DNA of 64,000 nt, from assembly GCA_036400935.1 (NCBI GenBank), contig DASWWW010000001.1, forward strand, positions 118,375 to 182,374, in the 5' to 3' direction. The notes under the pieces were generated by a model. That model was not told the DNA's origin. It ran no database searches and worked only from the letters and a program-made list of their open reading frames with translations. Origin of the DNA: Minisyncoccota bacterium (lineage in GTDB: Bacteria; Patescibacteriota; Minisyncoccia; Phycocordibacterales; UBA6065). This document shows, one piece after another, positions 1 to 64,000 of this stretch (within the stretch, counting starts at the first letter, position 1; the number at the start of each line of letters is the position of its first letter). The position numbers and the translations under genes were made by a program.

Positions 1-426
1 GCTCAGGTTCCCGCGCCCTCGAAGTTGATCAATATCTCCGTCCAGGTGCCGATTACCGATGAGTACACCTCGGCAACCGCGGGATTCGTTATCCGCGGCG
101 ATACGGTCAAGAAGGTGCTCATCCGCGCCGTCGGCCCCGGCCTGGCTCCGTTCGGTGTGACCAAGTTCAATCCCGATCCCCGCCTCACCCTGTACAACTC
201 CGCCGGCGCGCAGATCGGCATGAGCGACGACTGGGGCCAGTTCGTCGGTGATGCTGAGGCCACCAGCCGCGTCGCGGCAAGCGTCGGCGCGTTCGCCCTG
301 ACGCCCGGCAGCAATGATGCGGCCCTCGTAGCCAATCTTGGTCCCGGCGCCTACACCGTAAAGGTGGAGGGTGCCCGGAGCGGCGACAAGGGTATCATCC
401 TTATCGAGGCATACGACGCTCCTTGA
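1..426 (+). CDS. 3' end of a secreted repeat protein (PPC-like 'NDDW' beta-sandwich repeat); the 5' end lies outside the window
   Basis: The open frame runs from the window edge. The domain motif (GFVIRGD..KKVLIRAVGPGL..FGV..DPRLTLY....IGMSDDWGQ ... GPGAYTVKVEG..G..ILIEAYD) recurs in 629..1438 and in 23831..24751. A hairpin terminator follows at 438..467. Confidence 0.6.
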   Translation, partial: AQVPAPSKLINISVQVPITDEYTSATAGFVIRGDTVKKVLIRAVGPGLAPFGVTKFNPDPRLTLYNSAGAQIGMSDDWGQFVGDAEATSRVAASVGAFALTPGSNDAALVANLGPGAYTVKVEGARSGDKGIILIEAYDAP

Positions 427-437
427 GAGCGGCGCAA

Positions 438-467
438 GCCCGGTCACAAGTGACCGGGCTTTTTTTC
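438..467 (+). terminator. rho-independent terminator (CCCGGTCAC-AAG-GTGACCGGG plus T7)
   Basis: A perfect 9 bp stem followed by a T-run sits directly after the stop codon at 426. Confidence 0.7.
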
Positions 468-484
468 TTGCCCAAACCATGATA

Positions 485-513
485 TTGACATTTATGTTAT
501 TTTATGCTAATTT
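485..513 (+). promoter_or_regulatory. sigma70-like promoter TTGACA-17-TAATTT
   Basis: A consensus -35 and an AT-rich -10 lie upstream of the 629 start. Confidence 0.45.
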
Positions 514-628
514 CCAGAACGTAAGGCCCAGCAACGGCTTATGCTCTTTAAAATCGACGTACGAAATTTCAGGCAATAGGTTGCCGAAAAAGCGTCTTTG
601 GACAGGAGCTTTGGGAACTGTTTTCTCC

Positions 629-1438
629 ATGAAGATCAAATCGGTCAGCGGCATCATCGCGTGGGCGCTCGCGCTCATTGCTTTCACCAACCTCAATGCG
701 GCGACCACCAGGGTCGTCCACTCAAGCTCAATCATCAGCGAGCGCAGCCCGTTCATGTCCATCACCTTTCAGGTGGCGGACGCTCCAAGGGGCGCACGCA
801 TCCTGATCCAGGCGAAGGGCATCGAGGAGAAGGGGATCGAGGGCAAGCTCGATCCCGAGATCTGGCTCTTCGCGAGCACCAGGCAGGGGCTTCGGCTTAT
901 CTGCGGCAACGACGATTGGCGTCGCGGGTGGGCGTTGGGCGACGTCACAACGCCAGCAACTGTGGACGGGGTGGTCAGCTATCAGGGTATCACCGGCGCG
1001 TCCACGCTCGACCGTACCGACGCCGCGCTCGCCTTGCTGGCGAGCAACGGCGAGTACACCGTGATGGTTTACGGATGGGGAAGCTCTGTTGGCTTGGCCA
1101 ACGTATCCATCTACGAGATCAACGAGGCGCCGAGCGCTCCCCAGATCAGCAGGCTGTTCCAGCCGGTCCTGCCGGTGGGCGACGGCCTGCTGATGGCTGT
1201 AAGGGCGTCCGATCCTGACGGGGACGATGTCGAGATGCTCTATGATCTCGATGGCGACGGCAAGGCGGACTTCGTGTCCACTCGCCTCGCTCCCGACACG
1301 TGGCACTGGCCGAACTTTATCCGGTTCCAGGAGACGGGCACGAAAGTCATCAAGATCTGGGCTCGCGATTCCAAAGGAGCGGTCTCAAATCCGGTTACCA
1401 TTCAGGTTGAAGTCGAGAACAAGCCCGACAAGGGTTAG
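629..1438 (+). CDS. secreted protein with a PPC-like 'NDDW' repeat domain and an Asp-rich (DPDGDD..DLDGDGKAD) Ca-binding-like segment
   Basis: The ATG at 629 starts a signal peptide (MKIKSVSGIIAWALALIAFTNLNA). The ICGNDDWRRGW and GEYTVMVYGWG motifs are paralogous to 1..426 and 23831..24751. The earlier start of the ORF track at 371 overlaps the upstream gene and terminator, so it was rejected. Confidence 0.6.
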   Translation: MKIKSVSGIIAWALALIAFTNLNAATTRVVHSSSIISERSPFMSITFQVADAPRGARILIQAKGIEEKGIEGKLDPEIWLFASTRQGLRLICGNDDWRRGWALGDVTTPATVDGVVSYQGITGASTLDRTDAALALLASNGEYTVMVYGWGSSVGLANVSIYEINEAPSAPQISRLFQPVLPVGDGLLMAVRASDPDGDDVEMLYDLDGDGKADFVSTRLAPDTWHWPNFIRFQETGTKVIKIWARDSKGAVSNPVTIQVEVENKPDKG

Positions 1439-1677
1439 TTCGTTCGTCGCATCGGCCCAAGGCCGCACATTCGTTCATTCGAAAGTGCGGCTTTTTTCTT
1501 GCTGATACCCGCCCTGTTGCGCACCTGTGTATAACTTGTCTTGCGCCCCTTTGCTAAACGCGAGATACTATTCCCGTGAGTCTCTGAAAAGAACTCGCCC
1601 AAACACTTTGAACTCGTTAGAGTAGTTGGGCGAGTTTTTGTTTTTTATAAATGCGGTTTTATTTAAATAAGTAGCAC

Positions 1678-4524
1678 ATGTCAAAGAAGATCGTAGTCGG
1701 CCTTGTAGCAGCATTGTTCATTTTCGGAGCTTCATTCGGTACGGTACGTGCGCAGGAGGCCCAGTCGGGCATCAGCTTCGCTCAGCTCATCGAGCTTCTC
1801 ATCGGCTCGGGCTTGATCGCGCCTGAGAGGGCAGCGAATGCCCGCGCCATGATCTCATCCCAGCCTTTGCCCGTAGGATACGTCGCGTCTCCTGCCTATG
1901 CCACGACGACTATCGGCACCTCGACCGTCGCTACTTCGACCGGCCCTATGGTCGACCTCAAGGTCAGCGGTCTCGACAGCGTAAGCGTAAACAACCGAAC
2001 TACCGTCCGGGTATCTTGGACATCGACCGGCACCCGATCGTGTAATGCAAGCGGATCCTTGCTTTCTATCGCGAACGGGGGACAGTGGGGCTACAACGGC
2101 CTCCTCGGAACTTCGGGCAGCGAGCTGCTCGTCGCGGCGACCTCGGGCTCGCTCCCTTCGACAGTGATCGTAGGCATCCAGTGTTTCACTAATACGGGAA
2201 GCTCCGTTAGCGACAGCGTGCCCGTGACAATTACCGCTTCTGGCAATCTTACGACCGGCACTACCTCGGTCGCGAGCAATCCTTTCGTCGTAACATATCC
2301 GACGAGCGCAAATACTCTTTACATCGGGCCGACTCACACCGTCGTCTTCCGCGGCGGCGACTCCGACGTCCGCAGCTATTCCGTGTATCTCGTCGGCGGC
2401 GCCCTTGGGTCTACCGGTTCACGGTACCTCGGCACCGCATATCCCCAGACGCCTGGAGGAGCTGGAACCTTTGCGATCGTCATTCCTTCGGACATTCAGC
2501 CGGGCAATGGTTATCAGATCCAATTCAGCGGCGCTCGAGCTTCGGGAGGAAACAGCGCCTCATTCGGAATCGTTCGTCCTCCTCAGAATACTATCGCCTC
2601 GAGCACGATCTGGGACATAAATAATCGCGCGGCATCCGGCGTTCAGATCGCTGACGGCACAATCTCAGCAAATATCGCGGGCGCATCTACCATTCAGGTA
2701 AATGCGGGAGACAGCATGACGACCCTCGCAAGGATAAATATCTCTGCGGCAGGATCGGACGTGAGCATCCAGAGAATCAAGATGAATCTCGGATCGGTTT
2801 CTCCTTACAACAAGGTATTCAAGACCATATACTTCACCGATTCGAACGGAACGGTTCTCGCACAGGCGGACATAAACGCGAACACTGTTCCATTAGACGG
2901 CGGAAGCTATACATTGAACCTCGGAGGCTTCAGCAAGAACGTCTCAAGGAATACGACCCATACTTTCAACATAAAGGCGGATATCTATTCTTCTATTCCG
3001 TCGGCCAATCAGGGATACCAGACCATCTCTGTCGGTGCGAGCGGCATTCGAGGAATGGACGCTTCGGGAATAGACCGATACGCTCCCGCATCAGGTATAA
3101 GCCAGACGCTCAACGTCATCGGCGCTCCGATCTCGCCGGTTAGCCTTGTGAACGGCATCACTTATTCGTCTGTTCCTTCATCGGTCGTAGCCGGCTCGAC
3201 ATTCAATGTCACGATCGCGAACTCGGGGACAAAGCAGTGGGGAGCATGGCACGATATCGCGATCTCGGCTAACGACCTCTCCTTCAATACCCAGATGGTC
3301 ACGCTCAGCAGCACTCCTGTCGGATCGTCTAAGACAGTTACCTTCACCGCGCCTACGACTCCGGGTACCTACAAGATCCGCGCGGTAGAGCAGGGCGTCG
3401 AGTGGTTCGGCGGAACTCGATCCTTTACAGTCACCTCGTCGAATACTCAGACTCAGTCTCGACCGATCTCAGGATCTCTCTCGGTCGCATCTACTTGCGT
3501 TGTTCCCGGAGCAAGCTTCAACGTGCAGGGATCGGTTGCGGGCGACGGAGTGAATTCCGTAGTCCTTGAAAAGGACAGCAACCAGGACGGCGTCTTTGGT
3601 ACGGCTGCTACATGGGGATCGACAGGGGGCTCTTTCAATTCTAACGAAGGCGGTTCATACAGCGGGCGCCTCGATTTCAGGCTCGTGGTGAACGGCACTG
3701 TCAGGGATTCAAAGAGTGTCACCGTCTCGACTGCCTGCGGACCGCAGACTCAGCAGTACAGCCAGTCGTGCGCCGGCACCCAGCCTTCAGGCGAGGGAGT
3801 GGTAAAGGGATACTCTTCATACACTTCAGGCTATGGCACCACCAATTGGACATTCGTCTCGGCTAACCCTCAGGCCTGCCAGTGGTCATGTGCGAGCGGA
3901 TACGGCGTGACGGGCAATACCTGCCAGCCGACTACCCAGACTTCGCAGCCTGCTCAGATCACCTATCAGGCATGTTCGGGAACTGAGCCTTCAGGATCAA
4001 ACGTAACAAAGGGCGGCGGCATGTACTCGACCGGCTACGGCACTACAAACTGGACCTACGTCTCTAGCAACCCTCAGGCCTGCCAGTTCACATGTTCGGG
4101 CGGCGCGACATGGAACGGAGCGGCTTGCGTACTGCCAACCCCTACGGTCTCTTTGACCGCGGATACGAGCTGCGCGGTTCCGGGCTCGACCATTACCGTC
4201 ACAAGCTACGTGACCGGTTCGCCAATCACATCTAACTATATAGAGAGGGATACCCCTGCGGAGAATTCCCAGTACGGAGATGGTATATTCGGCGGAAAGG
4301 CTGACTACGGTACTTCGGGAGGCTCTCACAGCTACTCTCAGACTACCGAAAGGGAGGGCTACTACGACTTCAAGGCCGTTGTGAACAACAGCATCACGTC
4401 ATCGGTTCGCGTCTACGCCTCGCAGTCTTGCGGACAGTCATCGGCGGCGCCGGCCATGACTAACCTCGGATCGGCTATTGTAGGCTTTGATTCTCTGGTA
4501 AGGCTCCTTGAATTATTAAAATAA
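1678..4524 (+). CDS. large secreted cell-surface protein (948 aa); Ser/Thr/Gly-rich with several internal Cys-bounded repeats
   Basis: It has a signal peptide and a conserved post-signal module (SFAQLIELLIGSGLIAPERAANARAMI) shared with the 6418 protein. It carries two roughly 90 aa repeats (CVVPGASFNV...LEKDSNQDGVFG...CGP and CAVPGSTITV...CGQ) that are homologous to repeats in 38231..39589, and two roughly 55 aa repeats (CAGTQPSGEG...YGTTNWTFVS.NPQACQW.C). Confidence 0.75.
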   Translation: MSKKIVVGLVAALFIFGASFGTVRAQEAQSGISFAQLIELLIGSGLIAPERAANARAMISSQPLPVGYVASPAYATTTIGTSTVATSTGPMVDLKVSGLDSVSVNNRTTVRVSWTSTGTRSCNASGSLLSIANGGQWGYNGLLGTSGSELLVAATSGSLPSTVIVGIQCFTNTGSSVSDSVPVTITASGNLTTGTTSVASNPFVVTYPTSANTLYIGPTHTVVFRGGDSDVRSYSVYLVGGALGSTGSRYLGTAYPQTPGGAGTFAIVIPSDIQPGNGYQIQFSGARASGGNSASFGIVRPPQNTIASSTIWDINNRAASGVQIADGTISANIAGASTIQVNAGDSMTTLARINISAAGSDVSIQRIKMNLGSVSPYNKVFKTIYFTDSNGTVLAQADINANTVPLDGGSYTLNLGGFSKNVSRNTTHTFNIKADIYSSIPSANQGYQTISVGASGIRGMDASGIDRYAPASGISQTLNVIGAPISPVSLVNGITYSSVPSSVVAGSTFNVTIANSGTKQWGAWHDIAISANDLSFNTQMVTLSSTPVGSSKTVTFTAPTTPGTYKIRAVEQGVEWFGGTRSFTVTSSNTQTQSRPISGSLSVASTCVVPGASFNVQGSVAGDGVNSVVLEKDSNQDGVFGTAATWGSTGGSFNSNEGGSYSGRLDFRLVVNGTVRDSKSVTVSTACGPQTQQYSQSCAGTQPSGEGVVKGYSSYTSGYGTTNWTFVSANPQACQWSCASGYGVTGNTCQPTTQTSQPAQITYQACSGTEPSGSNVTKGGGMYSTGYGTTNWTYVSSNPQACQFTCSGGATWNGAACVLPTPTVSLTADTSCAVPGSTITVTSYVTGSPITSNYIERDTPAENSQYGDGIFGGKADYGTSGGSHSYSQTTEREGYYDFKAVVNNSITSSVRVYASQSCGQSSAAPAMTNLGSAIVGFDSLVRLLELLK

Positions 4525-4539
4525 GGAGCGTATAGAGCA

Positions 4540-4576
4540 GGAAATGCCGCGGGCGCGTAGCGCCCGCGGCATTTCC
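4540..4576 (+). terminator. long perfect hairpin (GGAAATGCCGCGGGCGC / GCGCCCGCGGCATTTCC)
   Basis: A 17 bp inverted repeat lies immediately after the stop at 4524. The T-tract is weak, so it may act as a stabiliser or terminator. Confidence 0.5.
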
Positions 4577-4578
4577 GT

Positions 4579-4606
4579 TTGACTTTGGTTTCCGCTCTGC
4601 TATTAT
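4579..4606 (+). promoter_or_regulatory. sigma70-like promoter TTGACT-16-TATTAT upstream of tuf
   Basis: It is a consensus-like hexamer pair. A roughly 140 nt 5' UTR then leads to an AGGAGG RBS at about 4726. Confidence 0.5.
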
Positions 4607-4744
4607 ACGGTGTACGCATTTTGCGACCTTTTTCATTACCTTTGTAAGTTATTGAAAGAGTTTAAAAGCTTAGAACATTAATTTTTAAGCACCCTGGATT
4701 TGCAACCATCTCGCGCGCAGATCTAGGAGGCTTACCAAAACGTT

Positions 4745-5938
4745 ATGGCAGAATTTGCACGAACAAAGCCTCACGTAAACGTAGGAACCATCGGTCACGT
4801 CGACCACGGAAAGACTACGCTTACTACGGCTATTCTCGCGACTCAGGCTCGCGACGGTCTCGCAGTAGGTAAGGCATACGCCGACATTGCAAAGGGAGGT
4901 ACGGTCCGCGACGCATCTAAGGTCGTTACCATCTCTCTCGCGCACGTAGAGTACGAGTCAAACACTCGACACTACGCTCACATCGACGCCCCTGGTCACG
5001 CCGACTACATTAAGAACATGATTACCGGTGCCGCTCAGATGGACGGCGCTATCCTCGTGGTATCTGCGATTGACGGCCCAATGCCACAGACTCGAGAGCA
5101 TATCCTCCTCGCAAAGCAGGTTGGAGTGCCAAAGATCGTGGTTTTCCTCAACAAGTGCGACGCGGTAGAGGACAAGGATCTCATCGACCTCGTTGAGGGC
5201 GAAGTCCGAGACCTCCTCACCAAGTACGGCTACGACGGCGCAAACACTCCAGTTATCCGCGGATCGGCCCTCAAGGCCCTCGAAGCGGCTAACAACACCG
5301 ACGAGTGGGCAATGAAGGTCAAGGACCTCATGAACACTCTCGACTCTTACATCCCTATGCCAGAGCGAGCTACGGACAAGCCTTTCCTTATGCCTATCGA
5401 GGACATCTTCTCGATCGAAGGACGAGGAACCGTGGTTACGGGACGAATCGAGCGAGGACAGATCAAGGTCGGTGAGGAAGTCGAGATCATCGGTATCAAC
5501 CCGACATCAAAGACAACCATCACTGGTATCGAAATGTTCAACAAGCAGCTCCAGTCCGGTATGGCAGGAGACAACGCAGGACTCCTCCTCCGAGGTACTG
5601 CAAAGGACGCGGTTACTCGCGGACAGGTTCTCGCAAAGGCGGGATCTGTTACTCCTCACACAGAGTTCGAGGCTGAGGTTCTCATCCTCAAGAAGGAAGA
5701 GGGAGGCCGACATACCCCATTCTTCAACGGCTACAAGCCACAGTTCTACGTTCGAACTACGGACGTTACTGGTGAGGTAACCCTCGCCCCTGGAGTAGAG
5801 ATGGTTATGCCTGGAGATACCGTTACCTTCAAGGTAAAGCTCCACGCTCCTATCGCCCTTGAGGACAAGCAGCGCTTCGCTATCCGAGAAGGAGGCAAGA
5901 CTGTCGGAGCAGGCGTCGTAACCAAGATCATCGCGTAA
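4745..5938 (+). CDS. tuf: elongation factor Tu
   Basis: It has the [11 protein letters not shown]-loop, DCPGHADY and NKCD motifs over its full length, and an AGGAGG RBS. Confidence 0.97.
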
Positions 5939-5981
5939 AAGCTTGCTAAATCGGACAAAATAAGTAGACTGAACATTATAT

Positions 5982-6350
5982 ATGGCAGAAGCAACAACAA
6001 AGAAGAAAGTAGTGAAGGCAAAGGCAGCTCCAAAGGCTGATGCGTCTCCACGACTTCGCATCCGTGTCCGAGCGTACGAGAGCAAGATTCTCGACGCTTC
6101 GGTCAAGCAGATCATAGACACGGCTCTCCGCTATGATGTCCAGGTTCTCGGTCCGGTACCGCTCCCTACGGAGATCAAGAAATATACGGTGAACCGCTCG
6201 TCGTTCGTGTATAAAAATGCGCGAGAGCAGTTTGAGATGCGAGTGCACAAGCGCCTCATCGATATCTTGAATCCTAACGCAAAGATCATCGAAGCCCTTA
6301 CGAATATGTCATTGCCATCAGGCGTGAACATCGACGTAAAGATGATTTAA
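5982..6350 (+). CDS. rpsJ: 30S ribosomal protein S10 with a Lys/Ala-rich N-terminal extension
   Basis: The S10 core (RIRVRAYESKILD...) is present. Confidence 0.93.
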   Translation: MAEATTKKKVVKAKAAPKADASPRLRIRVRAYESKILDASVKQIIDTALRYDVQVLGPVPLPTEIKKYTVNRSSFVYKNAREQFEMRVHKRLIDILNPNAKIIEALTNMSLPSGVNIDVKMI

Positions 6351-6354
6351 GAAA

Positions 6355-6390
6355 AAGCAAAAGCCCGCCGCAAGGCGGGCTTTTGCTTTT
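6355..6390 (+). terminator. rho-independent terminator after rpsJ
   Basis: The hairpin GCAAAAGCCCGCC-GCAA-GGCGGGCTTTTGC is followed by a T-run. Confidence 0.7.
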
Positions 6391-6417
6391 GGCGGATACT
6401 CGGCGTATGCTTGCCTT

Positions 6418-8004
6418 ATGACTAAGAAAATCATCGTCTCGGCCCTTTTCGCAGCCGTACTCTTGGGCGGAGTCCAGAGAGCGGAAGCAATGTCTTTCTC
6501 GGAGCTTATTGAGTTTCTTATAAACGCCGGAATTATAGCGCAGAATAAGGCTGCCGAAGCTCGCGCGGCCATAGCCGTAGGCACGGGTCAGCAGTCGAAC
6601 TGCCATATGTTCAATTCGAACTTTGGGGTAGGGTCGGGCGGGCCGGACGTAGCCGCCTTGGGCAAGATCCTTGCCAAGGAGGGGCTGCGTAGCGTTGCTG
6701 GCAATTCCTATGATGAGGAAATGGCCGCTTCAGTCGTGAGCTTTCAGGCGCGCTACGGCATACCATCGACAGGATATGTTGGTCCGCTTACTAGGGCGCA
6801 TCTCAATCAGGTGTCGTGCTCGCCTGCGTCGAGCTCGAAATCTGCGCCAGCGGCCAGTTCGATCCCTGCTTCTGTTCCAGCAAAGCCGGCGGCCACTATC
6901 ATTTCCGCTCCGGTCGTGCTCGCGCCCGCGCCGGGCAGCGTTTGGGACGTAAACGGGAACTATACCGTCAAAATCCAGTTTCCATCGCAAGAATCGGGAA
7001 AAGTCGCGAAGCTTGGCCTAAGCATTTGCCCCGCAACATTTGGCAGCTGTTACATTTTGGAATCGTATGACTCGAGGCTGCCTCTCGGTCAGAATCCCAT
7101 AGCCGAAGTCCCATGGTCCTCGATCAGGGAAATGAATACGAGCATTGCTCCTGGAAAGTACAAGCTTGCCGTCGTCGTGAACGATTCCGATCACTACAAC
7201 AACATATCGGTTGATGGCGGGGAATTCACCGTGACCGGCAGCTTTACACGGCAGGCTTCGCAACAGCCGCAGCCTTCTGGTGACTCGAGCTCGATGGCAC
7301 AGGACTGGTCGGCAACGTCGTTTGTTGGATACTCTCTCGTGAGGGACCTTTCGATTGGTTCTTTGGGGCGCGACGTCGCAATCCTCCAGGATTTTCTTTG
7401 GACAAAATCTTTCTTGCAGATGAGTTCCGGCGTCGTGCACGGCTCTTTTGATCAGGCTACGGCCGATGCGCTTTCCAGGTACCAGGTTTCTGTTGGACTC
7501 TCAGCAAGCGGTTCCGTAGGATCTCTTACGAGGGCGTCTCTCAATACGGCTTTTACATCACAGGCCCCCAATTCTGTTGCCGTTCCCGCTTCAAATCCAG
7601 CAAGCAGTCCGATGCCGCAGGTGTCATGTCCTCAGTCCGTGAGTCTCCCGGGATTTACGCTCACCCTTGAGCCGTGTGAGATTGTTAATGCTTCCTTGAC
7701 CGACGAGCAAGGGGATTTGAAGTTCAAGGTAAGGATCACCGCGAGCGATCCGGGCGCTTCTTTTTCCTTCTATGCATCCTATGCCTCAACTGTCGGTTTT
7801 CCGCCCTATTCGGTTTTGATGGGATCGGGCGCCACTGTGGGCGGCGCAGAATTCGACCTGACTTTCGTTGAAGGTATGCTTTCGGCTAACGGATCTGAGC
7901 CGCGAACATATAGCGGCTATTTGCCAATAACCGTCCTCGATCCCAAGGAGAACAAAGCTTATCTTTATATGAGGCTCAACCTTACGGTAAATCCTGCGAA
8001 CTAG
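6418..8004 (+). CDS. secreted protein with two PG_binding_1 (peptidoglycan-binding) domains, inserted between rpsJ and rplC
   Basis: It has a signal peptide and a conserved N-terminal module (SFSELIEFLINAGIIAQNKAAEARAAI). It also has PG-binding-like segments (GPDVAALGKILAKEGL...GYVGPLTRAHL and GRDVAILQDFLW...VGSLTRASL). Confidence 0.75.
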   Translation: MTKKIIVSALFAAVLLGGVQRAEAMSFSELIEFLINAGIIAQNKAAEARAAIAVGTGQQSNCHMFNSNFGVGSGGPDVAALGKILAKEGLRSVAGNSYDEEMAASVVSFQARYGIPSTGYVGPLTRAHLNQVSCSPASSSKSAPAASSIPASVPAKPAATIISAPVVLAPAPGSVWDVNGNYTVKIQFPSQESGKVAKLGLSICPATFGSCYILESYDSRLPLGQNPIAEVPWSSIREMNTSIAPGKYKLAVVVNDSDHYNNISVDGGEFTVTGSFTRQASQQPQPSGDSSSMAQDWSATSFVGYSLVRDLSIGSLGRDVAILQDFLWTKSFLQMSSGVVHGSFDQATADALSRYQVSVGLSASGSVGSLTRASLNTAFTSQAPNSVAVPASNPASSPMPQVSCPQSVSLPGFTLTLEPCEIVNASLTDEQGDLKFKVRITASDPGASFSFYASYASTVGFPPYSVLMGSGATVGGAEFDLTFVEGMLSANGSEPRTYSGYLPITVLDPKENKAYLYMRLNLTVNPAN

Positions 8005-8010
8005 TTTGAG

Positions 8011-8040
8011 AAAGCCGCCCGCAAGAGCGGCTTTTTCTTT
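8011..8040 (+). terminator. rho-independent terminator
   Basis: The hairpin AAAGCCGCCCGCAAGAGCGGCTTTTT follows the stop. Confidence 0.7.
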
Positions 8041-8066
8041 GACAAATGCTGCTAGAAGAGTAGTCT
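8039..8066 (+). promoter_or_regulatory. promoter-like TTGACA-16-TAGTCT
   Basis: It lies upstream of the ATG at 8079. Confidence 0.35.
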
Positions 8067-8078
8067 ACATACCGGCAC

Positions 8079-8447
8079 ATGAAGCAAAAAATAGCGGTCA
8101 TTGACTACCAATTGGGTCGGCTCGAGCCTCTGCGCCAGCTGCTCGCAGGCGCTGGGTATGAGGTGCTCCCGATCCTTATCGAGGAGGGAACGTACTACGA
8201 ATCGATAAATAAGGTAAAGGTGTTCGGTCCGGATCTTATCCTGACGGTGCATGTCCTCGGTATCGACGGCGTGAACGGCAGCCACGTATCGCGTGCGCTC
8301 GACTTGCCCAAAACCAGGCTCGTGGGCACTGACGAAAGCAAGGTGGCACAGCCGTACTGCGCGGCACGGTTCGATATCAAGGGCGTGCACGCTTCGGACA
8401 GTTCCAAGCGCAAGTTCATAGCCTTCATCAAAGCGGCCCTCTCCTAA
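8079..8447 (+). CDS. small CheY-like pseudo-receiver domain protein that lacks the phospho-acceptor Asp
   Basis: It has a receiver-like beta-alpha pattern (KIAVIDYQ...GPDLILTVHVLGIDG...LVGTDES...K). The position aligned with CheY D57 is Val, and the acidic pair is DY instead of DD. A terminator hairpin at 8433..8464 overlaps the stop. Confidence 0.5.
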   Translation: MKQKIAVIDYQLGRLEPLRQLLAGAGYEVLPILIEEGTYYESINKVKVFGPDLILTVHVLGIDGVNGSHVSRALDLPKTRLVGTDESKVAQPYCAARFDIKGVHASDSSKRKFIAFIKAALS

Positions 8448-8473
8448 AGGGGCCGCTTTTTTCTTGCCGAATC

Positions 8474-8502
8474 TTGCATAATCCGCCCTTTTGAGGTAAT
8501 AT
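8474..8502 (+). promoter_or_regulatory. sigma70-like promoter TTGCAT-17-TAATAT followed by a roughly 90 nt leader upstream of rplC
   Basis: Hexamers and spacing are consensus-like. The leader may be an r-protein autoregulatory target. Confidence 0.5.
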
Positions 8503-8592
8503 CTTTGCCACTGAAGCAAGGGGCTTCTGGTCAGTTTTAATAGGTCAGTTAAGAGAGCCTACGGAGTCTCATACTCCGCGCTCGTCCAAACA

Positions 8593-9219
8593 ATGAAGAA
8601 ATTCATCCTCGGCACGAAAAAGGCTATGACTCAGGTCTTCGACGCTGACGGTATCGCATATCCTGCGACCGTCCTGTCGGCAGGTCCTGTCGTCGTAACC
8701 CAGGTTAAGACGGTAGAGAATGACGGTTATGCTGCTCTTCAGGTAGGTTTCGGCCTCCAGAAGGAACAGCGCCTTACAAAGGCGGTAAAGGGCCACGTAA
8801 AGCAGCTCGGATTCTTCCGACACATCGCGGAGTTCTGCGTTGATGCGGCAGAGGTTGCAAAGGCAAAGGTAGGCGACAAGATCGACCTCAGCACTTTCGC
8901 TGCGGGCGACCTCGTTACTGTCCGATCGCAGGCAAAAGGAAAGGGCTTCCAGGGTGCCGTCAAGCGACATCACTTCGGTGGAGGACGCCGATCTCACGGT
9001 CAGAAGCACTCTGAGCGAGAAGTTGGTTCTATCAACGGCGGAGGCCGCGTAGGATCTGGACGCGTCGCAAAGGGCAAGCGAATGCCAGGACGCATGGGAA
9101 ATGACATGGTCACTGTAAAGAATCTCAAGGTTCTCCAGGTTCGCCCTGAGTCGAACGAGATCGTTATCCACGGATCCCTTCCTGGTCGAAAGGGCGTACT
9201 CGTATCTATCGTTGCGTAA
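8593..9219 (+). CDS. rplC: 50S ribosomal protein L3
   Basis: L3 homology runs the full length. Confidence 0.93.
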   Translation: MKKFILGTKKAMTQVFDADGIAYPATVLSAGPVVVTQVKTVENDGYAALQVGFGLQKEQRLTKAVKGHVKQLGFFRHIAEFCVDAAEVAKAKVGDKIDLSTFAAGDLVTVRSQAKGKGFQGAVKRHHFGGGRRSHGQKHSEREVGSINGGGRVGSGRVAKGKRMPGRMGNDMVTVKNLKVLQVRPESNEIVIHGSLPGRKGVLVSIVA

Positions 9220-9237
9220 TATTTTTATATCAAACAT

Positions 9238-9948
9238 ATGAAAACTGAAACCAAGACAAAGAAGGCGGTTAAGGCAACGAAGACAAATCTCGAGGCGACC
9301 ATCTACGACAAGGCAGGCAAGTCAGTAGGCACAGCGACCCTCGCTGAGTCAGCTTTCGGCCTCTCATGGAACGCCGACCTCGTTCACCAGGTCATGCTCT
9401 CGATGAACTCGACAGCTCGACAGCCTATCGCTCACACCAAGACTCGCGGAGAAGTTCGCGGAGGAGGCAAGAAGCCATGGCGACAGAAGGGAACAGGCCG
9501 CGCTCGACACGGATCTACCCGATCTCCATTGTGGGTCGGAGGAGGCGTGGCGCACGGACCTCGAAACGACAAGAACTACGATCGAAAGATCAACAAGGGC
9601 ATGAAGGCCAAGGCTTTCCTCACGCTTCTCTCAAAGAAGTGGCGAGACGGCGAGATCCTCTTCGTGGACTCTCTCTCGTTCAAGGCTCCAAAGACAGCTG
9701 ACGCTATGTCTGCTCTCTCAACCCTTTCAAAGGTAAAGGGCTTCGAGAAGCTTTCTACGAAGCGAAAGAACTCTGCTTTCATCGCATTGGCGAAGAAGGA
9801 CGTCGCTACCGAGAAGAGCTTCCGAAACATCGGATCCGTCACTATCGACGAGACTCGAAACCTCAACCTTCTCGACCTCTTGAAGTACACCTTCATCGTT
9901 ATCGAGAATCCGGTCGAATCAGTCAAAGTAATCGAAGCTAAACTCTAA
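9238..9948 (+). CDS. rplD: 50S ribosomal protein L4
   Basis: L4 motifs (GGGKKPWRQKGTGRAR) are present. Confidence 0.93.
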   Translation: MKTETKTKKAVKATKTNLEATIYDKAGKSVGTATLAESAFGLSWNADLVHQVMLSMNSTARQPIAHTKTRGEVRGGGKKPWRQKGTGRARHGSTRSPLWVGGGVAHGPRNDKNYDRKINKGMKAKAFLTLLSKKWRDGEILFVDSLSFKAPKTADAMSALSTLSKVKGFEKLSTKRKNSAFIALAKKDVATEKSFRNIGSVTIDETRNLNLLDLLKYTFIVIENPVESVKVIEAKL

Positions 9949-9952
9949 TTTT

Positions 9953-10435
9953 ATGGCGCTATTTGGACAAAAAACAAAGGTAAACGACTCTTCGGCTGAG
10001 AAGGCTCAGTCAACGAAGGATAAGTCTTCAAAGAAAGCACTTATCAAGAAGACTCCAGTAAAGGCAGAGAAGCTTCCTAAGGCTGAGAAGGTGGCAGAGG
10101 CAAAGACCAAGGAGAAGAACAAGTCGGAGAAGCGCGCTGAGGCCGCTGCCGGCGTATCGTTCCCTAAGGGTTCTGCAGTCATCAAGCCCCGCGTAACCGA
10201 GAAGTCAGGACTCCTTTCACAGAAGGGAATCTACACGTTCGACGTTCGCGTAGACGCTAACACCCGCCAGATCGCGGCCGCTATCGTCGCGGCTTACAAG
10301 GTGACCCCTGTAAAGGTCTCTATCGCTCCTGTTCCTGCAAAGGCCATGTTCGTCCGCGGCAAGTCAGGCTCGACTTCTGCAGGCAAGAAGGCCTACGTCT
10401 ACCTCAAGAAGGGCGACACTATCGAATTCATCTAA
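9953..10435 (+). CDS. rplW: 50S ribosomal protein L23 with a long Lys-rich N-terminal extension
   Basis: The C-terminal L23 core is present at the expected operon position. Confidence 0.88.
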   Translation: MALFGQKTKVNDSSAEKAQSTKDKSSKKALIKKTPVKAEKLPKAEKVAEAKTKEKNKSEKRAEAAAGVSFPKGSAVIKPRVTEKSGLLSQKGIYTFDVRVDANTRQIAAAIVAAYKVTPVKVSIAPVPAKAMFVRGKSGSTSAGKKAYVYLKKGDTIEFI

Positions 10436-10453
10436 TTTATAACCATTACCAAC

Positions 10454-11308
10454 ATGAAAACATATCGACCAACAAGCCCGGGACGACGCCAGATGCAGAC
10501 GGTCAACTTCAAGGAGTACATCACCAAGAAGGACCCGTTGAAGGCCCTCACCCGAGGACGAAAACGAGACGTAGGACGAAACTCTGCGGGACGCGTGACC
10601 GTACGACACAAGGGAGGCGGACACAAGAGGCTCTATCGAGAGATCTCGTTCATGTTCGACAAGAAGGACATCCCGGCGACGATCCAGTCTGTCGAGTACG
10701 ATCCTAACCGATCAGGATTCATCGGCCTCGTCGCGTATCGCGACGGCGAGCGACGCTACGTTCTCCTTCCAAAGGCGGCAAAGGTAGGCGGAACCATCAT
10801 CGCTGGCGCAACTGCTCCTATCGAGCCAGGAAACGCCCTTCCTTTGAAGAAGATCCCAGTAGGTACATTCATCTACAACATCGAGCTCAAGCCTAACTCA
10901 GGCGCAAAGGCGGCTCGAGCGGCGGGTATCTTCGCTCAGGTCATCGGTAACGACGCAAGCTACACCATGATCAAGATGCCATCGACCGAGGTCCGAAAGG
11001 TCCACGAGGAGGCATACGCTATGATTGGCCAGGTATCGAACGACGAGCACTGGTTGGTAAACTCAGGCAAGGCAGGACGCTCACGATGGCTCGGCATTCG
11101 ACCGACCGTCCGAGGTACAGCCCAGAACCCTGTAGATCATCCATACGGAGGAGGTGAAGGACGACAGGGACGAGGCCTTCGACGACTCAAGACCCGCTGG
11201 GGTAAGCCAGCAGGAAAGGGCCAGAAGACTCGAACCCCAAAGAAGTACTCGAACGTCTTCATCGTTTCTCGCCGAAAGGTCGGAAAGGACCGAAACTCGA
11301 TCCAGTAA
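10454..11308 (+). CDS. rplB: 50S ribosomal protein L2
   Basis: L2 motifs are present throughout. Confidence 0.95.
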   Translation: MKTYRPTSPGRRQMQTVNFKEYITKKDPLKALTRGRKRDVGRNSAGRVTVRHKGGGHKRLYREISFMFDKKDIPATIQSVEYDPNRSGFIGLVAYRDGERRYVLLPKAAKVGGTIIAGATAPIEPGNALPLKKIPVGTFIYNIELKPNSGAKAARAAGIFAQVIGNDASYTMIKMPSTEVRKVHEEAYAMIGQVSNDEHWLVNSGKAGRSRWLGIRPTVRGTAQNPVDHPYGGGEGRQGRGLRRLKTRWGKPAGKGQKTRTPKKYSNVFIVSRRKVGKDRNSIQ

Positions 11309-11321
11309 ATCTAAATTTTCT

Positions 11322-11357
11322 AAAGCAAAGCGCCCGAAAGGGCGTTTTTGCTTTGCC
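11322..11357 (+). terminator. rho-independent terminator after rplB
   Basis: The hairpin AAAGCAAAGCGCCCGAAAGGGCGTTTTTGCTTTGCC follows the stop. Confidence 0.7.
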
Positions 11358-11381
11358 TGAAAGCGGTGCTAGACTGTTCGC

Positions 11382-11912
11382 ATGGAAAACAATACACATC
11401 AGAACGCATTTACTCAGGCTAATCCGGCTTCAGCCCCGGCGTCAGTCGCTCCAGCTTCTGGCAAAAGCTCTTTCTGGAAGGGCGTAGCGGTCGGTGCGGT
11501 AGGCATAGTCGTGCTCATGATCCTCGTCTCTATCCTTGCGGCAGGCTTTGCCTACTCGAGGGTCCAGCCCGCCCTCAACAATGCCCAGATCAAGGGCAAT
11601 CTTGCGGCGGTGCGTGCCAATCTCTCCAATCTGCGTGCCGAGGCCGAGGTGTATTATGACCGCAATAACGGCTCGTACGCGGGAGTCTGCAGGAGCGACA
11701 ATTTCGATGCTACCCTTAATAGCATCGTGTCGCCGATCGCTCTCAACGGTGACGTTATGTGCGCCGCTAACGCCCAGGAATACATTGCCGCGGCGACCGT
11801 TCAGGATGTCGACGGCATAAGGATGGTCTGCGTGGACAGCACGGGCGCAGCGACCTCTAATTTTGGAAGGGCGAAGGACCATTTCGCGGCGGAAAAAATG
11901 ACCTGCAACTAG
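11382..11912 (+). CDS. N-terminally anchored pilin-like protein (a type IV pilin-like helix with a C-terminal Cys pair but no prepilin cleavage motif), inserted between rplB and def
   Basis: A long TM helix is followed by a pilin-like segment (AAVRANLSNLRAEAEVYYDRNNGSYAG) and C-terminal cysteines (MCAAN...MVCVD...MTCN). There is no G/FTLIE class III signal. Confidence 0.5.
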   Translation: MENNTHQNAFTQANPASAPASVAPASGKSSFWKGVAVGAVGIVVLMILVSILAAGFAYSRVQPALNNAQIKGNLAAVRANLSNLRAEAEVYYDRNNGSYAGVCRSDNFDATLNSIVSPIALNGDVMCAANAQEYIAAATVQDVDGIRMVCVDSTGAATSNFGRAKDHFAAEKMTCN

Positions 11913-11913
11913 C

Positions 11914-12474
11914 ATGAGCAAGCAGAAGCCGACACTCTTGCGCATCGCCGAAATAGGAAACCCGGTCCTTCGCGCTATCGCGGCCCCTGTCGCCGATCCG
12001 AAGGCTCCCGAGATCCAGCACCTGATCGACAGCATGATAGCGACGTGCGCCGAGCAGGGAGGTGTCGGCATGGCCGCACCTCAGGTGCATGAGTCATCCC
12101 GCCTGATGATCATCGCCTCTACGCCCACTCCGGCGTATCCGGACGCGCCGAAGGTAAAGCCCTTTGCCGTCATAAACCCGGAGCTTATCGCTTCGTCGAA
12201 AGAGACAGAGCTCGGCTGGGAAGGGTGCATGAGCGTGCCCAATATCCGCGGGCAGGTGGATCGCAACGTGTGGGTGAAGGTTAGCTATACCGACCGTGCG
12301 GGCAAAAAGACCCAAAAGCGCTTTACTGGCCTCATCGCTCGCATATTCCAGCACGAGCTCGATCATTTGAACGGCCTCTTCTTCCTCGATCGGGCGAATC
12401 CAAAGACGCTCGTATCGAATGCGGAGTTCCAGAAGATTATGGCTAAGGGTAAGAAACCTAAGAATAAGAAATAA
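11914..12474 (+). CDS. def: peptide deformylase
   Basis: The GVGMAAPQ, EGCMS and QHELDHLNG (HExxH) motifs are present. Confidence 0.92.
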   Translation: MSKQKPTLLRIAEIGNPVLRAIAAPVADPKAPEIQHLIDSMIATCAEQGGVGMAAPQVHESSRLMIIASTPTPAYPDAPKVKPFAVINPELIASSKETELGWEGCMSVPNIRGQVDRNVWVKVSYTDRAGKKTQKRFTGLIARIFQHELDHLNGLFFLDRANPKTLVSNAEFQKIMAKGKKPKNKK

Positions 12475-12476
12475 TC

Positions 12477-12902
12477 ATGAAATTCCTCCTCAATACCTCG
12501 GAAAAGATAGGGAACTTCGGCTTTTGGCGCATCCTTACCAATTTCTGGACGGTAGTGTTCTATATCGCCATCACGTACGATTTCTTTTCTCATAACGCCC
12601 TCGATGAGAATCACATAATCCTCGCGGTCGCTGGAATATACTGTGCGTCGCTCGCCATCTACAGCGCCGAGAAGGAATTCCGCCGCTGGCATCACATGCA
12701 TCAGACTATGCACCCGGGTGAGATGTACGCCTTGCTCTGGACGCTTTTCATAATCGCGCTCATCACCGCCCAGGTCACGACAGGCGTCGAATATCACATG
12801 CCGCCGGAAGTCAGCGCCTCGTACATCGCCGTGATCTCGATCTTGGCCCTCACGCGCGAGTCTAAGAACATGTATAAGAGGAAAGGAGGGAAGAGGAATT
12901 AA
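12477..12902 (+). CDS. small integral membrane protein (hypothetical, about 4 TM)
   Basis: It has hydrophobic segments, and its start overlaps the def stop (ATAATCATG). Confidence 0.5.
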   Translation: MKFLLNTSEKIGNFGFWRILTNFWTVVFYIAITYDFFSHNALDENHIILAVAGIYCASLAIYSAEKEFRRWHHMHQTMHPGEMYALLWTLFIIALITAQVTTGVEYHMPPEVSASYIAVISILALTRESKNMYKRKGGKRN

Positions 12903-12907
12903 AGATA

Positions 12908-12934
12908 CCCGCCTCGGCATTTTGCCTTGGCGGG
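12908..12934 (+). terminator. rho-independent terminator
   Basis: The hairpin is CCCGCCTCGGCATTTTGCCTTGGCGGG. Confidence 0.55.
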
Positions 12935-12943
12935 TAGGGTAAT

Positions 12944-12972
12944 TTGACATTTCACGCCCCTTCCGCTAGTAT
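12944..12972 (+). promoter_or_regulatory. sigma70-like promoter TTGACA-17-TAGTAT for the rpsS-rplE block, followed by a palindrome-rich leader (12980..13096)
   Basis: It has the same hexamers and spacing as the rpsZ promoter at 17151. The leader holds the palindromes CTAGATCGAATCTAG and AACCTAGGTT. Confidence 0.55.
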
Positions 12973-13096
12973 GTCCAAACCAGTTCGAAATAGGGTATCT
13001 AGATCGAATCTAGGCTTATAAACCTAGGTTTTTCATTTCTAGAGCTGTCACACCATGACACCCTAGCCGCTCGAGCTTATAATTTATTGTCTCTAA

Positions 13097-13450
13097 ATGA
13101 CACGATCACTCTCAAAAGGCCCTTACGTAGACGAACGCGTTCTCGCAAAGATCGCAGGAAAGAAGCCACAGGAAACTGGGGTTATTAAGACTTGGTCACG
13201 AGCATGCCACATCTCTCCTGAGATGGTCGGCTTTAAGTTCGGCGTACATAACGGCAAAGACTTCATCGAGGTATTGGTGGCAGAGGACATGGTGGGCCAC
13301 CGACTCGGTGAATTTTCTTTGACCCGAAAGTTCTCGAAGCACGGAGGAAAGATGCAGAAGGAGCTCGAGATGAAGAAGAAGGAGAGCGAGGTCGCGGCAG
13401 CTCAGGCGGCAAAGGGCGCGGCTACTGATAAGAAGGCAGCAGCAAAATAA
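13097..13450 (+). CDS. rpsS: 30S ribosomal protein S19 with a Lys/Ala-rich C-terminal extension
   Basis: The S19 core (GPYVDERVL...HNGK) is present. Confidence 0.93.
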
Positions 13451-13459
13451 TCCAAATAT

Positions 13460-13822
13460 ATGGTTACCGCAACACTTTCAAACTATCGACAGGCTCCGCG
13501 CAAAGTGCGCCTCGTCGCGAATCTCATCAAGGGCAAGACCGTGCCTGCGGCTCTCAACATGCTTATGGTTACGACCAAGCGTGCTTCTGACCCATTGGTA
13601 AAGCTCCTCGAATCTGCAGTCGCCAACGCAAAGGACCGCGGCGTAGCAGTAGAGGGGCTTTTCGTTAAGGAGATCCGCGTAAACCAGGGTCTCGTCATGC
13701 GCCGCATGATGCCAGGAGCTCGCGGTACTGGATTCCCGATCCGAAAGAAGACCAGCCACGTCCACATTACCCTCGACACCAAGGCAGTAAAGGCACCAAA
13801 GGCTAAGAAGGCAACCAAATAA
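13460..13822 (+). CDS. rplV: 50S ribosomal protein L22
   Basis: L22 homology is present. Confidence 0.93.
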   Translation: MVTATLSNYRQAPRKVRLVANLIKGKTVPAALNMLMVTTKRASDPLVKLLESAVANAKDRGVAVEGLFVKEIRVNQGLVMRRMMPGARGTGFPIRKKTSHVHITLDTKAVKAPKAKKATK

Positions 13823-13826
13823 ATCT

Positions 13827-14507
13827 ATGTCACACACCGTACACCCATACGCTCATCGCCTCGGCATCATCAGGGACTGGAAGTCTCGATGGTTCGCTCC
13901 TCGCGGCAAGTACCAGGAATTCCTCAAGTCTGACGTCCTTTTGCGAGAGTACCTCTCGAAGAAGTTCCGCGGCATGTATGTCGCTGACGTGAACATCGAG
14001 CGAACGGAGAAGGCTATCCGCGTCATCATCGCTACATCCCGACCGGGCGTCATCATCGGCCGACAGGGAGAGGGCGCAATGAAGCTCAAGACCGACATTC
14101 TCGCTTTCATGCAGAAGAACGGCTCGAAGCTCCTCAAGAACCAGGAGCTCAAGATCGATATCGAGGAGATCCGCACTCCAGAGGCGAACGCAGCTATCGT
14201 GGCTTACATGATCGCTGAGGGCCTCGAGAAGCGCCTTCCGTTCCGCCGCGTCATGAAGCAGATGATCGAGAAGGTCATGGCTAACCGCGAGGTGAAGGGA
14301 ATCCGCATCTTTTTGGGCGGACGCCTCGGAGGCGCCGAGATGGCACGCGTAGAGGACATGAAGAAGGGCCAGATCCCTCTCCAGACTTTCCGCGCGAACA
14401 TCGACTACGCTCGAGAGAAGGCTCACATGACCTATGGAGACATCGGCATCAAGGTGTGGATCTATACCGGCGAAGTCTTCGATAAGAAGCCAGTAGCAAC
14501 CAAATAA
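13827..14507 (+). CDS. rpsC: 30S ribosomal protein S3
   Basis: The KH and S3-C domains are present. Confidence 0.93.
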   Translation: MSHTVHPYAHRLGIIRDWKSRWFAPRGKYQEFLKSDVLLREYLSKKFRGMYVADVNIERTEKAIRVIIATSRPGVIIGRQGEGAMKLKTDILAFMQKNGSKLLKNQELKIDIEEIRTPEANAAIVAYMIAEGLEKRLPFRRVMKQMIEKVMANREVKGIRIFLGGRLGGAEMARVEDMKKGQIPLQTFRANIDYAREKAHMTYGDIGIKVWIYTGEVFDKKPVATK

Positions 14508-14518
14508 TTTACACATAT

Positions 14519-14944
14519 ATGCTCGTCCCTAAAAAAGTAAAATACCGAAAGTGGCATGTGATGCGAAAGAATCCTTCGAAGGTAGGATTCGAGACTCGCG
14601 GCACGCTCCTCTCATTCGGATCATTCGGCCTCAAGGCAACGACAGCAGAGCGAATCCGCTCTGAGCAGATCGAGTCTGCCCGAAAGGTCATCTCTCGAGA
14701 GGTCGGCAAGAACGGCAAGATCTGGATCAGGATCTTCCCAGACATGCCTTACACCCAGAAGCCAGCCGAAGTAAAGCTCGGAAAGGGTAAGGGAGACCTC
14801 GCAGGATACTGCGCTCCGGTAAAGCCGGGCCGAGTACTGTTCGAAGTCGACGGCGTAGACGAGGCTGTCGCTCGAGAAGCTCTCCGAAAGGGCGCTACCA
14901 AGCTTCCTACGAAGTGCATCATCGTAACTCGCGAACTCCTCTAA
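14519..14944 (+). CDS. rplP: 50S ribosomal protein L16
   Basis: L16 homology (KYRKWHV...) is present. Confidence 0.93.
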   Translation: MLVPKKVKYRKWHVMRKNPSKVGFETRGTLLSFGSFGLKATTAERIRSEQIESARKVISREVGKNGKIWIRIFPDMPYTQKPAEVKLGKGKGDLAGYCAPVKPGRVLFEVDGVDEAVAREALRKGATKLPTKCIIVTRELL

Positions 14945-14955
14945 TCCACACATAT

Positions 14956-15252
14956 ATGTCTCTATTTACTAAGAAAACAAAAGAAAAGAAGGCGGTAGCG
15001 GCCAAGGCAGAGGTAAAGGTTACCGAGCCAAAGCAGCTCACGGGCATCGTCACATCTACCAAGATGAAGGACACCATCGTCGTCCGAGTGAACCGATTCG
15101 TAAAGCACGCAAAGTACGAGCGATTCGTGAAGATCTCGAAGAAGTACAAGGCTCACGACGCGGGCAACACCAAGAAGGAAGGCGAGACCGTTACCATCGT
15201 CGAGTGCGCTCCGATCTCAAAGGACAAGCACTTCAAGGTCCTTGCCGCATAA
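14956..15252 (+). CDS. rpsQ: 30S ribosomal protein S17 with an N-terminal extension; it follows rplP directly, with no rpmC in between
   Basis: The S17 core (GIVTSTKMKDTIVVRV...) is present. The ATG at 14956 is chosen over the ORF start at 14914, which overlaps rplP. Confidence 0.9.
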   Translation: MSLFTKKTKEKKAVAAKAEVKVTEPKQLTGIVTSTKMKDTIVVRVNRFVKHAKYERFVKISKKYKAHDAGNTKKEGETVTIVECAPISKDKHFKVLAA

Positions 15253-15273
15253 TAATTTTTAACAACAACTCCC

Positions 15274-15645
15274 ATGCTACAACCACGCTCAATAGTCCAG
15301 ATCGCCGACAACTCAGGCGCCAAAGTAGGCCGCATCTTCAAGGTGCTCGGATCTGCCGCAAAGCGCTATGCGTACATCGGAGACATCGTAGTGCTCTCGG
15401 TCCAGAAGGCGGAGCCTCGAAAGTCCGTTAAGAAGAAGGACGTCCTCCACGCGGTAGTCGTTCGCTCTCGAAACGCTACAAAGCGAGCTGACGGCTCATA
15501 CATCCGCTTCGACGAGAACGCGGTAGTTATCCTCGAAAAGACCAAGAAGGAGCCTCTCGCAGGACGCGTATTCGGTCCTATCCCACGCGAGCTCGCTGAA
15601 ATGGGCTTCCAGACTATCGCTTCTCGAGCTGCAGAAATCGTATAA
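15274..15645 (+). CDS. rplN: 50S ribosomal protein L14
   Basis: L14 homology (MLQPRS.V.IADNSGAK) is present. Confidence 0.95.
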   Translation: MLQPRSIVQIADNSGAKVGRIFKVLGSAAKRYAYIGDIVVLSVQKAEPRKSVKKKDVLHAVVVRSRNATKRADGSYIRFDENAVVILEKTKKEPLAGRVFGPIPRELAEMGFQTIASRAAEIV

Positions 15646-15662
15646 CCTTCATCACCAAATTT

Positions 15663-15881
15663 ATGCATATCAAAAAAGGAGATAAGGTAGTGGTACTCGC
15701 GGGAAAGGATAAGGGCGCGACAGGCGAAGTCCTCGCGGCTTTCCCAAAGGAGAACAAGGTCATCGTTTCAGGCGCTAACAAGTCCAAGCGACACCTCCGA
15801 CCTACGAAGCAGGGCGGAAAGGGCCAGGTGGTAGAGAAGGAGATGCCTCTTCACGCTTCGAACGTAGCTCTCAAGAAATAA
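15663..15881 (+). CDS. rplX: 50S ribosomal protein L24 (short form)
   Basis: The KOW motif (IKKGDKVVVLAGKDKG) is present. Confidence 0.9.
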   Translation: MHIKKGDKVVVLAGKDKGATGEVLAAFPKENKVIVSGANKSKRHLRPTKQGGKGQVVEKEMPLHASNVALKK

Positions 15882-15899
15882 TTCCCTTAACGCATTATT

Positions 15900-16448
15900 A
15901 TGAAAACTCTCAAAGAAAAGCAGGCAGACGCATACGAGGTGATGAAGAAGCAGTTCGGCTTCACCAACGCGATGCAGGCTCCAAAGATCCTCAAGGTTGT
16001 CGTCTCTGCGGGCGTCGGATCTTTCGGCGACAAGAAGAAGGTAGAACTCGCTGGCGACCGATTGATGAAGATCACCGGTCAGAAGGCTGTCCTTCGCGGC
16101 GCGAAGAAGTCTATCGCTTCGTACAAGAGCCGAGAAGGCGATCCTATGGGCTACCAGGTCACCCTCCGAGGCGCAAAGATGTGGCACTTCCTCGAGAAGC
16201 TCGTCAACATCGCTCTCCCTCGAACAAAGGACTTCCGCGGACTCCCATCTACATCGGCTGATGGAATGGGCGGATACTCTATCGGAATCAAGGAGACCTC
16301 TATTTTCCCTGAGTGCTCTGAAGAAGAGTTGAAGGACGTATTCGGCCTCGGCATTACTGTCGTAACGAACGTAAAGCCGAAGGATCAGACAAAGAAGTTC
16401 CTCGAGCTCCTCAATTTCCCGATCAAGAAGGTAGAAGCATCAAAATAA
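15900..16448 (+). CDS. rplE: 50S ribosomal protein L5
   Basis: L5 homology is present. Confidence 0.93.
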   Translation: MKTLKEKQADAYEVMKKQFGFTNAMQAPKILKVVVSAGVGSFGDKKKVELAGDRLMKITGQKAVLRGAKKSIASYKSREGDPMGYQVTLRGAKMWHFLEKLVNIALPRTKDFRGLPSTSADGMGGYSIGIKETSIFPECSEEELKDVFGLGITVVTNVKPKDQTKKFLELLNFPIKKVEASK

Positions 16449-16463
16449 ATCTCAAAAAGTAGA

Positions 16464-16492
16464 AAAAGCCACCTCGAACAGGTGGTTTTTTC
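16464..16492 (+). terminator. rho-independent terminator after rplE
   Basis: The hairpin is AAAAAGCCACCTCGAACAGGTGGTTTTTT. Confidence 0.75.
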
Positions 16493-16499
16493 TTGCCTA

Positions 16500-16527
16500 T
16501 TGACTATTTTATGATATGTGCTATAGT
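16500..16527 (+). promoter_or_regulatory. promoter TTGACT-16-TATAGT firing into the non-coding island
   Basis: A consensus-like hexamer pair sits immediately after the terminator, and no credible ORF lies downstream. Confidence 0.45.
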
Positions 16528-16534
16528 GCACAGG

Positions 16535-17145
16535 CCAGATTAGTGATGCGTAGATAGGTGCCGGACATTCGAGCCCGCCTGTCGAAATCAGCGAATCGGT
16601 ATTTGGACCTGTTATTGGGAATGTATATGGTCCAAATGCTAGCGTTCCCACACATCTAGTCAGACAGCCAATGATCGCTCGGAAGATGTGTTGCTCTTTG
16701 GAAGATGACGGATTAGCGAGTGATCTAGCGCATGAATAAGACCGGTTGCTTACACTTTGGGACCGGAACCCCACTTAGTCATGTTGAATCGTGATAGCGT
16801 TTGACGTCTTGGCTTCTCGGACGTCTGAAACGGCTTGAGGACAAAAAGATGGCTTCTTCTTCGCGAAAGCCTACTTGTCGCTGCGACGAGAATATACATT
16901 AGAGCGAAGTCTGCAGCTTCTGCAGATTTGCCCGAAAGGGCAGAAAGGGGGCGTGTCACCATGTGTGCCACGCTCTTTTACGTTATGGTACGACTTTACT
17001 TAGGTAAAAATTGATGAGGTGTTCATCCCTTCCTCCCTATATTTCGCCTGAATAGGGGCTCACGGAGGCCGGCGGGCCGAGCGTGAAGGCGTTCCGTCCA
17101 TCGGAACGACCTGGACCCTAGGCAGGCGAAATATAGGGAGGAAGT
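16535..17145 (+). ncRNA. candidate structured non-coding RNA or regulatory island between rplE and rpsZ, identity unknown
   Basis: About 600 nt have no protein-like ORF. A 22 bp perfect inverted repeat (CTTCCTCCCTATATTTCGCCTG at 17019..17040 and CAGGCGAAATATAGGGAGGAAG at 17123..17144) encloses a GC-rich structured loop. Further hairpins are present (GACGTC..GACGTC, CTGCAGCTTCTGCAG). It has its own upstream promoter. Confidence 0.3.
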
Positions 17146-17150
17146 GGGGT

Positions 17151-17179
17151 TTGACACCTCGCAATTCATTTGCTAGTAT
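17151..17179 (+). promoter_or_regulatory. sigma70-like promoter TTGACA-17-TAGTAT for rpsZ-rpsH-...-secY
   Basis: It is identical in architecture to the promoter at 12944. Confidence 0.55.
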
Positions 17180-17227
17180 GCCCAGACAAGCTTTTTTCAA
17201 GGCTTTTTTATTTACATCAGGGAAAAA

Positions 17228-17413
17228 ATGGCAAAAACATCAGTAATAGCGCGGTCACAGAAGAAACCAAAGTTCTCTACGAGGACTGTACGACGATGCT
17301 TCCGCTGCGGCCGAAAGAACGGCTTTATGCGAGATTTCGGAGTATGCCGAATCTGTTTCCGCGAGCTTGCTAACGACGGCCTCATCCCTGGTATAAAGAA
17401 ATCGTCTTGGTAG
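17228..17413 (+). CDS. rpsZ: 30S ribosomal protein S14 type Z (zinc-binding, 61 aa)
   Basis: It has the CxxC...CxxC pattern ([20 protein letters not shown]). Confidence 0.93.
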
Positions 17414-17487
17414 ACATTATTATTTAGGCAGTAGGGCGCGGGTGAATGCATAAAACCACCACAGCCGCGAACTAGACGCTAAACAAC

Positions 17488-17877
17488 ATGCAAGATTCAA
17501 TCTCACATCTCATCATTCAGATAAAGAACGGCTCCGCTGCAAAGAAGGAGACCGTCACCATGCCGCACTCGAATTTCACCGAGTCTGTCGCCATGGCTCT
17601 CGCTCGAAAGGGCTACGTAAAGCCAGCCGTTAAGAAGGGCAAGGGCGTCCAGAAGTCGATCGAGATCGGCCTCATCTACGTCAACGGCGCGGCTCGCGTC
17701 AACGACGTAAAGCGCATCTCGAAGCCTTCGAAGCGACTTTACAAGGGCTATTCTGAGATCCATCAGGTAAAGCAGGGCTACGGCTCTACCTTCGTCTCTA
17801 CTCCAAAAGGCATCCTTTCGGACGATGAGGCGCGCAAGGAAAAGGTCGGCGGCGAGGTACTCTTCCAGATCTGGTAA
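17488..17877 (+). CDS. rpsH: 30S ribosomal protein S8
   Basis: S8 homology is present. Confidence 0.92.
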   Translation: MQDSISHLIIQIKNGSAAKKETVTMPHSNFTESVAMALARKGYVKPAVKKGKGVQKSIEIGLIYVNGAARVNDVKRISKPSKRLYKGYSEIHQVKQGYGSTFVSTPKGILSDDEARKEKVGGEVLFQIW

Positions 17878-17901
17878 TATTTCATATTTAACAAAACTTC
17901 T

Positions 17902-18429
17902 ATGTCACGCGTTGCAAAAAAACCAATCGTAATACCAGAGAAGACTACCGTCTCTTATGACAACGGTACTGTCACCGTAAAGGGCCCTATGGGCGAGATG
18001 GTCCGTGCTTTCAAGCAGGGAGTCGATTTCAAGATCGAGAACGGCGCAGTCGTAGTGTCTCTCAAGCGACCTGAGGACTACATGCTCGTCGGCACCTATG
18101 CTTCTCACTTGAAGAACATGATCAAGGGCGTTACCGCCGGCTTCACCAAGAAGCTCATCATCGAGGGAATCGGATTCAAGTCCGACGTAAAGGGAACCAA
18201 GCTCGACCTCGCTCTCGGTTTCTCGCACCCAATCTCTCTTCCTATCCCAGCAGGCCTCAAGGTAACTGCGGAGAAGAACGTTGTCACTATCAGCGGCGTC
18301 TCGAACGAGGCCGTAGGCGAGTTCGCATCGAAGATCCGAGCCTTGAAGAAGCCAGAGCCGTACAAGGGCAAGGGTATTCGCTACGAGGGCGAAGTTATCA
18401 GGCGAAAGCAGGGTAAGAAAGCCGCGTAA
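17902..18429 (+). CDS. rplF: 50S ribosomal protein L6
   Basis: L6 homology is present. Confidence 0.93.
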   Translation: MSRVAKKPIVIPEKTTVSYDNGTVTVKGPMGEMVRAFKQGVDFKIENGAVVVSLKRPEDYMLVGTYASHLKNMIKGVTAGFTKKLIIEGIGFKSDVKGTKLDLALGFSHPISLPIPAGLKVTAEKNVVTISGVSNEAVGEFASKIRALKKPEPYKGKGIRYEGEVIRRKQGKKAA

Positions 18430-18447
18430 TCTGATTAAACTATATTT

Positions 18448-18795
18448 ATGGCAAATCCTAACATTAAGAGGCAGAAGCGAGTGCGACGACACGTCAAGAT
18501 CCGAACAAAGGTTTCGGGTACTGCCACCATGCCTCGACTCGCGGTATTCCGCTCTAACAAGTTCATGTACGCTCAGCTCATCGATGACGTAGCTGCAAAG
18601 ACTCTCGTCTCTGCCTCTTCTCTCGAGTCTAAAGGCAAGAAGTCCGAGGCTGCGTTCGCGGTAGGAAAGGAGATCGCAAAGAAGGCTCTCGCCCTCAAGG
18701 TAGAGACCGTGATCTTCGACCGAGGAGGCTTCGGATACAAGGGCCGAGTAAAGGCCCTCGCAGACGGCGCACGAGAAGGCGGGCTTAAGTTCTAA
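18448..18795 (+). CDS. rplR: 50S ribosomal protein L18
   Basis: L18 homology is present. Confidence 0.92.
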
Positions 18796-18803
18796 ATTAT
18801 TAT

Positions 18804-19418
18804 ATGAATCCAGAAACAACAACTAATACGGCAGCAGCTCCAGTCGCACCAGCGGCTCCTGCAACCCAGGCTCCAGGCGCTTTCGACAATCGCGTTCCTC
18901 GCGGCGCGCGACCAGGATCACGCGGCCCACGAAAGCCAGACTCTCGCGCTCCTCGCGCAAAGCCTGAGTACGACAGCGTCATGCTCAACATCCGACGCGT
19001 ATCTCGAACCGTTTCTGGCGGACGACGATTCGCATTCTCAGTAGCTCTCGTCGCAGGAAACCGAAAGGGACTCGTAGGCGTAGGCCTCGGAAAGGCGGGC
19101 GACACAGCTCTCGCGATCGACAAGGCTACCCGAAACGCAAAGAAGAACATGGTCAAGGTAAACGCGACCAAGGAGATGTCTATCCCTCACGAAGTGTCTG
19201 CAAAGTACTCTTCGGCTCGCGTAACCGTACGACCTGTTAAGGACCGAGGCCTCGTAGCCGGATCGGCTTGCCGAACCGTGCTCGAGCTCGCCGGCCTTAC
19301 GAACGTCGCCGCAAAGATCATCTCTCCTTCAAAGAACAAGCTCAACATCGCTCGCGCTACTATCATGGCTCTCGAGGGGCTTACTCTCAGCCGACCTACT
19401 TCGTCGAAGAAAGCATAA
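18804..19418 (+). CDS. rpsE: 30S ribosomal protein S5 with an Ala/Pro/Arg-rich N-terminal extension
   Basis: The S5 dsRBD and C-terminal domains are present. rplO follows directly, with no rpmD. Confidence 0.92.
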   Translation: MNPETTTNTAAAPVAPAAPATQAPGAFDNRVPRGARPGSRGPRKPDSRAPRAKPEYDSVMLNIRRVSRTVSGGRRFAFSVALVAGNRKGLVGVGLGKAGDTALAIDKATRNAKKNMVKVNATKEMSIPHEVSAKYSSARVTVRPVKDRGLVAGSACRTVLELAGLTNVAAKIISPSKNKLNIARATIMALEGLTLSRPTSSKKA

Positions 19419-19433
19419 TTTAATACCAATCAT

Positions 19434-19877
19434 ATGAAACTTCACGATCTAAAGAGGAAGACGCCTAACTACAAAGCAGCCCAGGTGGGACGCGGAGGAA
19501 AGCGAGGCAAGACATCGGGCCGAGGAACGAAGGGACAGGACTCCCGATCGGGCCACAAGAAGCGCCCAGAGCTTCGAGACTTCATCAAGAAGGTTCCGAA
19601 GATGCGAGGACGAGGAAAGAACTCCTTCAAGTCATTCGCTGAGCGAGCTACCGTAGTTCCATTGTCGGCTATCGACAAGGTCTACAAGGACGGCGAGCGA
19701 GTAGAGCCGGCAACCCTCGTAAAGAAGGGACTTGTCGAGCGAACCGAAGGAAATTTCCCGCGAATCAAGATCCTCCTCTCAGGAGAAATTACAAAGAAGG
19801 TTACCGTTTCCGGCGTCGAGATCTCAGCATCGACAAAGGCGGCGATCGAGAAAGCAGGCGGCACAGTTCACGCTTAA
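19434..19877 (+). CDS. rplO: 50S ribosomal protein L15
   Basis: L15 homology is present. Confidence 0.92.
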   Translation: MKLHDLKRKTPNYKAAQVGRGGKRGKTSGRGTKGQDSRSGHKKRPELRDFIKKVPKMRGRGKNSFKSFAERATVVPLSAIDKVYKDGERVEPATLVKKGLVERTEGNFPRIKILLSGEITKKVTVSGVEISASTKAAIEKAGGTVHA

Positions 19878-19948
19878 GCGCCAACATCCCGCCAAAACGG
19901 GATGTTTCGCTATTTTAAAGAATCATTACAAGAGCTAAAAACACAGAC

Positions 19949-21220
19949 ATGAACGCATTCGTAAGCAAGGTTTCGCACATATTCCGCGACAAGAGCCTCC
20001 GAAAGAGGATTCTTTTCGTGGTTCTCGCCCTCGTGGTCTTCCGACTGCTCACCAATATCCCGATCCCAGGAATCGATACCGCGAAGCTCGCGAGCCTCTT
20101 TGCAGGCAGCCAGTTCCTCGGCCTCTTGAACGTCTTCTCCGGAGGCGGATTGGCGAACCTCTCGATCGTCATGCTTGGCGTCGGACCGTACATCACGGCT
20201 TCGATCATCATGCAGCTCCTCACCATCATGTCTCCTTCGATGAAGGCCATGTACCAGGAGGAGGGCGAGGCAGGCAGGGCGAAGTTCGCGCAGTACTCGC
20301 GCCGATTGGCTTTGCCTCTCGCATTGCTCCAGGCTTTCAGCTTCATCATCATCTTCCAGAAGCAGGGGATCATTCCTGACCTTACGCTCCTCTCGCTCAT
20401 CCTCAATGTTCTCGTGATCTCGGCCGGCTCGATGCTCCTCATGTGGATCGGCGAGCTCATTACCGAGTTCGGACTCGGGAACGGTACGTCCCTCATCATC
20501 TTCGCGGGTATCGTGGCGAGCCTTCCTCAGGGCATCCTCGGCGCATTCCAGGCATACGATCCTTCGCAGCTTCCTATCTATATCGGCGTTATCGCCCTCG
20601 CCCTCATCATCATCTACGCGGTCGTGGTGGTGACAGAGGCAGAGCGACCGATCCCTGTGACCTACGCAAAGCAGGTTCGCGGCATGAAGGTCTACGGCGG
20701 CGTCTCTACATACCTCCCGTTGCGCCTCAACCAGGCCGGAGTTATTCCGATCATCTTCGCTCTCTCTATCCTCCTTTTCCCTCAGATGATCTTCAACTTC
20801 TTCGCCGCTTCAGCTAACGCGACCCTCAACAGCATAGCAACGGTCGGCCTCGGTCTCCTCAACAATCATTGGTTCTATAACTCGTTCTATTTCCTCCTCG
20901 TATTCGTATTCACGTACTTCTACACGGCGGTCACGTTCGATCCGACCATGATCTCGGAGAATCTCCAGAAGTCCGGCGCATTCATCCCAGGCGTCCGACC
21001 AGGGCAGTCTACGGCCGAGCACCTCTCGAAGATCGTTACCCGAATCACACTCGTGGGCGCGCTCTTCCTCGGCATCATCGCGGTGCTTCCTCTCATTCTC
21101 AAGTCGGTCTCGGGCATTACCGCTATCGCGATCGGAGGAACGTCTCTCCTCATCGTGGTATCCGTAGTCCTCGATGTCGTAAAGAAGCTCGACGCGCAGC
21201 TGTCGATGCGGGAGTACTAA
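19949..21220 (+). CDS. secY: preprotein translocase subunit SecY
   Basis: It has 10 TM segments with SecY motifs. Confidence 0.95.
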   Translation: MNAFVSKVSHIFRDKSLRKRILFVVLALVVFRLLTNIPIPGIDTAKLASLFAGSQFLGLLNVFSGGGLANLSIVMLGVGPYITASIIMQLLTIMSPSMKAMYQEEGEAGRAKFAQYSRRLALPLALLQAFSFIIIFQKQGIIPDLTLLSLILNVLVISAGSMLLMWIGELITEFGLGNGTSLIIFAGIVASLPQGILGAFQAYDPSQLPIYIGVIALALIIIYAVVVVTEAERPIPVTYAKQVRGMKVYGGVSTYLPLRLNQAGVIPIIFALSILLFPQMIFNFFAASANATLNSIATVGLGLLNNHWFYNSFYFLLVFVFTYFYTAVTFDPTMISENLQKSGAFIPGVRPGQSTAEHLSKIVTRITLVGALFLGIIAVLPLILKSVSGITAIAIGGTSLLIVVSVVLDVVKKLDAQLSMREY

Positions 21221-21415
21221 TATCCCTTCTGGACTCGTTAGAGAACACACAAAACCGATCCGGCGATCGGTTTTGTTCTGTCCTCGGCTCGCATCCGTCA
21301 AGGACAGACCGTTGACGGAACCGTGCTGCTCGCCTGCGGAGTTTCTCTAACGAGTCCGGAAGGGCAACTGTGTCGCTTTGCTGCAATCAGGGACGGTGGT
21401 AGAGTTGGAGAAGCG

Positions 21416-21724
21416 ATGAAAACCTTGTTCCTGTCGGTGTTACTGACGGTATTGCCGCTTCAAGCGTTGTCTGCCCAGACTACCGAAAAGCCCATTGAGA
21501 GGATCGGCGAAGTAAAGAAGGAGGTGATCCTCATTTATGAGGGAGTTACCTACAGAATTTGCGTCTCGGGCCGCGCATTCCATTCAAGGGCGGTTCAGAA
21601 GTTGACGAAAGACGGTGCGTGGGAGTCGGCAAGCGATAAGGAGGAGAAGATGCTCAAGGAATTAGGCTCAGACCTTTCCATGGCATCGGTTAAGGGCCAG
21701 CTCCTATTCTTCAAGAAAAAATGA
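21416..21724 (+). CDS. small secreted protein (hypothetical) inserted between secY and adk
   Basis: The ATG at 21416 has a GGAGAAG RBS and a signal peptide (MKTLFLSVLLTVLPLQALSA). Terminators flank both sides. Confidence 0.5.
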   Translation: MKTLFLSVLLTVLPLQALSAQTTEKPIERIGEVKKEVILIYEGVTYRICVSGRAFHSRAVQKLTKDGAWESASDKEEKMLKELGSDLSMASVKGQLLFFKKK

Positions 21725-21795
21725 AGTTTTACCAAGCCTCTCTGCACCACGCAAAGAGGCTTTTTTATTTTCCGGGATCGGGTAGACTGTAGTTC

Positions 21796-22383
21796 ATGCA
21801 TCACACACTTATCTTCATAGGCAAATCGGGGACCGGAAAGGGGACCCAGGTAAAGCTTTTGGAAAAATACCTCTCGGCAAAGGATCCTAACACCCCGATA
21901 ATCCCTCTGGAGACCGGCGACTTCCTGCGCCAGTATTTCGCGAGCGGCACGTACTCGAGCGAGATATCGAAAAAGATCACGGAATCGGGTGGCCTTCAGC
22001 CAGAATTCATAACAGTAAACATGTGGTCGAACTTCCTCCTGAAGTTCATGAAGCCGGACACGCACATTTTCGTCGACGGAACGCCTCGTAGGCTTCATGA
22101 GGCCGAGGTTTTCGATTCAGCGGTCAGGTTTTATGATCGCAAGAATCCCGTCGTGATCCTTATCAACGTGCCTCAGGACGTTCTGACCGAGCGCCTTATG
22201 AAGAGGGGACGCACCGACGATACGGTTAGCGGCATCAAGAAGCGCATGTCCTGGTTCGAGGAGAATGTCATGCCGTGCGTTGAATACTACAGGAACAACC
22301 CTCACTACAAGTTCGTAGAGATCGACGGCGATCAGACTGTCGAGTCGGTGCACGCCGATATCCTTAAGGCTATTGGAATTTAA
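21796..22383 (+). CDS. adk: adenylate kinase-like P-loop kinase
   Basis: It has the GKSGTGKGTQ P-loop and sits at the canonical position after secY. Confidence 0.8.
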   Translation: MHHTLIFIGKSGTGKGTQVKLLEKYLSAKDPNTPIIPLETGDFLRQYFASGTYSSEISKKITESGGLQPEFITVNMWSNFLLKFMKPDTHIFVDGTPRRLHEAEVFDSAVRFYDRKNPVVILINVPQDVLTERLMKRGRTDDTVSGIKKRMSWFEENVMPCVEYYRNNPHYKFVEIDGDQTVESVHADILKAIGI

Positions 22384-22386
22384 ATA

Positions 22387-23157
22387 ATGGCAATTAACAT
22401 CAAAAAACCCGAAGAGATAGAGATCCTGCGCGAAGGAGGGAAGCGCCATGCTTTTATATTGAAGGAGCTTTCAAAGATGGTAGCTCCCGGAGTCTCGACA
22501 AAGGACATCGATGACGCGGCGGCCAAAATGATCGCCGAGGGCGGCGACACGTCGGCCTTCCTCAACTACAAGCCGTACGGCGCAAAGAGGCCGTTCCCGG
22601 CATCGATTTGCATGTCGGTAAACGATGCGGTCGTTCACGGCATTCCGAACGAGACGCCGTATATTCTCAAGGAGGGCGATATCGTCACTCTCGACATTGG
22701 CCTTGTCCATAAGGGTATGATTACCGATGCCGCCGTAACCTTGCCTGTGGGCAAGGTGGACGCCGATTCGGCGCGACTTTTGAAGGATACGAAGCAGGCC
22801 TTGGCCCTAGGCATAAAGGCGGCTAAAGGAGGCAATACTACGGGCCATATAGGAGAGGCTATAGAGCTCTATATTGGCCCTAAAGGCTATGGAATCGTCG
22901 AGGAGCTCGCTGGGCACGGCGTAGGCTATAAAGTGCATGAAGACCCGTATGTGCCCAATTACGGCATTGCAGGCGAGGGCGACAAATTGGTCCCTGGAAT
23001 GGTCATTGCTATCGAGCCGATCGTCAATTTGGGAACAGAGAAGATAAGGCTCGACAAGGACGGCTATACCTACAGGACAGCGGATGGCAGGAATAGCGCT
23101 CATTTCGAGCATACCGTCGTCATTACCGAGAAGGGCTGCGAAGTGCTTACTCAATAA
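22387..23157 (+). CDS. map: methionine aminopeptidase type I
   Basis: It has the MetAP fold with the metal ligands D, D, H, E, E. Confidence 0.92.
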   Translation: MAINIKKPEEIEILREGGKRHAFILKELSKMVAPGVSTKDIDDAAAKMIAEGGDTSAFLNYKPYGAKRPFPASICMSVNDAVVHGIPNETPYILKEGDIVTLDIGLVHKGMITDAAVTLPVGKVDADSARLLKDTKQALALGIKAAKGGNTTGHIGEAIELYIGPKGYGIVEELAGHGVGYKVHEDPYVPNYGIAGEGDKLVPGMVIAIEPIVNLGTEKIRLDKDGYTYRTADGRNSAHFEHTVVITEKGCEVLTQ

Positions 23158-23168
23158 ATAATTTACAT

Positions 23169-23774
23169 ATGCATCCAAAGAAAGAGCGAACGCTTGTATT
23201 CGTGAAGCCTGACGGTGTTCAGAGGTCTCTTGTGGGCGAGATTATCGGGCGCTTTGAGAGGATCGGACTAAAGATGGTCGCCCTGAAGATGGCGGCGCCT
23301 TCGCTTGATTTTGTCGAGAAGCACTGCACGCTCGATTCCACATGGAAGCACAATGTGGGCACGAAATCCATAAAGGCATATACGGACAAGGGCGAGCAGC
23401 ACCCTGCGGGCAGCGATCCTTTGAAGGTTGCCGACATCATCCTGAACAAGCTCAAGAAGTATCTGACCAGCGGGCCTGTGGTCGTTATGGTCCTGGAGGG
23501 CGCTCACGCCGTATCCGTAGTCCGCAAGCTCGTCGGCTCGACTGAGCCTCTGTCGTCAGATGTCGGAACTATTCGCGGAGACTTTGTCCTCGATTCGTAT
23601 TTCATGTCGGATGTGGACAAGAGGGCGGTGCGAAATTTGATCCATGCGTCAGGGTCGCCAGCAGAGGCCGAGATGGAGATAGCGCACTGGTTCTCGAAGG
23701 ATGAGGTTATTGACTATCGTCACGTTCAGGAGAAGATCCTCTATGATGTGAATATGGACGGGAAGACTGAATAG
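23169..23774 (+). CDS. ndk: nucleoside diphosphate kinase (long form with an insertion)
   Basis: It has the KPDGV motif and the NLIHASGS..AE.EI..WF active-site region. Confidence 0.8.
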   Translation: MHPKKERTLVFVKPDGVQRSLVGEIIGRFERIGLKMVALKMAAPSLDFVEKHCTLDSTWKHNVGTKSIKAYTDKGEQHPAGSDPLKVADIILNKLKKYLTSGPVVVMVLEGAHAVSVVRKLVGSTEPLSSDVGTIRGDFVLDSYFMSDVDKRAVRNLIHASGSPAEAEMEIAHWFSKDEVIDYRHVQEKILYDVNMDGKTE

Positions 23775-23830
23775 AAATAGGTCGCTTTCATAAAAAAGGC
23801 CCGCGCATGCGCGGGCCTTGCTGATTTTGG

Positions 23831-24751
23831 TCAGCGGTTCTGGATCACGTACAGCTCTGCGAGGGCGTTGCCGTTCCCGTTGTCTTCGATAAAGACGTCG
23901 CGCCGAGTCGGACCTTTGACGGTAACGGGCGCGACTAACGCGGAATCCATCGAGTTGGCAGGGAATCGGAATGCGCCGACCTGATCGAATGTGGCCCAGG
24001 TCGCATTGCCCGTGCTCCAGCCCGAGTTCCGACCGAGGACGACTGTCCCTGTAGGAGTCTTCTCGAGGAGGAGGAGTCGCGGATTCGCCATGACGTTGGT
24101 AACGCCGAATGCCGCAAGCGAAGGCCCTGCGGCTCGCACTAGGAGGTTCCGCACGCCGTCGCCCGCGAATATGACTCCGAGGATGATCGGTGAGCCTGTC
24201 GAGCCGGCCAATCGGATCGAGGCATTGAATATCTCGCTTCCGACGTTCCGATTCTGGCCCCGCTGGTATGACAGGTCATAGACCTCTACCTGGCATACGC
24301 CCGCTGGCGTATTGCCTTTGGGCTTCGCCGTTATGGTGTATGCGCCGGGCGGGAGGTCCAGCACGACTGCGGCATCCTTGCCTCCGGCCGCGATAGCGTA
24401 AGCCCCTGCTTGCAGCATGGCCAGCTTGTTCGCGTCCGTCGCGGCCCAATCGTCATTTCTGGCGATCTCGCGGCTTTCGCTGTTGTAGACGGCGAGCTCG
24501 GGGTCGGGCATAGTGCCTGGGACTCCGAACGTAGGGTCAGCCAATGTCGGCCCGACTACGCGGATGACCACGGTCTTTACCCGCGGCCCGCCGATGACGA
24601 ACCCCGCGTGAAGCTCGTTCGCCGACGTACCTGACGCGAATGCTCGCACCGAGAAGTTTATGAGCTGAGGAATATCCGTAGCACCAGATGCCGCATTGGC
24701 ACCGAAGAAGGCGATCGCGAGGACTGCCTTGAGGGGACTGAATTTATTCAT
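23831..24751 (-). CDS. secreted protein with two PPC-like 'NDDW' beta-sandwich repeats
   Basis: It has a signal peptide. Two copies of the motif LINFSVRAF....GFVIGGPRVKTVVIRVVGPTL..FGV...DPELAVY....IARNDDW are paralogous to 1..426 and 629..1438. Confidence 0.7.
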   Translation of the reverse strand: MNKFSPLKAVLAIAFFGANAASGATDIPQLINFSVRAFASGTSANELHAGFVIGGPRVKTVVIRVVGPTLADPTFGVPGTMPDPELAVYNSESREIARNDDWAATDANKLAMLQAGAYAIAAGGKDAAVVLDLPPGAYTITAKPKGNTPAGVCQVEVYDLSYQRGQNRNVGSEIFNASIRLAGSTGSPIILGVIFAGDGVRNLLVRAAGPSLAAFGVTNVMANPRLLLLEKTPTGTVVLGRNSGWSTGNATWATFDQVGAFRFPANSMDSALVAPVTVKGPTRRDVFIEDNGNGNALAELYVIQNR

Positions 24752-24925
24752 GTTAATGTCTGTCGTTCGGGAGTTGGGAAGTGATCTGACTCAAAGAACT
24801 ATGTTGCAAATACTACATATTTAATGACGTTTGTCAATGATGGGTAATTACAAATCGGCCCTGTTTTGGCAATAAAAAAGCCCCGCATCGTGTTAGATGT
24901 GGGGCGGTAGCCGGTAGGCCGGGCG

Positions 24926-25387
24926 CTATTCGTTGCGCGCGACCTTGGAGGGCTTGGTCAGGATGACCGTGACGGCGTTGCGGCCGAGCTTGTAGCCGTT
25001 CTCGGTGCCGTGGCCGACGCCGAGGGTGGTCGCGGCGCGGTACAGGTTGTCCTTGCCGTGGGCCTGGTTGAGCGCGGCAATCTCGTCCTGGGTCGCAGCG
25101 CGGCAGGGCACCTTCAGCACCTTGTTGGCGTGCTCGATGGCCTTGGCCTCGTCGCCGAACTTGTCGTGGCTGTAGAAGAGCACATCGCCGGTCTTGTTGC
25201 CGGGGATTTTGTGCTGCAGGCCGGCGAACACGATGTCGGGCGCTGCCTTCTGGACGGCCGCCGTGGCCGCGGTGGGCTTGGTGGCGGTATTCGCATCCTT
25301 GGACTGGGTTTGGGCGCTAACGGTCAGGCCGAAGACCAGACCGGTCGCGAGGATGCTGATTTTGCGGGCGATGTTGAGCTTTTTCAT
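24926..25387 (-). CDS. small secreted protein (hypothetical)
   Basis: It has a signal peptide (MKKLNIARKISILATGLVFGLTVSA). A terminator hairpin on the minus strand lies at 24876..24912. Confidence 0.55.
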   Translation of the reverse strand: MKKLNIARKISILATGLVFGLTVSAQTQSKDANTATKPTAATAAVQKAAPDIVFAGLQHKIPGNKTGDVLFYSHDKFGDEAKAIEHANKVLKVPCRAATQDEIAALNQAHGKDNLYRAATTLGVGHGTENGYKLGRNAVTVILTKPSKVARNE

Positions 25388-25608
25388 GTTTTTGGAGCCT
25401 GCTCGTGAGAGCAGATTTTAAGGCTCTATTAAGCCCTAAAATCTGCCCTCACTGTATCCCTTTATGTTAAGGGCGCTCCGTGCGAGCGCCGTCCTATTTG
25501 TGACATTAACATAGGTTATAAATATGTCAACTGCATCAAAAATGCAATAAAAAACACCTCCTGGAGGGAGGTGGAACGATCCCGTGAGGGATCGGCTGGT
25601 CTGGCCGA

Positions 25609-26223
25609 CTAGGCAGCGGCGAGCTGGCCCGTGTCGGTCACCTGGCGCGCGCTGGCGGTCTCGAAGTTCTGCAAGCTCGCGGCAATTTCGGTCACACCGT
25701 TGGTGGTGGCGCCGTAATCGCTGTGGGTTCGCGTATTGGAGATCTGGCCGTCGCCCGTATTGTTGACCGCGAGGTTGCCGAAGGTATTGATGGCGCTGCC
25801 GCGGGCGATGTTGCCGTTTTTGGCCGTCGTGAGGATCGTGGGGGTAGCCGCCGTAACCATACCGGCACCGCCGTTGTCCTTGATGGCGTGCGGGGAGACG
25901 TCGATCGTCGCGCCGGTGCTGATACCGCTGAGGCCCACGTTGGTCTCGGTCGAGGAGGTCGAGATCGTCACTGCGAGCACCAAAGCCGGACTGGCCGTGG
26001 AGCGCGAGGTGTCGGAAGCGAAATCGCTGACGTCGAGCTTGCCGGGAGCGGCATTGCACTGGATGTTGATGGCCGGCCCTGCCGTGGTGGCGTTGGGCAC
26101 GGTGTATTCGGTGGTCTGGTTGAGGGTGGACTTGATGCTGACAAGTGACGCGTTCGCGGAAGCGAAGCACGTACCGAGGAGGGCGACGAGGCCCACGAGC
26201 AGTCGGGAATTCCGAGTGATCAT
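25609..26223 (-). CDS. secreted Thr/Ser/Asn-rich surface protein (hypothetical, pilin/adhesin-like)
   Basis: It has a signal peptide (MITRNSRLLVGLVALLGTCFASANA). The start was chosen at the internal Met; 26247 is an alternative. A strong minus-strand terminator lies at 25548..25590. Confidence 0.5.
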   Translation of the reverse strand: MITRNSRLLVGLVALLGTCFASANASLVSIKSTLNQTTEYTVPNATTAGPAINIQCNAAPGKLDVSDFASDTSRSTASPALVLAVTISTSSTETNVGLSGISTGATIDVSPHAIKDNGGAGMVTAATPTILTTAKNGNIARGSAINTFGNLAVNNTGDGQISNTRTHSDYGATTNGVTEIAASLQNFETASARQVTDTGQLAAA

Positions 26224-26624
26224 GATTTTCGAGACGCTACCTTGCATTGAAAGCCCTTTTGTACCAATCCTTGCGGACCGTACGGTGAAATGGAAAGAGC
26301 TTGATGGATTCACTCTACCAGCCGCCCGATTTTCCGCAAATGAAGTTATCCACCGCATTTTACTCTTCAGTTTTTTCGTTTTGTATCCGTTATCCATGGT
26401 TGCGGGGAAGCGGGTCGGCTTTATAATGACTATAGGGTTATTCAAAATATTAACTCTATAACATTTTTTGAGGGAGATTTATATCGGTGCATACCCTTGG
26501 GTATCGCATCTGCGATCACCCACCTAGGTAATCCTAGGGACAATATTTTGAATGACCCCCTAAGGACGCCCGCGAAAGCGGGTTTTCTTAATAGAGGCCA
26601 AATTTTGAATGCTATACTAATCCC

Positions 26625-27026
26625 ATGTTCTGGAACCGATATTTCATCCCGTCCTTCGTGCTCATGGTCATAATCGCGGCCTTGCATTGGGTCGGATCGC
26701 TCTCGGATTACTATTCGGCAGACTCGTTGTTCGATGTCCCGATGCATTTCATGGGTGGGGCATGGGTGGCGCTCTTTGCGCTCTGGTTTATCGCTACGCA
26801 GTACGGCGCCTTTCTGCGAAAATTCCTGTCTGTCCGCAATCTTCTTGTCTTTGTATTCGTGTTCGGCGTCGCTTGGGAGTTTCTCGAGCTCGCCCTGAAG
26901 TTCAATACCATATACGACACCGGCTACGGCTTTGATACGACGGTCGACCTTATCATGGACATGATCGGAGCGACGGTCGTCGTGCGATTGTACGGAAAAT
27001 ATTTCTCTAATCAAGAGATCAAATAA
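26625..27026 (+). CDS. small integral membrane protein (hypothetical, VanZ-like topology)
   Basis: It has four hydrophobic segments. Confidence 0.5.
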   Translation: MFWNRYFIPSFVLMVIIAALHWVGSLSDYYSADSLFDVPMHFMGGAWVALFALWFIATQYGAFLRKFLSVRNLLVFVFVFGVAWEFLELALKFNTIYDTGYGFDTTVDLIMDMIGATVVVRLYGKYFSNQEIK

Positions 27027-27027
27027 T

Positions 27028-28401
27028 ATGAAAGGCTACACGCTCACAGGCTGCGGGGGAATAGGCAACGCCACGGGCGCCAATTTTCTGCTGAAGACCC
27101 CTGACATGAAGATCCTCGTCGATTGTGGCCTTGTGCAAGGGTCGAAAGAGCAGTCTCTCGAGAACCGCGACGCCTTTCCGTATCAGGCTGGCGACATCTC
27201 GTACCTTTTGGTCACGCACGCTCACATGGATCATATCGGCCGCATCCCAAAGCTCGTGAGGGAGGGCTTTGCGGGAACGATCTATTCGACAGCCGAGACC
27301 AGGGAGCTCGCCGCTATCATGCTCGAGGACGCCCAGATGCTCCTTGCCCGCGAGGCAAAGAACGGGGGATACGAGCCGCTGTACGAAAAATCGCATATCT
27401 TCGAGGCGATGGCTCTCTGGAAGACCGTGCCGTACCATCAGAATTTTTCTATCTCGAAGAACATCTCTTTCTATCTCAAAGATGCTGGCCACATACTCGG
27501 TTCGGCAATAGTGGAAATGACGATTACGACCGATGAGGGGCAGAAGAAGATCGCCTTTACCGGCGATCTCGGCAACTCTCCGACGCCGCTTTTGCGCGAT
27601 ACCGAATACGTTACCGACGCCGATTTCATGGTGATCGAGAGCGTATACGGTGACAGGAATCATGAGCCAAAAGACCAGCGCGACGCTAAGCTGAAGAGGA
27701 TTTTGCTCGAAACGCTCAATCGCGGCGGCACCGTGGTCATCCCCGCATTCTCGCTCGAGCGCACCCAGGTGATCCTGTATGAAGTGAACAATCTCGTCGA
27801 GAGGAAGGAGCTTCCCGCCGTCCCGGTATTTATGGACGCGCCGCTCGGCAGTAAGGCGACCGAGATATACAAGGCTCACATAGAGAATTTCAATAAGGCG
27901 GTCCAGGACGCCATCATGGCGGGCGACGACATCTTCGATTTCCCGGGATTGCGCATGGTCCGCAATCCGGACGAGTCCCGCGCCATCCATTCGATGAAGG
28001 AGCCAAAGATAATTATTGCCGGTTCAGGCATGTCCGTCGGCGGGCGAGTGCTCAGCCATGAGAAGTTCTATCTGGAAGACGCCAATGCCACCATTCTCCT
28101 CGTCGGCTATCAGGTGCCGGGCAGCCTCGGCCGCAAGATCGAGGAAAAGGTTCCGGATCTCGTCATTGAGGGCGAAAAGGTCAAAGTCCGCGCGCGTATC
28201 GAGAAAATCTCGGGCTACTCGTCGCACAAGGACTCGAACAATCTCGTCGAATTCGTATCTCATACCGCGCAGAAATTGCAGAGGATATTTGTGGCCATGG
28301 GTGAGACCAAGTCATCATCGTTCCTCGCGCAGCGATTGCGCGCCGAAGTCGGCGTCGACGCAGTCGTGCCGGAGAAGAATAGGGAATACGAGCTGTTTTA
28401 G
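27028..28401 (+). CDS. beta-CASP family metallo-beta-lactamase-fold ribonuclease (RNase J/CPSF-like)
   Basis: It has the HAHMDH(IG) motif plus downstream beta-CASP Asp/His motifs and an RNA-specificity C-terminal region. Confidence 0.8.
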   Translation: MKGYTLTGCGGIGNATGANFLLKTPDMKILVDCGLVQGSKEQSLENRDAFPYQAGDISYLLVTHAHMDHIGRIPKLVREGFAGTIYSTAETRELAAIMLEDAQMLLAREAKNGGYEPLYEKSHIFEAMALWKTVPYHQNFSISKNISFYLKDAGHILGSAIVEMTITTDEGQKKIAFTGDLGNSPTPLLRDTEYVTDADFMVIESVYGDRNHEPKDQRDAKLKRILLETLNRGGTVVIPAFSLERTQVILYEVNNLVERKELPAVPVFMDAPLGSKATEIYKAHIENFNKAVQDAIMAGDDIFDFPGLRMVRNPDESRAIHSMKEPKIIIAGSGMSVGGRVLSHEKFYLEDANATILLVGYQVPGSLGRKIEEKVPDLVIEGEKVKVRARIEKISGYSSHKDSNNLVEFVSHTAQKLQRIFVAMGETKSSSFLAQRLRAEVGVDAVVPEKNREYELF

Positions 28402-28581
28402 GACGTCATTTGCATTCGGGAAAGGGTGTGCTATAAATATCCTTACCTATGAAATATAAACATAGAGCATTACTCAAAAATTCCCTCGCAGGAATTGTGT
28501 TCTATAGCTAAACCGCCAGAAATGGCGGTTTTTGCTTTTTAATAGGTGAAATTAGAGGCGCGGTTATAATTAGTTAACTGT

Positions 28582-30381
28582 ATGAAACAAGACAAAGCCG
28601 TATTGTTAGAGGGTCTCAAGGCAAAAGTCGGCGAGGTTCAGGGCAAGATCGAGGCCGAGAAGGGCCGCATCAAAGGTCTGGCCACAAAGACGGGCTCTCA
28701 GATCAAGGCGCTCGAGAATGACGACCGCATGGTCTACCTGAACCTGCGCGCCTATACCGAGGAGCGCCTGATCGAGCTCGCGCAGCTCTTTGGTTCGCCA
28801 TTCTTCGTGAAGTGCGACCTTGTGTACAAGAAGACGGGCAAGCAACGGTCTTTGTATTTCGCAAAGAATTCCTTTATCGAGGAGGGGATATACTCATGGG
28901 TCGCGCCGGTATCATCCGTGCGCTTCGAGAGCCCGGGCAAGGTCACATACAAGCTGCCGAACGGATCAGTAGAGGAGGCGATGATGGTCAAGAAGGAGCA
29001 GTACATGATCGTCGACGGCAAGATCATGTTCTTCGCCACAGAGACTGTCGATTCTCCACGGGAACTCATACATCAGGAGCATCTCGCATCGCGCAAATCA
29101 GGCTTCATGCTGCCTGAAATCGTTGCTCTTATGGAAAAGGCGCAGGATGCCGTCATTCGCGCCCATCACAAGGGATCGTTCGTGATCTCCGGTCCTGCGG
29201 GATCCGGAAAGACCACACTTGCTCTGCATCGCGTGGCGTATCTCATCCAGTCGCCGGATAGCGCCCATCTGTACCACGACAATTCCGTCATCGTATTTGT
29301 CCAGGACAATGGCACCAAGGACTACTTCTCGCACCTCTTGCCGGAACTGGGCATCAACAGGGTTCGTATCACGACGTTCTTCGAATGGGCGGATGAAATA
29401 CTTGATCTGAAGGGTGCGAAATATGTGCCGACGCTCGACCTTGCTGGCGAAGGTGCCGAGACGTTTGAATACGAGAAGCTCAAGATTCTGCGAGGGACGG
29501 GCTCGCCGAAGTGGTCTGGAAATTATGTCGCGTATCTGGATCAGGCGTACAAGAAGTTGCCGCCCGCGCATGCCGCGCTCTGGCTTGAGCAGAAAAAGAC
29601 CGGCGCTATCGACCGCATCGATCTTACCTTGCTCATGAAGGCCCTGCACAAGACCGAGGGAGGGGTGAAGGTCATCCGAAACTACCAGTCATACAAGAAC
29701 GGCAAGTACTCGCCGATAAAAAGAACGATTCCAGTCGAGTACCGGCTGATGATCATCGACGAGTTCCAGAATTATATGCCCGAGCAGCTCGCCGTGCTCA
29801 AAAGTTGCCTTTCCGAAGAGACGCAGTCGGCCGTATTCGTGGGCGATATGGCTCAGCAGGTTTACCGCGGGACTATCAGGTCGTGGGAGCAGATCGGCGA
29901 AGTCGTTCCGCTTGATCGCAACGTCAGGCTTCACAAGGTGTACCGAAACACACGCCAGATTCTGGAATATATTCGCGGATTAGGATATGCGGTCGAGATA
30001 CCGGAAGGCATAAAAGACGGGCCGAAAGTCGCCGAAAAAGATGTTGACGTCATGGGCGCACGTGTCCACGTCGCCGAGCTCATAAAAAGCAATCCAGGTA
30101 AAATGGCTGGTCTTATCTTTGCCGACGCAAGAGATATCGAGTTCTATAAGAAGGAATACGACGGCAGCGAATCGGTCCGCATAGCGACCATGATCGAGAC
30201 GCAGGGCGTCGAGTTCGATATTACATGCCTGATTGGAATGCCGAAGAGCGGGGGAGAGACCCAGCATATGGCGACGCTTTCGAATGATCAAATAAAAGAA
30301 GAGGAGAAAATCCGGAAGGATCTCATGTATGTGGCACTTACCCGCGCCATGAGCGAGATGCATGTGCTCAGGATCTTGTAG
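28582..30381 (+). CDS. UvrD/Rep/HelD-like superfamily 1 helicase with a coiled-coil N-terminal domain
   Basis: It has Walker A (GPAGSGKTTLALHR), Walker B (IIDEFQN) and motif VI (YVALTRA). Confidence 0.75.
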   Translation: MKQDKAVLLEGLKAKVGEVQGKIEAEKGRIKGLATKTGSQIKALENDDRMVYLNLRAYTEERLIELAQLFGSPFFVKCDLVYKKTGKQRSLYFAKNSFIEEGIYSWVAPVSSVRFESPGKVTYKLPNGSVEEAMMVKKEQYMIVDGKIMFFATETVDSPRELIHQEHLASRKSGFMLPEIVALMEKAQDAVIRAHHKGSFVISGPAGSGKTTLALHRVAYLIQSPDSAHLYHDNSVIVFVQDNGTKDYFSHLLPELGINRVRITTFFEWADEILDLKGAKYVPTLDLAGEGAETFEYEKLKILRGTGSPKWSGNYVAYLDQAYKKLPPAHAALWLEQKKTGAIDRIDLTLLMKALHKTEGGVKVIRNYQSYKNGKYSPIKRTIPVEYRLMIIDEFQNYMPEQLAVLKSCLSEETQSAVFVGDMAQQVYRGTIRSWEQIGEVVPLDRNVRLHKVYRNTRQILEYIRGLGYAVEIPEGIKDGPKVAEKDVDVMGARVHVAELIKSNPGKMAGLIFADARDIEFYKKEYDGSESVRIATMIETQGVEFDITCLIGMPKSGGETQHMATLSNDQIKEEEKIRKDLMYVALTRAMSEMHVLRIL

Positions 30382-30390
30382 AAATCCAAC

Positions 30391-30425
30391 AAAAAAACCG
30401 CCGAGTGGCGGTTTTTTTATTGTTT
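30391..30425. terminator. bidirectional terminator (AAAAAAACCGCCGAGTGGCGGTTTTTTT)
   Basis: The hairpin is flanked by an A-run and a T-run, between convergent genes. Confidence 0.7.
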
Positions 30426-30768
30426 ATTTTACCTGTGAGACGAATCGGTCGAATGTCTCTGGGTTGTTGTGAGCGATGTCGGCGAGGATCTTTCGATCTA
30501 CTGCGATGCCCATTTTCTTTACCTGGCCCATGAACTTCGAGTAAGAGATGCCTTTTGCGTCGAGAGCCGCATTGATCTTGGTGATGTTGAGGCTTCGTCG
30601 GTCAGACTTCTTGTCGCGGCGGTGGGCGAAAGCCGATGCGCCTGCGTGTGAGATTGCCTCGTACGCTGCTCGCTCGTTAGTCGATCGGCGGAATCGGAAG
30701 CCCTTTGCCGCCTTGAGGATATTCTTTCGTGTCTTGAGTGCGTTTACGCCCTTTTTTACTCGTGCCAT
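30424..30768 (-). CDS. rplT: 50S ribosomal protein L20
   Basis: L20 homology is present. Confidence 0.92.
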   Translation of the reverse strand: MARVKKGVNALKTRKNILKAAKGFRFRRSTNERAAYEAISHAGASAFAHRRDKKSDRRSLNITKINAALDAKGISYSKFMGQVKKMGIAVDRKILADIAHNNPETFDRFVSQVK

Positions 30769-30789
30769 GGTGGTTCTTGTTAATTAAAA

Positions 30790-30978
30790 TTATTTGATTC
30801 CTGAGAGGAAGCGAGACTTGTCCTTCATAGTCATGTGGAAGACGGTAAGGGTGCCTTTCTTGATCTGAGATCGGCCGCTTTCTTTTGCGTTGAAGTGGTT
30901 CTGGCCAGGGCGTCGGGCAAGGATCTTGCCGTTCTTCGTGACCTTGAGCCTCTTTGCGTATGATTTGTTAGTCTTCAT
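30790..30978 (-). CDS. rpmI: 50S ribosomal protein L35
   Basis: L35 homology is present. Confidence 0.88.
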   Translation of the reverse strand: MKTNKSYAKRLKVTKNGKILARRPGQNHFNAKESGRSQIKKGTLTVFHMTMKDKSRFLSGIK

Positions 30979-31073
30979 GACTTTTTGAGAAAAAATAAGA
31001 GCCCATTTGAGTACCGGGCTGTTAGGGGACAGTCTAACAGATTCTGGCGATTTGTCCAGCTTTTGGCCCTGAT

Positions 31074-31586
31074 TTAGGCCTTTTCGATAACGATAGTGAG
31101 GCCTTTAGGGCTTTTTGTAGGCTTTTCAGCCACTTTGTGGTTCTCCGTAATGAGGGTAAGCACGCGCTGGAGCCTTTCCTCGAGGAATTTCGGATCCATG
31201 TATTTCGATCGGCCGGGGAGGAAGAGGTCGATCTTGATGCGGTGGCCTTCCTTGAGCCATTCCGAAGCCTTCTTGGCCTTGAGGCCGAGGTCGTGGTCGC
31301 CAGTGCCGATCTTTACCTGGAGGGTCTTGAGCTCGATGGTGTGAGCCTTTGCCTTTGCTGCCTTTTCCTTCTTGCTCTCCTCGTACGCGAACTTGCCGTA
31401 GTCGGTGATCTTTGCCACCGGAGGCATGGCGTTAGGGGAGATCTCGATCAGGTCGAGTCCCGCGTCGTGAGCCTTCTGGAGGGCTTCGCTGATGGTAAGG
31501 ATGCCGTAATTCTCGCCTTCAGGGCCGATTACGCGCACCTGAGGGACTTTGATCTGATGATTTATTCGTGTTCTGTCTTTTGCCAT
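31074..31586 (-). CDS. infC: translation initiation factor IF-3; the start is ambiguous (31586, 31604 or 31634)
   Basis: The IF3 N- and C-domains are present and the gene sits in the infC-rpmI-rplT order. IF3 often uses atypical start codons. Confidence 0.85.
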   Translation of the reverse strand: MAKDRTRINHQIKVPQVRVIGPEGENYGILTISEALQKAHDAGLDLIEISPNAMPPVAKITDYGKFAYEESKKEKAAKAKAHTIELKTLQVKIGTGDHDLGLKAKKASEWLKEGHRIKIDLFLPGRSKYMDPKFLEERLQRVLTLITENHKVAEKPTKSPKGLTIVIEKA

Positions 31587-31689
31587 GTCCCATGATTTAA
31601 GCATATTTTGGGGGTTTGGGCAATTTGGCTCCATTCCGCCAAAGACACTGTCCGGTTTCGCACAGTGGTCCGCTGGCCGGATCCAGATA

Positions 31690-31713
31690 TGTAAAGTTTA
31701 CTTTACATAGTAT
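31690..31713 (+). promoter_or_regulatory. operator palindrome TGTAAAGT-TT-ACTTTACA abutting a -10 TAGTAT, upstream of the XRE gene
   Basis: It is a perfect 8 bp inverted repeat with a 2 bp spacer that overlaps the promoter, 20 nt before the ATG. Confidence 0.55.
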
Positions 31714-31731
31714 CCTTGCTATCATGGCAGC

Positions 31732-31938
31732 ATGGCACAAGAATCAGTTCGGAACAGCGTATACGAGTTGAGGTCAAAAAAAGGCGCCACTCAGGAGGAT
31801 CTGGCACAGGCGGCTGGCGTGACGCGCCAGACTATTATAGCCATTGAAAAGGGCAACTACGTGCCTTCGGTATTATTGGCGCTGAAGCTGGCCCGCTTTT
31901 TCAGAGTCCGGGTCGAAGAGGTTTTTAAAATTTCATAA
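31732..31938 (+). CDS. XRE-family HTH transcriptional regulator (YozG-like, 68 aa)
   Basis: It has the HTH motif (ATQEDLAQAAGVTRQTIIAIEKG). Confidence 0.85.
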   Translation: MAQESVRNSVYELRSKKGATQEDLAQAAGVTRQTIIAIEKGNYVPSVLLALKLARFFRVRVEEVFKIS

Positions 31939-31942
31939 TCTT

Positions 31943-32293
31943 ATGGCAAAAGACATACTCGTACCTGCGGTTTTCATAGCATTGCTCGCGCTCCTTCTTG
32001 AGCCGTTCGGTTTCATGCCATCGATGGCCGTCATGACCGTACTTATCCTTTGCGTCGCGGCATTTGCCCTGTTCGCGCTCTTTATCTGGAGGGAGAAAGG
32101 CGATGATGAAAGGGAGCGGGTGCATATCAATCGCGCTGACAGGATCGGTTTCATTTTCGGCGCCGTGGTCCTGCTTGCGGCTATCGTGGCTCAGTCGCTT
32201 GCGCATATGCTTTCGCCTTGGCTCGTGGCCGCTCTCGTCGCCATGGTCGCGGCAAAGGCGGTAGCGCTTATTTATCAGAAAAATACTAACTAA
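31943..32293 (+). CDS. small membrane protein co-transcribed with the XRE regulator (DUF2178-like pairing)
   Basis: It has 3-4 TM segments and sits 4 nt after the XRE stop. Confidence 0.55.
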   Translation: MAKDILVPAVFIALLALLLEPFGFMPSMAVMTVLILCVAAFALFALFIWREKGDDERERVHINRADRIGFIFGAVVLLAAIVAQSLAHMLSPWLVAALVAMVAAKAVALIYQKNTN

Positions 32294-32294
32294 T

Positions 32295-33002
32295 ATGATA
32301 GACGTATCTTTGCCCGTAGCCTTCCTTGCTGGCCTGGTGTCGTTCGCGTCACCGTGCGTCTTACCTATCATTCCCGGGTTTCTAGCCTATGTCGCCGGCA
32401 CGACTCTGGGAGAGAATGCGAAGAGGCGCGATATCTTCCTTGCCAGCCTGTTTTTCGTGCTCGGATTCTCTATCGTGTTCGCGCTGCTCGGAGTGCTTCT
32501 CAATACGGTGCTTGCGGGAGTCGCGTACGGGGCGCAAGCGTGGCTGTCCCGCATAGGGGGAGTGATCATTATCGTCTTTGGCCTCTATCTGACGGGGCTT
32601 CTGAGCATCCCTGCATTGTCCAGAGCCCATACGATGCACGTGAGCGTAAAGAAGCACTCGCGCTACCTTACTTCGTTCCTGTTTGGTTTCGCTTTCGCCG
32701 CGGGATGGACGCCGTGCGTTGGCGCGATACTTGGGGCGATCATTGCCTTGGCTGCATCTAATCCGGGTTCGGCCTTCGCGCTCCTTCTTTCGTATTCGAT
32801 CGGGCTCGGCGTGCCGTTCCTTCTTGTCGGCATTTTCGCTAGCCAGGCGACGGGATTTATCGCGCGGCACTCGAGGGCGTTCCAGACTCTCAGTAAAGTG
32901 TTCGGGGCGATCCTGGTCGTCTTGGGGATATTGGTATTCACCCAGGAACTCTCTCGCATCGCGAGCTTCGGCTTCGTGAACGAGCTTCTTTTAAAATTGT
33001 AA
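32295..33002 (+). CDS. ccdA: cytochrome c-type biogenesis / thiol:disulfide interchange membrane protein CcdA (DsbD TM domain)
   Basis: It has the two conserved Cys motifs (SPCVLP and WTPCVG) and 6 TM segments. Confidence 0.85.
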   Translation: MIDVSLPVAFLAGLVSFASPCVLPIIPGFLAYVAGTTLGENAKRRDIFLASLFFVLGFSIVFALLGVLLNTVLAGVAYGAQAWLSRIGGVIIIVFGLYLTGLLSIPALSRAHTMHVSVKKHSRYLTSFLFGFAFAAGWTPCVGAILGAIIALAASNPGSAFALLLSYSIGLGVPFLLVGIFASQATGFIARHSRAFQTLSKVFGAILVVLGILVFTQELSRIASFGFVNELLLKL

Positions 33003-33015
33003 TCATCCAAATAAT

Positions 33016-34215
33016 ATGATGGGAACGAAACAAATCGTCGGATTGCTGATCGCTGTCGTGGCAATCGTCGGAGCTATCCTGTATCTGGGCAATGGCAAGG
33101 CGAGGCCTTCGGCCTTTGCTGGGCCCGCGCAGGAGATCATTTTGCCGATAGCGGGCGATAGCATGGCGTACGCCTCCACAACCCTTGGCGGCGATTCGAT
33201 GGCGACAGATCGGGCGGACGGATCGCGCGTCGCGGCGAAATCCGCCCGTTACGCCCGGGCAAAGGAGCTTGTTGCGCCTGCCGGCTTTATCAATACGGGC
33301 GGAAAGCCAATAAAGATTGCCGACTACGTGGGAAAGAAGGTGATATTGCTCGATATCATGACGTACAGCTGCATCAACTGCATCCGCACGTTCCCATATG
33401 TTACTGACTGGTACGCGAAGTACGAGGACAAGGGGCTCGTCGTGATCGGCATCCATACTCCCGAATTCGAGTTTGAAAAGAGTATAGATAATGTAACGGC
33501 TGCGATGCAGAAATACGGCGTCAAATTTCCCGTCGTGCTCGACAATGATTACGGCACATGGACCGCATACAACAACATGTATTGGCCGCGCAAGTATCTT
33601 ATCGATATTGACGGGTTTATCAGGTATGACCATATCGGGGAGGGCGGCTATGCCGAGACGGAGAAGGTGATTCGGGATCTGTTGAGGGAGCGAGCGGAAG
33701 TTCTGGACCAGAAGGTCGACCTGGATGTATCGGTAACGAAAGGGCAGTCGGAAGGAGGGTCTATCGGTCAGAGCCCCGAGACGTATATCGGCGGGGCCCG
33801 CAATGCGCTCCTCGCGAACGGCGAGCCTGGAACGTCGGGCGTCCAAGACCTTGTCGTGCCGCGGGAGCTTTCGACGAGCAGGCTGTATCTTGGCGGCTCG
33901 TGGAATATCCAGCCTGAACACGCGGAAAGCGTCGGCGCGGGGTCGAGCATCGTCTATCCGTTCATCGCGAAGAAGGTTTTCCTCGTGATGTCTTCGGATA
34001 TCGCCATGGACGTCGAGGTGCTTGTTGACGGTAAGCCGGTGGCAGCAAGCGACAGGGGCGAGGACGTCAGGGCTTTTGGAAACAGGTCTGTAGTTACGGT
34101 TTCCGAATCCCGCCTCTATTCGCTGTATGCCGGCGCCGCGTCAGGCCGCCATACAATAACACTTATTGCGCCGGGCAAGGGCTTGAGAGCATTTGCCTTT
34201 ACGTTCGGCGGATAG
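33016..34215 (+). CDS. membrane-anchored thioredoxin-like (TlpA/ResA/Etrx-like) protein with an extra C-terminal domain
   Basis: It has an N-terminal TM, a CxxC motif (SCINC) in a redoxin fold, and a roughly 170 aa C-terminal beta-rich domain. Confidence 0.75.
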   Translation: MMGTKQIVGLLIAVVAIVGAILYLGNGKARPSAFAGPAQEIILPIAGDSMAYASTTLGGDSMATDRADGSRVAAKSARYARAKELVAPAGFINTGGKPIKIADYVGKKVILLDIMTYSCINCIRTFPYVTDWYAKYEDKGLVVIGIHTPEFEFEKSIDNVTAAMQKYGVKFPVVLDNDYGTWTAYNNMYWPRKYLIDIDGFIRYDHIGEGGYAETEKVIRDLLRERAEVLDQKVDLDVSVTKGQSEGGSIGQSPETYIGGARNALLANGEPGTSGVQDLVVPRELSTSRLYLGGSWNIQPEHAESVGAGSSIVYPFIAKKVFLVMSSDIAMDVEVLVDGKPVAASDRGEDVRAFGNRSVVTVSESRLYSLYAGAASGRHTITLIAPGKGLRAFAFTFGG

Positions 34216-34238
34216 GGATTTCTAATCACTATATTTCT

Positions 34239-34793
34239 ATGGACAATAAGAGCGCGGCGGTATTCGGCGGAGGCTGCTTCTGGTGCACGGAGGCGGTATT
34301 CAACATGCTCAAGGGCGTGTCGAAAGTCGTGCCTGGCTATTCGGGCGGAGCAAAGCCCAATCCGATATACGAGGAGGTCTGCAATGGTAACACCGGCCAT
34401 GTCGAGGTGGTGCGCGTTGAGTACGATCCTGCCTTGATCGACTATTCCGACCTGCTGACTGTATTTTTCGGCAGCCATGATCCGACTACGAAGGATCGGC
34501 AGGGAAATGACGTCGGTACGCAGTACCGATCTGTCATTTTCTATACGACGCCTGAGCAGAAGGTCGCGGCAGAGAAATTCATCGCCGATATAAACGCTTC
34601 GAGCGCGAATGGCAAGCCGATTGTTACCGTTGTCGAGCCTTTGGCGAATTTCTATGAGGCCGAGAACTACCATCACGACTATTTTGCCCGCAATCCTCAG
34701 AATCCGTATTGCGAAGTGATCATAAATCCGAAATTGGCGAAGGTTGAGAAGCAGTTTTACGCCCTTGTGAAGGACGACGCCAAGAAGAAATAG
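34239..34793 (+). CDS. msrA: peptide methionine sulfoxide reductase A
   Basis: The GCFWC motif is present. Confidence 0.93.
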   Translation: MDNKSAAVFGGGCFWCTEAVFNMLKGVSKVVPGYSGGAKPNPIYEEVCNGNTGHVEVVRVEYDPALIDYSDLLTVFFGSHDPTTKDRQGNDVGTQYRSVIFYTTPEQKVAAEKFIADINASSANGKPIVTVVEPLANFYEAENYHHDYFARNPQNPYCEVIINPKLAKVEKQFYALVKDDAKKK

Positions 34794-34806
34794 CTATCAG
34801 CTAATT

Positions 34807-35211
34807 TTGAAAATCAATATGAAAGATATCCCAAAGACGGAAGGTGAGTGGAAGAAGAATCTGACGCCCGAGCAGTATCAGGTCCTGCGCCAAAAGGGGA
34901 CAGAAGCGCCGTTTTCAGGAAGGCTCCTGCATGCCGACGCCGACGGCACGTATAAATGCACTGCTTGCGGCAATCCGCTGTTCTCGTCGGATGCGAAATT
35001 TGATTCGGGCACCGGTTGGCCGTCTTTTGATCAGGCTTTGCCCGGTGCTGTGAAGGAAATCACTGATGACTCGCATGGCATGCGACGCGTCGAGACCGTA
35101 TGCGCTCGCTGCGACTCGCACCTCGGTCACGTATTCGATGACGGCCCGACGGCGACAGGCAAGAGGTACTGCATGAATTCGGTTTGCCTCGATCTGGAGG
35201 AGAAGAAATAG
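34807..35211 (+). CDS. msrB: peptide methionine sulfoxide reductase B
   Basis: It has the CxxC..CxxC zinc site and the RxCxN-like catalytic region (VCARCDSHLGHVF). Confidence 0.92.
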   Translation: MKINMKDIPKTEGEWKKNLTPEQYQVLRQKGTEAPFSGRLLHADADGTYKCTACGNPLFSSDAKFDSGTGWPSFDQALPGAVKEITDDSHGMRRVETVCARCDSHLGHVFDDGPTATGKRYCMNSVCLDLEEKK

Positions 35212-35256
35212 AAAAGCCGCCCGCAAGGGCGGCTTTTGTCGGTAATCGCTTTGCGA

Positions 35257-36435
35257 TTAGTGGTGATGATGGCCGGCATACTCGAGGGCGTGGCGCTCCT
35301 TGTCGAGCGTGTCCGGGCTTGCCGCTTTGGCGCCCGTATTTTTAATGAGCATCAGTACGGCAACGACCGTCGTTACGGGAACGGCGAGGATGAGGCCGAT
35401 TGATCCGACGAGCGATCGCACGATCTCGGCCGAGAAGATCTCGCGGTTCACGATGACTGCCGCTGACTCGTTTGAAAGATAGAAGAGCAAGAGGAGGGGG
35501 AGAGAAGCTCCGACATAGGCGATGGCGAGGGTATTCACAAGCGCGCCGATATGCTCGCGGCCGATGCGGATAGCGCGCAGATAGATGGCCTTGCGAGTCA
35601 TGTGCGGGGCAACGCGATGCAGCTCCTCGACCGATATGGACTGGCCGATCGCCGCGTCGTACATCACTCCGAGGAGCCCAATGAGTATTCCGCCTAGGAG
35701 GAGGCCGGCGAGATCGATCGTGCCGCGCGAATTGAAATGCAGGTAGGTCGATTCGTCACTCTCAAAGCCGGTGAGGCCAGCCATATGTATGGAGAAGTGG
35801 GCAAAGAGGCCAATGAACGAGACGGTGGCGATCATGCCGATGACCGCTGCAGTCGTCGTCTTGTTGAAGCCGTGGGTAACGTACGAGCCGAGAATGATGA
35901 TGAGCGAGGAGACGCCGATCGAGACCCAGACGGGCGAGTAGCCATTCGCCATCGCCGGCAACAGCACGAAACCAATAAGGAGGAAGCTGCCGAAGAGGGA
36001 GAGGAGGCCGCGCACGCCCTGCTTGCCTCCGAATATGATCGTGAGCGCGATGAAGAGCACGGTGAGCCAGATCAGTGCAGGGGTTCGGTACGGCTCGGCT
36101 ACCGAATAGAGCTCGCTGCCGCCATCCCACCCTACGATGCGGCGCAGGTAGAACTTGTCGCCGGCCTCGAGCTCGGCGTAGTCGTTGTCCATCTCGATGG
36201 TCGAGCCCTTTATCTCACCTTCGAGCACTTCGGCCCGCAGGACTTGCACCATGTGAGAGGTGTCCGTTCCGGGAATGATCTCGATTTTCTGGTCTACGAT
36301 CTCGATGACGCGAGCTTTTACGATTTCCTGCTTGTCCTCGACGATCTCCTGGGCGTGCGCGACGGGGAAGGAGGCCGCCGTGACGGCGAGGGCGAGAGAG
36401 GCGAGCAGTCCTAGGGCGACGAGTGGTTTTTCCAT
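35257..36435 (-). CDS. YibE/F-like integral membrane protein (signal peptide, extracellular N-domain and multi-TM core)
   Basis: The architecture and length match the YibE/F family. It ends with a natural HHHH tail. Confidence 0.55.
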   Translation of the reverse strand: MEKPLVALGLLASLALAVTAASFPVAHAQEIVEDKQEIVKARVIEIVDQKIEIIPGTDTSHMVQVLRAEVLEGEIKGSTIEMDNDYAELEAGDKFYLRRIVGWDGGSELYSVAEPYRTPALIWLTVLFIALTIIFGGKQGVRGLLSLFGSFLLIGFVLLPAMANGYSPVWVSIGVSSLIIILGSYVTHGFNKTTTAAVIGMIATVSFIGLFAHFSIHMAGLTGFESDESTYLHFNSRGTIDLAGLLLGGILIGLLGVMYDAAIGQSISVEELHRVAPHMTRKAIYLRAIRIGREHIGALVNTLAIAYVGASLPLLLLFYLSNESAAVIVNREIFSAEIVRSLVGSIGLILAVPVTTVVAVLMLIKNTGAKAASPDTLDKERHALEYAGHHHH

Positions 36436-36504
36436 AGGGTAATATTATCTACTTGCAAGTAATTTGCAATTACTATATAGTGGCATACATATCATAACAA
36501 AAAC

Positions 36505-37233
36505 ATGACGCTTACACTTATAGCAATCGGAGCATTCGTGGCGACCCTTCTTGGCGGATTACTGGCTATCAAGTGGAGCGACAAGCTGCATCTCGTCCTC
36601 GGCTTCAGCGCGGGCGCCCTCATAGGCGTCGCCTTCTTCGACCTCTTGCCGGAGGCGCTCGAGATCGGCGGCCAGTTCTTCGACTCCTCTGCCATATTGC
36701 TCGCGACCGCTATCGGATTCGTCCTGTATCTCTTGCTCGACCGGACATTCTTTACCCACTGCCATGAGGAGGGGCACAGCCATCACAGCAAGAGCCGCGG
36801 CACGTTCGGGGCGGGGAGCCTTTCGTTCCATAGCTTTCTCGACGGCGTGGCCGTAGGTATCGCTTTTCACGTATCGCCGGCGATGGGCGCAGTCGTAGCG
36901 GCAGCAGTCCTTGCTCATGATTTCTCTGACGGCATCAATACCGTTTCCATGATCCTGCGACACGGCGGATCAAAGAAGGCGGCCATGAAATGGCTCGCGA
37001 CCGACGCGATCGCTCCTGTCCTCGGTATCGCTTCGACATTCCTTTTTACTATTCCCGAGTCGTTCGTCGGCATCATCCTCGCCGTATTCTGCGGATTCTT
37101 CCTTTATATAGGAGCGAGCGACCTCTTGCCTGAGAGCCATCACAATCATCCGACGCACTGGACGACGATAGCGACGATTGTCGGTATGGCGGTCATATAC
37201 GTAGCGATTCATTTTGCTCACGCCCACGGGTAG
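36505..37233 (+). CDS. zupT: ZIP family metal (Zn/Fe) permease
   Basis: It has the HSFLDGVA and LAHDFSDGI signature motifs and 8 TM segments. Confidence 0.85.
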   Translation: MTLTLIAIGAFVATLLGGLLAIKWSDKLHLVLGFSAGALIGVAFFDLLPEALEIGGQFFDSSAILLATAIGFVLYLLLDRTFFTHCHEEGHSHHSKSRGTFGAGSLSFHSFLDGVAVGIAFHVSPAMGAVVAAAVLAHDFSDGINTVSMILRHGGSKKAAMKWLATDAIAPVLGIASTFLFTIPESFVGIILAVFCGFFLYIGASDLLPESHHNHPTHWTTIATIVGMAVIYVAIHFAHAHG

Positions 37234-37256
37234 TCGCTGCCAAAAAATAGTTTGCA

Positions 37257-37288
37257 TAAAAAAGCCCGCTCCTATGAGTGGGCTTTGC
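37257..37288. terminator. bidirectional terminator (AAAAAGCCCGCTCCTATGAGTGGGCTTT)
   Basis: The hairpin lies between convergent genes. Confidence 0.65.
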
Positions 37289-38123
37289 GCAGATTGAGCT
37301 TTACCATGCCGGTATAGCTCCACAGCGATAGGATCCAGTGCGTCACGTCGGTGAGCTTTTCCTGCCAGGTGATGGCCTGGGCCTCGAACGCCTGCTGGTG
37401 ATGATGGTTGTTGTGCCATCCCTCGCCGATGGTGAGGATGTTGAGCCATCCGCAGTTCCTACTCTCGTCGCCGGTCTGAAACCTCTGGGTCCCGAACATG
37501 TGGGCGAGCGAGTTGATGCAGAACGTACCGTGATACAGGAGGAATGTCGAGGTGAAGAAGGCCATGAGGCAGGGGAGGCCGCCGAAATGCATGCATGCCA
37601 TGCCGATAAGGACTGGCACGAACAGGTATCCGACGGGCCGCTCCAGAAACATGAGCTCCTTGCAACTCGAGAAGTCCCTTACCTCGTCGTAATCCGCCGT
37701 GCGAAACTTGCTGCACAGTATCCAGCCGACATGCGACCAGTACAGGCCGTGCAGCTTGCGCGAGTGGACGTCTTCGGGCCCATCTGAGTGCCTGTGGTGG
37801 TGCCTGTGCCAGGCTGCCCACCAGAGCGGGCCCTTTTGAACTGTCGACGTGACGCAGAGCGCCATGACGAACTGAACAGAGCGTCGCCACGCCTCACTGC
37901 CCTGAATCCTGAAGGACCGGTGTGAGAAGAAGCGATGCTGGAATCCCGTTACGAAGAACATTCGTACGTAATAGAGGATGGCTGCCGTCAGAAAGACGCG
38001 CCAATCCTGAACTACCCAATACAAGCCTGCTATGCCCAGCAGGTTTATGAGAAAGAAGGGGATGGAAGCTGCAAATTCGAGCTTTTCTTCCGGCCCTCTC
38101 TCGCCTGAGTGCGAGCTGATCAT
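37272..38123 (-). CDS. membrane acyl-lipid/acyl-CoA delta-9 fatty acid desaturase
   Basis: It has three His boxes (HRFFSH, HRHHHRH, HNNHHH) in 4-TM topology. Confidence 0.85.
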   Translation of the reverse strand: MISSHSGERGPEEKLEFAASIPFFLINLLGIAGLYWVVQDWRVFLTAAILYYVRMFFVTGFQHRFFSHRSFRIQGSEAWRRSVQFVMALCVTSTVQKGPLWWAAWHRHHHRHSDGPEDVHSRKLHGLYWSHVGWILCSKFRTADYDEVRDFSSCKELMFLERPVGYLFVPVLIGMACMHFGGLPCLMAFFTSTFLLYHGTFCINSLAHMFGTQRFQTGDESRNCGWLNILTIGEGWHNNHHHQQAFEAQAITWQEKLTDVTHWILSLWSYTGMVKLNLRKAHS

Positions 38124-38230
38124 GGTGATAAACCTTTCCGAGTTTGAGGTTGCGATTCAGGCCTCATCGTATCACGTCTTGTAATAAGCGGTGCCGAACC
38201 TACGTCTAGGGGGTATTAAATATATATTAA

Positions 38231-39589
38231 ATGAAAAAGACCCTGCCTTTGATCGGTTTGTGCTCGCTCACGTTGGTTGCCGGAATGACTTTCTTTACGA
38301 GCGGCGACCCTGCGTCCGCAGCTATCGAGACCTGCGATGCTGGTTCCGACATGAGCTATCACCAGGCCAAGGAGGCTATGGCGAGCGGGGAGCTTTCCCT
38401 GACGTATAATCCCGATACGTCGGCAAACAGGGTAACGGTAAACATTCAGAACAACACTCCGTGCTCAGTGCCACTCAGCCTCAGCACCTATAGGATGTTC
38501 GGACCATACGATCCGGCCACCCAGTCCCAGCAGCAGTTCTATGCCGGCACGGGCGTTTTCAACGTAGCGGCAAACTCGGGAGCGACATTGGAGGCTGACA
38601 TTCCAACTTGCGCCGCTCAGTACGACGTATGGTATGGATCAGCCCCTCAGGTCATCCCTGACAACGAGGTCTATGGCAGCATCATGTTCGGCGATCATGT
38701 CCGACAGGATCAGTACTGCCAGCTTCCCCCAGCGACTCCGGTGACCGCGACCCTTTCGGCGAATGCGTCTTGCATCGTCCCTGGCGCGACCGTCCAATTC
38801 ACGGCTAATTTCGCGGGAGGCTCGATCGGCTCAAAGACCCTCGAGAAGGATACCAATGCCGATGGGGCATACGGCGAGGTTGCGTCATGGGGACCTGGGC
38901 CTGGAACTCATGTGTATACCGAGGTTACTGATGCGAACTATTCGGGAATCTATTCTGCTCGACTGATGGCGGACGGCACCGAGATCGTGCGGACGAATGT
39001 CACGGTTGACGCGTCGTGCGCGCCGGTCGTGCCGCCTCCCGTAGTCCCTCCGCCGGTCGCAGCTCCTATCACGGCGAACCTCGCTCCTGAATCCGTCTGC
39101 ATTGTCCCTGGCGCTGTCGTATCGTTCACCGCGAATGTGAATGGGGACGGCATCTCGTCGAAGACTTTGGAGAAGGATACCAATGCTGATGGGTCATTCG
39201 GCGAAGTCGTAGCCTGGGGAGCGGGTGCGGGCACTCATACATATACCGAGGGTCTCGACGCAAGCTACACGGGCGTCTACACCGCACGCCTCATGGTCAA
39301 CGGCAATGAGATGTCTCGCCAGAATGTGACAGTAGATACGGCCTGCGGACCGGCTGTAGTCGTTCCGCCTCCAGTAGTACCTCCGCCGCCAGTCGTCCCA
39401 CCTCCTGTCGTCCCTCCGCCAGAGCCGCCGATCGTCCCTACCAATACGGGAGACGGCCCGATCACTCCTCGCGGAGGCGGCAGCGGACGCAGCGGAGGAC
39501 GAAGCACTCCAGTTCAGCCGGTGGTCATAACTACAACTGATTTCGTTCCGGGCCTTCCTGATACCGGACTTCCTCCACGAAGGCGCTAA
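38231..39589 (+). CDS. secreted surface protein with two homologous Cys-bounded repeats, Pro-rich (PPPVVPPP) linkers and a C-terminal LPDTG motif that lacks a hydrophobic anchor
   Basis: It has a signal peptide. Two roughly 95 aa repeats (C.VPGA.V.FTAN..G..I.SKTLEKDTNADG.[FY]GEV..WG.G.GTH.YTE..DA.Y.G.Y.ARLM..G.E..R.NVTVD..C.P) match repeats in 1678..4524. The protein ends ...FVPGLPDTGLPPRRR. Confidence 0.75.
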   Translation: MKKTLPLIGLCSLTLVAGMTFFTSGDPASAAIETCDAGSDMSYHQAKEAMASGELSLTYNPDTSANRVTVNIQNNTPCSVPLSLSTYRMFGPYDPATQSQQQFYAGTGVFNVAANSGATLEADIPTCAAQYDVWYGSAPQVIPDNEVYGSIMFGDHVRQDQYCQLPPATPVTATLSANASCIVPGATVQFTANFAGGSIGSKTLEKDTNADGAYGEVASWGPGPGTHVYTEVTDANYSGIYSARLMADGTEIVRTNVTVDASCAPVVPPPVVPPPVAAPITANLAPESVCIVPGAVVSFTANVNGDGISSKTLEKDTNADGSFGEVVAWGAGAGTHTYTEGLDASYTGVYTARLMVNGNEMSRQNVTVDTACGPAVVVPPPVVPPPPVVPPPVVPPPEPPIVPTNTGDGPITPRGGGSGRSGGRSTPVQPVVITTTDFVPGLPDTGLPPRRR

Positions 39590-39600
39590 TATCACCTCCT

Positions 39601-40200
39601 ATGTCCAAGCTCTCATTAGGCGCTCTCATAGCTTTCATTATCCTGTGCGCCTTGTCGCCGATCGCCCTCTTCTTTATCGTGCCTCGCGCCAATGTCGAGG
39701 CGCGGGCCGCGACTGCGGTGACGGCGGCTATCGAAAAGCCGGCAGAGGAGATCGTGCGCGCCGAGCTTCCGTCCCGCATCCGCATCCCGCGATTGGGCAT
39801 CAATGCGCACCTCGAGCATGTCGGCATAAAGGCTGATGGCTCGCTCGACGCGCCAAAGGATCCGTTCAATGCGGCGTGGTTTGCCGGCGGCCCTCGCCCT
39901 GGCGAGATCGGCAGCGCCGTCATCGACGGCCATTACGGATGGATAGACGACGTGCCTGCGGTTTTCGACAACCTCAACTCGATCGTGAAAGGGGACAGGA
40001 TATACGTCATTGACGTCACGGGCTCGACTACGGCTTTCACGGTGACGGAAGTCCGCGTATTCGATAAGGATGCCGACGCCACGTCTGTATTCGTATCGAA
40101 TGACGGCAAAGCCCGCCTCAACCTGATTACCTGCGAGGGGGCGTGGAACGAGACGACTCAGAAGTACTCCGGACGGCTCGTAGTTTTCGCCGAAAAATAA
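39601..40200 (+). CDS. sortase (membrane-anchored transpeptidase)
   Basis: It has an N-terminal TM anchor, a catalytic His (VIDGHYG), a TLxTC-type Cys (NLITCEG) and a downstream Arg. Confidence 0.85.
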   Translation: MSKLSLGALIAFIILCALSPIALFFIVPRANVEARAATAVTAAIEKPAEEIVRAELPSRIRIPRLGINAHLEHVGIKADGSLDAPKDPFNAAWFAGGPRPGEIGSAVIDGHYGWIDDVPAVFDNLNSIVKGDRIYVIDVTGSTTAFTVTEVRVFDKDADATSVFVSNDGKARLNLITCEGAWNETTQKYSGRLVVFAEK

Positions 40201-40201
40201 T

Positions 40202-40993
40202 ATGTTCATCATTCCATTCTCAATGCCTATGTTCCCGCCGACCGAGCAGATAGCCTACTCGGAGATCCGCTCGCCATCGAGCGTGCCTCAGGGCTTGCCT
40301 GTGCGGCTGAAGATTCCCGATATCGGCGTCGATTCCTTGATCGAGGATGCTCTCGTTACTTCCGACGGACGCATGGATGTTCCTGCGGGATCAAAGAATG
40401 TCGCGTGGTACGCCCTTGGCCCAAAGCCGGGCGAAGTGGGGAGCGCCGTCATCGGCGGCCACTACGGCATCAGCAACGGCGTGAAATTCGTTTTCTATGA
40501 TCTCGACAAGCTCACTATCGGCGATATCGTGCAGGTCGTCGACGATAAGGGCGACATTCTGACATTCAAAGTCAGGGCAGTAAAATTGTACAAGCGCGAC
40601 GCCGACGCCACTGAGGTATTCACCTCGCGTGATGGCCTGGCGCACCTCAACGTGATTACCTGCGAGGGCGCATGGAATCAGAAGAACGGCACGTACGACG
40701 ACCGCCGCGTGGTATTTACCGACCTCGTGACCGAGGGCAAGGTAGCGGGCGCCGCAACCTCGAAGGCTGAGGTGTTTCCGCGAGAGCTGTCGCTCGGTAT
40801 GAGTGGATCGGACGTCGCGGCCCTCCAGCTTATCCTCGAGAACAAGGGTTTCCTGAAGATTCCGCCGGGCACGAAAAAAGGCTACTTCGGCGTGATGACC
40901 AAAGCAGCCCTTGTGACGTATCAGAGGATCGCGAGCCTGCCGGCGACCGGCTATTTCGGCCCGCTGACCAAGTCCAAGATGCTCGGACTCTAG
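40202..40993 (+). CDS. sortase-domain protein fused to a C-terminal PG_binding_1 domain; no N-terminal TM segment
   Basis: The sortase core (VIGGHYG...NVITCEG) is paralogous to 39601..40200. The C-terminal region (LSLGMSGSDVAALQLILENKGFL...GYFGPLTKSKM) is peptidoglycan-binding-like. Confidence 0.75.
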   Translation: MFIIPFSMPMFPPTEQIAYSEIRSPSSVPQGLPVRLKIPDIGVDSLIEDALVTSDGRMDVPAGSKNVAWYALGPKPGEVGSAVIGGHYGISNGVKFVFYDLDKLTIGDIVQVVDDKGDILTFKVRAVKLYKRDADATEVFTSRDGLAHLNVITCEGAWNQKNGTYDDRRVVFTDLVTEGKVAGAATSKAEVFPRELSLGMSGSDVAALQLILENKGFLKIPPGTKKGYFGVMTKAALVTYQRIASLPATGYFGPLTKSKMLGL

Positions 40994-40994
40994 A

Positions 40995-42662
40995 TTAGTG
41001 CTGGCTCTCCTCGTATTCGCTTATCCTGTCCACGCGAGCGCCGTCGTTTATGTCTTTCGTGACGGTTGCTTCGCCTCGGTAGAGGATTCGCGCTCCGTCG
41101 CTCGCTGTGGCGTCGATGGATTCGGACGCGTGGACCTTGATGGTCGATCCGTCTCGGGCGAGGGCTTTGACAGTCTTGGTCCTGAGGCTGCTCGCATCTA
41201 TGCGGCTGCCGTTCCACGCCTCGACCGTCGTCGAGGCGGCATTTCCAGTGATGGCGAGGTAAGAGCCTTCGGCAGCCTTGAGGCTGAGATTCGCCATATC
41301 GACGTTGACCTCTGCGTGAGAACCGTCGGTTATTTCGATAGAGAGCGGGCTTGCGCTCGAATATTTTGCCATGTCGAGGTTCGAACCGCTGCGTACCGTT
41401 ATCGCCGACATGTTCGGGACGGTCAGCGTGTACCGCGCTCGGCGATAGTCGCAGAAGACGCAGTTCTTTGCCTTTTCAGTGCTCTTGAAGGCAAGGGTCG
41501 AGCCGTCGACCGACGCTACGTATCGCTCGATGTCTACGGTTCGTCCCTCGGCGACGAGGCTCTGGATAGGTCCCTGAACGATAGTGACGTTTACGCCGCG
41601 ATCGATGACGAGGGAAGAGATCGGCGAGGAAAGGGGGATGGTCTCGGTGACCGACTTGTAGCGAGGATTCGTCTGGGTGTAGTCCGAGTATGACATGCCG
41701 GTACGGATGCCGAGGGCGCCGCCGATGACGAGCGAGAGGCACCATAGGCCGAGGAGGCCGAATCCGACCGACGAGCTGACGATGTTCTTCTTGCGCAGGA
41801 GCCCGATCGCGAAGATTAGGATGAAGACAAGGGGGATGATCAGCGCGAGGTATGCTGCGGCGATGAGGCCGTACGCGTGCGTCGTGCTCATGATGTCGGT
41901 GATAGGGAACTCGACGTACCGGTCGAGGGGCGATACGAAGATCGTCGCCGCGAATGTCGAGAGGGCGACCGCTCCGGCGAGCGCCCATATGGTCAGGATT
42001 ACCCCGAGGGTTACGCGGACGATCGGCACGATCCTCGCTCCTATGCCGTTAAGGATGGTTTGGATCATGGCGCCGAGCTTCTTGAAGAATCGCGCGAACT
42101 TGCTCTTGTCTACCTCCTGGAATTTCTCGCGCATAGTGTCGCTGAGGGTTTCCAGGTTGATAGGGCTGCCTGACATCTCGAGCTTTTGCGAAGGGGTCTT
42201 GGCCTCGGGGATCGCGATCCAGAGGATGAGGTAAATGACGATGCCGAATCCAGTCGAGAGGGTGAGGATGACGAAGAGGAGGCGTATCCAAAGGGCGTCG
42301 ATGCCGAAATATTTCGCTATGCCCGCCGACACTCCGCCGATGACGGCATTGTCGGTGTCGCGATAGAGCTTCTTCGCTCCGGCCTTTCGCTCTGCGCCCG
42401 TCGATTCCTCTCCGCCGAGGTCCTGGGCGAGGCCCATGGCCTTGATCACCGTATCTACCTCATTCATGGTGATTATCGCCTTGCCCGATTCGGTGAACTG
42501 CTCGGCGATGCGGCCCTCGATGTCGGCCACGATGTCGTCCTTGCCCTCGGTGTTCGCGAAATGCGCCCTCACGGATTCGAGATAGGCGGAAAGTCGATTG
42601 TACGCGTCCTCCTCTATGGTGAAGAGGGTTCGGGCGAGACTGATCTGTAGTGCTTTTTTCAT
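40995..42662 (-). CDS. PspC-domain membrane protein with a DUF1700-like N-terminal domain and a C-terminal DUF4097-like beta-helix (putative stress sensor/adhesin)
   Basis: It has the PspC motif (DNAVIGGVSAGIAKYFGIDALWIRLLFVILT), multiple TM segments and a C-terminal repetitive beta-rich domain. A PadR gene lies directly upstream. Confidence 0.7.
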   Translation of the reverse strand: MKKALQISLARTLFTIEEDAYNRLSAYLESVRAHFANTEGKDDIVADIEGRIAEQFTESGKAIITMNEVDTVIKAMGLAQDLGGEESTGAERKAGAKKLYRDTDNAVIGGVSAGIAKYFGIDALWIRLLFVILTLSTGFGIVIYLILWIAIPEAKTPSQKLEMSGSPINLETLSDTMREKFQEVDKSKFARFFKKLGAMIQTILNGIGARIVPIVRVTLGVILTIWALAGAVALSTFAATIFVSPLDRYVEFPITDIMSTTHAYGLIAAAYLALIIPLVFILIFAIGLLRKKNIVSSSVGFGLLGLWCLSLVIGGALGIRTGMSYSDYTQTNPRYKSVTETIPLSSPISSLVIDRGVNVTIVQGPIQSLVAEGRTVDIERYVASVDGSTLAFKSTEKAKNCVFCDYRRARYTLTVPNMSAITVRSGSNLDMAKYSSASPLSIEITDGSHAEVNVDMANLSLKAAEGSYLAITGNAASTTVEAWNGSRIDASSLRTKTVKALARDGSTIKVHASESIDATASDGARILYRGEATVTKDINDGARVDRISEYEESQH

Positions 42663-42665
42663 ATA

Positions 42666-43001
42666 TTAGTTAGTGAGGCTATTAATCGATTCTGCGAGTG
42701 ATTTCCACGTGGCTTTCAGATGGGTAAGGTTTTCGCGGCCGAGTTTCGTGAGGGTGTAGTACTTTCGCGGGGGGCCGGATTTCGATTCCTCCCAGACGTA
42801 CTCGACCAGGGCGTCAGCCCGGAGGCGGGCGAGCAGGGGATAGAGGGTGCCTTCCACGACGATGAGGTCGGCGGCTTTTAATTTCTTCAGGATATCGCTC
42901 GCGTACGCCTGCTCCTGCGAGATGATGAGCAGGATGCAGTACTCGAGCATTCCGCGTCGCATGCTGGATTTCGACTCTTCTAATGTGATTGCTTTTGGCA
43001 T
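42666..43001 (-). CDS. PadR-family transcriptional regulator
   Basis: It has a winged HTH (MLEYCILLIISQEQAYASDILKKL...EGTLYPLLARL). The start at 43001 (MPKAITL) is preferred over 43037. The upstream region carries the direct repeat CATAGTAC and the palindrome GTATATAC. Confidence 0.75.
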   Translation of the reverse strand: MPKAITLEESKSSMRRGMLEYCILLIISQEQAYASDILKKLKAADLIVVEGTLYPLLARLRADALVEYVWEESKSGPPRKYYTLTKLGRENLTHLKATWKSLAESINSLTN

Positions 43002-43100
43002 AGGTACAGTATATACGCATAGTACTATGTTATGCAAGGTACTATGTAGATAATTATAAATTGCAGTTTTTGTGTGGCGTTTATGTGCTAAATTTAGGCC

Positions 43101-43745
43101 ATGAAACCTACGATACTTCTCTTCGGCGACAGCATCACGCGTGGCGCTTTTGATACCGAGCAGGGCGGGTGGGGCGATAGGCTAAAAGCCGTCGCTAATA
43201 GGAAAAGCGTCGAGAACAAGCTTCAGCCGGTGGTCGGTGTGTTGAATCTGGGGATAGGCGGAAACACCTCCGCCGATCTTGTCAAAAGATTCCGTTTTGA
43301 GACCGAACAGCGCGCGGTGAAGGGGAGCACGTTCTTCGTCTTTTCGTTTGGGACAAATGACGCCGCGGTCATCGCCTCGACCAAGGCTTTCGCTGTCGAC
43401 AAGGACTCTTACATCAAGAATATGAAGCGGGCGATATCCGAAGCGCGGGCGTTTTCTCAGGAGATACTTTGTCTTACGAGCGCTCCAGTCAACGAGGCGA
43501 TCACGAAGAATACGAGCCTGATAGGCAAGAGCAGGATTAATGCGGATATCGATGCGTATAACGCGGCGCTCGTTGAGCTGTGCGAGTCGGAAGGCATCGA
43601 CTATCTCGACATTAATGCGCTCTTCAAGAGGGAGGGTGATTACTCTCGCTTGCTATTCGCGGACGGACTCCATCCGGTAAGCGAAGGGCATGTTCTTATC
43701 TTCGACGCGGTAAGGAAATATTACGAAAACAAGGGCATCCTGTAG
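43101..43745 (+). CDS. SGNH/GDSL hydrolase
   Basis: It has a GDSIT block I, a GGNTS block II and a DGLHP block V. Confidence 0.8.
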   Translation: MKPTILLFGDSITRGAFDTEQGGWGDRLKAVANRKSVENKLQPVVGVLNLGIGGNTSADLVKRFRFETEQRAVKGSTFFVFSFGTNDAAVIASTKAFAVDKDSYIKNMKRAISEARAFSQEILCLTSAPVNEAITKNTSLIGKSRINADIDAYNAALVELCESEGIDYLDINALFKREGDYSRLLFADGLHPVSEGHVLIFDAVRKYYENKGIL

Positions 43746-43803
43746 GATTCGTAGCTAATAAATGTCCGAATAAAAAGCACCCTGTTGGGTGCGCGCGAGA
43801 ACG

Positions 43804-44106
43804 TCAGTTGCCGTCGCTGACAAGTTCTGCTGGTGTTACCGGGGTCCCGTATGCGGGGCCTTTCCAGTTAGGATCGCAGCCTGGGCAATGCAGGTGTCCG
43901 ACTTGCACGACCCTGCCTGAGCCAGTGCCGGGGAATGGGCCGTCATGGAGCGAGCGCCCGATCGTCTCGACTTCGATGTCTGCCCCGGTTTTCTTGCAGA
44001 CCCAGCCGTCACGCTTGTGCTCGGCATGTCCGGGAAGCCATTCGGCATTAGACTTGAGTATGTACATAAAAGGCGATTCCTTTCCTTGTAGGAGGAGACT
44101 ATCCAT
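43804..44106 (-). CDS. small Cys/His-containing protein (hypothetical, possibly DUF3565-like)
   Basis: The ORF contains a HCPGCDPNW motif. A bidirectional terminator lies at 44138..44165. Confidence 0.4.
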   Translation of the reverse strand: MDSLLLQGKESPFMYILKSNAEWLPGHAEHKRDGWVCKKTGADIEVETIGRSLHDGPFPGTGSGRVVQVGHLHCPGCDPNWKGPAYGTPVTPAELVSDGN

Positions 44107-44168
44107 TAATGGCTCGATGTCAAATGGTCTCTGAATAAAAAAGCCGCCAATATTAGTTGGCGGCGGGC

Positions 44169-54210: not shown

Positions 54211-54684
54211 ATGCAATCGCTCAATGTCGACAACATCGTTCAGCGGCCGTTTTGGTCGCTTGTGTATAGCGTCGCTTATCCCTTGGCGGAACCGGAGGCG
54301 GGCGAACCTCTTCCCAGGCTTTGGCTCATGGCAAGAGCGCTTGCCTTTGTGGCCGCGGGAGTGTGGCTCGCCCTCATGATAATCTGCATTGTCGCGGGCG
54401 CGGCTCTCTTGGGCAGGTATCCGGCCATCATGGGGAGGAGCGATGGCCACCTTTTCTCCCGCTACTGGCTTCCGCATATCAATGGCATCCGCTTCTTGCC
54501 GATCTATATTCTGCCGCTGATTGCCTTGATGGTCTGGCCGCACGCCATGTTTCATCCTGACGAGTTTCAGGACGCGCGAACGGCCATCGGAGGCGTGGTT
54601 ACTCTTATGGCCTTGGCGGGCGGGATTGCCGCATTGGTTAGGATGAGCAATTGCTCATCCTCGAACTGGCCCGCCGGCCGGTAA
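54211..54684 (+). CDS. hypothetical integral membrane protein
   Basis: It has four hydrophobic segments. The start is taken at the internal Met at 54211. Confidence 0.4.
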   Translation: MQSLNVDNIVQRPFWSLVYSVAYPLAEPEAGEPLPRLWLMARALAFVAAGVWLALMIICIVAGAALLGRYPAIMGRSDGHLFSRYWLPHINGIRFLPIYILPLIALMVWPHAMFHPDEFQDARTAIGGVVTLMALAGGIAALVRMSNCSSSNWPAGR

Positions 54685-54715
54685 TCGCACCCCTGCCCAG
54701 GGTGTTTTTTATTTT

Positions 54716-55354
54716 CTACAGCTCCGTCTCTTTGCCCAATTCGAGGGCGATGAACTGGATGCCGGCTTTCGGCAGGAAGATTCCAGGGAGGCGGACGGTG
54801 ATTCCATTCTGTCGGACGAGGTTCCCGTCATGTACGGGGAAGGCGACGCGGGGTTTTACATCAAGGACGTAATCCATGGCCTCGGAAATCTTGCACCAAG
54901 GAGCGGTGACGGGGAAAGCGAGGATATCGACAGGGGATTCCGGCTTGTAGAAGGCGTCGCCCGGATAGAAGAGCTTGCCGTCAAAGAAGTAGCCGGTGTT
55001 CTCGACCTGCTCGTAGTCGGTATAGATAGGAGCGTGCTTGAGCCCTTCGCCCGAGATGGCGACGCCTTTCACCGTCGTGCTCTGCTTGTGAGCGACGCAT
55101 GTGTAGGGGATCGATTCCTTCTCGAGGATCTTGCCGACAGATGCGTTCGATATGACGACGGCTCCCGGATTGTTCTTGAGCACGGTCTTGAGCGACTCGA
55201 CGTGGAGGTGGTCGGTGTGCTCGTGACTCACGACTATGCAGTCGATATTCTTGGCCTCGTTCTGGGCGGTCGTATACGAGCCTGGATCGGTCAGGAATCG
55301 CGTTCCGCGGATTTCGATCACCAGGCAGCAGTGTCCAAGTTTTGTTATTTTCAT
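54716..55354 (-). CDS. MBL-fold metallo-hydrolase
   Basis: The VSHEHTDH motif is present. Confidence 0.75.
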   Translation of the reverse strand: MKITKLGHCCLVIEIRGTRFLTDPGSYTTAQNEAKNIDCIVVSHEHTDHLHVESLKTVLKNNPGAVVISNASVGKILEKESIPYTCVAHKQSTTVKGVAISGEGLKHAPIYTDYEQVENTGYFFDGKLFYPGDAFYKPESPVDILAFPVTAPWCKISEAMDYVLDVKPRVAFPVHDGNLVRQNGITVRLPGIFLPKAGIQFIALELGKETEL

Positions 55355-55492
55355 ATTTTAATTATAGCAAAGTAGATGGCCGGCTGGTCGGCGATGGGCG
55401 CCGTCGGAGCACTTTTCTCGTCATGGGTGTTTTGTAGTAAAAAATACTACAAAACCCACTAGGCAGAAAAAACAATAAGCTTGACCGTAGTT

Positions 55493-56317
55493 CTACGCCC
55501 GAATCGGCTCGTCCATGAATCCTTCTTTGACGAGGCTATCGATATTTTTATCAACATCGTGCTCGGTTTTGCCGATATGCGCGATTATTTCGGCGCGAGT
55601 GGGCGCCGCTGCTCCCGCCTGCGTTTTGGCTAGTACGAGTTTCAGGATGCGCGAGCGCACCTCGCGATTCGATCCCTTGAAGGAGGATTGTCGCGCGTGA
55701 TGTGCGCTTTTGCGCGACGGGTTGGGGAGGGTCTGTTTCAAATGCACTCCATAGTCCATGAGCGCGTAATACCAGTCGCGAGGATTCTTTTGGTCGAGAG
55801 TTTCCTCGATAAGTGGCATGAGGTCGCGATCATGGATTCTCGTTGAGTCGCCGAAAAAGTGATGTATGTATATCGCCCTGATATTCGTCTCTATGAACGG
55901 GGTGGGCAGGCCAAAGGCGAAAGCCATGATGGCGCCTCGGGTGGATTGGCCGATTCCGGACAGCGACTCGAGCTCGTCGGCCATTTTTGGGAATTTGCCG
56001 CCGAAATCGCGCATGACTGTCTCGGCTGCTCGCTTCAGATTCAAAGCGCGGCGATTGTATCCAAGACCTTGCCACATTTTCAGTACGTCAGGGACCGACG
56101 CGTCGGCGAGCGCCGCTGCTGTGGGGAATTTCGCCAGAAAATCGGACCACTTCGTAGTGACTCGCGACACCTGCGTCTGCTGCAGCATGATTTCCGAGAC
56201 GAGAATCTCGTACGGGTCGCGCGTCTTCCTCCACGGCAAAGAATGGCGGCCATTCTTCTCGTAATAGTCCCAAATCGTCTCTTTGAATTTCGCGATAGCG
56301 CGCTTTTGTGGATTCAC
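55493..56317 (-). CDS. HhH-GPD family DNA glycosylase (MutY/Nth-like catalytic domain without the 4Fe-4S Cys cluster) with a C-terminal wHTH-like tail
   Basis: The N-terminal region (PYEILVSEIMLQQTQVSRV) and an HhH-GPD loop are present. There is no C-x6-C-x2-C-x5-C motif. Confidence 0.65.
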   Translation of the reverse strand: MNPQKRAIAKFKETIWDYYEKNGRHSLPWRKTRDPYEILVSEIMLQQTQVSRVTTKWSDFLAKFPTAAALADASVPDVLKMWQGLGYNRRALNLKRAAETVMRDFGGKFPKMADELESLSGIGQSTRGAIMAFAFGLPTPFIETNIRAIYIHHFFGDSTRIHDRDLMPLIEETLDQKNPRDWYYALMDYGVHLKQTLPNPSRKSAHHARQSSFKGSNREVRSRILKLVLAKTQAGAAAPTRAEIIAHIGKTEHDVDKNIDSLVKEGFMDEPIRA

Positions 56318-56343
56318 GCGTTTTACTATATCCTTAATAGCCT

Positions 56344-58101
56344 ATGAAAGAAAAGACTGAAGAGAAGAAGGCGGGACGAAGGCGGGGGCCGTCCGGTCCG
56401 AGCATTTTCGCCATATTGAAGCCGTACAAGGGCCTCATTCTGATTCTCCTTGCGATCACGGTCGCAGGCAATGCGCTCCAGCTCGTCGTGCCAAAGCTGA
56501 TCTCGCGAGGCATCGATACGTACGCTGCCGGATCGTTCGATATGAGTGCTCTCTCCATCCAATTCACGGCCGTTGCCGTGGCGATTTTCATCTTTACCTA
56601 CCTGCAGGGAATCATGCAGACGTACGCCGCCGAAAAAGCGGCTCGAGATATGCGCAACAACCTCGCGGCCAAGATCGCGGATTTCAGCTTTTCGCGATTG
56701 GTCCAGGAGACCGAGGCGAAATTGCTCACCAATCTCACTTCCGACATCGATGCGGTAAAGACGTTCATCTCGCAGGCCGTGGTGATTCTCATCTCGTCTG
56801 TTGTGCTCATCGTCGGATCGGCGATACTCCTTATTATGAGCAACTGGAAGCTCGCCCTCGCCGTACTCGCCATACTGCCGCTCATCGGCCTCATGTTCTT
56901 CTTAGTATTCTCGCGCCTCGGGCCGCTTTTCAAGAAGTCGCAGGAGGTTATCGACCGCCTCAATGCCACGATCAGCGAGAGCATCATCGGGGCGGCGCTC
57001 GTGCGCGTCTTTAGCTCCGAAAAGAAGGAGCTCGAGAAGTTCGGAACGGAGAATGCCGCTGCTCGTGATACTGGCCTGAAGATCCTCAAGATTTTCTCGG
57101 TCGTCATTCCGACTATCGGCATCATCGCGCAGCTTGCCATGCTCGTCATCCTCGCCCTCGGAGGAAAGTTCGTCATAGCGGGGGACATGAGCCTGGGAGA
57201 GTTCACGGCATTCAACAGCTACGTTGGCATTCTCATTTTCCCGATCATCATGATGGGCGTGGTTTCCAATATCATTTCCCGCGCGCAGCAGTCGTACGTC
57301 CGAATCGCCACCGTGCTCAATATGCCTGCTGAAAAGGAGACGGGCACTATCGATCGCGTGGCCAAGGGCGATATCGAGGTTCGAAATCTCGATATTTCGT
57401 TCGGGGACAAGCATGCATTGAAGGACGTCTCGTTCTCTATAAAAGCGGGGACCAGGAACGCTATTATCGGGCCGACGGCGGCGGGCAAAACGCAGCTTCT
57501 CTATGCGCTTATCGGCCTTGCTCAGCCTTCATCAGGCGAGGTCCTCTATGATGGCAGGCCTTTGACCGAGTACAAGAAGGAGGCCATCCATTCGCAGGTC
57601 GCGCTCGTGTTTCAGGACAGCGTCATGTTCAATCTGAGCCTGCGCGAGAATATCGCCTTTAGCGCGACGGCGAGCGAGGCAGACCTGAAGAAGGCGATAG
57701 AGACTGCGGAGCTTTCCGATTTCGTCGCGTCATTGCCACAGGGCCTCGAGACGTCGGTTTCGGAGCGCGGCACGAGCCTTTCCGGAGGCCAGAAGCAGCG
57801 CGTCATGCTTGCCCGAGCGCTTTCTATCAATCCGCGCGTGATTCTGCTCGATGACTTTACCGCTCGCGTCGATCAGGCGACCGAAAAGAAGATCCTCGCC
57901 AACGTCGAGAAGAACTATCCGGGCATCACCATCGTTTCCGTCACCCAGAAGGTCCGATCGGTCGAGCATTTCGACAATATCGTCCTCCTCATGGAGGGGG
58001 AGGTGCTGGCGCAGGGAACTCATGCGCAGCTGTCGGCATCGTCGCCCGAGTATGCCCAGATAATCGAGTCGCAGAAGAGCACTCACGCTTATGAAAACTA
58101 A
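56344..58101 (+). CDS. ABC exporter, fused permease and ATPase subunit (heterodimer partner 1)
   Basis: It has 6 TM segments plus a Walker A and the LSGGQKQRVMLARAL signature. Confidence 0.9.
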   Translation: MKEKTEEKKAGRRRGPSGPSIFAILKPYKGLILILLAITVAGNALQLVVPKLISRGIDTYAAGSFDMSALSIQFTAVAVAIFIFTYLQGIMQTYAAEKAARDMRNNLAAKIADFSFSRLVQETEAKLLTNLTSDIDAVKTFISQAVVILISSVVLIVGSAILLIMSNWKLALAVLAILPLIGLMFFLVFSRLGPLFKKSQEVIDRLNATISESIIGAALVRVFSSEKKELEKFGTENAAARDTGLKILKIFSVVIPTIGIIAQLAMLVILALGGKFVIAGDMSLGEFTAFNSYVGILIFPIIMMGVVSNIISRAQQSYVRIATVLNMPAEKETGTIDRVAKGDIEVRNLDISFGDKHALKDVSFSIKAGTRNAIIGPTAAGKTQLLYALIGLAQPSSGEVLYDGRPLTEYKKEAIHSQVALVFQDSVMFNLSLRENIAFSATASEADLKKAIETAELSDFVASLPQGLETSVSERGTSLSGGQKQRVMLARALSINPRVILLDDFTARVDQATEKKILANVEKNYPGITIVSVTQKVRSVEHFDNIVLLMEGEVLAQGTHAQLSASSPEYAQIIESQKSTHAYEN

Positions 58102-59878
58102 TATGAATTACTCTCTTTCAAAGGATCAGGAGGACAAGAAGGTTCCGCTTAAGGCGGCATTCCTGAAGATGGCGCCGATGCTCTCGGACGAGAAGGCGAA
58201 GCTCGTCGTGTCTTTTATTATGGTGCTTCTCAACTCGGGCCTCGCCCTTGTCGGCCCATTGATGGTCGGATACACCATCGATACCGCTATCGCTAACGGC
58301 GACTACGGCGCGGTGCTCGTGAATTCGGCGATCCTCCTCGGCATATACCTTGCTGCGTACGCGACGAGCTACATCCAGATGAAGACCATGGGAGGCGTGG
58401 CCCAGAGGATGCTCTTCAAGCTCCGAAACGAGGTGTTCGGAAAGCTCCAGAGCCTGCCGCTCGCATTCTTCAACCAGAACAAGGCCGGCGACCTGATCTC
58501 GCGCATCAACAGCGACACGGAAAAGCTCAATATGTTCTTTTCCCAGGGCCTCATGCGATTCGTGGGCAATATCGTGCTCACGGTCGGCGCGGGAGTATTC
58601 ATCCTCTTCATCAATTGGAAGCTCGCTCTCGCGGCATTGATCCCGGGAGTCGTCATCATCATATTCACTCAGGCTATGAGCCGTTGGGTAAAGAGCGCCA
58701 ATGCCAAGAGCCTTTCGGCTACCGGCCTCTTGTCCGCCGAGATCCAGGAAAGCATCGCCAATTTCAAGGTCATCCTGGCATTCAATCGCCGCGACTATTT
58801 CAAGGCGCGCTTTGGCGAGGCTAACCAGAAGAACTACAAGGGCGCTCTCGGCGCGGGCATGGCGAACGAATTGTTCTCGCCGGTATACGAGCTGTGCGGA
58901 AATATCGCGCTCCTCATCGTCCTCGGCTATGGCATCAGCCTCATCGCCCAGGGCCAGTTCGCAGTCGGCCTTTTGGTGAGCTTCGTGCTCTATGTCACGC
59001 GATTCTACGACCCTCTCCGCGAAATGGCGCGACTCTGGTCGATGTTCCAGGTCGCTATGGCCGCATGGGACCGCATCGGCGTCATCCTCCATATGGAATC
59101 GAATCTCATCGTCATCGAGGAATCGGCTGCGCACAAGAAGTCGACGCATCCTGATGCCGTCATGGAGTTCAAGAATGTCTCGTTCGGCTACGATAACGGC
59201 AAGAAGGTCCTGAACGACATCAACTTCACCTTCGAGAAGGGCAAGACGTACGCGCTCGTCGGCCCGACTGGAGGGGGCAAGACAACGACGGCGTCGCTCG
59301 TATCGCGACTCTTTGACCCGACTGAGGGAACGGTATTCTTGCATGGCAAGGATATCCGCTCGTACAGCCTACCTGACCGCGCGCAGAAGATTGGATTCAT
59401 TCTGCAGGAGCCTTTCATGTTCACGGGAACCGTTCGCGAGAACCTCCTATACGGCAATCCGCATTTCACCAAGGATGCGGCGGGGAATGGCGCGGATCTC
59501 GAAGCTCGTCTCAAGGAGACCGGGCTTGATTCGCTCCTCTCACGCTTTAGCAAGGGTCTCGACACGCCGATCGGCGCTACCACAAGCCTCTCGCTCGGCG
59601 AAAAGCAGCTTATCGCATTCATCCGCGCCGTACTGCGCAAGCCCGACATCCTCATTCTCGATGAGGCGACTGCTAATATCGACACTGTGACCGAGGAACT
59701 TTTGCAGACCGTGCTCGACAAGCTGCCAAAGGAAACCACCCGCATCGTCATCGCGCATAGGCTCAATACTATCGAGAACGCCGACGACATCTTCTTCGTA
59801 AACGGCGGGGAGGTCGTCGAAGCGGGATCAATGGAGCATGCCGTGGACATGCTTTTGCACGGCAAGAGGAAGAGCTAG
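58091..59878 (+). CDS. ABC exporter, fused permease and ATPase subunit (heterodimer partner 2)
   Basis: It has 6 TM segments plus Walker A (GPTGGGKTT) and a signature motif. It overlaps the upstream gene by 11 nt. Confidence 0.9.
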   Translation: MKTNMNYSLSKDQEDKKVPLKAAFLKMAPMLSDEKAKLVVSFIMVLLNSGLALVGPLMVGYTIDTAIANGDYGAVLVNSAILLGIYLAAYATSYIQMKTMGGVAQRMLFKLRNEVFGKLQSLPLAFFNQNKAGDLISRINSDTEKLNMFFSQGLMRFVGNIVLTVGAGVFILFINWKLALAALIPGVVIIIFTQAMSRWVKSANAKSLSATGLLSAEIQESIANFKVILAFNRRDYFKARFGEANQKNYKGALGAGMANELFSPVYELCGNIALLIVLGYGISLIAQGQFAVGLLVSFVLYVTRFYDPLREMARLWSMFQVAMAAWDRIGVILHMESNLIVIEESAAHKKSTHPDAVMEFKNVSFGYDNGKKVLNDINFTFEKGKTYALVGPTGGGKTTTASLVSRLFDPTEGTVFLHGKDIRSYSLPDRAQKIGFILQEPFMFTGTVRENLLYGNPHFTKDAAGNGADLEARLKETGLDSLLSRFSKGLDTPIGATTSLSLGEKQLIAFIRAVLRKPDILILDEATANIDTVTEELLQTVLDKLPKETTRIVIAHRLNTIENADDIFFVNGGEVVEAGSMEHAVDMLLHGKRKS

Positions 59879-59934
59879 CCGTCAGGCTCTTCCGCTAGAA
59901 AAACAGGTGCCGGTATGATATTGTCTTTGCACAC

Positions 59935-60024
59935 GGAGACGTGTCAGAGTGGTCGAACGTACCTCTTTGCTAAAGAGGCATACCCTTTAAAAAGGTATCG
60001 AGGGTTCGAATCCCTCCGTCTCCG
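59935..60024 (+). tRNA. tRNA-Ser (anticodon GCU) with a long variable arm
   Basis: The fold is acceptor GGAGACG/CGTCTCC, anticodon stem CCTCT/AGAGG with loop TTGCTAA, variable arm ATACC-CTTTAAAAA-GGTAT and T-arm GAGGG-TTCGAAT-CCCTC. Confidence 0.8.
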
Positions 60025-60028
60025 CAAG

Positions 60029-60062
60029 ACAAACCGCGAAAGCGGTTTTTGTCTTGCGGAGA
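60029..60062 (+). terminator. terminator hairpin after tRNA-Ser (GCAAGACAAACCGC-GAAA-GCGGTTTTTGTCTTGC)
   Basis: A long stem is followed by a T-run. Confidence 0.65.
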
Positions 60063-60283
60063 CGAGCGGGCGCAGTGCGCCCGCGTGAGGGATTCGAAGC
60101 CCGATTGAGATTTTATCGAGCTGTCCTCGGCGAAGGTAAAATCCAATCGCGGGTACTGGCCCTGTAAGGGTCGAATCCCTCCGTCTTTTGACAAATCCCT
60201 ACTCGGGTGTAGTATGAAACCGTAAATCTTTCGTCTAATTTTTATGCCTATTCGGGCATGACGAATAGATCCAGAACCTTCAA

Positions 60284-60883
60284 TTGGAGGATCCTATGAC
60301 GTCATCGTCATTTCTAGCGTCAGCTCCCACGACCGCCCTTCAAACGCCTTCTTCCAAGCACCGCCTGGTGCTCGGTTGGACGCCTACCCAGGAGGTCATC
60401 CCCGCAGTGCCCGGTGAGTTCTATGCCTATCCGGCGGACTTTACCAAGACGCACCCGCTCTATCCGCTCCTCAAGTGCAAGTCGAACAAGGCCCGCGCCA
60501 TTTCCGACGCCGCCGGCCTCGGCAGCGAGGCCAATCTGGTCTTTCATCCCGATACCGCCCAATGGGCGCGTGTCAGCACGGCCAAGATCGAGCTGGCCCA
60601 CGGCCTGTTCCGCGCCATCGCCAGCCAGCCGTTCGGCGATACGTGGATCAAGGCGATCAACATGTCGCCTGACGAGTTCTACGGCATTTGCCAGCGCCGC
60701 GACGCGGCTTCGCTCAAGGAGATCTGCCAGGAGGCTTGCGCGCAGCACGAGGTGCACGCCGATCTCCAGCGCGGTACCGTGGTCGCCATGATGACTGACG
60801 GCGGCAAGTACGGCCTCTTCCTCGTGACCGAACTCACGCCCGAGTTGGTCGCCATCGACGCTTGCCACGTCCTTTTGCCCTAG
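60284..60883 (+). CDS. hypothetical protein; markedly more GC-rich than its neighbours
   Basis: The ORF shows GC-rich codon usage and lies directly downstream of tRNA-Ser and a tRNA-like remnant. Confidence 0.45.
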   Translation: MEDPMTSSSFLASAPTTALQTPSSKHRLVLGWTPTQEVIPAVPGEFYAYPADFTKTHPLYPLLKCKSNKARAISDAAGLGSEANLVFHPDTAQWARVSTAKIELAHGLFRAIASQPFGDTWIKAINMSPDEFYGICQRRDAASLKEICQEACAQHEVHADLQRGTVVAMMTDGGKYGLFLVTELTPELVAIDACHVLLP

Positions 60884-60970
60884 GCAGAAGGCATCGCAGC
60901 GCACTGCTGAGACAACCTCTCTGCAGTTTTTTATTTTTAAAAATATCAGTACGGGTATACAATAATCCGC

Positions 60971-61957
60971 ATGAAATCAATTTACCCAGAAAGGCTTAAA
61001 AAAGGCGATAAAATCGTAGTAATAGCGCCGTCTAACTCGTGGAGCTTCGCTTCGGAGGAGGTGGGCCGCATCGCGCGTGAGAGATTCTCGGACATGGGAA
61101 TCGAAGTGTCTTTTTCCAAAAATGTGAACGAGACTGATGAGTTTGACTCATCGAGCATCGAATCAAGGATCAGCGATTTGCATGCGGCTTTTTCTGACAA
61201 GAGCGTAAAGGGCATAATCGCGGCATATGGGGGTTTCAATACGAACCAACTTCTGCGCCACCTAGACTGGAAGCTCATAAAGAAGAATCCGAAAGTGCTT
61301 ATCGGCTACTCCGATATAACCGCTTTGCAGAATGCGATATATGCCAAGACCGGTCTAGTCACATATTCCGGACCCCTCTATTCGACATTCGGCCAAAAGC
61401 TCTATTTCGATTACACGCTTGAACACTTCAAGAAGTGCGTGCTGGAGGACGGCGAGTTTGGCATCCTGGCGAGCGCGACGCGCAGCGACGACGGCTGGCT
61501 TGCGGATCAGGACAAGCGCAAGCTTCTCAAGAACGACGGGTGGCTCGTAATCAATGAGGGATCGGCGAAAGGGAGGATCTTGGGAGGGAATATCTGTACG
61601 ATCAATCTTCTCCAGGGCACTGAATATATGCCCGACATCGCAGGCTCGATCCTGTTCCTCGAGGATGACGCTGATTCCAAGGCGGTAAATTTTGACCGCG
61701 ATCTTCAGTCGATTCTGCACCTTCCGGATTTCCGCAAGGTAAAAGGTCTCGTGATCGGTCGATTCCAGACCAAGAGCGCGATAACGGATGAGCAGCTGAT
61801 CAAGATCATCAAGACAAAAAAGGAGCTCGAAAACATACCTGTATTGGCAAACGTCGACTTCGGGCATTCGGAGCCGATGATCACGTATCCGATTGGTGGG
61901 GAGGCGGAGCTGGTCGTTTCGAAGGAGAGGTCCGTCTTGCGCATCATCAAGCACTAG
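60971..61957 (+). CDS. ldcA: LD-carboxypeptidase (peptidase S66, muramoyl-tetrapeptide carboxypeptidase)
   Basis: It has the GDKIVVIAPS... motif, the nucleophile region IGYSDITAL and the S66 length. Confidence 0.8.
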   Translation: MKSIYPERLKKGDKIVVIAPSNSWSFASEEVGRIARERFSDMGIEVSFSKNVNETDEFDSSSIESRISDLHAAFSDKSVKGIIAAYGGFNTNQLLRHLDWKLIKKNPKVLIGYSDITALQNAIYAKTGLVTYSGPLYSTFGQKLYFDYTLEHFKKCVLEDGEFGILASATRSDDGWLADQDKRKLLKNDGWLVINEGSAKGRILGGNICTINLLQGTEYMPDIAGSILFLEDDADSKAVNFDRDLQSILHLPDFRKVKGLVIGRFQTKSAITDEQLIKIIKTKKELENIPVLANVDFGHSEPMITYPIGGEAELVVSKERSVLRIIKH

Positions 61958-61962
61958 CCTTA

Positions 61963-62523
61963 ATGAAAAAAGTCTTCATCATCCACGGCTATAACGGAAC
62001 TCCCAATGGGAGCTGGCTTCCTTGGCTCATGGGAGAGCTCAAGAGGCAGGGTGTCTATGCCTGCTCGTTGGCTATGCCTACGCCGGCAGATCCTGTTTGC
62101 TCCGAATGGGTCAAAGAGATCGCGAGGCACGTGGATCAGTGCAAGAACGACGATGTCTACCTCGTCGGCCACAGTCTTGGGGTTGCCGCTATTCTTAATT
62201 ACCTTCAGTCGGATCTCGCTACGCATGTCATCAATGGGGTGGTCGCGGTCTCGGGCAGGTGTATAAAATCAGACAATCCCAAAACCGCAGGTTTCTATGG
62301 TGATTTCGATTTTGAAAAGATAAAGAAATCCGCTGAGGCATTCGCTGTTATCCATGGAGATAATGATCAGATCGTCCCATTCGCGAACGGCGAGAAGCTT
62401 TCTGTCGCCCTTGGCGTGCCTCTGATTGCCATAAAGGGCGGAGGCCATTTTACTGGATCCGAAGGGTGCTATGCGCTGCCTCAGGCCTTTGAGGCGCTCA
62501 AAACCATACTTATAGGCAAATAA
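61963..62523 (+). CDS. alpha/beta-hydrolase, YdeN/RBBP9-like serine hydrolase
   Basis: It has the IIHGYNG motif and a GHSLG nucleophile elbow. Confidence 0.75.
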   Translation: MKKVFIIHGYNGTPNGSWLPWLMGELKRQGVYACSLAMPTPADPVCSEWVKEIARHVDQCKNDDVYLVGHSLGVAAILNYLQSDLATHVINGVVAVSGRCIKSDNPKTAGFYGDFDFEKIKKSAEAFAVIHGDNDQIVPFANGEKLSVALGVPLIAIKGGGHFTGSEGCYALPQAFEALKTILIGK

Positions 62524-62526
62524 TTT

Positions 62527-63267
62527 ATGATTCTCAAAAACAAAATCGCTCTTATTACCGGAGCTTCAAAAGGAATAGGTGCAGCAACAGCAATAGCCTT
62601 CGCAGGGGAAGGTTGCTCGGTCATCATAAACTTCAAATCCGATGAGAAGGGCGCACGGAAAGTGCTTAAGGAGTGCGACGCCCTCTCAAAAGGCAATATC
62701 GTCATGCGGGCTGATATTTCTAATGAAGAAGACGTGGCTAGGATGTTCAAGGAAGTCGGCCAGAAATTCTCATATCTCGACGTTCTCGTAAACAATGCGG
62801 GAATTTTTGACGAGTCAGACAGTTACTCAAATCTCGCCGCTTTCGACAATATTTATAAAAACAATTTCCTTGGCTGCGTAATGGTGACCAGGGAGGCTAT
62901 TCCGCTTATGAAGGAAGGGAAGATCATCAACGTATCGTCCATAAACGGGCGATTGGGCCAGGGAAGGCCCCGATCTATCGCGTACTCGGCGTTCAAGGCG
63001 GCACTCGATAGCTATTCGGCAAACCTCGCCAAGGCTCTCGCTCCGAAAATCCTCGTAAACACGGTCGCTCCGGGTCGCGTCGCTACGCCTATGTGGGGAA
63101 GCCCTGATGCCGAGGAGCAGGATGAGCTCGGCCAGGTACACCTGACGAAGCGCATGATCCAGCCGGAGGAAGTAGCCGATGCAATTGTGTTTTTGGCTAA
63201 GAATGACGCGATGTGCGGCGAGGTCCTCACAATCGATGGCGGAATGAATCTTAATATTATCGACTAA
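62527..63267 (+). CDS. short-chain dehydrogenase/reductase (FabG-like)
   Basis: It has a TGASKGIG Rossmann motif and the YxxxK catalytic pair. Confidence 0.85.
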   Translation: MILKNKIALITGASKGIGAATAIAFAGEGCSVIINFKSDEKGARKVLKECDALSKGNIVMRADISNEEDVARMFKEVGQKFSYLDVLVNNAGIFDESDSYSNLAAFDNIYKNNFLGCVMVTREAIPLMKEGKIINVSSINGRLGQGRPRSIAYSAFKAALDSYSANLAKALAPKILVNTVAPGRVATPMWGSPDAEEQDELGQVHLTKRMIQPEEVADAIVFLAKNDAMCGEVLTIDGGMNLNIID

Positions 63268-63268
63268 T

Positions 63269-63940
63269 ATGAAACTCCTTCTCACGTCAGCTGGTCTTTC
63301 GAATTCATCAATAGCAAAAGCCTTAATCGAGCTAGTCGGCAAGCCCGCCTCCGCGACGAAAATCGCCTTTATTCCTACTGCCATGAATGTCGACGGCGGA
63401 CATAAGGGTTGGTTTATTAAAGATTTGATTAACATCGACAAGCAAAATTTTGCCAGCGTCGATATCGTGGATATTTCCTCACTGTCCCGCACCATCTGGG
63501 AACCACGCCTCAGGGATGCCGACGTGCTTTTCTTTTCGGGCGGCAATACGACGCACCTTATGCGCTGGATAATCGAGTCAGGCTTGAACGAGCTGCTCCC
63601 TGAATGGATGAAGACGAAGGTGTGGGCCGGCATCAGCGCGGGGAGCATGGTGACGAATCCGAATCTGTCGTTCAGCAGTGGAGATAACAAGATATATTAT
63701 GCGGAAGTCCCTGGGTACAAGAGCGAGAAGGCTCTTGGATTCGTGGATTTCTATGTCCGCCCACATTTCAATTCGCCGGATTTTCCTAATGCCAACAAGG
63801 CGTATCTGACCGAGGTGGCAAAGGACATCAAGGGCACTATCTATGCGCTCGACGATATGTCTGCGCTGAAAGTCGTCGATGGCAAAGTCGATATCGTCAG
63901 CGAGGGAGAGTATCTCGTGCTGAATCGGGCGCCAGCCTAG
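63269..63940 (+). CDS. peptidase S51 family (dipeptidase E/cyanophycinase-like)
   Basis: The S51 fold motifs (LLLTSAG...GGNT..L......G.SAGS) are present. Confidence 0.7.
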   Translation: MKLLLTSAGLSNSSIAKALIELVGKPASATKIAFIPTAMNVDGGHKGWFIKDLINIDKQNFASVDIVDISSLSRTIWEPRLRDADVLFFSGGNTTHLMRWIIESGLNELLPEWMKTKVWAGISAGSMVTNPNLSFSSGDNKIYYAEVPGYKSEKALGFVDFYVRPHFNSPDFPNANKAYLTEVAKDIKGTIYALDDMSALKVVDGKVDIVSEGEYLVLNRAPA

Positions 63941-64000
63941 CCGACAAGATCCCTGATGAATCGTTTCGTGTCCTCTACTTCCTTTACGTGGACGCAGTAT

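Follow-up and report, generated by a model that had tools for sequence, protein, structure and literature searches.

The interval between rplE and rpsZ in the window (the whole 64-kb stretch of DNA analysed here) is a composite accessory island within the spc ribosomal-protein operon, not one RNA, and contains a structured module that is a real RNA-type fold maintained by compensatory substitutions. In related Patescibacteria, copies of this module recur at transcription-unit boundaries, both within the ribosomal-protein supercluster and in its surroundings. The interval is mostly unconserved filler, and its sole part under selection is the 145-nt module. On the basis of sequence comparison, we tentatively propose, with slightly less than even confidence, that the module would serve as an RNA boundary element on read-through transcripts and that the body of the island would be decayed or lineage-specific cargo.

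Organization and variability of the rplE-rpsZ island

From left to right, the island consists of the rplE terminator, a promoter of its own, an orphan ORF-free unit of about 450 nt with a terminator-like hairpin, the 145-nt structured module and the rpsZ promoter. The features surrounding the module are as follows:

15900-16448, + strand: rplE (ribosomal protein L5), the left border of the island, assigned from its ORF and from a Pfam Ribosomal_L5 match on the identical locus L023
16461-16493, + strand: intrinsic terminator of rplE (AAAAAGCCACCU...AGGUGGUUUUUU), an inverted repeat with a fold z of -5.8
16500-16527, + strand: island promoter TTGACT-16-TATAGT, with 10 of 12 consensus matches and a TG extension
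16534-16980, + strand: orphan ORF-free body, located between the conserved island promoter and its own terminator-like hairpin
16945-16979, + strand: terminator-like hairpin (AAAGGGGGCGUG...CACGCUCUUUU) closing the body upstream of the module, with its stem at 16950-16969 followed by a T-run
17151-17179, + strand: rpsZ promoter TTGACA-17-TAGTAT, kept in all relatives whether or not they carry an insert
17188-17215, + strand: rpsZ leader with a small hairpin and a U-run (AAGCUUUUUUCAAGGCUUUUUUAUUU), whose sequence is kept in relatives and which is a putative attenuator-like element
17228-17413, + strand: rpsZ (zinc-type S14), the right border of the island, assigned from its ORF and by tblastn

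The initial annotation had described a terminator behind rplE, a consensus-like promoter, an interval devoid of plausible ORFs and an rpsZ promoter immediately downstream, and each of these elements was recovered at the positions listed. The ORF listing contained no credible ORF from the end of rplE (16448) to rpsZ (17228); the two longest ORFs of the island lie on the minus strand, one of them crossing the promoter, the terminator and the rplE 3' end. Hairpins homologous by alignment to the rplE terminator were found 3' of rplE in the loci L001, L039, L043, L018 and L032, and a counterpart of the island promoter (TTGAC(A/G)-17-TAnnAT) occupies the equivalent position in L001, L039 and L043. 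On its + strand the island is skewed (G>C and T>A), which the coding DNA on either side is not, and the hairpin of the rpsZ leader folds only weakly (z = -0.6).

No DNA homologue of the body was found in 84 loci except in the identical L023, and the body is missing even from genomes whose RplE is 91-96% identical. The identical locus is also present in SRR11449182. Its six-frame translation yielded no match at E <= 10 among 5.8 billion proteins, and no match was obtained when 12 cargo proteins from relatives were compared with it by tblastn, when it was compared with the L001 and L039 slot sequences by tblastx, or when it was scanned with Rfam. Furthermore, the fold of the body barely beats shuffled sequences (486 nt; z of -2.2 and -0.4 for the + and - strands, respectively), against a range of -1.8 to +2.1 in ten coding controls, and its closing hairpin reaches -26.8 kcal/mol for positions 16930-16995 (z = -2.8). 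Judging from its sequence, the body is probably a transcript of about 450 nt, and it most likely represents decayed or lineage-specific cargo without conserved function. A degraded pseudogene was considered and set aside, as no residual protein similarity appears in any frame; a gene that has decayed past recognition could still fit these results.

In some 30 genomes of related Patescibacteria (Paceibacteria-like), the gap between rplE and rpsZ measures between 109 and 1839 nt and is a fast-changing insertion spot. Its cargo varies by genome and includes PemK toxins, unknown proteins and a 499-aa surface protein, the PemK assignment being confirmed in L018 and L001 and taken from precomputed Pfam in L032. 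The same slot in relatives may hold unrelated sequences of about 440 nt or protein genes; local alignments between the slot sequences of the window, L001 and L039 were no better than those of shuffles, indicating no shared origin. Many relatives lack any insert and retain the promoter and leader alone, and only these last ~65 nt of the gap were found by BLAST to be common to all relatives. The S10-spc operon in this lineage is interrupted at fixed points (rpsJ/rplC, rplB/rpsS, rplE/rpsZ and secY/adk), each occupied by rapidly changing cargo, among it PemK and ParE toxins, with a restart promoter behind it, and the structured module is located at these breakpoints. A layout in which the most conserved operon of bacteria is broken at fixed, cargo-bearing points is unusual.

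Structure of the module in the window

The module comprises a long closing helix (P1 and P2) and two hairpins (P3 and P4) arranged around a three-way junction:

17016-17160, + strand: the whole structured module with the imperfect outer part of its closing helix, delimited from inverted repeats, folding and the covariance model
17029-17050, + strand: 5' arm of P1 (CTTCCTCCCTATATTTCGCCTG), the perfect complement of the 3' arm
17053-17057, + strand: 5' strand of P2 (UAGGG), pairing with CCCUA at 17116-17120 in predicted folds and corresponding to pairs 12-16 with 160-164 of the six-copy alignment
17059-17086, + strand: hairpin P3 (CUCACG-G-A-GGCC-GGCG-GGCC-GA-GCGUGA), assigned from invariant columns, covarying pairs and pattern matches
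17087-17112, + strand: P4, comprising three basal pairs (AGG/CCU), an A bulged out at 17109 and a variable hairpin (CGUUCCG-UCCAU-CGGAACG)
17113-17115, + strand: junction GGA after P4
17123-17144, + strand: 3' arm of P1 (CAGGCGAAATATAGGGAGGAAG), purine-rich and ending 6 nt before the -35 box

The 22-nt arms of P1 are perfectly complementary, the helix continues over 29 nt at 93% complementarity (17029-17057 with 17116-17144), and imperfect pairing extends out to 17016 and 17160, the outer extension overlapping the -35 box of the rpsZ promoter. The 22-bp perfect inverted repeat had already been noticed in the initial annotation, with the right arm correctly located but the left arm placed at 17019-17040; likewise, the GC-rich loop described there does hold the CGTTCCG/CGGAACG stem (the inner stem of P4, 17090-17096 with 17102-17108), but this loop is a three-way junction with two hairpins. 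An AA/GG mismatch pair separates P1 from P2 and corresponds to a tandem GA/GA in most relatives. P3 is the most conserved part of the module and combines a C-G-(N)-A ... G-A-G tandem G.A with a covarying stem of 4-6 bp and a GNNG loop.

The module folds at -96.7 kcal/mol, compared with -53 +/- 4 kcal/mol for shuffled sequences (z = -10.2, with 0 of 200 shuffles as good; z = -12.9 in a second run). When the whole 671 nt were folded, a z of -6.9 was obtained, nearly all of the signal coming from the module. The covariance model matched the window copy at 17042-17131 with 95.6 bits, and a score of 86.5 bits was reached with another model. The sequence 3' of the module (GUGGGGUUUGAC) has no U-tract, and neither do the closest relatives at this position.

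Conservation of the module as an RNA family

The architecture shared by the copies consists of a closing helix of at least 23 bp, a three-way junction, a P3 hairpin with the near-invariant C-G-(N)-A / G-A-G tandem-GA, and a variable P4 with a bulged A. The closing helix differs in sequence from copy to copy while its pairing is kept (23-39 pairs in 18 of 18 copies), and the core is invariant across lineages of 44-67% GC. In a hand-structured MAFFT alignment of six copies, 89% of the cells were paired (27-47% in slid controls), and in an alignment of 18 distinct copies 92.1% (35-46% in slid controls); in the alignments A3 and A6, which were fitted to the structure of the model, the paired fractions are somewhat inflated. 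Changes on both sides of a pair were observed for 24 of 35 pairs in the six-copy alignment, with 0 of 500 shuffles as good, and for 32 of 35 pairs in the 18-copy alignment, where none of 500 shuffles reached the observed value for four of five measures and 145 did so for the remaining one, further pair types. RNAalifold independently yielded the same junction, with 29 of 33 pairs compensatory. Ten of the 11 pairs of P4 covary, as do pairs 21/51, 22/50 and 29/44 of P3, and the covariance model recovered copies outside its training set. Moreover, in 12 of 15 copies the modelled strand had a better fold than the complementary strand (mean, 5.2 kcal/mol), and the alignment contains 13 G.U cells versus six A.C cells.

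A scan of the whole window with Rfam 15 at the gathering threshold returned only a tmRNA and two tRNAs located elsewhere, and a scan of 16300-17400 at E <= 10 gave only terminator-type noise of at most 23 bits; the homologous copies L026, L029, L030, L039 and L001 returned nothing relevant. The families covered comprise RNase P, SRP, 6S, tmRNA, riboswitches, ribosomal-protein leaders, ribozymes and the pemK and raiA motifs. No description of the module turned up in full-text literature searches, which extended to the core sequence. Among IMG/VR viral contigs there was no match beyond a GC-rich chance match of 18.9 bits, and a phage origin was discarded on the result of these scans; five of eight pattern matches in metagenomes were likewise chance matches in GC-rich DNA. 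To our knowledge, the core is unlike SRP domain IV, the Alu domain, 6S, 5S and RNase P, and also unlike hammerhead, HDV-like and twister ribozymes, K-turns and the sarcin-ricin loop.

The Rfam result agrees with the initial annotation, which had seen no convincing RNase P, SRP, 6S or tmRNA signature in the interval. Its suggestion of an unclassified structured RNA applies to 17016-17160, which has no Rfam family and displays compensatory changes, but not to the whole ~650 nt, in which the body is unconserved and folds little better than shuffles (z = -2.2). The folding and covariation analyses that it had recommended also separate the two parts: the module has a z of about -10 to -13 and covariation is strong in the hairpin region, but the body folds marginally and has no homologues. 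The module is a new RNA motif, with covariation that is unusually strong for so few sequences and with no Rfam family.

Genomic location and turnover of the module copies

The copies were found 3' of gene ends and upstream of the rpsZ, rpsS, adk and rpsB promoters, sometimes inverted or decayed, in loci most of which were fetched around the ribosomal-protein cluster, only three copies, from three short contigs, having been found free of that bias. A scan located a consensus promoter starting 13-24 nt past the end of the model in 10 of 16 copies; with the L005 rpsS copy, read by eye, the copies separated from the next gene by a consensus or near-consensus promoter number 11 of 18. Most copies (11/18) end 5-8 nt before the -35 box of this promoter. 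Since the promoter separates the module from the next gene in these 11 copies, including that of the window, the module lies outside the leader of that gene, and a 5' leader, a riboswitch or a ribosomal-protein autoregulatory leader was rejected on the same ground; the L026 copy, with an ATG 22 nt past the helix, could be an exception.

No promoter belonging to the module itself was found in the scan of 16 copies, only two of which have a weak promoter-like site within 160 nt upstream. No further terminator separates the upstream gene from the module in 12 of the 16 copies; the remaining four, that of the window among them, already have a canonical terminator 35-110 nt upstream, so that a terminator role would be redundant there and transcription of the module puzzling. 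The 5' arm of the module begins 0-20 nt from the upstream stop codon in L029, L030 and L001. Reading by eye identified a 3' U-run in five of 18 copies (L026, L030, L067 and twice in L005), the automatic flank count being uninformative in this respect because these runs and the A-runs are base-paired with each other in the minimum-energy fold. In the manner of bidirectional terminators, the L067 copy and the two copies of L005 have an A-run and a U-run at their flanks. The L030 copy, situated between convergent genes, carries a U-run and has no co-oriented downstream gene, and the L026 copy, with a U-run after it, has no co-oriented gene immediately upstream. Three copies (L067, L062 and L005) are inverted relative to their flanking genes.

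Module copies are gained, lost, truncated and occasionally inverted. Four genomes (L001, L005, L079 and L080) carry two copies 4-8 kb apart, and the outer arms of the two copies of one genome are unrelated. Only the 3' half of the module is present in L043, and L032 lacks the module at a site where L018 has it. A decayed copy is also present in the window:

12906-12936, + strand: scar left by a second copy of the module ahead of the rpsS promoter (TTGACA, 12944-12949), identified by eye in a sequence alignment

This scar retains left-arm sequence and lacks about 108 nt of its counterpart at positions 876-965 of L001. Covariance models and a 3-mismatch pattern detected no other copy in the 64-kb window, which holds one copy and the scar. 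Orthologous copies persist at the same site across genomes with RplE 76-96% identical, which indicates that inheritance has probably been mostly vertical; conservation does not extend to the sequence upstream of the rpsS-site orthologues.

Proposed role of the module

As a boundary element, the module would act at the RNA level on transcripts reading through from the upstream unit. The long helix could stop RNA polymerase; alternatively or additionally, it could be a cleavage site for RNase III and a barrier to 3' exonucleases. In both cases, the strong promoter at which the ribosomal-protein operon restarts would be insulated from accessory or upstream transcription, and the conserved junction and tandem-GA hairpin might bind a conserved factor. 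We infer a putative role as terminator, insulator or processing site from features of the copies. They present a G+C-rich hairpin at the end of a unit, after stop codons or cargo units, as intrinsic terminators do, and their near-continuous double-stranded RNA of about 20 bp or more (22 perfect bp in the window; 23-39 pairs in 18/18 copies) makes them predicted substrates of RNase III. Against this role, the copy of the window and its closest relatives are not canonical intrinsic terminators, as no U-tract follows the helix.

It is also possible, although we regard the proposal with some doubt, that the module founds a new class of Patescibacteria structured RNAs, a three-way junction with an invariant tandem-GA hairpin that a helix of at least two turns always closes. 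A conserved factor would read it to terminate, process or insulate transcripts at the breakpoints where toxin-rich accessory islands entered the S10-spc superoperon, which is otherwise universally conserved, making it a dedicated boundary device unlike ordinary terminators. Patescibacteria constitute a large share of bacterial diversity, and their RNA biology and transcription punctuation are almost uncharted. A factor-dependent boundary or processing element would offer a tangible way to approach how reduced genomes terminate and insulate transcription and, if confirmed, a compact insulator part for synthetic biology.

Two further observations speak against a boundary role. A plain boundary hairpin would need no invariant junction core, and a sequence-specific RNA function on sense transcripts would be impossible in the inverted copies of L067, L062 and L005.

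Alternative explanations

The module could be a stand-alone small-RNA gene, from which a junction core of ~75-110 nt would be released by RNase III, much as rRNAs are freed from their processing stems, to act in trans on a conserved protein. Such a gene would fit a core that is invariant despite the 44-67% GC range, a closing helix never shorter than 23 bp (a length that is unusual among structured RNAs and would suit RNase III), the occurrence of both orientations relative to the neighbours, and the L026 copy, which has no co-oriented gene immediately upstream and is followed by a U-run. We nevertheless consider it unlikely, given that a weak sigma-70-like promoter lies within 160 nt upstream in only two of 16 copies, that the 5' arm starts 0-20 nt from the upstream stop codon in L029, L030 and L001, that the sequence upstream of the orthologous rpsS-site copies is unconserved, and that copies are lost, truncated or absent in close relatives, which would be odd for a housekeeping RNA even if further copies may exist elsewhere. 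A sensor-type attenuator, in which a ribosomal protein or a small ligand bound to the tandem-GA hairpin and junction would set read-through as L4 does in the S10 leader, appears quite improbable: the main promoter of the downstream genes lies 3' of the module, the L030 copy has no co-oriented downstream gene, no likeness to a specific rRNA site could be shown, and no Rfam ribosomal-protein leader matched, although translation genes (rpsZ, rpsS, rpsB, adk and hpf) repeatedly follow just downstream of copies and a conserved core of non-Watson-Crick pairs is what protein-binding rRNA motifs typically contain. The initial proposal that the whole ~650 nt forms one promoter-driven structured ncRNA, or a large regulator of the distal ribosomal cluster, drew on the good promoter at 16500-16527 and the lack of an ORF, and the whole-region fold (z = -6.9) and the strand skew could be added in its favour. 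It is now highly improbable, the single-RNA version appearing largely refuted by lack of conservation, since the body is unconserved at 91-96% RplE identity and the same slot in relatives contains unrelated ~440-nt sequences, protein genes or no insert; in addition, the fold signal is marginal without the module, and a terminator-like hairpin parts the body from it. The regulator version is contradicted by the many relatives without any insert and by modules located before rpsS, adk and rpsB, between convergent genes, or in inverted orientation.

Two copies within 4-8 kb in four genomes, a sporadic distribution among close relatives with a clean presence/absence difference between L018 and L032, decayed copies, both orientations, and the proximity of copies to variable toxin-rich cargo islands could also be expected of a selfish or semi-mobile palindromic repeat (ERIC, Correia, BOX or MITE-like). 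The fold of such a repeat would be kept for its own spread as single-stranded DNA or RNA, and it would survive at permissive boundaries without host function beyond incidental termination. However, the outer arms are unrelated within a genome and only their pairing is kept, the opposite of terminal repeats recognised by a transposase. The 64-kb window holds one copy and one scar only, IMG/VR has no match, and the gene tables list no candidate mobilising gene beside any copy. Persistence of orthologous copies at 76-96% RplE identity suggests mostly vertical inheritance, and recombination between the long arms might explain the inverted copies; a selfish repeat therefore seems an improbable explanation as well. 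A DNA-level role, as a cruciform or protein-binding upstream element tuning the adjacent strong promoter (e.g., by absorbing negative supercoiling or recruiting an activator), would take advantage of a 3' arm that in 11 of 18 copies stops 5-8 nt short of the -35 box and thus spans roughly -42 to -65, of an outer helix that overlaps the -35 box in the window, and of the orientation independence of a DNA palindrome. This role is very unlikely in view of the tolerated G.U pairs and the consistently higher stability of the modelled strand over its complement, of the copies without a promoter on their 3' side (L030, L067, L062 and L005, the latter on the - strand), and of the promoters that function without the module in most relatives. 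Furthermore, cruciform extrusion with a centre of 70-160 nt is kinetically unfavourable.

Comparison with known elements

The module resembles ERIC/IRU, the Neisseria Correia elements and the pneumococcal BOX/RUP elements, intergenic repeats that fold in RNA. These are imperfect palindromes of 100-150 nt that lie in transcribed intergenic DNA, have several copies in a genome, may point either way and are sporadically distributed. Correia elements are RNase III substrates and adjoin or supply promoters. In these families, however, the terminal repeats are conserved between copies, whereas in the module the arms differ and the central junction core is conserved; the copy number of the module also appears low, and no target-site duplication was seen. 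Membership in the MITE/ERIC/Correia class was rejected because the terminal inverted repeats are not conserved within a genome (L001, L079, L080 and L005). Integron attC sites are likewise structured palindromes (60-140 nt) located 3' of variable, often toxin cargo, in which structure is kept over stem sequence. They exhibit the reverse pattern of conservation, the module having a conserved centre and a variable base, and an attC assignment was dismissed, as the helix base carries no R''/R' cores (RYYYAAC / GTTRRRY) and the loci examined contain no cassette arrays or integrase.

Like the L4-S10 attenuator and the ribosomal-protein leaders of Rfam, the module is found in the ribosomal-protein supercluster, forms a hairpin that could stop transcription and has a non-canonical core that might be a protein site; it differs in lying upstream of the promoter, in occurring also away from ribosomal-protein genes and in matching no Rfam leader. 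With the processing stems of rRNA precursors it shares a long, near-perfect flanking helix that encloses a conserved structured RNA, but the RNA enclosed here is only ~70-90 nt, multi-copy and dispensable at single sites, and its cleavage is a prediction. Compared with intrinsic terminators, the module has a stem of 23-39 bp instead of 5-12 bp, a "loop" that is a conserved three-way junction of 70-160 nt instead of 3-8 nt, an invariant core that would not be expected in a terminator and, in the window, no U-tract. It nonetheless resembles these terminators, which are often bidirectional, in being a stable hairpin directly after a unit, in a terminator-then-promoter position, and in the 3' U-run of five of 18 copies, several of which also have a 5' A-run (L005 twice, L067, L030 and L026).

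A hypervariable, composite island between rplE and rpsZ

The region belongs to a ribosomal-protein supercluster of a patescibacterial (Paceibacteria/Parcubacteria-like) genome, the taxon names being those of the database records, and segment 14000–19000 of the window has an identical copy in a Logan assembly of SRR11449182. The initial annotation described a single promoter-driven non-coding RNA of about 650 nt, carrying a 22-bp inverted repeat, between rplE and rpsZ. Its promoter and the downstream rpsZ promoter were located, and no credible ORF was found in any frame over the ~500 nt that follow the island promoter-like site. The 22-nt arms are perfectly complementary as proposed, the left arm lying at 17029–17050 and not at 17019–17040. 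Arm pairing reaches 29 nt at 93% and continues imperfectly out to 17016–17160, the limits of the 145-nt element hereafter called the module.

Features of the rplE–rpsZ interval (window coordinates)
16448: end of rplE
16461–16493: rplE terminator hairpin
16500–16527: island promoter-like site, TTGACT-16-TATAGT
16945–16979: terminator-like hairpin, setting the ORF-free body apart from the module
17151–17179: rpsZ promoter, TTGACA-17-TAGTAT, 3' of the large inverted repeat
17228: start of rpsZ

An RplE scan of one genome per species yielded 22 loci, among which the rplE–rpsZ distance is 109–211 nt in seven, 640–780 nt in four and 1372–1839 nt in five; additional loci retrieved through L14 homologues have gaps of 145, 274, 670, 1200 and 1276 nt. 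The gap is a hypervariable island, composite in structure, whose cargo differs from genome to genome. A PemK/MazF-type toxin is encoded in five relatives' loci, as judged from Pfam for the L001 and L018 proteins, precomputed Pfam for L032, tblastn for L005 and sequence reading for L039. An unrelated ~140-aa family makes up the cargo of L002, L006 and L014, whereas L007 encodes a 499-aa surface-type protein and L009 has other genes. Only the last ~65 nt before rpsZ (promoter and leader) are common to all loci; the rplE terminator is common to the genomes with an insert, several of which also have the island promoter at the equivalent position.

A second variable island (11309–13096) interrupts the superoperon between rplB (10454–11308) and rpsS (13097–13450). 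It encodes a 176-aa unknown protein, peptide deformylase (11914–12474) and a 141-aa unknown protein in the window, and PemK, ParE, a sigma factor, two-component genes or PG-binding proteins in relatives. A small hairpin with a U-run behind it is present in the 5' leader of rpsZ (hairpin and U-run at 17188–17215, AAGCUUUUUUCAAGGCUUUUUU) and in that of rpsS (~13005–13035, CUAGGCUUAUAAACCUAGGUUUUU). Both are kept in relatives even where there is no insert; they look attenuator-like and may be autoregulatory sites.

The module is a conserved fold

The predicted folding energy of the module (-96.7 kcal/mol, compared with -53 for shuffled sequences; z = -10.2, or -12.9 in a separate run) is far beyond chance, and it is the module that carries the z of -6.9 obtained for the whole 671 nt. 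Taken by itself, the 486-nt body gave z = -2.2 (+ strand) and -0.4 (- strand); for ten coding controls drawn from the window, z spanned -1.8 to +2.1. Rfam searches of the rplE–rpsZ interval returned nothing, either at gathering thresholds or at E <= 10.

By BLAST, only the hairpin region is common to the window, L001 and L018, with arm substitutions that keep the pairing. A degenerate core pattern identified three more copies in unrelated metagenome contigs (L026, L029 and L030); its other five matches were rejected as chance occurrences in GC-rich DNA. Six copies were aligned with MAFFT and a structure was drawn by hand: 89% of cells were paired and 24 of 35 pairs had changed on both sides; none of 500 shuffles was as good, and slid controls gave 27–47%. 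Two covariance models (R1 and R2) then recovered copies outside their training sets in L001 (876–965), L019, L012/L049/L050, L039, L079 (two), L080 (two), L083, L067, L062 and L005 (two), with E-values that are rough because calibration was shortened. Over 18 distinct copies, 92.1% of cells are paired and 32 of 35 pairs show double-sided changes, the compensatory changes in relatives for which the initial annotation had called; none of 500 shuffles reached the observed value for four of five measures. The module alignments A3 and A6 were fitted to the model; RNAalifold by itself returned the same three-way junction. The proposal of an unclassified structured RNA holds for the 145-nt element, with its covariation and no Rfam match, and fails for the body, which has no homologue in the 84 loci compared other than the identical L023 and a z of -2.2.

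Anatomy of the module (window coordinates)
17029–17050 with 17123–17144: P1, arms of the closing helix, with an imperfect outer extension to 17016/17160
Between P1 and P2: purine-purine mismatch pair, AA/GG in the window copy and GA/GA in most copies
17053–17057 with 17116–17120: P2
17059–17086: P3, helix in which a near-invariant tandem G.A motif, C-G-(N)-A ... G-A-G, lies below a covarying 4–6 bp stem (GNNG loop)
17087–17112: P4, 3-bp base, bulged A and freely covarying hairpin
17113–17115: junction G-G/U-A/G

The P3 stem occurs as GGCC/GGCC, GGUC/GACC, GCGC/GCGC, GCCU/AGGC and AGACGC/GCGUCU. The closing helix comprises 23–39 pairs in every copy, and its sequence is unrelated from copy to copy, even inside one genome. 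The rpsZ-site copy of L001 (5649–5822) contains an extra 84-nt insert with additional predicted hairpins between P3 and P4, the rest being intact. In the window, L001, L018, L019, L012, L039, L079 and L080, the 5' arm always contains CCUCC/CUCCC, which resembles an anti-Shine-Dalgarno sequence, and the 3' arm GGAGG/GGGAG; both runs are missing from the arms in L026, L029 and L030, which belong to other lineages.

The body is not conserved

Segment 16495–17030 had no DNA match in 84 loci, apart from the identical L023, in a set that includes genomes with 91–96% identical RplE. When the six-frame translation of the body was concatenated and compared with 5.8 billion sequences, no protein matched at E <= 10, and tblastn with the cargo proteins of relatives was negative. 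L001 and L039 have a unit of ~400–450 nt in the same slot, ordered promoter, unit, terminator; similarity among the window, L001 and L039 slot sequences was no better than among shuffles. The body is not conserved, and since homologues are missing and the slot units are unlike each other, we read it as probably decayed or lineage-specific cargo, outside any conserved RNA. A signal peptide and a plausible small secreted protein can be read in one frame of the L001 unit (~4680–5040), but two TAA codons interrupt that frame, pointing to a recent pseudogene or to recoding. The window body contains a putative 17-codon ORF (16849–16902, MASSSRKPTCRCDENIH), whose ATG is preceded by GAGGA at a distance of 8 nt.

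Copies occupy unit boundaries and turn over

The module is a conserved fold at unit boundaries. Because the loci were for the most part retrieved around the ribosomal-protein cluster, the sampling does not establish that copies are enriched there.

Sites of module copies
rplE...|rpsZ site: window, L018, L001, L039
Upstream of rpsS: L001, L019, L012, L079, L080, L083, L005
secY|adk: L079, L080; L062 (inverted)
rpsJ|rplC: L067 (inverted)
Directly after rplE: L005 (inverted)
prfA|rpsB: L029
Beside a divergent intron-containing tRNA, before DUF167-hpf: L026
Between convergent genes: L030

A consensus promoter begins 13–24 nt past the model end, that is, 5–8 nt past the full helix, in 10 of 16 copies (11 of 18 with the L005 rpsS copy); on the upstream side, even a weak promoter-like site is present in just 2 of 16. 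No other terminator separates the upstream gene from the module in 12 of 16 copies; the remaining four, including that of the window, have one. Five copies end in a 3' U-run, several of them with a 5' A-run too; the window copy has no U-run.

Turnover is visible at several loci. A short hairpin at 12906–12936, upstream of the rpsS promoter (TTGACA 12944–12949, TAGTAT 12967–12972), keeps the left-arm sequence of the intact rpsS-site copy of L001 with ~108 nt missing, and is the remnant of a module copy after a deletion of that length. In L043–L046 the rpsZ-site copy is reduced to its 3' half, and L032 lacks the module exactly where its relative L018 carries one. No copy was found in IMG/VR.

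Three copies are inverted with respect to co-directional ribosomal-protein genes, namely L067 4263–4353 (-), L062 7442–7532 (-) and L005 3784–3878 (-), each lying 10–22 nt past the upstream stop codon. Two of them have an A-run and a U-run at their flanks, in the manner of a bidirectional terminator, and that of L005 replaces the rplE terminator. Speculatively, recombination between the long arms, flipping the core while the arms stay, would be a simple origin.

Possible function of the module

The position of the module, the lack of a promoter of its own, a closing helix of more than two turns and the terminator-type flanks of some lineages suggest that it is a boundary element for transcripts that read through from upstream, with the helix serving as a terminator or an RNase III substrate. 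A boundary element has no obvious need for the invariant junction, which therefore points to a putative binding partner. We class the module among structured intergenic elements that resemble terminators or insulators. In behaviour it is close to an elaborate intrinsic terminator, but the window copy lacks a U-tract and the 'loop' is large and structured.

Five alternatives are rated as less likely, the single long RNA least of all. A stand-alone small RNA released by RNase III would exploit the same helix, and an attenuator sensing a ribosomal protein or ligand would supply a partner for the junction. A selfish palindromic repeat would agree with the behaviour of the module, which is that of ERIC/Correia-type RNA palindromes, but its arms are not conserved. 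A DNA-level promoter element would fit the promoters that follow many copies; an RNA on the + strand is favoured, not decisively, because in 12 of 15 copies the modelled strand folds more stably than the complementary one and because G.U cells (13) are more numerous than A.C cells (6). A single long RNA, as initially annotated, would have to include the non-conserved body. Two further candidates were rejected: an attC site, for which the core sites and arrays are lacking, and a 5' leader, because a promoter lies downstream of the module. No Rfam 15 family matches the module and full-text literature searching found no description of it; that it represents a distinct new RNA class is a real possibility, at somewhat less than even odds.

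Other RNA features

The tRNA gene adjoining the L026 copy apparently contains a group I intron at 255–558 (-) (Rfam RF00028, 78 bits), in line with published reports of tRNA introns in Patescibacteria. The window also encodes a tmRNA at 45855–46248 (-), with the tag peptide AKSSVSPFFGAKDFSFAYAIA, and a tRNA-Ile with anticodon TAT at 49245–49319 (+).

Follow-up and report, generated by a model that had tools for sequence, protein, structure and literature searches.

In textbook sortase biology, a precursor is kept available for processing only if its sorting signal has a hydrophobic segment. The locus described here lies in a 64,000-nt stretch of DNA (the window) and raises the question of how to understand a protein that carries the sorting motif and the basic tail with nothing hydrophobic between them, that is, whether its terminus is a functional signal, the end of a freely secreted protein or an error in the assembly. 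The substrate ORF (38231–39589, + strand) encodes 452 aa and has the C-terminus FVPGLPDTGLPPRRR; its last residues are TTTDFVPGLPDTGLPPRRR, followed by TAA at 39587–39589, and within the window no other real ORF terminates in LPxTG. An earlier sequence-only reading had described this ORF as ending in LPDTG-LPPRRR and a stop codon with the hydrophobic segment missing, and this is confirmed from the sequence. It had also placed two sortase genes 12 nt downstream: both genes are indeed matched by Pfam, and the distance from the substrate stop to the ATG of sortase 1 is corrected to 11 nt. The features of the locus are as follows.

38231–38320, + strand: putative signal peptide of the substrate (aa 1–30), MKK + hydrophobic core + ASA/A, sequence by inspection
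38321–38725, + strand: N-terminal beta-sandwich domain (aa 31–165) with four invariant Cys
38735–39346, + strand: two Ig/FN3-like repeat domains (aa ~169–263 and ~277–372), from alignment and AlphaFold2
39347–39541, + strand: disordered Pro/Val-rich and Gly/Arg-rich stalk (aa 373–437), from sequence and AlphaFold2
39542–39589, + strand: putative short-tail sorting signal FVPG-LPDTG-LPP-RRR and TAA, without hydrophobic segment
39590–39600, + strand: spacer of 11 nt from the stop of the substrate to the ATG of sortase 1
39601–40200, + strand: sortase 1, 199 aa (Pfam PF04203, E=1.3e-21, 77 bits)
40202–40993, + strand: sortase 2, 263 aa (Pfam Sortase, 4e-18, 65.8 bits; PG_binding_1, 3.9e-12)

By inspection, the N-terminus of the substrate (MKKTLPLIGLCSLTLVAGMTFFTSGDPASA/A) reads as a putative Sec signal peptide with an 18-residue hydrophobic core after MKK. 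AlphaFold2 places a helix at residues 5–23, and in the family alignment the same layout, just ahead of the invariant Cys35, is common to all substrate homologs. The strands of the N-terminal domain are modelled with a pLDDT of 75–90; this domain belongs to no Pfam family, Pfam and NCBIfam scans gave no match to it, and its profile matched 389 representative proteins (E≤1e-3). The two repeats, each of ~95 aa, are about 60% identical to each other and are joined by a short Pro-rich linker; the TLEKDTNADG loop is conserved in each of them, their strands (172–259 and 281–368) have a pLDDT of ~80–88, and (V/P)-rich repeats are also present. The matches of a Foldseek search with the substrate model were limited to generic beta-sandwich arrays (macroglobulin, FN3 and RbmA-like) and gave no clue to function. 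Residues 374–452 have a pLDDT below 50. The stalk, which is of a type resembling wall-spanning regions, is found in every family member, anchored or anchorless.

Compared with the canonical tripartite signal, the substrate shares the putative N-terminal signal peptide, LPxTG, the basic tail, the Pro-rich wall-spanning region and the adjacent sortase, and differs in that the ~20-residue hydrophobic segment is absent. LPDTG (39554–39568, aa 442–446) is located near the C-terminus and is conserved in the family. Since only the six residues LPPRRR come after it, a hydrophobic stretch (~15–25 aa in the canonical signal) is impossible there; the tail holds no hydrophobic window at all, against Kyte–Doolittle maxima of 2.0–3.5 in anchored relatives. 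The charged tail is present, as RRR in the window and as RKR, RRR, RNRGSVHR, RK or RWSK in relatives. Moreover, eight family members conform without exception to the column pattern [LFY]P.[TA]G[LFY][PAG]P, so LPDTG is not a chance match; the residues immediately N-terminal to the motif are unconserved in the family alignment. The tail of the window substrate looks like a canonical signal minus its hydrophobic core, and a lost anchor would not fit into the 11-nt spacer.

Six relatives from independent assemblies have an anchorless tail with a sortase gene directly downstream in each. The closest of them (L010) is syntenic with the window, its substrate being 67% and its sortase 1 72% identical in amino acids (codon alignments), and its substrate tail is LPDTGYAPRKR before the stop. 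The other tails, each followed by a stop codon, are LPDTGYAPRRR (L094/P0005), LPDTGLPPRNRGSVHR (L005/P0001), FPSTGFAPRWSK (L002/P0007) and YPNAGFAPRK (L006/P0003). P0007 is identical in three independent assemblies (L002–4), and P0005 is devoid of the repeat domains and their Lys and keeps the tail and the sortase. Each anchorless gene is followed, at −4 to +18 nt, by a sortase gene that carries its own TM; the distance from the stop is 13 nt in L010, 18 nt in L094 and 6 nt in L005, and in L002 the two genes overlap by 4 nt. In the sister proteins P0002, P0004, P0006 and P0009–16, canonical [LF]PxTG precedes a TM and then a basic tail, as in FPDTGFAPREK-TM-KKNKK and FPKTGFGP-TM-RKRRV. With six anchorless and about eleven anchored members, the sample of the family is small. 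As for further searches, a word-indexed search with the N-domain alignment gave no matches, the same search with the N-terminal half matched P0005 alone, and a metagenome DNA scan found four loci, none of which was both new and complete.

The sequence-only reading had proposed to look at the C-terminal architecture of homologs, and LPxTG without a TM proved to be conserved in the closest relatives. It had also held that homologs with a normal anchor would speak against the finding; such homologs do exist among the sister proteins, yet the finding survives, because they represent a sister condition that gave rise to the anchorless forms.

Comparison of the window with L010 gave dN of 0.17–0.26 with dS saturated, and the codon is shared at only 36% of the conserved residues. 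FVPGLPDTG is invariant in the window, L010, L094 and L005 despite many synonymous differences; the motif is under purifying selection. A constraint at the nucleotide level was also considered, as the window and L010 have 8/9 motif codons in common (P~0.002 per window), and was dropped because L005 and L094 use different motif codons. In an NJ tree built on only 135 aligned positions, the clade of the window, L010 and P0005 has a bootstrap of 97% and that of P0003 and P0007 92%, the canonical P0004 is placed as sister to the window clade with 86%, and monophyly of all anchorless forms occurs in 0/200 replicates. The bootstrapped trees indicate that the anchor was lost two to three times independently.

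Could a normal anchor nevertheless be hidden by an assembly error, a sequencing frameshift, a nonsense pseudogene or a recoding site? Such lesions do occur in MAG assemblies; among the loci compared, L011 (FPNTGLPPRGSSTP, then stop) has, immediately beyond the stop, a TM-like segment in a different frame, and L063 looks frameshifted. In the window, however, the spacer holds no TM-coding remnant, the sole downstream TM is that of the sortase and is homologous to the LSPIALF N-termini at loci with canonical substrates, the reading frame across G-[LY][PA]PR is conserved, and nine codons further there is a second stop in frame. The same tail is moreover found in six species-level relatives, one of them in three independent assemblies. 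The lesion that the sequence-only reading had offered as an alternative is therefore rejected as exceedingly improbable: the recurrence of the tail in relatives, with several independent origins, makes it a genuine feature, probably a non-canonical signal, and not a sequencing error.

Some ways of joining the genes were tried and rejected. One skipped base after LPDTG would give SSTKALISPPMSKLSLGALIAFIILCALSPIALFFIVPR, which resembles a sorting signal and would fuse the substrate to sortase 1; this was ruled out by the G-[LY][PA]PR+ frame kept in all relatives, by TGA at 39559–39561 in the sortase frame and by the homology of the TM to sortase N-termini at canonical-substrate loci. Stop-codon read-through was ruled out by the in-frame stop nine codons downstream (TAG at 39617–39619), in agreement with the sequence-only reading, according to which read-through does not fuse the two genes. 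A programmed frameshift joining sortases 1 and 2 was discarded too, as the window has TAA-T-ATG (+1) and L010 TAA-GC-ATG (+2), so that spacing and frame differ.

Both window sortases exceed the Pfam PF04203 gathering cutoff of 26.6 bits. Sortase 1 opens with its own N-terminal TM, as had been noticed from the sequence alone (LGALIAFIILCALSPIALFFIV, aa ~6–27, 39616–39681), and its catalytic residues are His111 (39931–39933), Cys178 (40132–40134) and Arg192 (40174–40176); GH111, LITC178 and R192, the Cys belonging to a TLxTC-type motif, show no variation in alignments of 9 and 11 sortases, both window genes included. NCBIfam NF033748 (class F sortase) is the best class for both, with 126.4 and 114.1 bits, which is below the curated cutoff of 166, so sortase 1 is described by its sequence as class-F-like. 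The best solved-structure match to sortase 1 reaches E=3e-5 only, and the best 80 of 362 confirmed relatives in a genome scan are all labelled CPR or uncultured MAGs. With class F sortases (Actinobacteria, e.g., Cutibacterium acnes), the window enzymes share the His-Cys-Arg triad, and sortase 1 also the short, single-domain form with an N-terminal TM, whereas sortase 2 carries a C-terminal PG_binding_1 domain and no TM.

Sortase 2 consists of the sortase domain (aa 36–176, 40307–40729) and PG_binding_1 (aa 201–260, 40802–40981), has neither an N-terminal TM nor a signal peptide, and is probably in the same operon as the substrate and sortase 1; scanning the locus for promoters and terminators gave no useful information. 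Sortase 2 shows a dN of 0.17 with dS saturated when the window is compared with L010. Among about 100 CPR sortase ORFs, the only complete ones without a TM are sortase 2 and its L010 ortholog, while the L009 ortholog has a TM leader and comes after an anchored substrate. This absence of a membrane anchor in sortase 2, which the sequence-only reading had overlooked, is an extra oddity of the locus.

A comparable tail has been described for AbpA of S. parasanguinis and S. gordonii (Liang et al. 2016, Sci Rep 6:30966; PMC4974636), whose C-terminus LPKTS-AVK has no hydrophobic domain. The neighbouring SrtB anchors AbpA, some of which also escapes into the supernatant, and the protein forms an SrtB-dependent ladder on the wall. 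A dedicated accessory sortase gene invariably comes after the AbpA gene, relatives keep the pair, and the system demonstrates by experiment that a tail of this kind can bring about anchoring to the wall with part of the protein released (PMC4974636). Because of this precedent (PMC4974636), the present finding is less unprecedented than the sequence-only reading assumed. In the literature searched, AbpA–SrtB is the sole experimentally studied exception to the textbook requirement for a hydrophobic segment. The window has LPDTG and six residues where AbpA has LPKTS and AVK, neither with a hydrophobic domain, and the order of substrate then sortase is found in the window, L010, L094, L005, L002–4 and L006. 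The differences are that the present family belongs to CPR/Patescibacteria and not to Firmicutes, that its substrate consists of beta-sandwich arrays on a Pro-rich stalk and not of a coiled-coil and an alpha/beta domain, that its motif is LPDTG-[LY][PA]PR with the basic cluster retained, that its sortase is class-F-like and stands very far from the solved sortases, and that its short tail arose repeatedly from anchored paralogs. The likeness to AbpA–SrtB is thus one of analogy and not of membership.

On balance, we lean, by a little over even chances, towards a functional short-tail signal that is processed by the adjacent class-F-like sortase and yields a wall-linked, probably partly shed beta-sandwich surface protein. 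The substrate would be a Sec-exported surface protein of an ultra-small, uncultured member of the CPR/Patescibacteria, with three beta-sandwich domains on a Pro-rich stalk. Its minimal signal would consist of the recognition element [F]VPG-LPDTG-[L/Y][P/A]P directly joined to the basic tail RRR, the membrane-spanning segment between motif and tail, kept in the sister proteins, having presumably been deleted. The membrane-anchored sortase 1, encoded 11 nt downstream, probably shares an operon with the substrate and may be translationally coupled to it; it would cleave between Thr and Gly of the tail (peptide DFVPGLPDTGLPPRRR) and transfer the substrate to a presumed cell-wall acceptor. Since the precursor would not be held in the membrane, its capture is probably incomplete, so that some of the protein would end up wall-linked and the rest shed, as with AbpA and its SrtB. 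The non-canonical signal suggested by the sequence-only reading is supported by conservation at saturated dS and by recurrent independent origin, and the processing step is what we infer. In favour of this reading, the anchorless forms retain the Pro-rich stalk; against it, conservation of the motif could reflect a non-sortase function.

It is also conceivable that the substrate is purely secreted, independently of sortase, with LPDTG...PR+ acting as a binding site or structural cap or being merely trimmed by sortase. It is established knowledge that classical deletions make anchorless LPXTG proteins secreted; in S. aureus, Schneewind and colleagues are said to have found in 1993 (reference 41 of PMC4974636, which cites such work as its references 39–41) that removal of the hydrophobic domain or the charged tail abolished anchoring and led to secretion, which stands against the preferred reading. 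AbpA itself is abundant in the supernatant, and several losses of the anchor fit selection for release. However, the motif is the most conserved part of the C-terminal half although synonymous sites are saturated, a protein that is released freely has no need of the motif or of a Pro-rich wall-spanning stalk, and pairing with a dedicated sortase is kept in 6/6 anchorless loci; we know of no alternative function for LPxTG, and we hold sortase-independent secretion to be unlikely, if far from negligible. Naturally truncated LPXTG proteins, such as the premature-stop variants of Listeria InlA and the FnBPs of S. aureus Newman, become secreted; there, the whole signal is removed or disabled by recent strain-level lesions and anchoring is abolished. 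The window family resembles them in that a 3′-terminal change in the gene removed the membrane-anchoring part, but it retains the motif and basic tail precisely, across species, and evolved repeatedly.

The sortase might also catalyse protein–protein ligation, giving a pilus- or ladder-like polymer or a cross-link to another surface protein, for which a membrane-retained precursor would be less important. Tandem Ig-like beta-sandwich domains with a dedicated adjacent sortase are typical of pilins, the Lys in TLEKDTN of each repeat is invariant, and AbpA offers its SrtB-dependent ladder on the wall. We nonetheless think ligation very unlikely: no pilin motif (YPK) or E-box was recognised in the substrate, its N-domain has no invariant Lys, the repeat Lys is missing from P0005, which has the same tail and sortase, and the substrate has no TM, whereas to our knowledge full tripartite signals are present in all known sortase-assembled pilins. 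An equally small chance is given to sorting within the wall, in which sortase 2, tethered by its PG-binding domain, ligates the soluble substrate to mature peptidoglycan of its own or a host cell. The TM-less sortase 2 and its L010 ortholog do occur in the lineage with the anchorless substrate, the L009 ortholog after an anchored substrate has a TM, and the catalytic triad of sortase 2 is intact and under purifying selection; but it has no recognisable signal peptide for export, and in L005, L002 and L006 the anchorless substrate has no sortase beside it other than an ordinary TM-anchored one, so that the anchorless state does not depend on sortase 2. A broader proposal is that the sortase system became uncoupled from the membrane, substrate and sortase 2 having both lost their TMs, with ligation in the wall or onto the wall of the epibiont's host instead of to lipid II at the membrane, and that CPR adhesins generally switch between anchored and short-tail forms as a recurrent strategy; taken as a whole, it seems quite improbable.

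In CPR sortase operons, about 90% of the upstream substrates are canonical, and clean short tails make up 6/67. Since the TM is kept in about 90% of the CPR sortase-adjacent substrates, the anchor is normally needed there too, which speaks against the preferred reading. In its favour, clean short tails directly upstream of CPR sortases also occur in unrelated substrate families (L047 and L051), and L049 has another short-tailed protein about 600 nt upstream of its sortase. Only passing mentions were found in the literature on sortase in CPR/Patescibacteria.

If the preferred reading, a functional short-tail signal, holds, the same solution (i.e., motif, few residues and dedicated adjacent sortase) would have evolved repeatedly in a different, uncultured radiation. 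The state of the anchored ancestors persists in the sister genes and provides a natural comparison of anchored and anchorless forms for the role of the TM. It is further implied that sortase-substrate predictors requiring a TM would miss real substrates, about 6–9% of the CPR sortase-adjacent candidates in the sample, and the finding may bear on the display or shedding of adhesin-like proteins by episymbiotic CPR cells. The extended post-motif pattern G-[FLY]-[PAG]-P, together with the compact enzymes, may also be of interest to protein-ligation engineers.

The substrate gene, which encodes a secreted repeat protein, lies directly ahead of two sortase genes, and the locus consists of the following features.

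Features of the substrate-sortase locus (window positions)
38231-39589, + strand: substrate ORF, 452 aa, C-terminus ...TTTDFVPGLPDTGLPPRRR, then TAA
39554-39568, + strand: LPDTG motif of the substrate, six residues between motif and stop
39601-40200, + strand: sortase 1, 199 aa, Pfam Sortase E=1.3e-21, 11-nt spacer after the substrate
40202-40993, + strand: sortase 2, 263 aa, Sortase 4e-18 and PG_binding_1 3.9e-12, one base past the sortase 1 stop

The N-terminus of the substrate (MKKTLPLIGLCSLTLVAGMTFFTSGDPASA, then A) looks like a Sec signal peptide. The sequence-only reading had stated that the protein ends in LPDTG without a hydrophobic segment, and this is borne out, just six residues following the motif. 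That segment, a defining feature of the canonical tripartite signal, was tested for in the substrate and is absent, so the signal is not of the canonical tripartite kind. Inspection of the sequence also places a second in-frame stop nine codons past the TAA, as had been described; the spacer is 11 nt and not the 12 nt first given. No other real ORF within the window has an LPxTG-like ending. The spacer (39590-39600) reads TATCACCTCCT ahead of the sortase 1 ATG; on the mRNA strand it is an anti-Shine-Dalgarno sequence (CACCUCCU), not a Shine-Dalgarno site, and the homologous spacers of three relatives (L010, L005 and L094) are unrelated to it.

Homologs of the substrate were collected by protein search together with their contigs. 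On the contigs examined, every homolog has a sortase gene directly downstream, and the C-termini fall into two types, canonical (with TM) and short-tail.

C-terminal types of the substrate and its homologs (P, homolog; L, locus of a CPR relative)
P0002: canonical, FPKTGFGP-LMKIIPLNVLMISLILALGIVSFGVDCF-RKRRV
P0004: canonical, FPDTGFAPREK-EILLNISMIASFLLLIFGVIGLT-KKNKK...
P0006, P0009: canonical, LPDTGFGPLGK + TM + basic tail
P0010-P0016, P0024: canonical
Window: short-tail, LPDTGLPPRRR-stop
L010: short-tail, LPDTGYAPRKR-stop
P0005/L094: short-tail, LPDTGYAPRRR-stop
P0001/L005: short-tail, LPDTGLPPRNRGSVHR-stop
P0007/L002: short-tail, FPSTGFAPRWSK-stop
P0003/L006: short-tail, YPNAGFAPRK-stop

The sequence-only reading had left open whether LPxTG without a TM is kept in relatives, and had offered an assembly or frameshift lesion as one of its two alternatives. 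The motif without TM is kept in L010, L094, L005, L002 and L006, although normally anchored homologs also exist. Since short tails recur in relatives, P0007 is identical across three independent assemblies and no anchor remnant is found, the missing anchor is not an artefact, and an artefact or pseudogene is extremely improbable. In all short-tail loci the distance from stop to sortase start is -4 to +18 nt, which leaves no room for an anchor-coding remnant. The sole hydrophobic segment downstream of the window substrate is the N-terminal helix of sortase 1 itself, and the LSPIALF core of this helix also occurs in the L007 sortase, which accompanies a fully anchored substrate (P0004). Lesion signs were seen in two short tails elsewhere, L011 (a TM-like segment in another frame past its stop) and L063 (which looks frameshifted); the approach is therefore able to detect lesions, and none appears at the window locus.

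The short tail has moreover been kept over a considerable divergence. Between the window and L010, dN of the three genes is 0.26, 0.22 and 0.17, synonymous sites are saturated, and just 36% of identical residues share the same codon. FVPGLPDTG is invariant across the window, L010, L094 and L005, most third positions of its codons differ in L094 and L005, and the residues directly before the motif are unconserved (TTTD, VTGA, IAEA, PSMT). A dead motif would not survive such divergence, and the sequence comparison thus indicates that LPDTG is functional in the anchorless state. Behind the motif, G-[LFY]-[PAG]-P is invariant in the whole substrate family and is often met in CPR substrates outside it, a pattern suggesting that recognition extends into the primed side. 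Codon-level constraint on the motif was considered and rejected: 8 of the 9 FVPGLPDTG codons are the same in the window (39542-39568) and L010 (4941-4967), the top 9-codon stretch for codon identity within the substrate gene; this is absent in L005 and L094 and is probably chance.

In a neighbour-joining tree of the substrate N-domain (200 bootstraps), the window, L010 and P0005 group at 97%, P0003 and P0007 at 92%, and canonical P0004 is sister of the window clade at 86%, while a single clade of all anchorless proteins appears in 0 of 200 replicates. The tree therefore implies two or more losses of the anchor, probably three (in the window clade, in P0001 and in P0003/P0007); after each loss the motif was retained, with a cluster of basic residues directly behind it. 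A census of 67 sortase ORFs with a motif-bearing ORF directly upstream gave 60 canonical tails, 6 clean short ones and 1 that looks frameshifted. Short tails extend to proteins unrelated to the window substrate and directly upstream of sortases, namely L047 (2077-2349, 90 aa, ending FPNSGFPPQN) and L051 (1944-2954, minus strand, ending VPNTGLR). A further short-tailed protein from an unrelated family, L049 (88-1950, ending LPNTGFPPEINQK), was left out of the count, its sortase gene following only after ~600 nt. Short tails, occurring in unrelated families, are thus a minority arrangement that recurs in CPR sortase operons, and as judged from these sequences the signal arose repeatedly from anchored paralogs in Patescibacteria. 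The anchorless tail is real, conserved and experimentally tractable. Literature searches on sortase in CPR bacteria turned up passing mentions only.

Sortase 1 begins with a TM helix (LGALIAFIILCALSPIALFFIV). By NCBIfam the nearest class is F, with 126 bits for sortase 1 and 114 bits for sortase 2, neither reaching the cutoff of 166 bits. Alignments of 9 and of 11 sortases show no variation in the catalytic His, Cys and Arg, and sortase 1 is only very remotely related to any solved structure (best E=3e-5). A second CPR sortase type of about 370-740 aa carries an N-terminal TM and its own C-terminal LPxTG, TM and basic tail, so that the sortases look like substrates (L023 4958-6082; L041 6549-7757; L065 3691-4947; L030 5411-7633; L026 6516-7727; L079 3-491).

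Among ~100 CPR sortase ORFs, the N-terminal TM is absent only in sortase 2 and its L010 ortholog (5603-6394), one further apparent case being an ORF cut by a contig end; neither protein has a signal peptide. Their N-terminus, MFI[IV]PF[SF]MPMFPP..., is conserved; in the L009 ortholog, which has a TM leader, it aligns just past that leader. Purifying selection acts on the gene. A frameshift fusion of the two sortases was rejected, the relative frames being unequal in the window and L010. Sortase 2 ends (40937-40993) in SLPATGYFGPLTKSKMLGL, and its L010 ortholog in SLPPTGYFGPMTRAKMEGR; this LPxTG-like motif plus [FY].GP, without TM, is similar to the tails of substrates (for example LPDTGFGPLGKS). 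The similarity may be coincidence, because the end also fits the PG_binding_1 consensus (Lp.dG..G..T).

The window tail, in which the motif is followed by G-LPP and then RRR, is like a canonical CPR signal minus the hydrophobic core, and the most economical explanation would be that the adjacent TM-anchored sortase processes it and links the substrate to the wall. We infer that this sortase would still recognise and cleave the short tail and then transfer the substrate to a wall acceptor; with no membrane segment to hold it, the substrate would be kept less efficiently until its capture, and a fraction of it would be shed. A functional precedent is already published: AbpA of oral streptococci has the signal LPKTS plus three residues (AVK) without a hydrophobic domain, its gene always has a dedicated srtB behind it, and experiments found the protein anchored to the wall as well as released into the supernatant (PMC4974636). 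The likeness lies in the short-tail signal and the dedicated adjacent sortase; the substrate fold, the phylum and the class-F-like sortase differ, so there is no membership by descent.

Against short-tail processing, ~90% of CPR substrates retain the anchor, and Schneewind et al. reportedly found in 1993 (as cited in PMC4974636) that staphylococcal protein A without its hydrophobic domain is no longer anchored. That the substrate is purely secreted, its motif retained for another reason, is accordingly worth considering but rather unlikely; the conservation of the motif in anchorless proteins speaks against it. Sortase-mediated polymerisation is a less probable account, the substrate having no pilin motif and P0005 no repeat Lys. 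A reaction within the wall by TM-less sortase 2 seems similarly improbable: the loss of TM in this enzyme coincides with that in the window substrate, but L005, L002 and L006 are anchorless with only a normal sortase adjacent, so a short tail does not depend on sortase 2. Processing of the tail as a short sorting signal is the reading to which we incline, with modest confidence.

The layout of the substrate is typical of a wall-displayed adhesin-like protein. Pfam and NCBIfam hold no family for it, and AlphaFold2 (eight-sequence alignment, mean pLDDT 68) predicts the following parts.

Predicted parts of the substrate (AlphaFold2)
N-terminal: signal helix
Residues 35-160: beta-sandwich N-domain, four invariant Cys
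Residues 172-259 and 281-368: two Ig/FN3-like repeats
~Residue 370 to C-terminus: disordered Pro/Val-rich stalk

Foldseek against PDB returned only generic macroglobulin, FN3 or Ig-like arrays and the biofilm matrix protein RbmA, and an N-domain profile matched 389 representative proteins, many large and multidomain. Each Ig-like repeat carries one TLEKDTNADG (38840-38870 and 39170-39200); the loop LEKDTN[AGS]DG[SAVG][YF][GA][EQ] is near-invariant in repeat-bearing family members and resembles the DxNxDG calcium-binding loops of FG-GAP or thrombospondin-type repeats.

The window has a GC content of 54.8%, one tmRNA and two tRNAs, and no rRNA was found in it. The sortase alignment, run as a degenerate-pattern scan over 185,579 species genomes, gave 362 relatives, of which the best 80 were kept; all 80 carry labels such as Saccharibacteria, Paceibacterota, Parcubacteria or Minisyncoccia and are either CPR/Patescibacteria or unclassified MAGs. 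The closest to the window among these 80 is L010 (contig CAYJAC010000002.1), which is syntenic in its ZIP transporter, desaturase-like gene (opposite strand), substrate, sortase 1 and sortase 2 with PG-binding domain. In L010 an Ice_binding-domain protein (6438-7505) lies 3' of the sortases and ends in FPATGFSPRAGGEEWLGMFSIFRF, with ~10 weakly hydrophobic residues after the motif that may represent an intermediate or degenerate anchor; in the window this gene is missing and a minus-strand PspC/DUF2807 gene takes its place. In the loci of other family members (L002 8261-8908; L007 1811-2446) the substrate-sortase pair is flanked by a separate secreted PG_binding_1 and FN3-like (Pur_ac_phosph_N) protein and by a two-component system made up of a response regulator and a histidine kinase with PAS, which suggests a regulated wall-associated module.

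Follow-up and report, generated by a model that had tools for sequence, protein, structure and literature searches.

A leaderless sortase with a C-terminal peptidoglycan-binding domain, apparently a truncated member of a membrane-anchored patescibacterial family

Introduction

To our knowledge, every sortase characterised so far acts on the outer side of the membrane, where a hydrophobic tail retains its substrates. The class F sortases (NF033748; actinobacterial SrtF type), which provide the best class model for the protein described here, are small single-domain barrels. Outside the sortases, YkuD/ErfK-type enzymes are soluble and extracytoplasmic and act on peptidoglycan without a membrane anchor, and endolysins have no signal peptide and gain access to the wall via another protein. 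The L,D-transpeptidases (YkuD/ErfK) likewise pair a cysteine transpeptidase with a PG_binding_1 domain (e.g., PDB 4lpq), and the closest solved PG_binding_1 domains are found in leaderless phage endolysins and SleB-type cortex hydrolases (6tci, 4fet, 3bkh). A sortase family is enriched in the CPR (Méheust et al. 2019, PMC6744442). In the literature, we found no description of sortase and PG_binding_1 fusions or of natural leaderless sortases.

Here, a stretch of 64,000 nucleotides from a Minisyncoccota bacterium (GCA_036400935.1, contig DASWWW010000001.1), referred to as the window, was analysed with a focus on a sortase that carries a C-terminal PG_binding_1 domain (sortase-PG). Its likeness to class F lies in a TCEG-type Cys motif, a downstream Arg and an LPxTG protein nearby; it differs from this class by a score of 114 bits, below the cutoff of 166, by the missing membrane anchor and by the extra PG_binding_1 domain. 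The L,D-transpeptidases differ from sortase-PG in their unrelated catalytic fold and their signal peptides. Nevertheless, sortase-PG may work most like such a soluble PG-domain transpeptidase of the YkuD type, a resemblance in the possible mode of action and not in membership. From the endolysins it is set apart by its catalytic domain, which is a sortase and not a hydrolase, and by its surroundings, which include neither a holin nor other phage features.

Within the Patescibacteria, an unnamed family of TM-sortase-PG_binding_1 proteins (e.g., P0005, P0027 and P0047) is 55-64% identical to the window protein over 263 aa and is annotated in metagenome-assembled genomes (MAGs) only as 'sortase' or 'LPXTG-site transpeptidase'. 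The order of sortase and then PG_binding_1, the invariant His/Cys/Arg and the PG-binding residues are shared, and the neighbourhood of the anchored family also resembles that of the window, since a short TM sortase and LPxTG proteins are encoded close by. The window protein, however, has no N-terminal TM helix, carries other residues in place of the FGWK[YF]P..KFP and DPGG motifs and ends without the LPxT[G/A]-like motif, the 'LYATP.DGLIT' segment or the C-terminal TM. Sortase-PG is a rare variant, and what is unusual about it is the loss of the anchor, not the domain fusion.

Gene arrangement and reading frame

The following features of the window define the locus and its surroundings.

38231..39589, + strand: putative sortase substrate (the cargo), 452 aa, from open reading frame and translation
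39554-39568, + strand: LPDTG motif of the cargo, with no hydrophobic domain after it
39601..40200, + strand: sortase 1, canonical class-F-like, 199 aa, with the N-terminal TM anchor MSKLSLGALIAFIILCALSPIALFFIVPR
40181..40183, + strand: TAG in frame with sortase-PG, from frame translation, 6 codons (18 nt) 5' of its ATG
40198-40200, + strand: stop codon TAA of sortase 1
40202..40993, + strand: leaderless sortase and PG_binding_1 gene (sortase-PG), 263 aa, from open reading frame and translation
40995..42662, - strand: PspC/DUF2807 membrane protein (Pfam), convergent, syntenic in loci L065 and L057
45855..46248, - strand: tmRNA
49245..49318 and 59935..60024, + strand: tRNA genes

Cargo, sortase 1 and sortase-PG follow each other in the same order in the window and in GCA_964368565.1, with gaps of 11 nt and 1 nt in the window. 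A scan of the putative operon for promoters and terminators gave no evident internal promoter or terminator, and the PspC/DUF2807 gene is its downstream boundary, outside the system. Since EF-Tu (4745..5938) and SecY (19949..21220) are encoded in it, the window belongs to the core chromosome. The GC content across the sortase locus is even at approximately 51-62% (mostly 54-62%), with no sign of an island. Sortase 1 matches the Pfam Sortase model (1.3e-21) and the NCBIfam class_F_sortase model (126 bits), and its best mean Kyte-Doolittle hydropathy over 19 residues is 2.94. The cargo matches neither a Pfam nor an NCBIfam model; it begins with a signal peptide, contains two internal repeats and Pro/Val-rich spacers and ends in GLPDTGLPPRRR.

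The ATG of sortase-PG is located 1 nt past the stop codon of sortase 1. No obvious Shine-Dalgarno sequence precedes it in the window; the ortholog has AGGA at that place. In-frame starts that would add a TM helix were searched for upstream and none was found: the TAG at 40181-40183, 5' of which additional in-frame stops follow, rules out such a start. The statement of the first-pass annotation that the protein has no N-terminal TM or signal-like segment therefore holds, with a best 19-residue hydropathy mean of at most 0.74 and a reading frame that is closed upstream. Moreover, the gene triad was assembled identically in at least six independent samples and is found in another MAG, so the arrangement is not an assembly or gene-calling artefact. 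The samples with this contig include SRR11449183.

Domains, fold and catalytic residues

40307..40729, + strand: Sortase catalytic beta-barrel, aa 36-176 (Pfam PF04203, family alignment, AlphaFold2, Foldseek)
40460-40462, + strand: catalytic His87 (VIGGHYG), from the family alignment
40661-40663, + strand: catalytic Cys154 (VITCEG), from the family alignment
40703-40705, + strand: catalytic Arg168, from the family alignment
40802..40981, + strand: PG_binding_1 three-helix domain, aa 201-260 (Pfam PF01471, PDB profile matches, AlphaFold2)

In the HMM searches, sortase-PG scored above the cutoffs of both Pfam models, PF04203 for aa 36-176 (E 4e-18, 65.8 bits, cutoff 26.6) and PF01471 for aa 201-260 (E 3.9e-12, 46.6 bits, cutoff 23). 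In addition, a family profile matched the PG-binding domains of SleB and phage endolysins in the PDB (1e-7 to 1e-6), which bears out the C-terminal domain that had been proposed from the sequence. The protein stops 3 residues past this domain, and a C-terminal tail is absent. The His and Cys motifs pointed out earlier are present as well, and the 38-sequence family alignment shows no variation at His87, Cys154 or Arg168. With regard to classification, the best NCBIfam model is class_F_sortase (NF033748) with 114.1 bits, under its 166-bit cutoff, and the sortase domain is best described as class-F-like on the basis of this model score.

In an AlphaFold2 model built on the 38-sequence alignment (mean pLDDT 75.7), aa 35-177 form a beta-barrel and aa 200-262 a bundle of three helices. 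Within the barrel, the mean pLDDT of 10-residue blocks is mostly 75-93, with two blocks at 58-61, and the PG_binding_1 helices (203-214, 231-243 and 254-262) reach 88-96. The model gives no ordered structure for residues 1-31 or for the linker 179-188. Foldseek matched the model to solved sortases A, C, D and E with E values of approximately 1e-9 and TM(target) scores of 0.6-0.78. An LPATG sequence at aa 246-250, inside PG_binding_1, was considered as a sorting motif and rejected; it falls on the conserved GLP..G.FG consensus, and in the family alignment the same position varies among relatives (LPSSG, LPPVG).

The anchored family and the short clade

A homologue search with sortase-PG gave 488 matches, and Sortase and PG_binding_1 occurred together in all 120 of the matches listed. 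The fusion, which had been taken for an unusual architecture, is thus standard. Where named, the family members come from Patescibacteria MAGs, for example Paceibacterota, Liptonbacteria and Lloydbacteria. The anchored relatives usually comprise 360-400 aa, and the surplus length consists of the anchors. An N-terminal TM helix is present in 107 of the best 120 of the 488 matches and is followed by FGWK[YF]P..KFP, the class-F-like barrel, PG_binding_1, an LPxT[G/A]-like motif, a second TM and a basic tail. The C-terminal part of this order, with the segment 'K.LYATP.DGLITS' between motif and TM, occurs in 105 of the 119 members listed; P0064, P0080 and P0101 are anchored, yet without the C-terminal tail. 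The motif that these anchored proteins carry themselves (e.g., P0005; L002 6001..7101) reads LPSTA, LPNTG, LPNAG and others, and the conserved segment after it spans approximately 25 aa and leads into the TM and RR. Judging from this layout, the anchored proteins appear to have their own sorting-signal-like or pseudo-substrate tail.

Among the family matches listed, only the window protein and its ortholog P0002 (MAG GCA_964368565.1, locus L001) are without both ends. P0002 has 263 aa, is 75% identical and stands in the same gene triad; both proteins lack the first approximately 50 residues with the TM as well as the entire C-terminal tail. No further leaderless member was found in the scan of genome contigs (52 loci, species-representative genomes), in the scan of JGI metagenome contigs (5 loci; the TM is present in the translated L060 and L062) or in a representative library of 1.84 billion proteins at 50% identity. 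Three candidates were rejected: an upstream TTG start of P0004 encodes a TM, and P0013 and P0102 begin inside the post-TM region and look like partial calls. Mis-called or partial sequences of this kind probably account for the relatives that seem to have no N-terminal TM. Surveyed across related genomes, the architecture pointed out by the first-pass annotation is therefore widespread as a fusion, but its leaderless form is confined to the window species and GCA_964368565.1; likewise, the missing membrane anchor is indeed unusual in this small clade, while the rest of the family is membrane-tethered.

In an outgroup-rooted neighbour-joining tree with 100 bootstraps, the short pair was monophyletic in 100/100 replicates and placed 11 nodes inside the ingroup root; it was basal to the rest in only 10/100. 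Because the short clade is nested within the anchored family, the loss of the anchor is derived. From alignment and tree, we infer that the window protein is a doubly truncated derivative of the anchored sortase-PG family. An origin as a duplicate of sortase 1 that acquired a PG domain was rejected, as the identity to sortase 1 is 44% versus 62-64% to the anchored family. With a mean identity of 61% versus 69 +/- 2%, the short clade diverges more than any other of the 119 members, which would fit a changed constraint after truncation. The window copy retains 116 of 134 strongly conserved family columns. The pair shares 14 changes at columns with at least 85% conservation in the other members. 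Seven of these belong to the N-terminal region ahead of the barrel: G3I, W4I/V, K5P and P7S/F alter the FGWK[YF]P segment, and D24S, G26S and G27S alter DPGG. The DPGG changes and P166D affect positions for which conservation in the rest of the family is 89-100%:

40271..40282: S24-S27, with D24S, G26S and G27S turning DPGG into SPSS in the window (SVSS in the ortholog)
40697..40699: D166, from P166D, two residues before the catalytic Arg168 and shared by the short pair

With regard to the origin of the short form, the usual gene order in the anchored relatives is a large LPxTG protein, a short TM sortase, a DUF11-like LPxTG protein of approximately 300 aa and the TM-sortase-PG protein. If everything between the 3' end of the short sortase gene and approximately codon 50 of sortase-PG were deleted, the exact arrangement of the window would result. 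The locus L065 (2641..4516) is syntenic with the window, with ZIP, cargo, an orthologous sortase 1 and the convergent PspC/DUF2807 gene; here, the PspC gene overlaps that of sortase 1 by 17 nt and no sortase-PG gene is present, so sortase-PG is dispensable in a related lineage. Given L065, an inserted partial copy in the window lineage could be an alternative to the local deletion, or the gene could have been lost in L065.

The N-terminus of the leaderless protein

40202..40240, + strand: derived hydrophobic, Pro-rich N-terminus MFIIPFSMPMFPP (hydropathy, pN/pS; disordered in the AlphaFold2 model)

The segment MFIIPFSMPMFPP stands where the sortase-PG family has its conserved FGWK[YF]P..KFP segment, and the two conserved Lys of the latter are replaced by Pro and Met in the window protein. 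The best 19-residue Kyte-Doolittle mean within the first 60 aa is 0.74, compared with 2.94 in sortase 1. The hydrophobic run extends over approximately 10 residues and is interrupted by two prolines; the segment does not have the length for a TM helix, and its prolines break it up too much to form one. A basic n-region is missing as well: no K/R occurs before residue 23, and with E15 and E21 the N-terminus carries a net negative charge. On these sequence features, a canonical export or anchor signal is judged to be absent from sortase-PG.

Nevertheless, the N-terminal hydrophobicity of the short clade is an outlier within the family. For the N-terminal 17-mer, the best 10-residue Kyte-Doolittle value is 1.72 in the window protein and 2.05 in the ortholog versus a family mean of 0.56 (sd 0.44, maximum 1.65). 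The start MFI[IV]PF.MPMFPP is common to both proteins, indicating that the truncation is older than the split of the two genomes and that selection acted on the truncated form.

Selection on the truncated gene

The selection analysis compared the window gene with its one ortholog (75% identity). Over the whole gene, pN was 0.15 and pS 0.79, with saturated synonymous sites, and the resulting pN/pS of 0.19 disfavours a pseudogene or relic. The sortase domain had the lowest pN/pS among the folded parts (0.13), followed by PG_binding_1 with 0.27. Codons 1-13 gave a pN of 0.08, a pS of 0.77 and a pN/pS of 0.10. As the first nine codons contain three synonymous and two conservative changes, translation starts at M1.

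Possible function and alternative explanations

With moderate confidence, we regard sortase-PG as a doubly truncated but functional family member that acts as a PG-tethered accessory transpeptidase. Cargo, sortase 1 and sortase-PG would form one operon, in which the translation of sortase-PG is presumably coupled to that of sortase 1. The product is predicted to be a cysteine transpeptidase still, and PG_binding_1 would hold it non-covalently on the peptidoglycan, where it might aid the membrane sortase as an accessory, either on the LPDTG cargo or on peptidoglycan stems. This function would require a non-canonical route to the wall. Secretion through a partner, suggested in the first-pass annotation, would be a hypothetical option, and the adjacent sortase 1, a Sec-type signal-anchor protein, is not able to move another folded protein over the membrane; the hydrophobic, Pro-rich N-terminus is the only sequence candidate for export and may be a makeshift targeting element.

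Less probable, although a serious competitor, is a cytoplasmic sortase-PG, which would either have taken up a new intracellular role or persist as an intact relic outside surface sorting. The lack of a canonical signal or TM and the net negative N-terminus would be expected of such a protein, and the missing gene at the syntenic L065 and the evolution of the lineage, which is faster than that of the family, point in the same direction. However, a pN/pS of 0.19 at saturated pS across both domains includes PG_binding_1, for which we know of no cytoplasmic ligand, and the catalytic triad was kept. The N-terminal segment, moreover, gained hydrophobicity rather than drifting, and its shared start argues for a truncation before the divergence of the two genomes and for subsequent selection on the truncated form.

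Membrane-independent sorting is a doubtful extension of the preferred reading. Here, an unanchored wall sortase would join tail-less cargo to mature peptidoglycan instead of lipid II and would be exported by a non-classical route that depends on its N-terminus. The reading draws on the cargo next to the leaderless sortase, whose putative sorting signal is unusual in having no membrane-retention segment. It is weakened by the same short cargo tail elsewhere: L063, L065 and L066 share the tail, and only a TM sortase follows, so that a strict tie between short cargo tail and leaderless sortase becomes less likely.

We also consider it improbable, even more so than membrane-independent sorting, that sortase-PG is a non-catalytic wall-binding paralog, an option raised in the first-pass annotation. 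The clade-specific changes, P166D close to the active site and those in the DPGG motif ahead of the barrel, would suit a loss of activity, but His87, Cys154 and Arg168 are intact, the strongly conserved columns are largely kept (116/134) and the purifying selection is strong, with its lowest pN/pS precisely in the sortase domain.

Very unlikely is a single TM-anchored double sortase, produced from sortase 1 and sortase-PG by programmed frameshifting at GAA-AAA-TAA-T-ATG. Stop and start are 1 nt apart and an A-run precedes the stop, as such a fusion would need; in the ortholog, however, the spacing is 2 nt (GAA TAA GC ATG) and the A-run is missing, so the signal is not conserved, and a +1 shift would be required in one genome and a -1/+2 shift in the other. 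Finally, an annotation or assembly artefact that hides a TM-encoding start upstream, as was the case for the seemingly leaderless P0004 with its TTG start, is scarcely credible for sortase-PG in light of the in-frame TAG 18 nt upstream, the stops beyond it and the same arrangement in independent assemblies and in a genome with a 75% identical copy.

A catalytically complete sortase that is under purifying selection without an export or anchor signal raises the question of whether membrane tethering is obligatory for sortases, all the more as it adjoins a cargo of the same cluster whose sorting signal likewise has no hydrophobic domain. Export of sortase-PG would imply a secretion route not yet recognised in Patescibacteria; without export, the protein would be a rare example of an extracytoplasmic enzyme fold that stays inside the cell. 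The immediate impact is modest, since the leaderless variant is known from only two uncultured genomes, which are close relatives, and since public data already contain many proteins with the parent architecture.

Cargo tails and further observations

Besides the window (39554..39589), short cargo tails are present in L001 (3988..5385), L063 (5001..6458), L065 (862..2634) and L066 (438..2309). Six of nine cargo family members end in a 'mini' sorting signal of the form LPxTG-[FYL][AP]P-R/K... without a hydrophobic domain, and the C-terminal ends are LPDTGLPPRRR in the window, LPDTGYAPRKR in the L001 ortholog, LPDTGLPPRNRGSVHR, YPNAGFAPRK and FPSTGFAPRWSK. The other three homologues keep a full signal of LPxTG, TM and basic residues. 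At each locus examined, a TM sortase gene is located directly 3' of the cargo gene.

The patescibacterial type of cluster was also encountered in records titled 'uncultured Gammaproteobacteria' or 'Pseudomonadales' (L007, L017, L020, L030, L033, L041-L043, L046, L047, L049 and L054), which are probably mislabelled TPA assemblies. The organism names on such MAG records are unreliable, including the 'Candidatus Saccharibacteria' given for the MAG of the ortholog, GCA_964368565.1.

Fusions of cargo and sortase occur as well. In L008 (2828..4999), one open reading frame of 723 aa joins a DUF11-like cargo in frame to a complete TM-sortase-PG_binding_1-tail protein, and the cargo half has a signal peptide, repeats, FPETG, a TM and a basic stretch. 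Long open reading frames of 693-739 aa that end in the sortase-PG region were found in L007, L017 and L019. Within the window itself, a second wall-binding protein of 528 aa is encoded at 6418..8004, which contains two PG_binding_1 repeats and no other Pfam domain.
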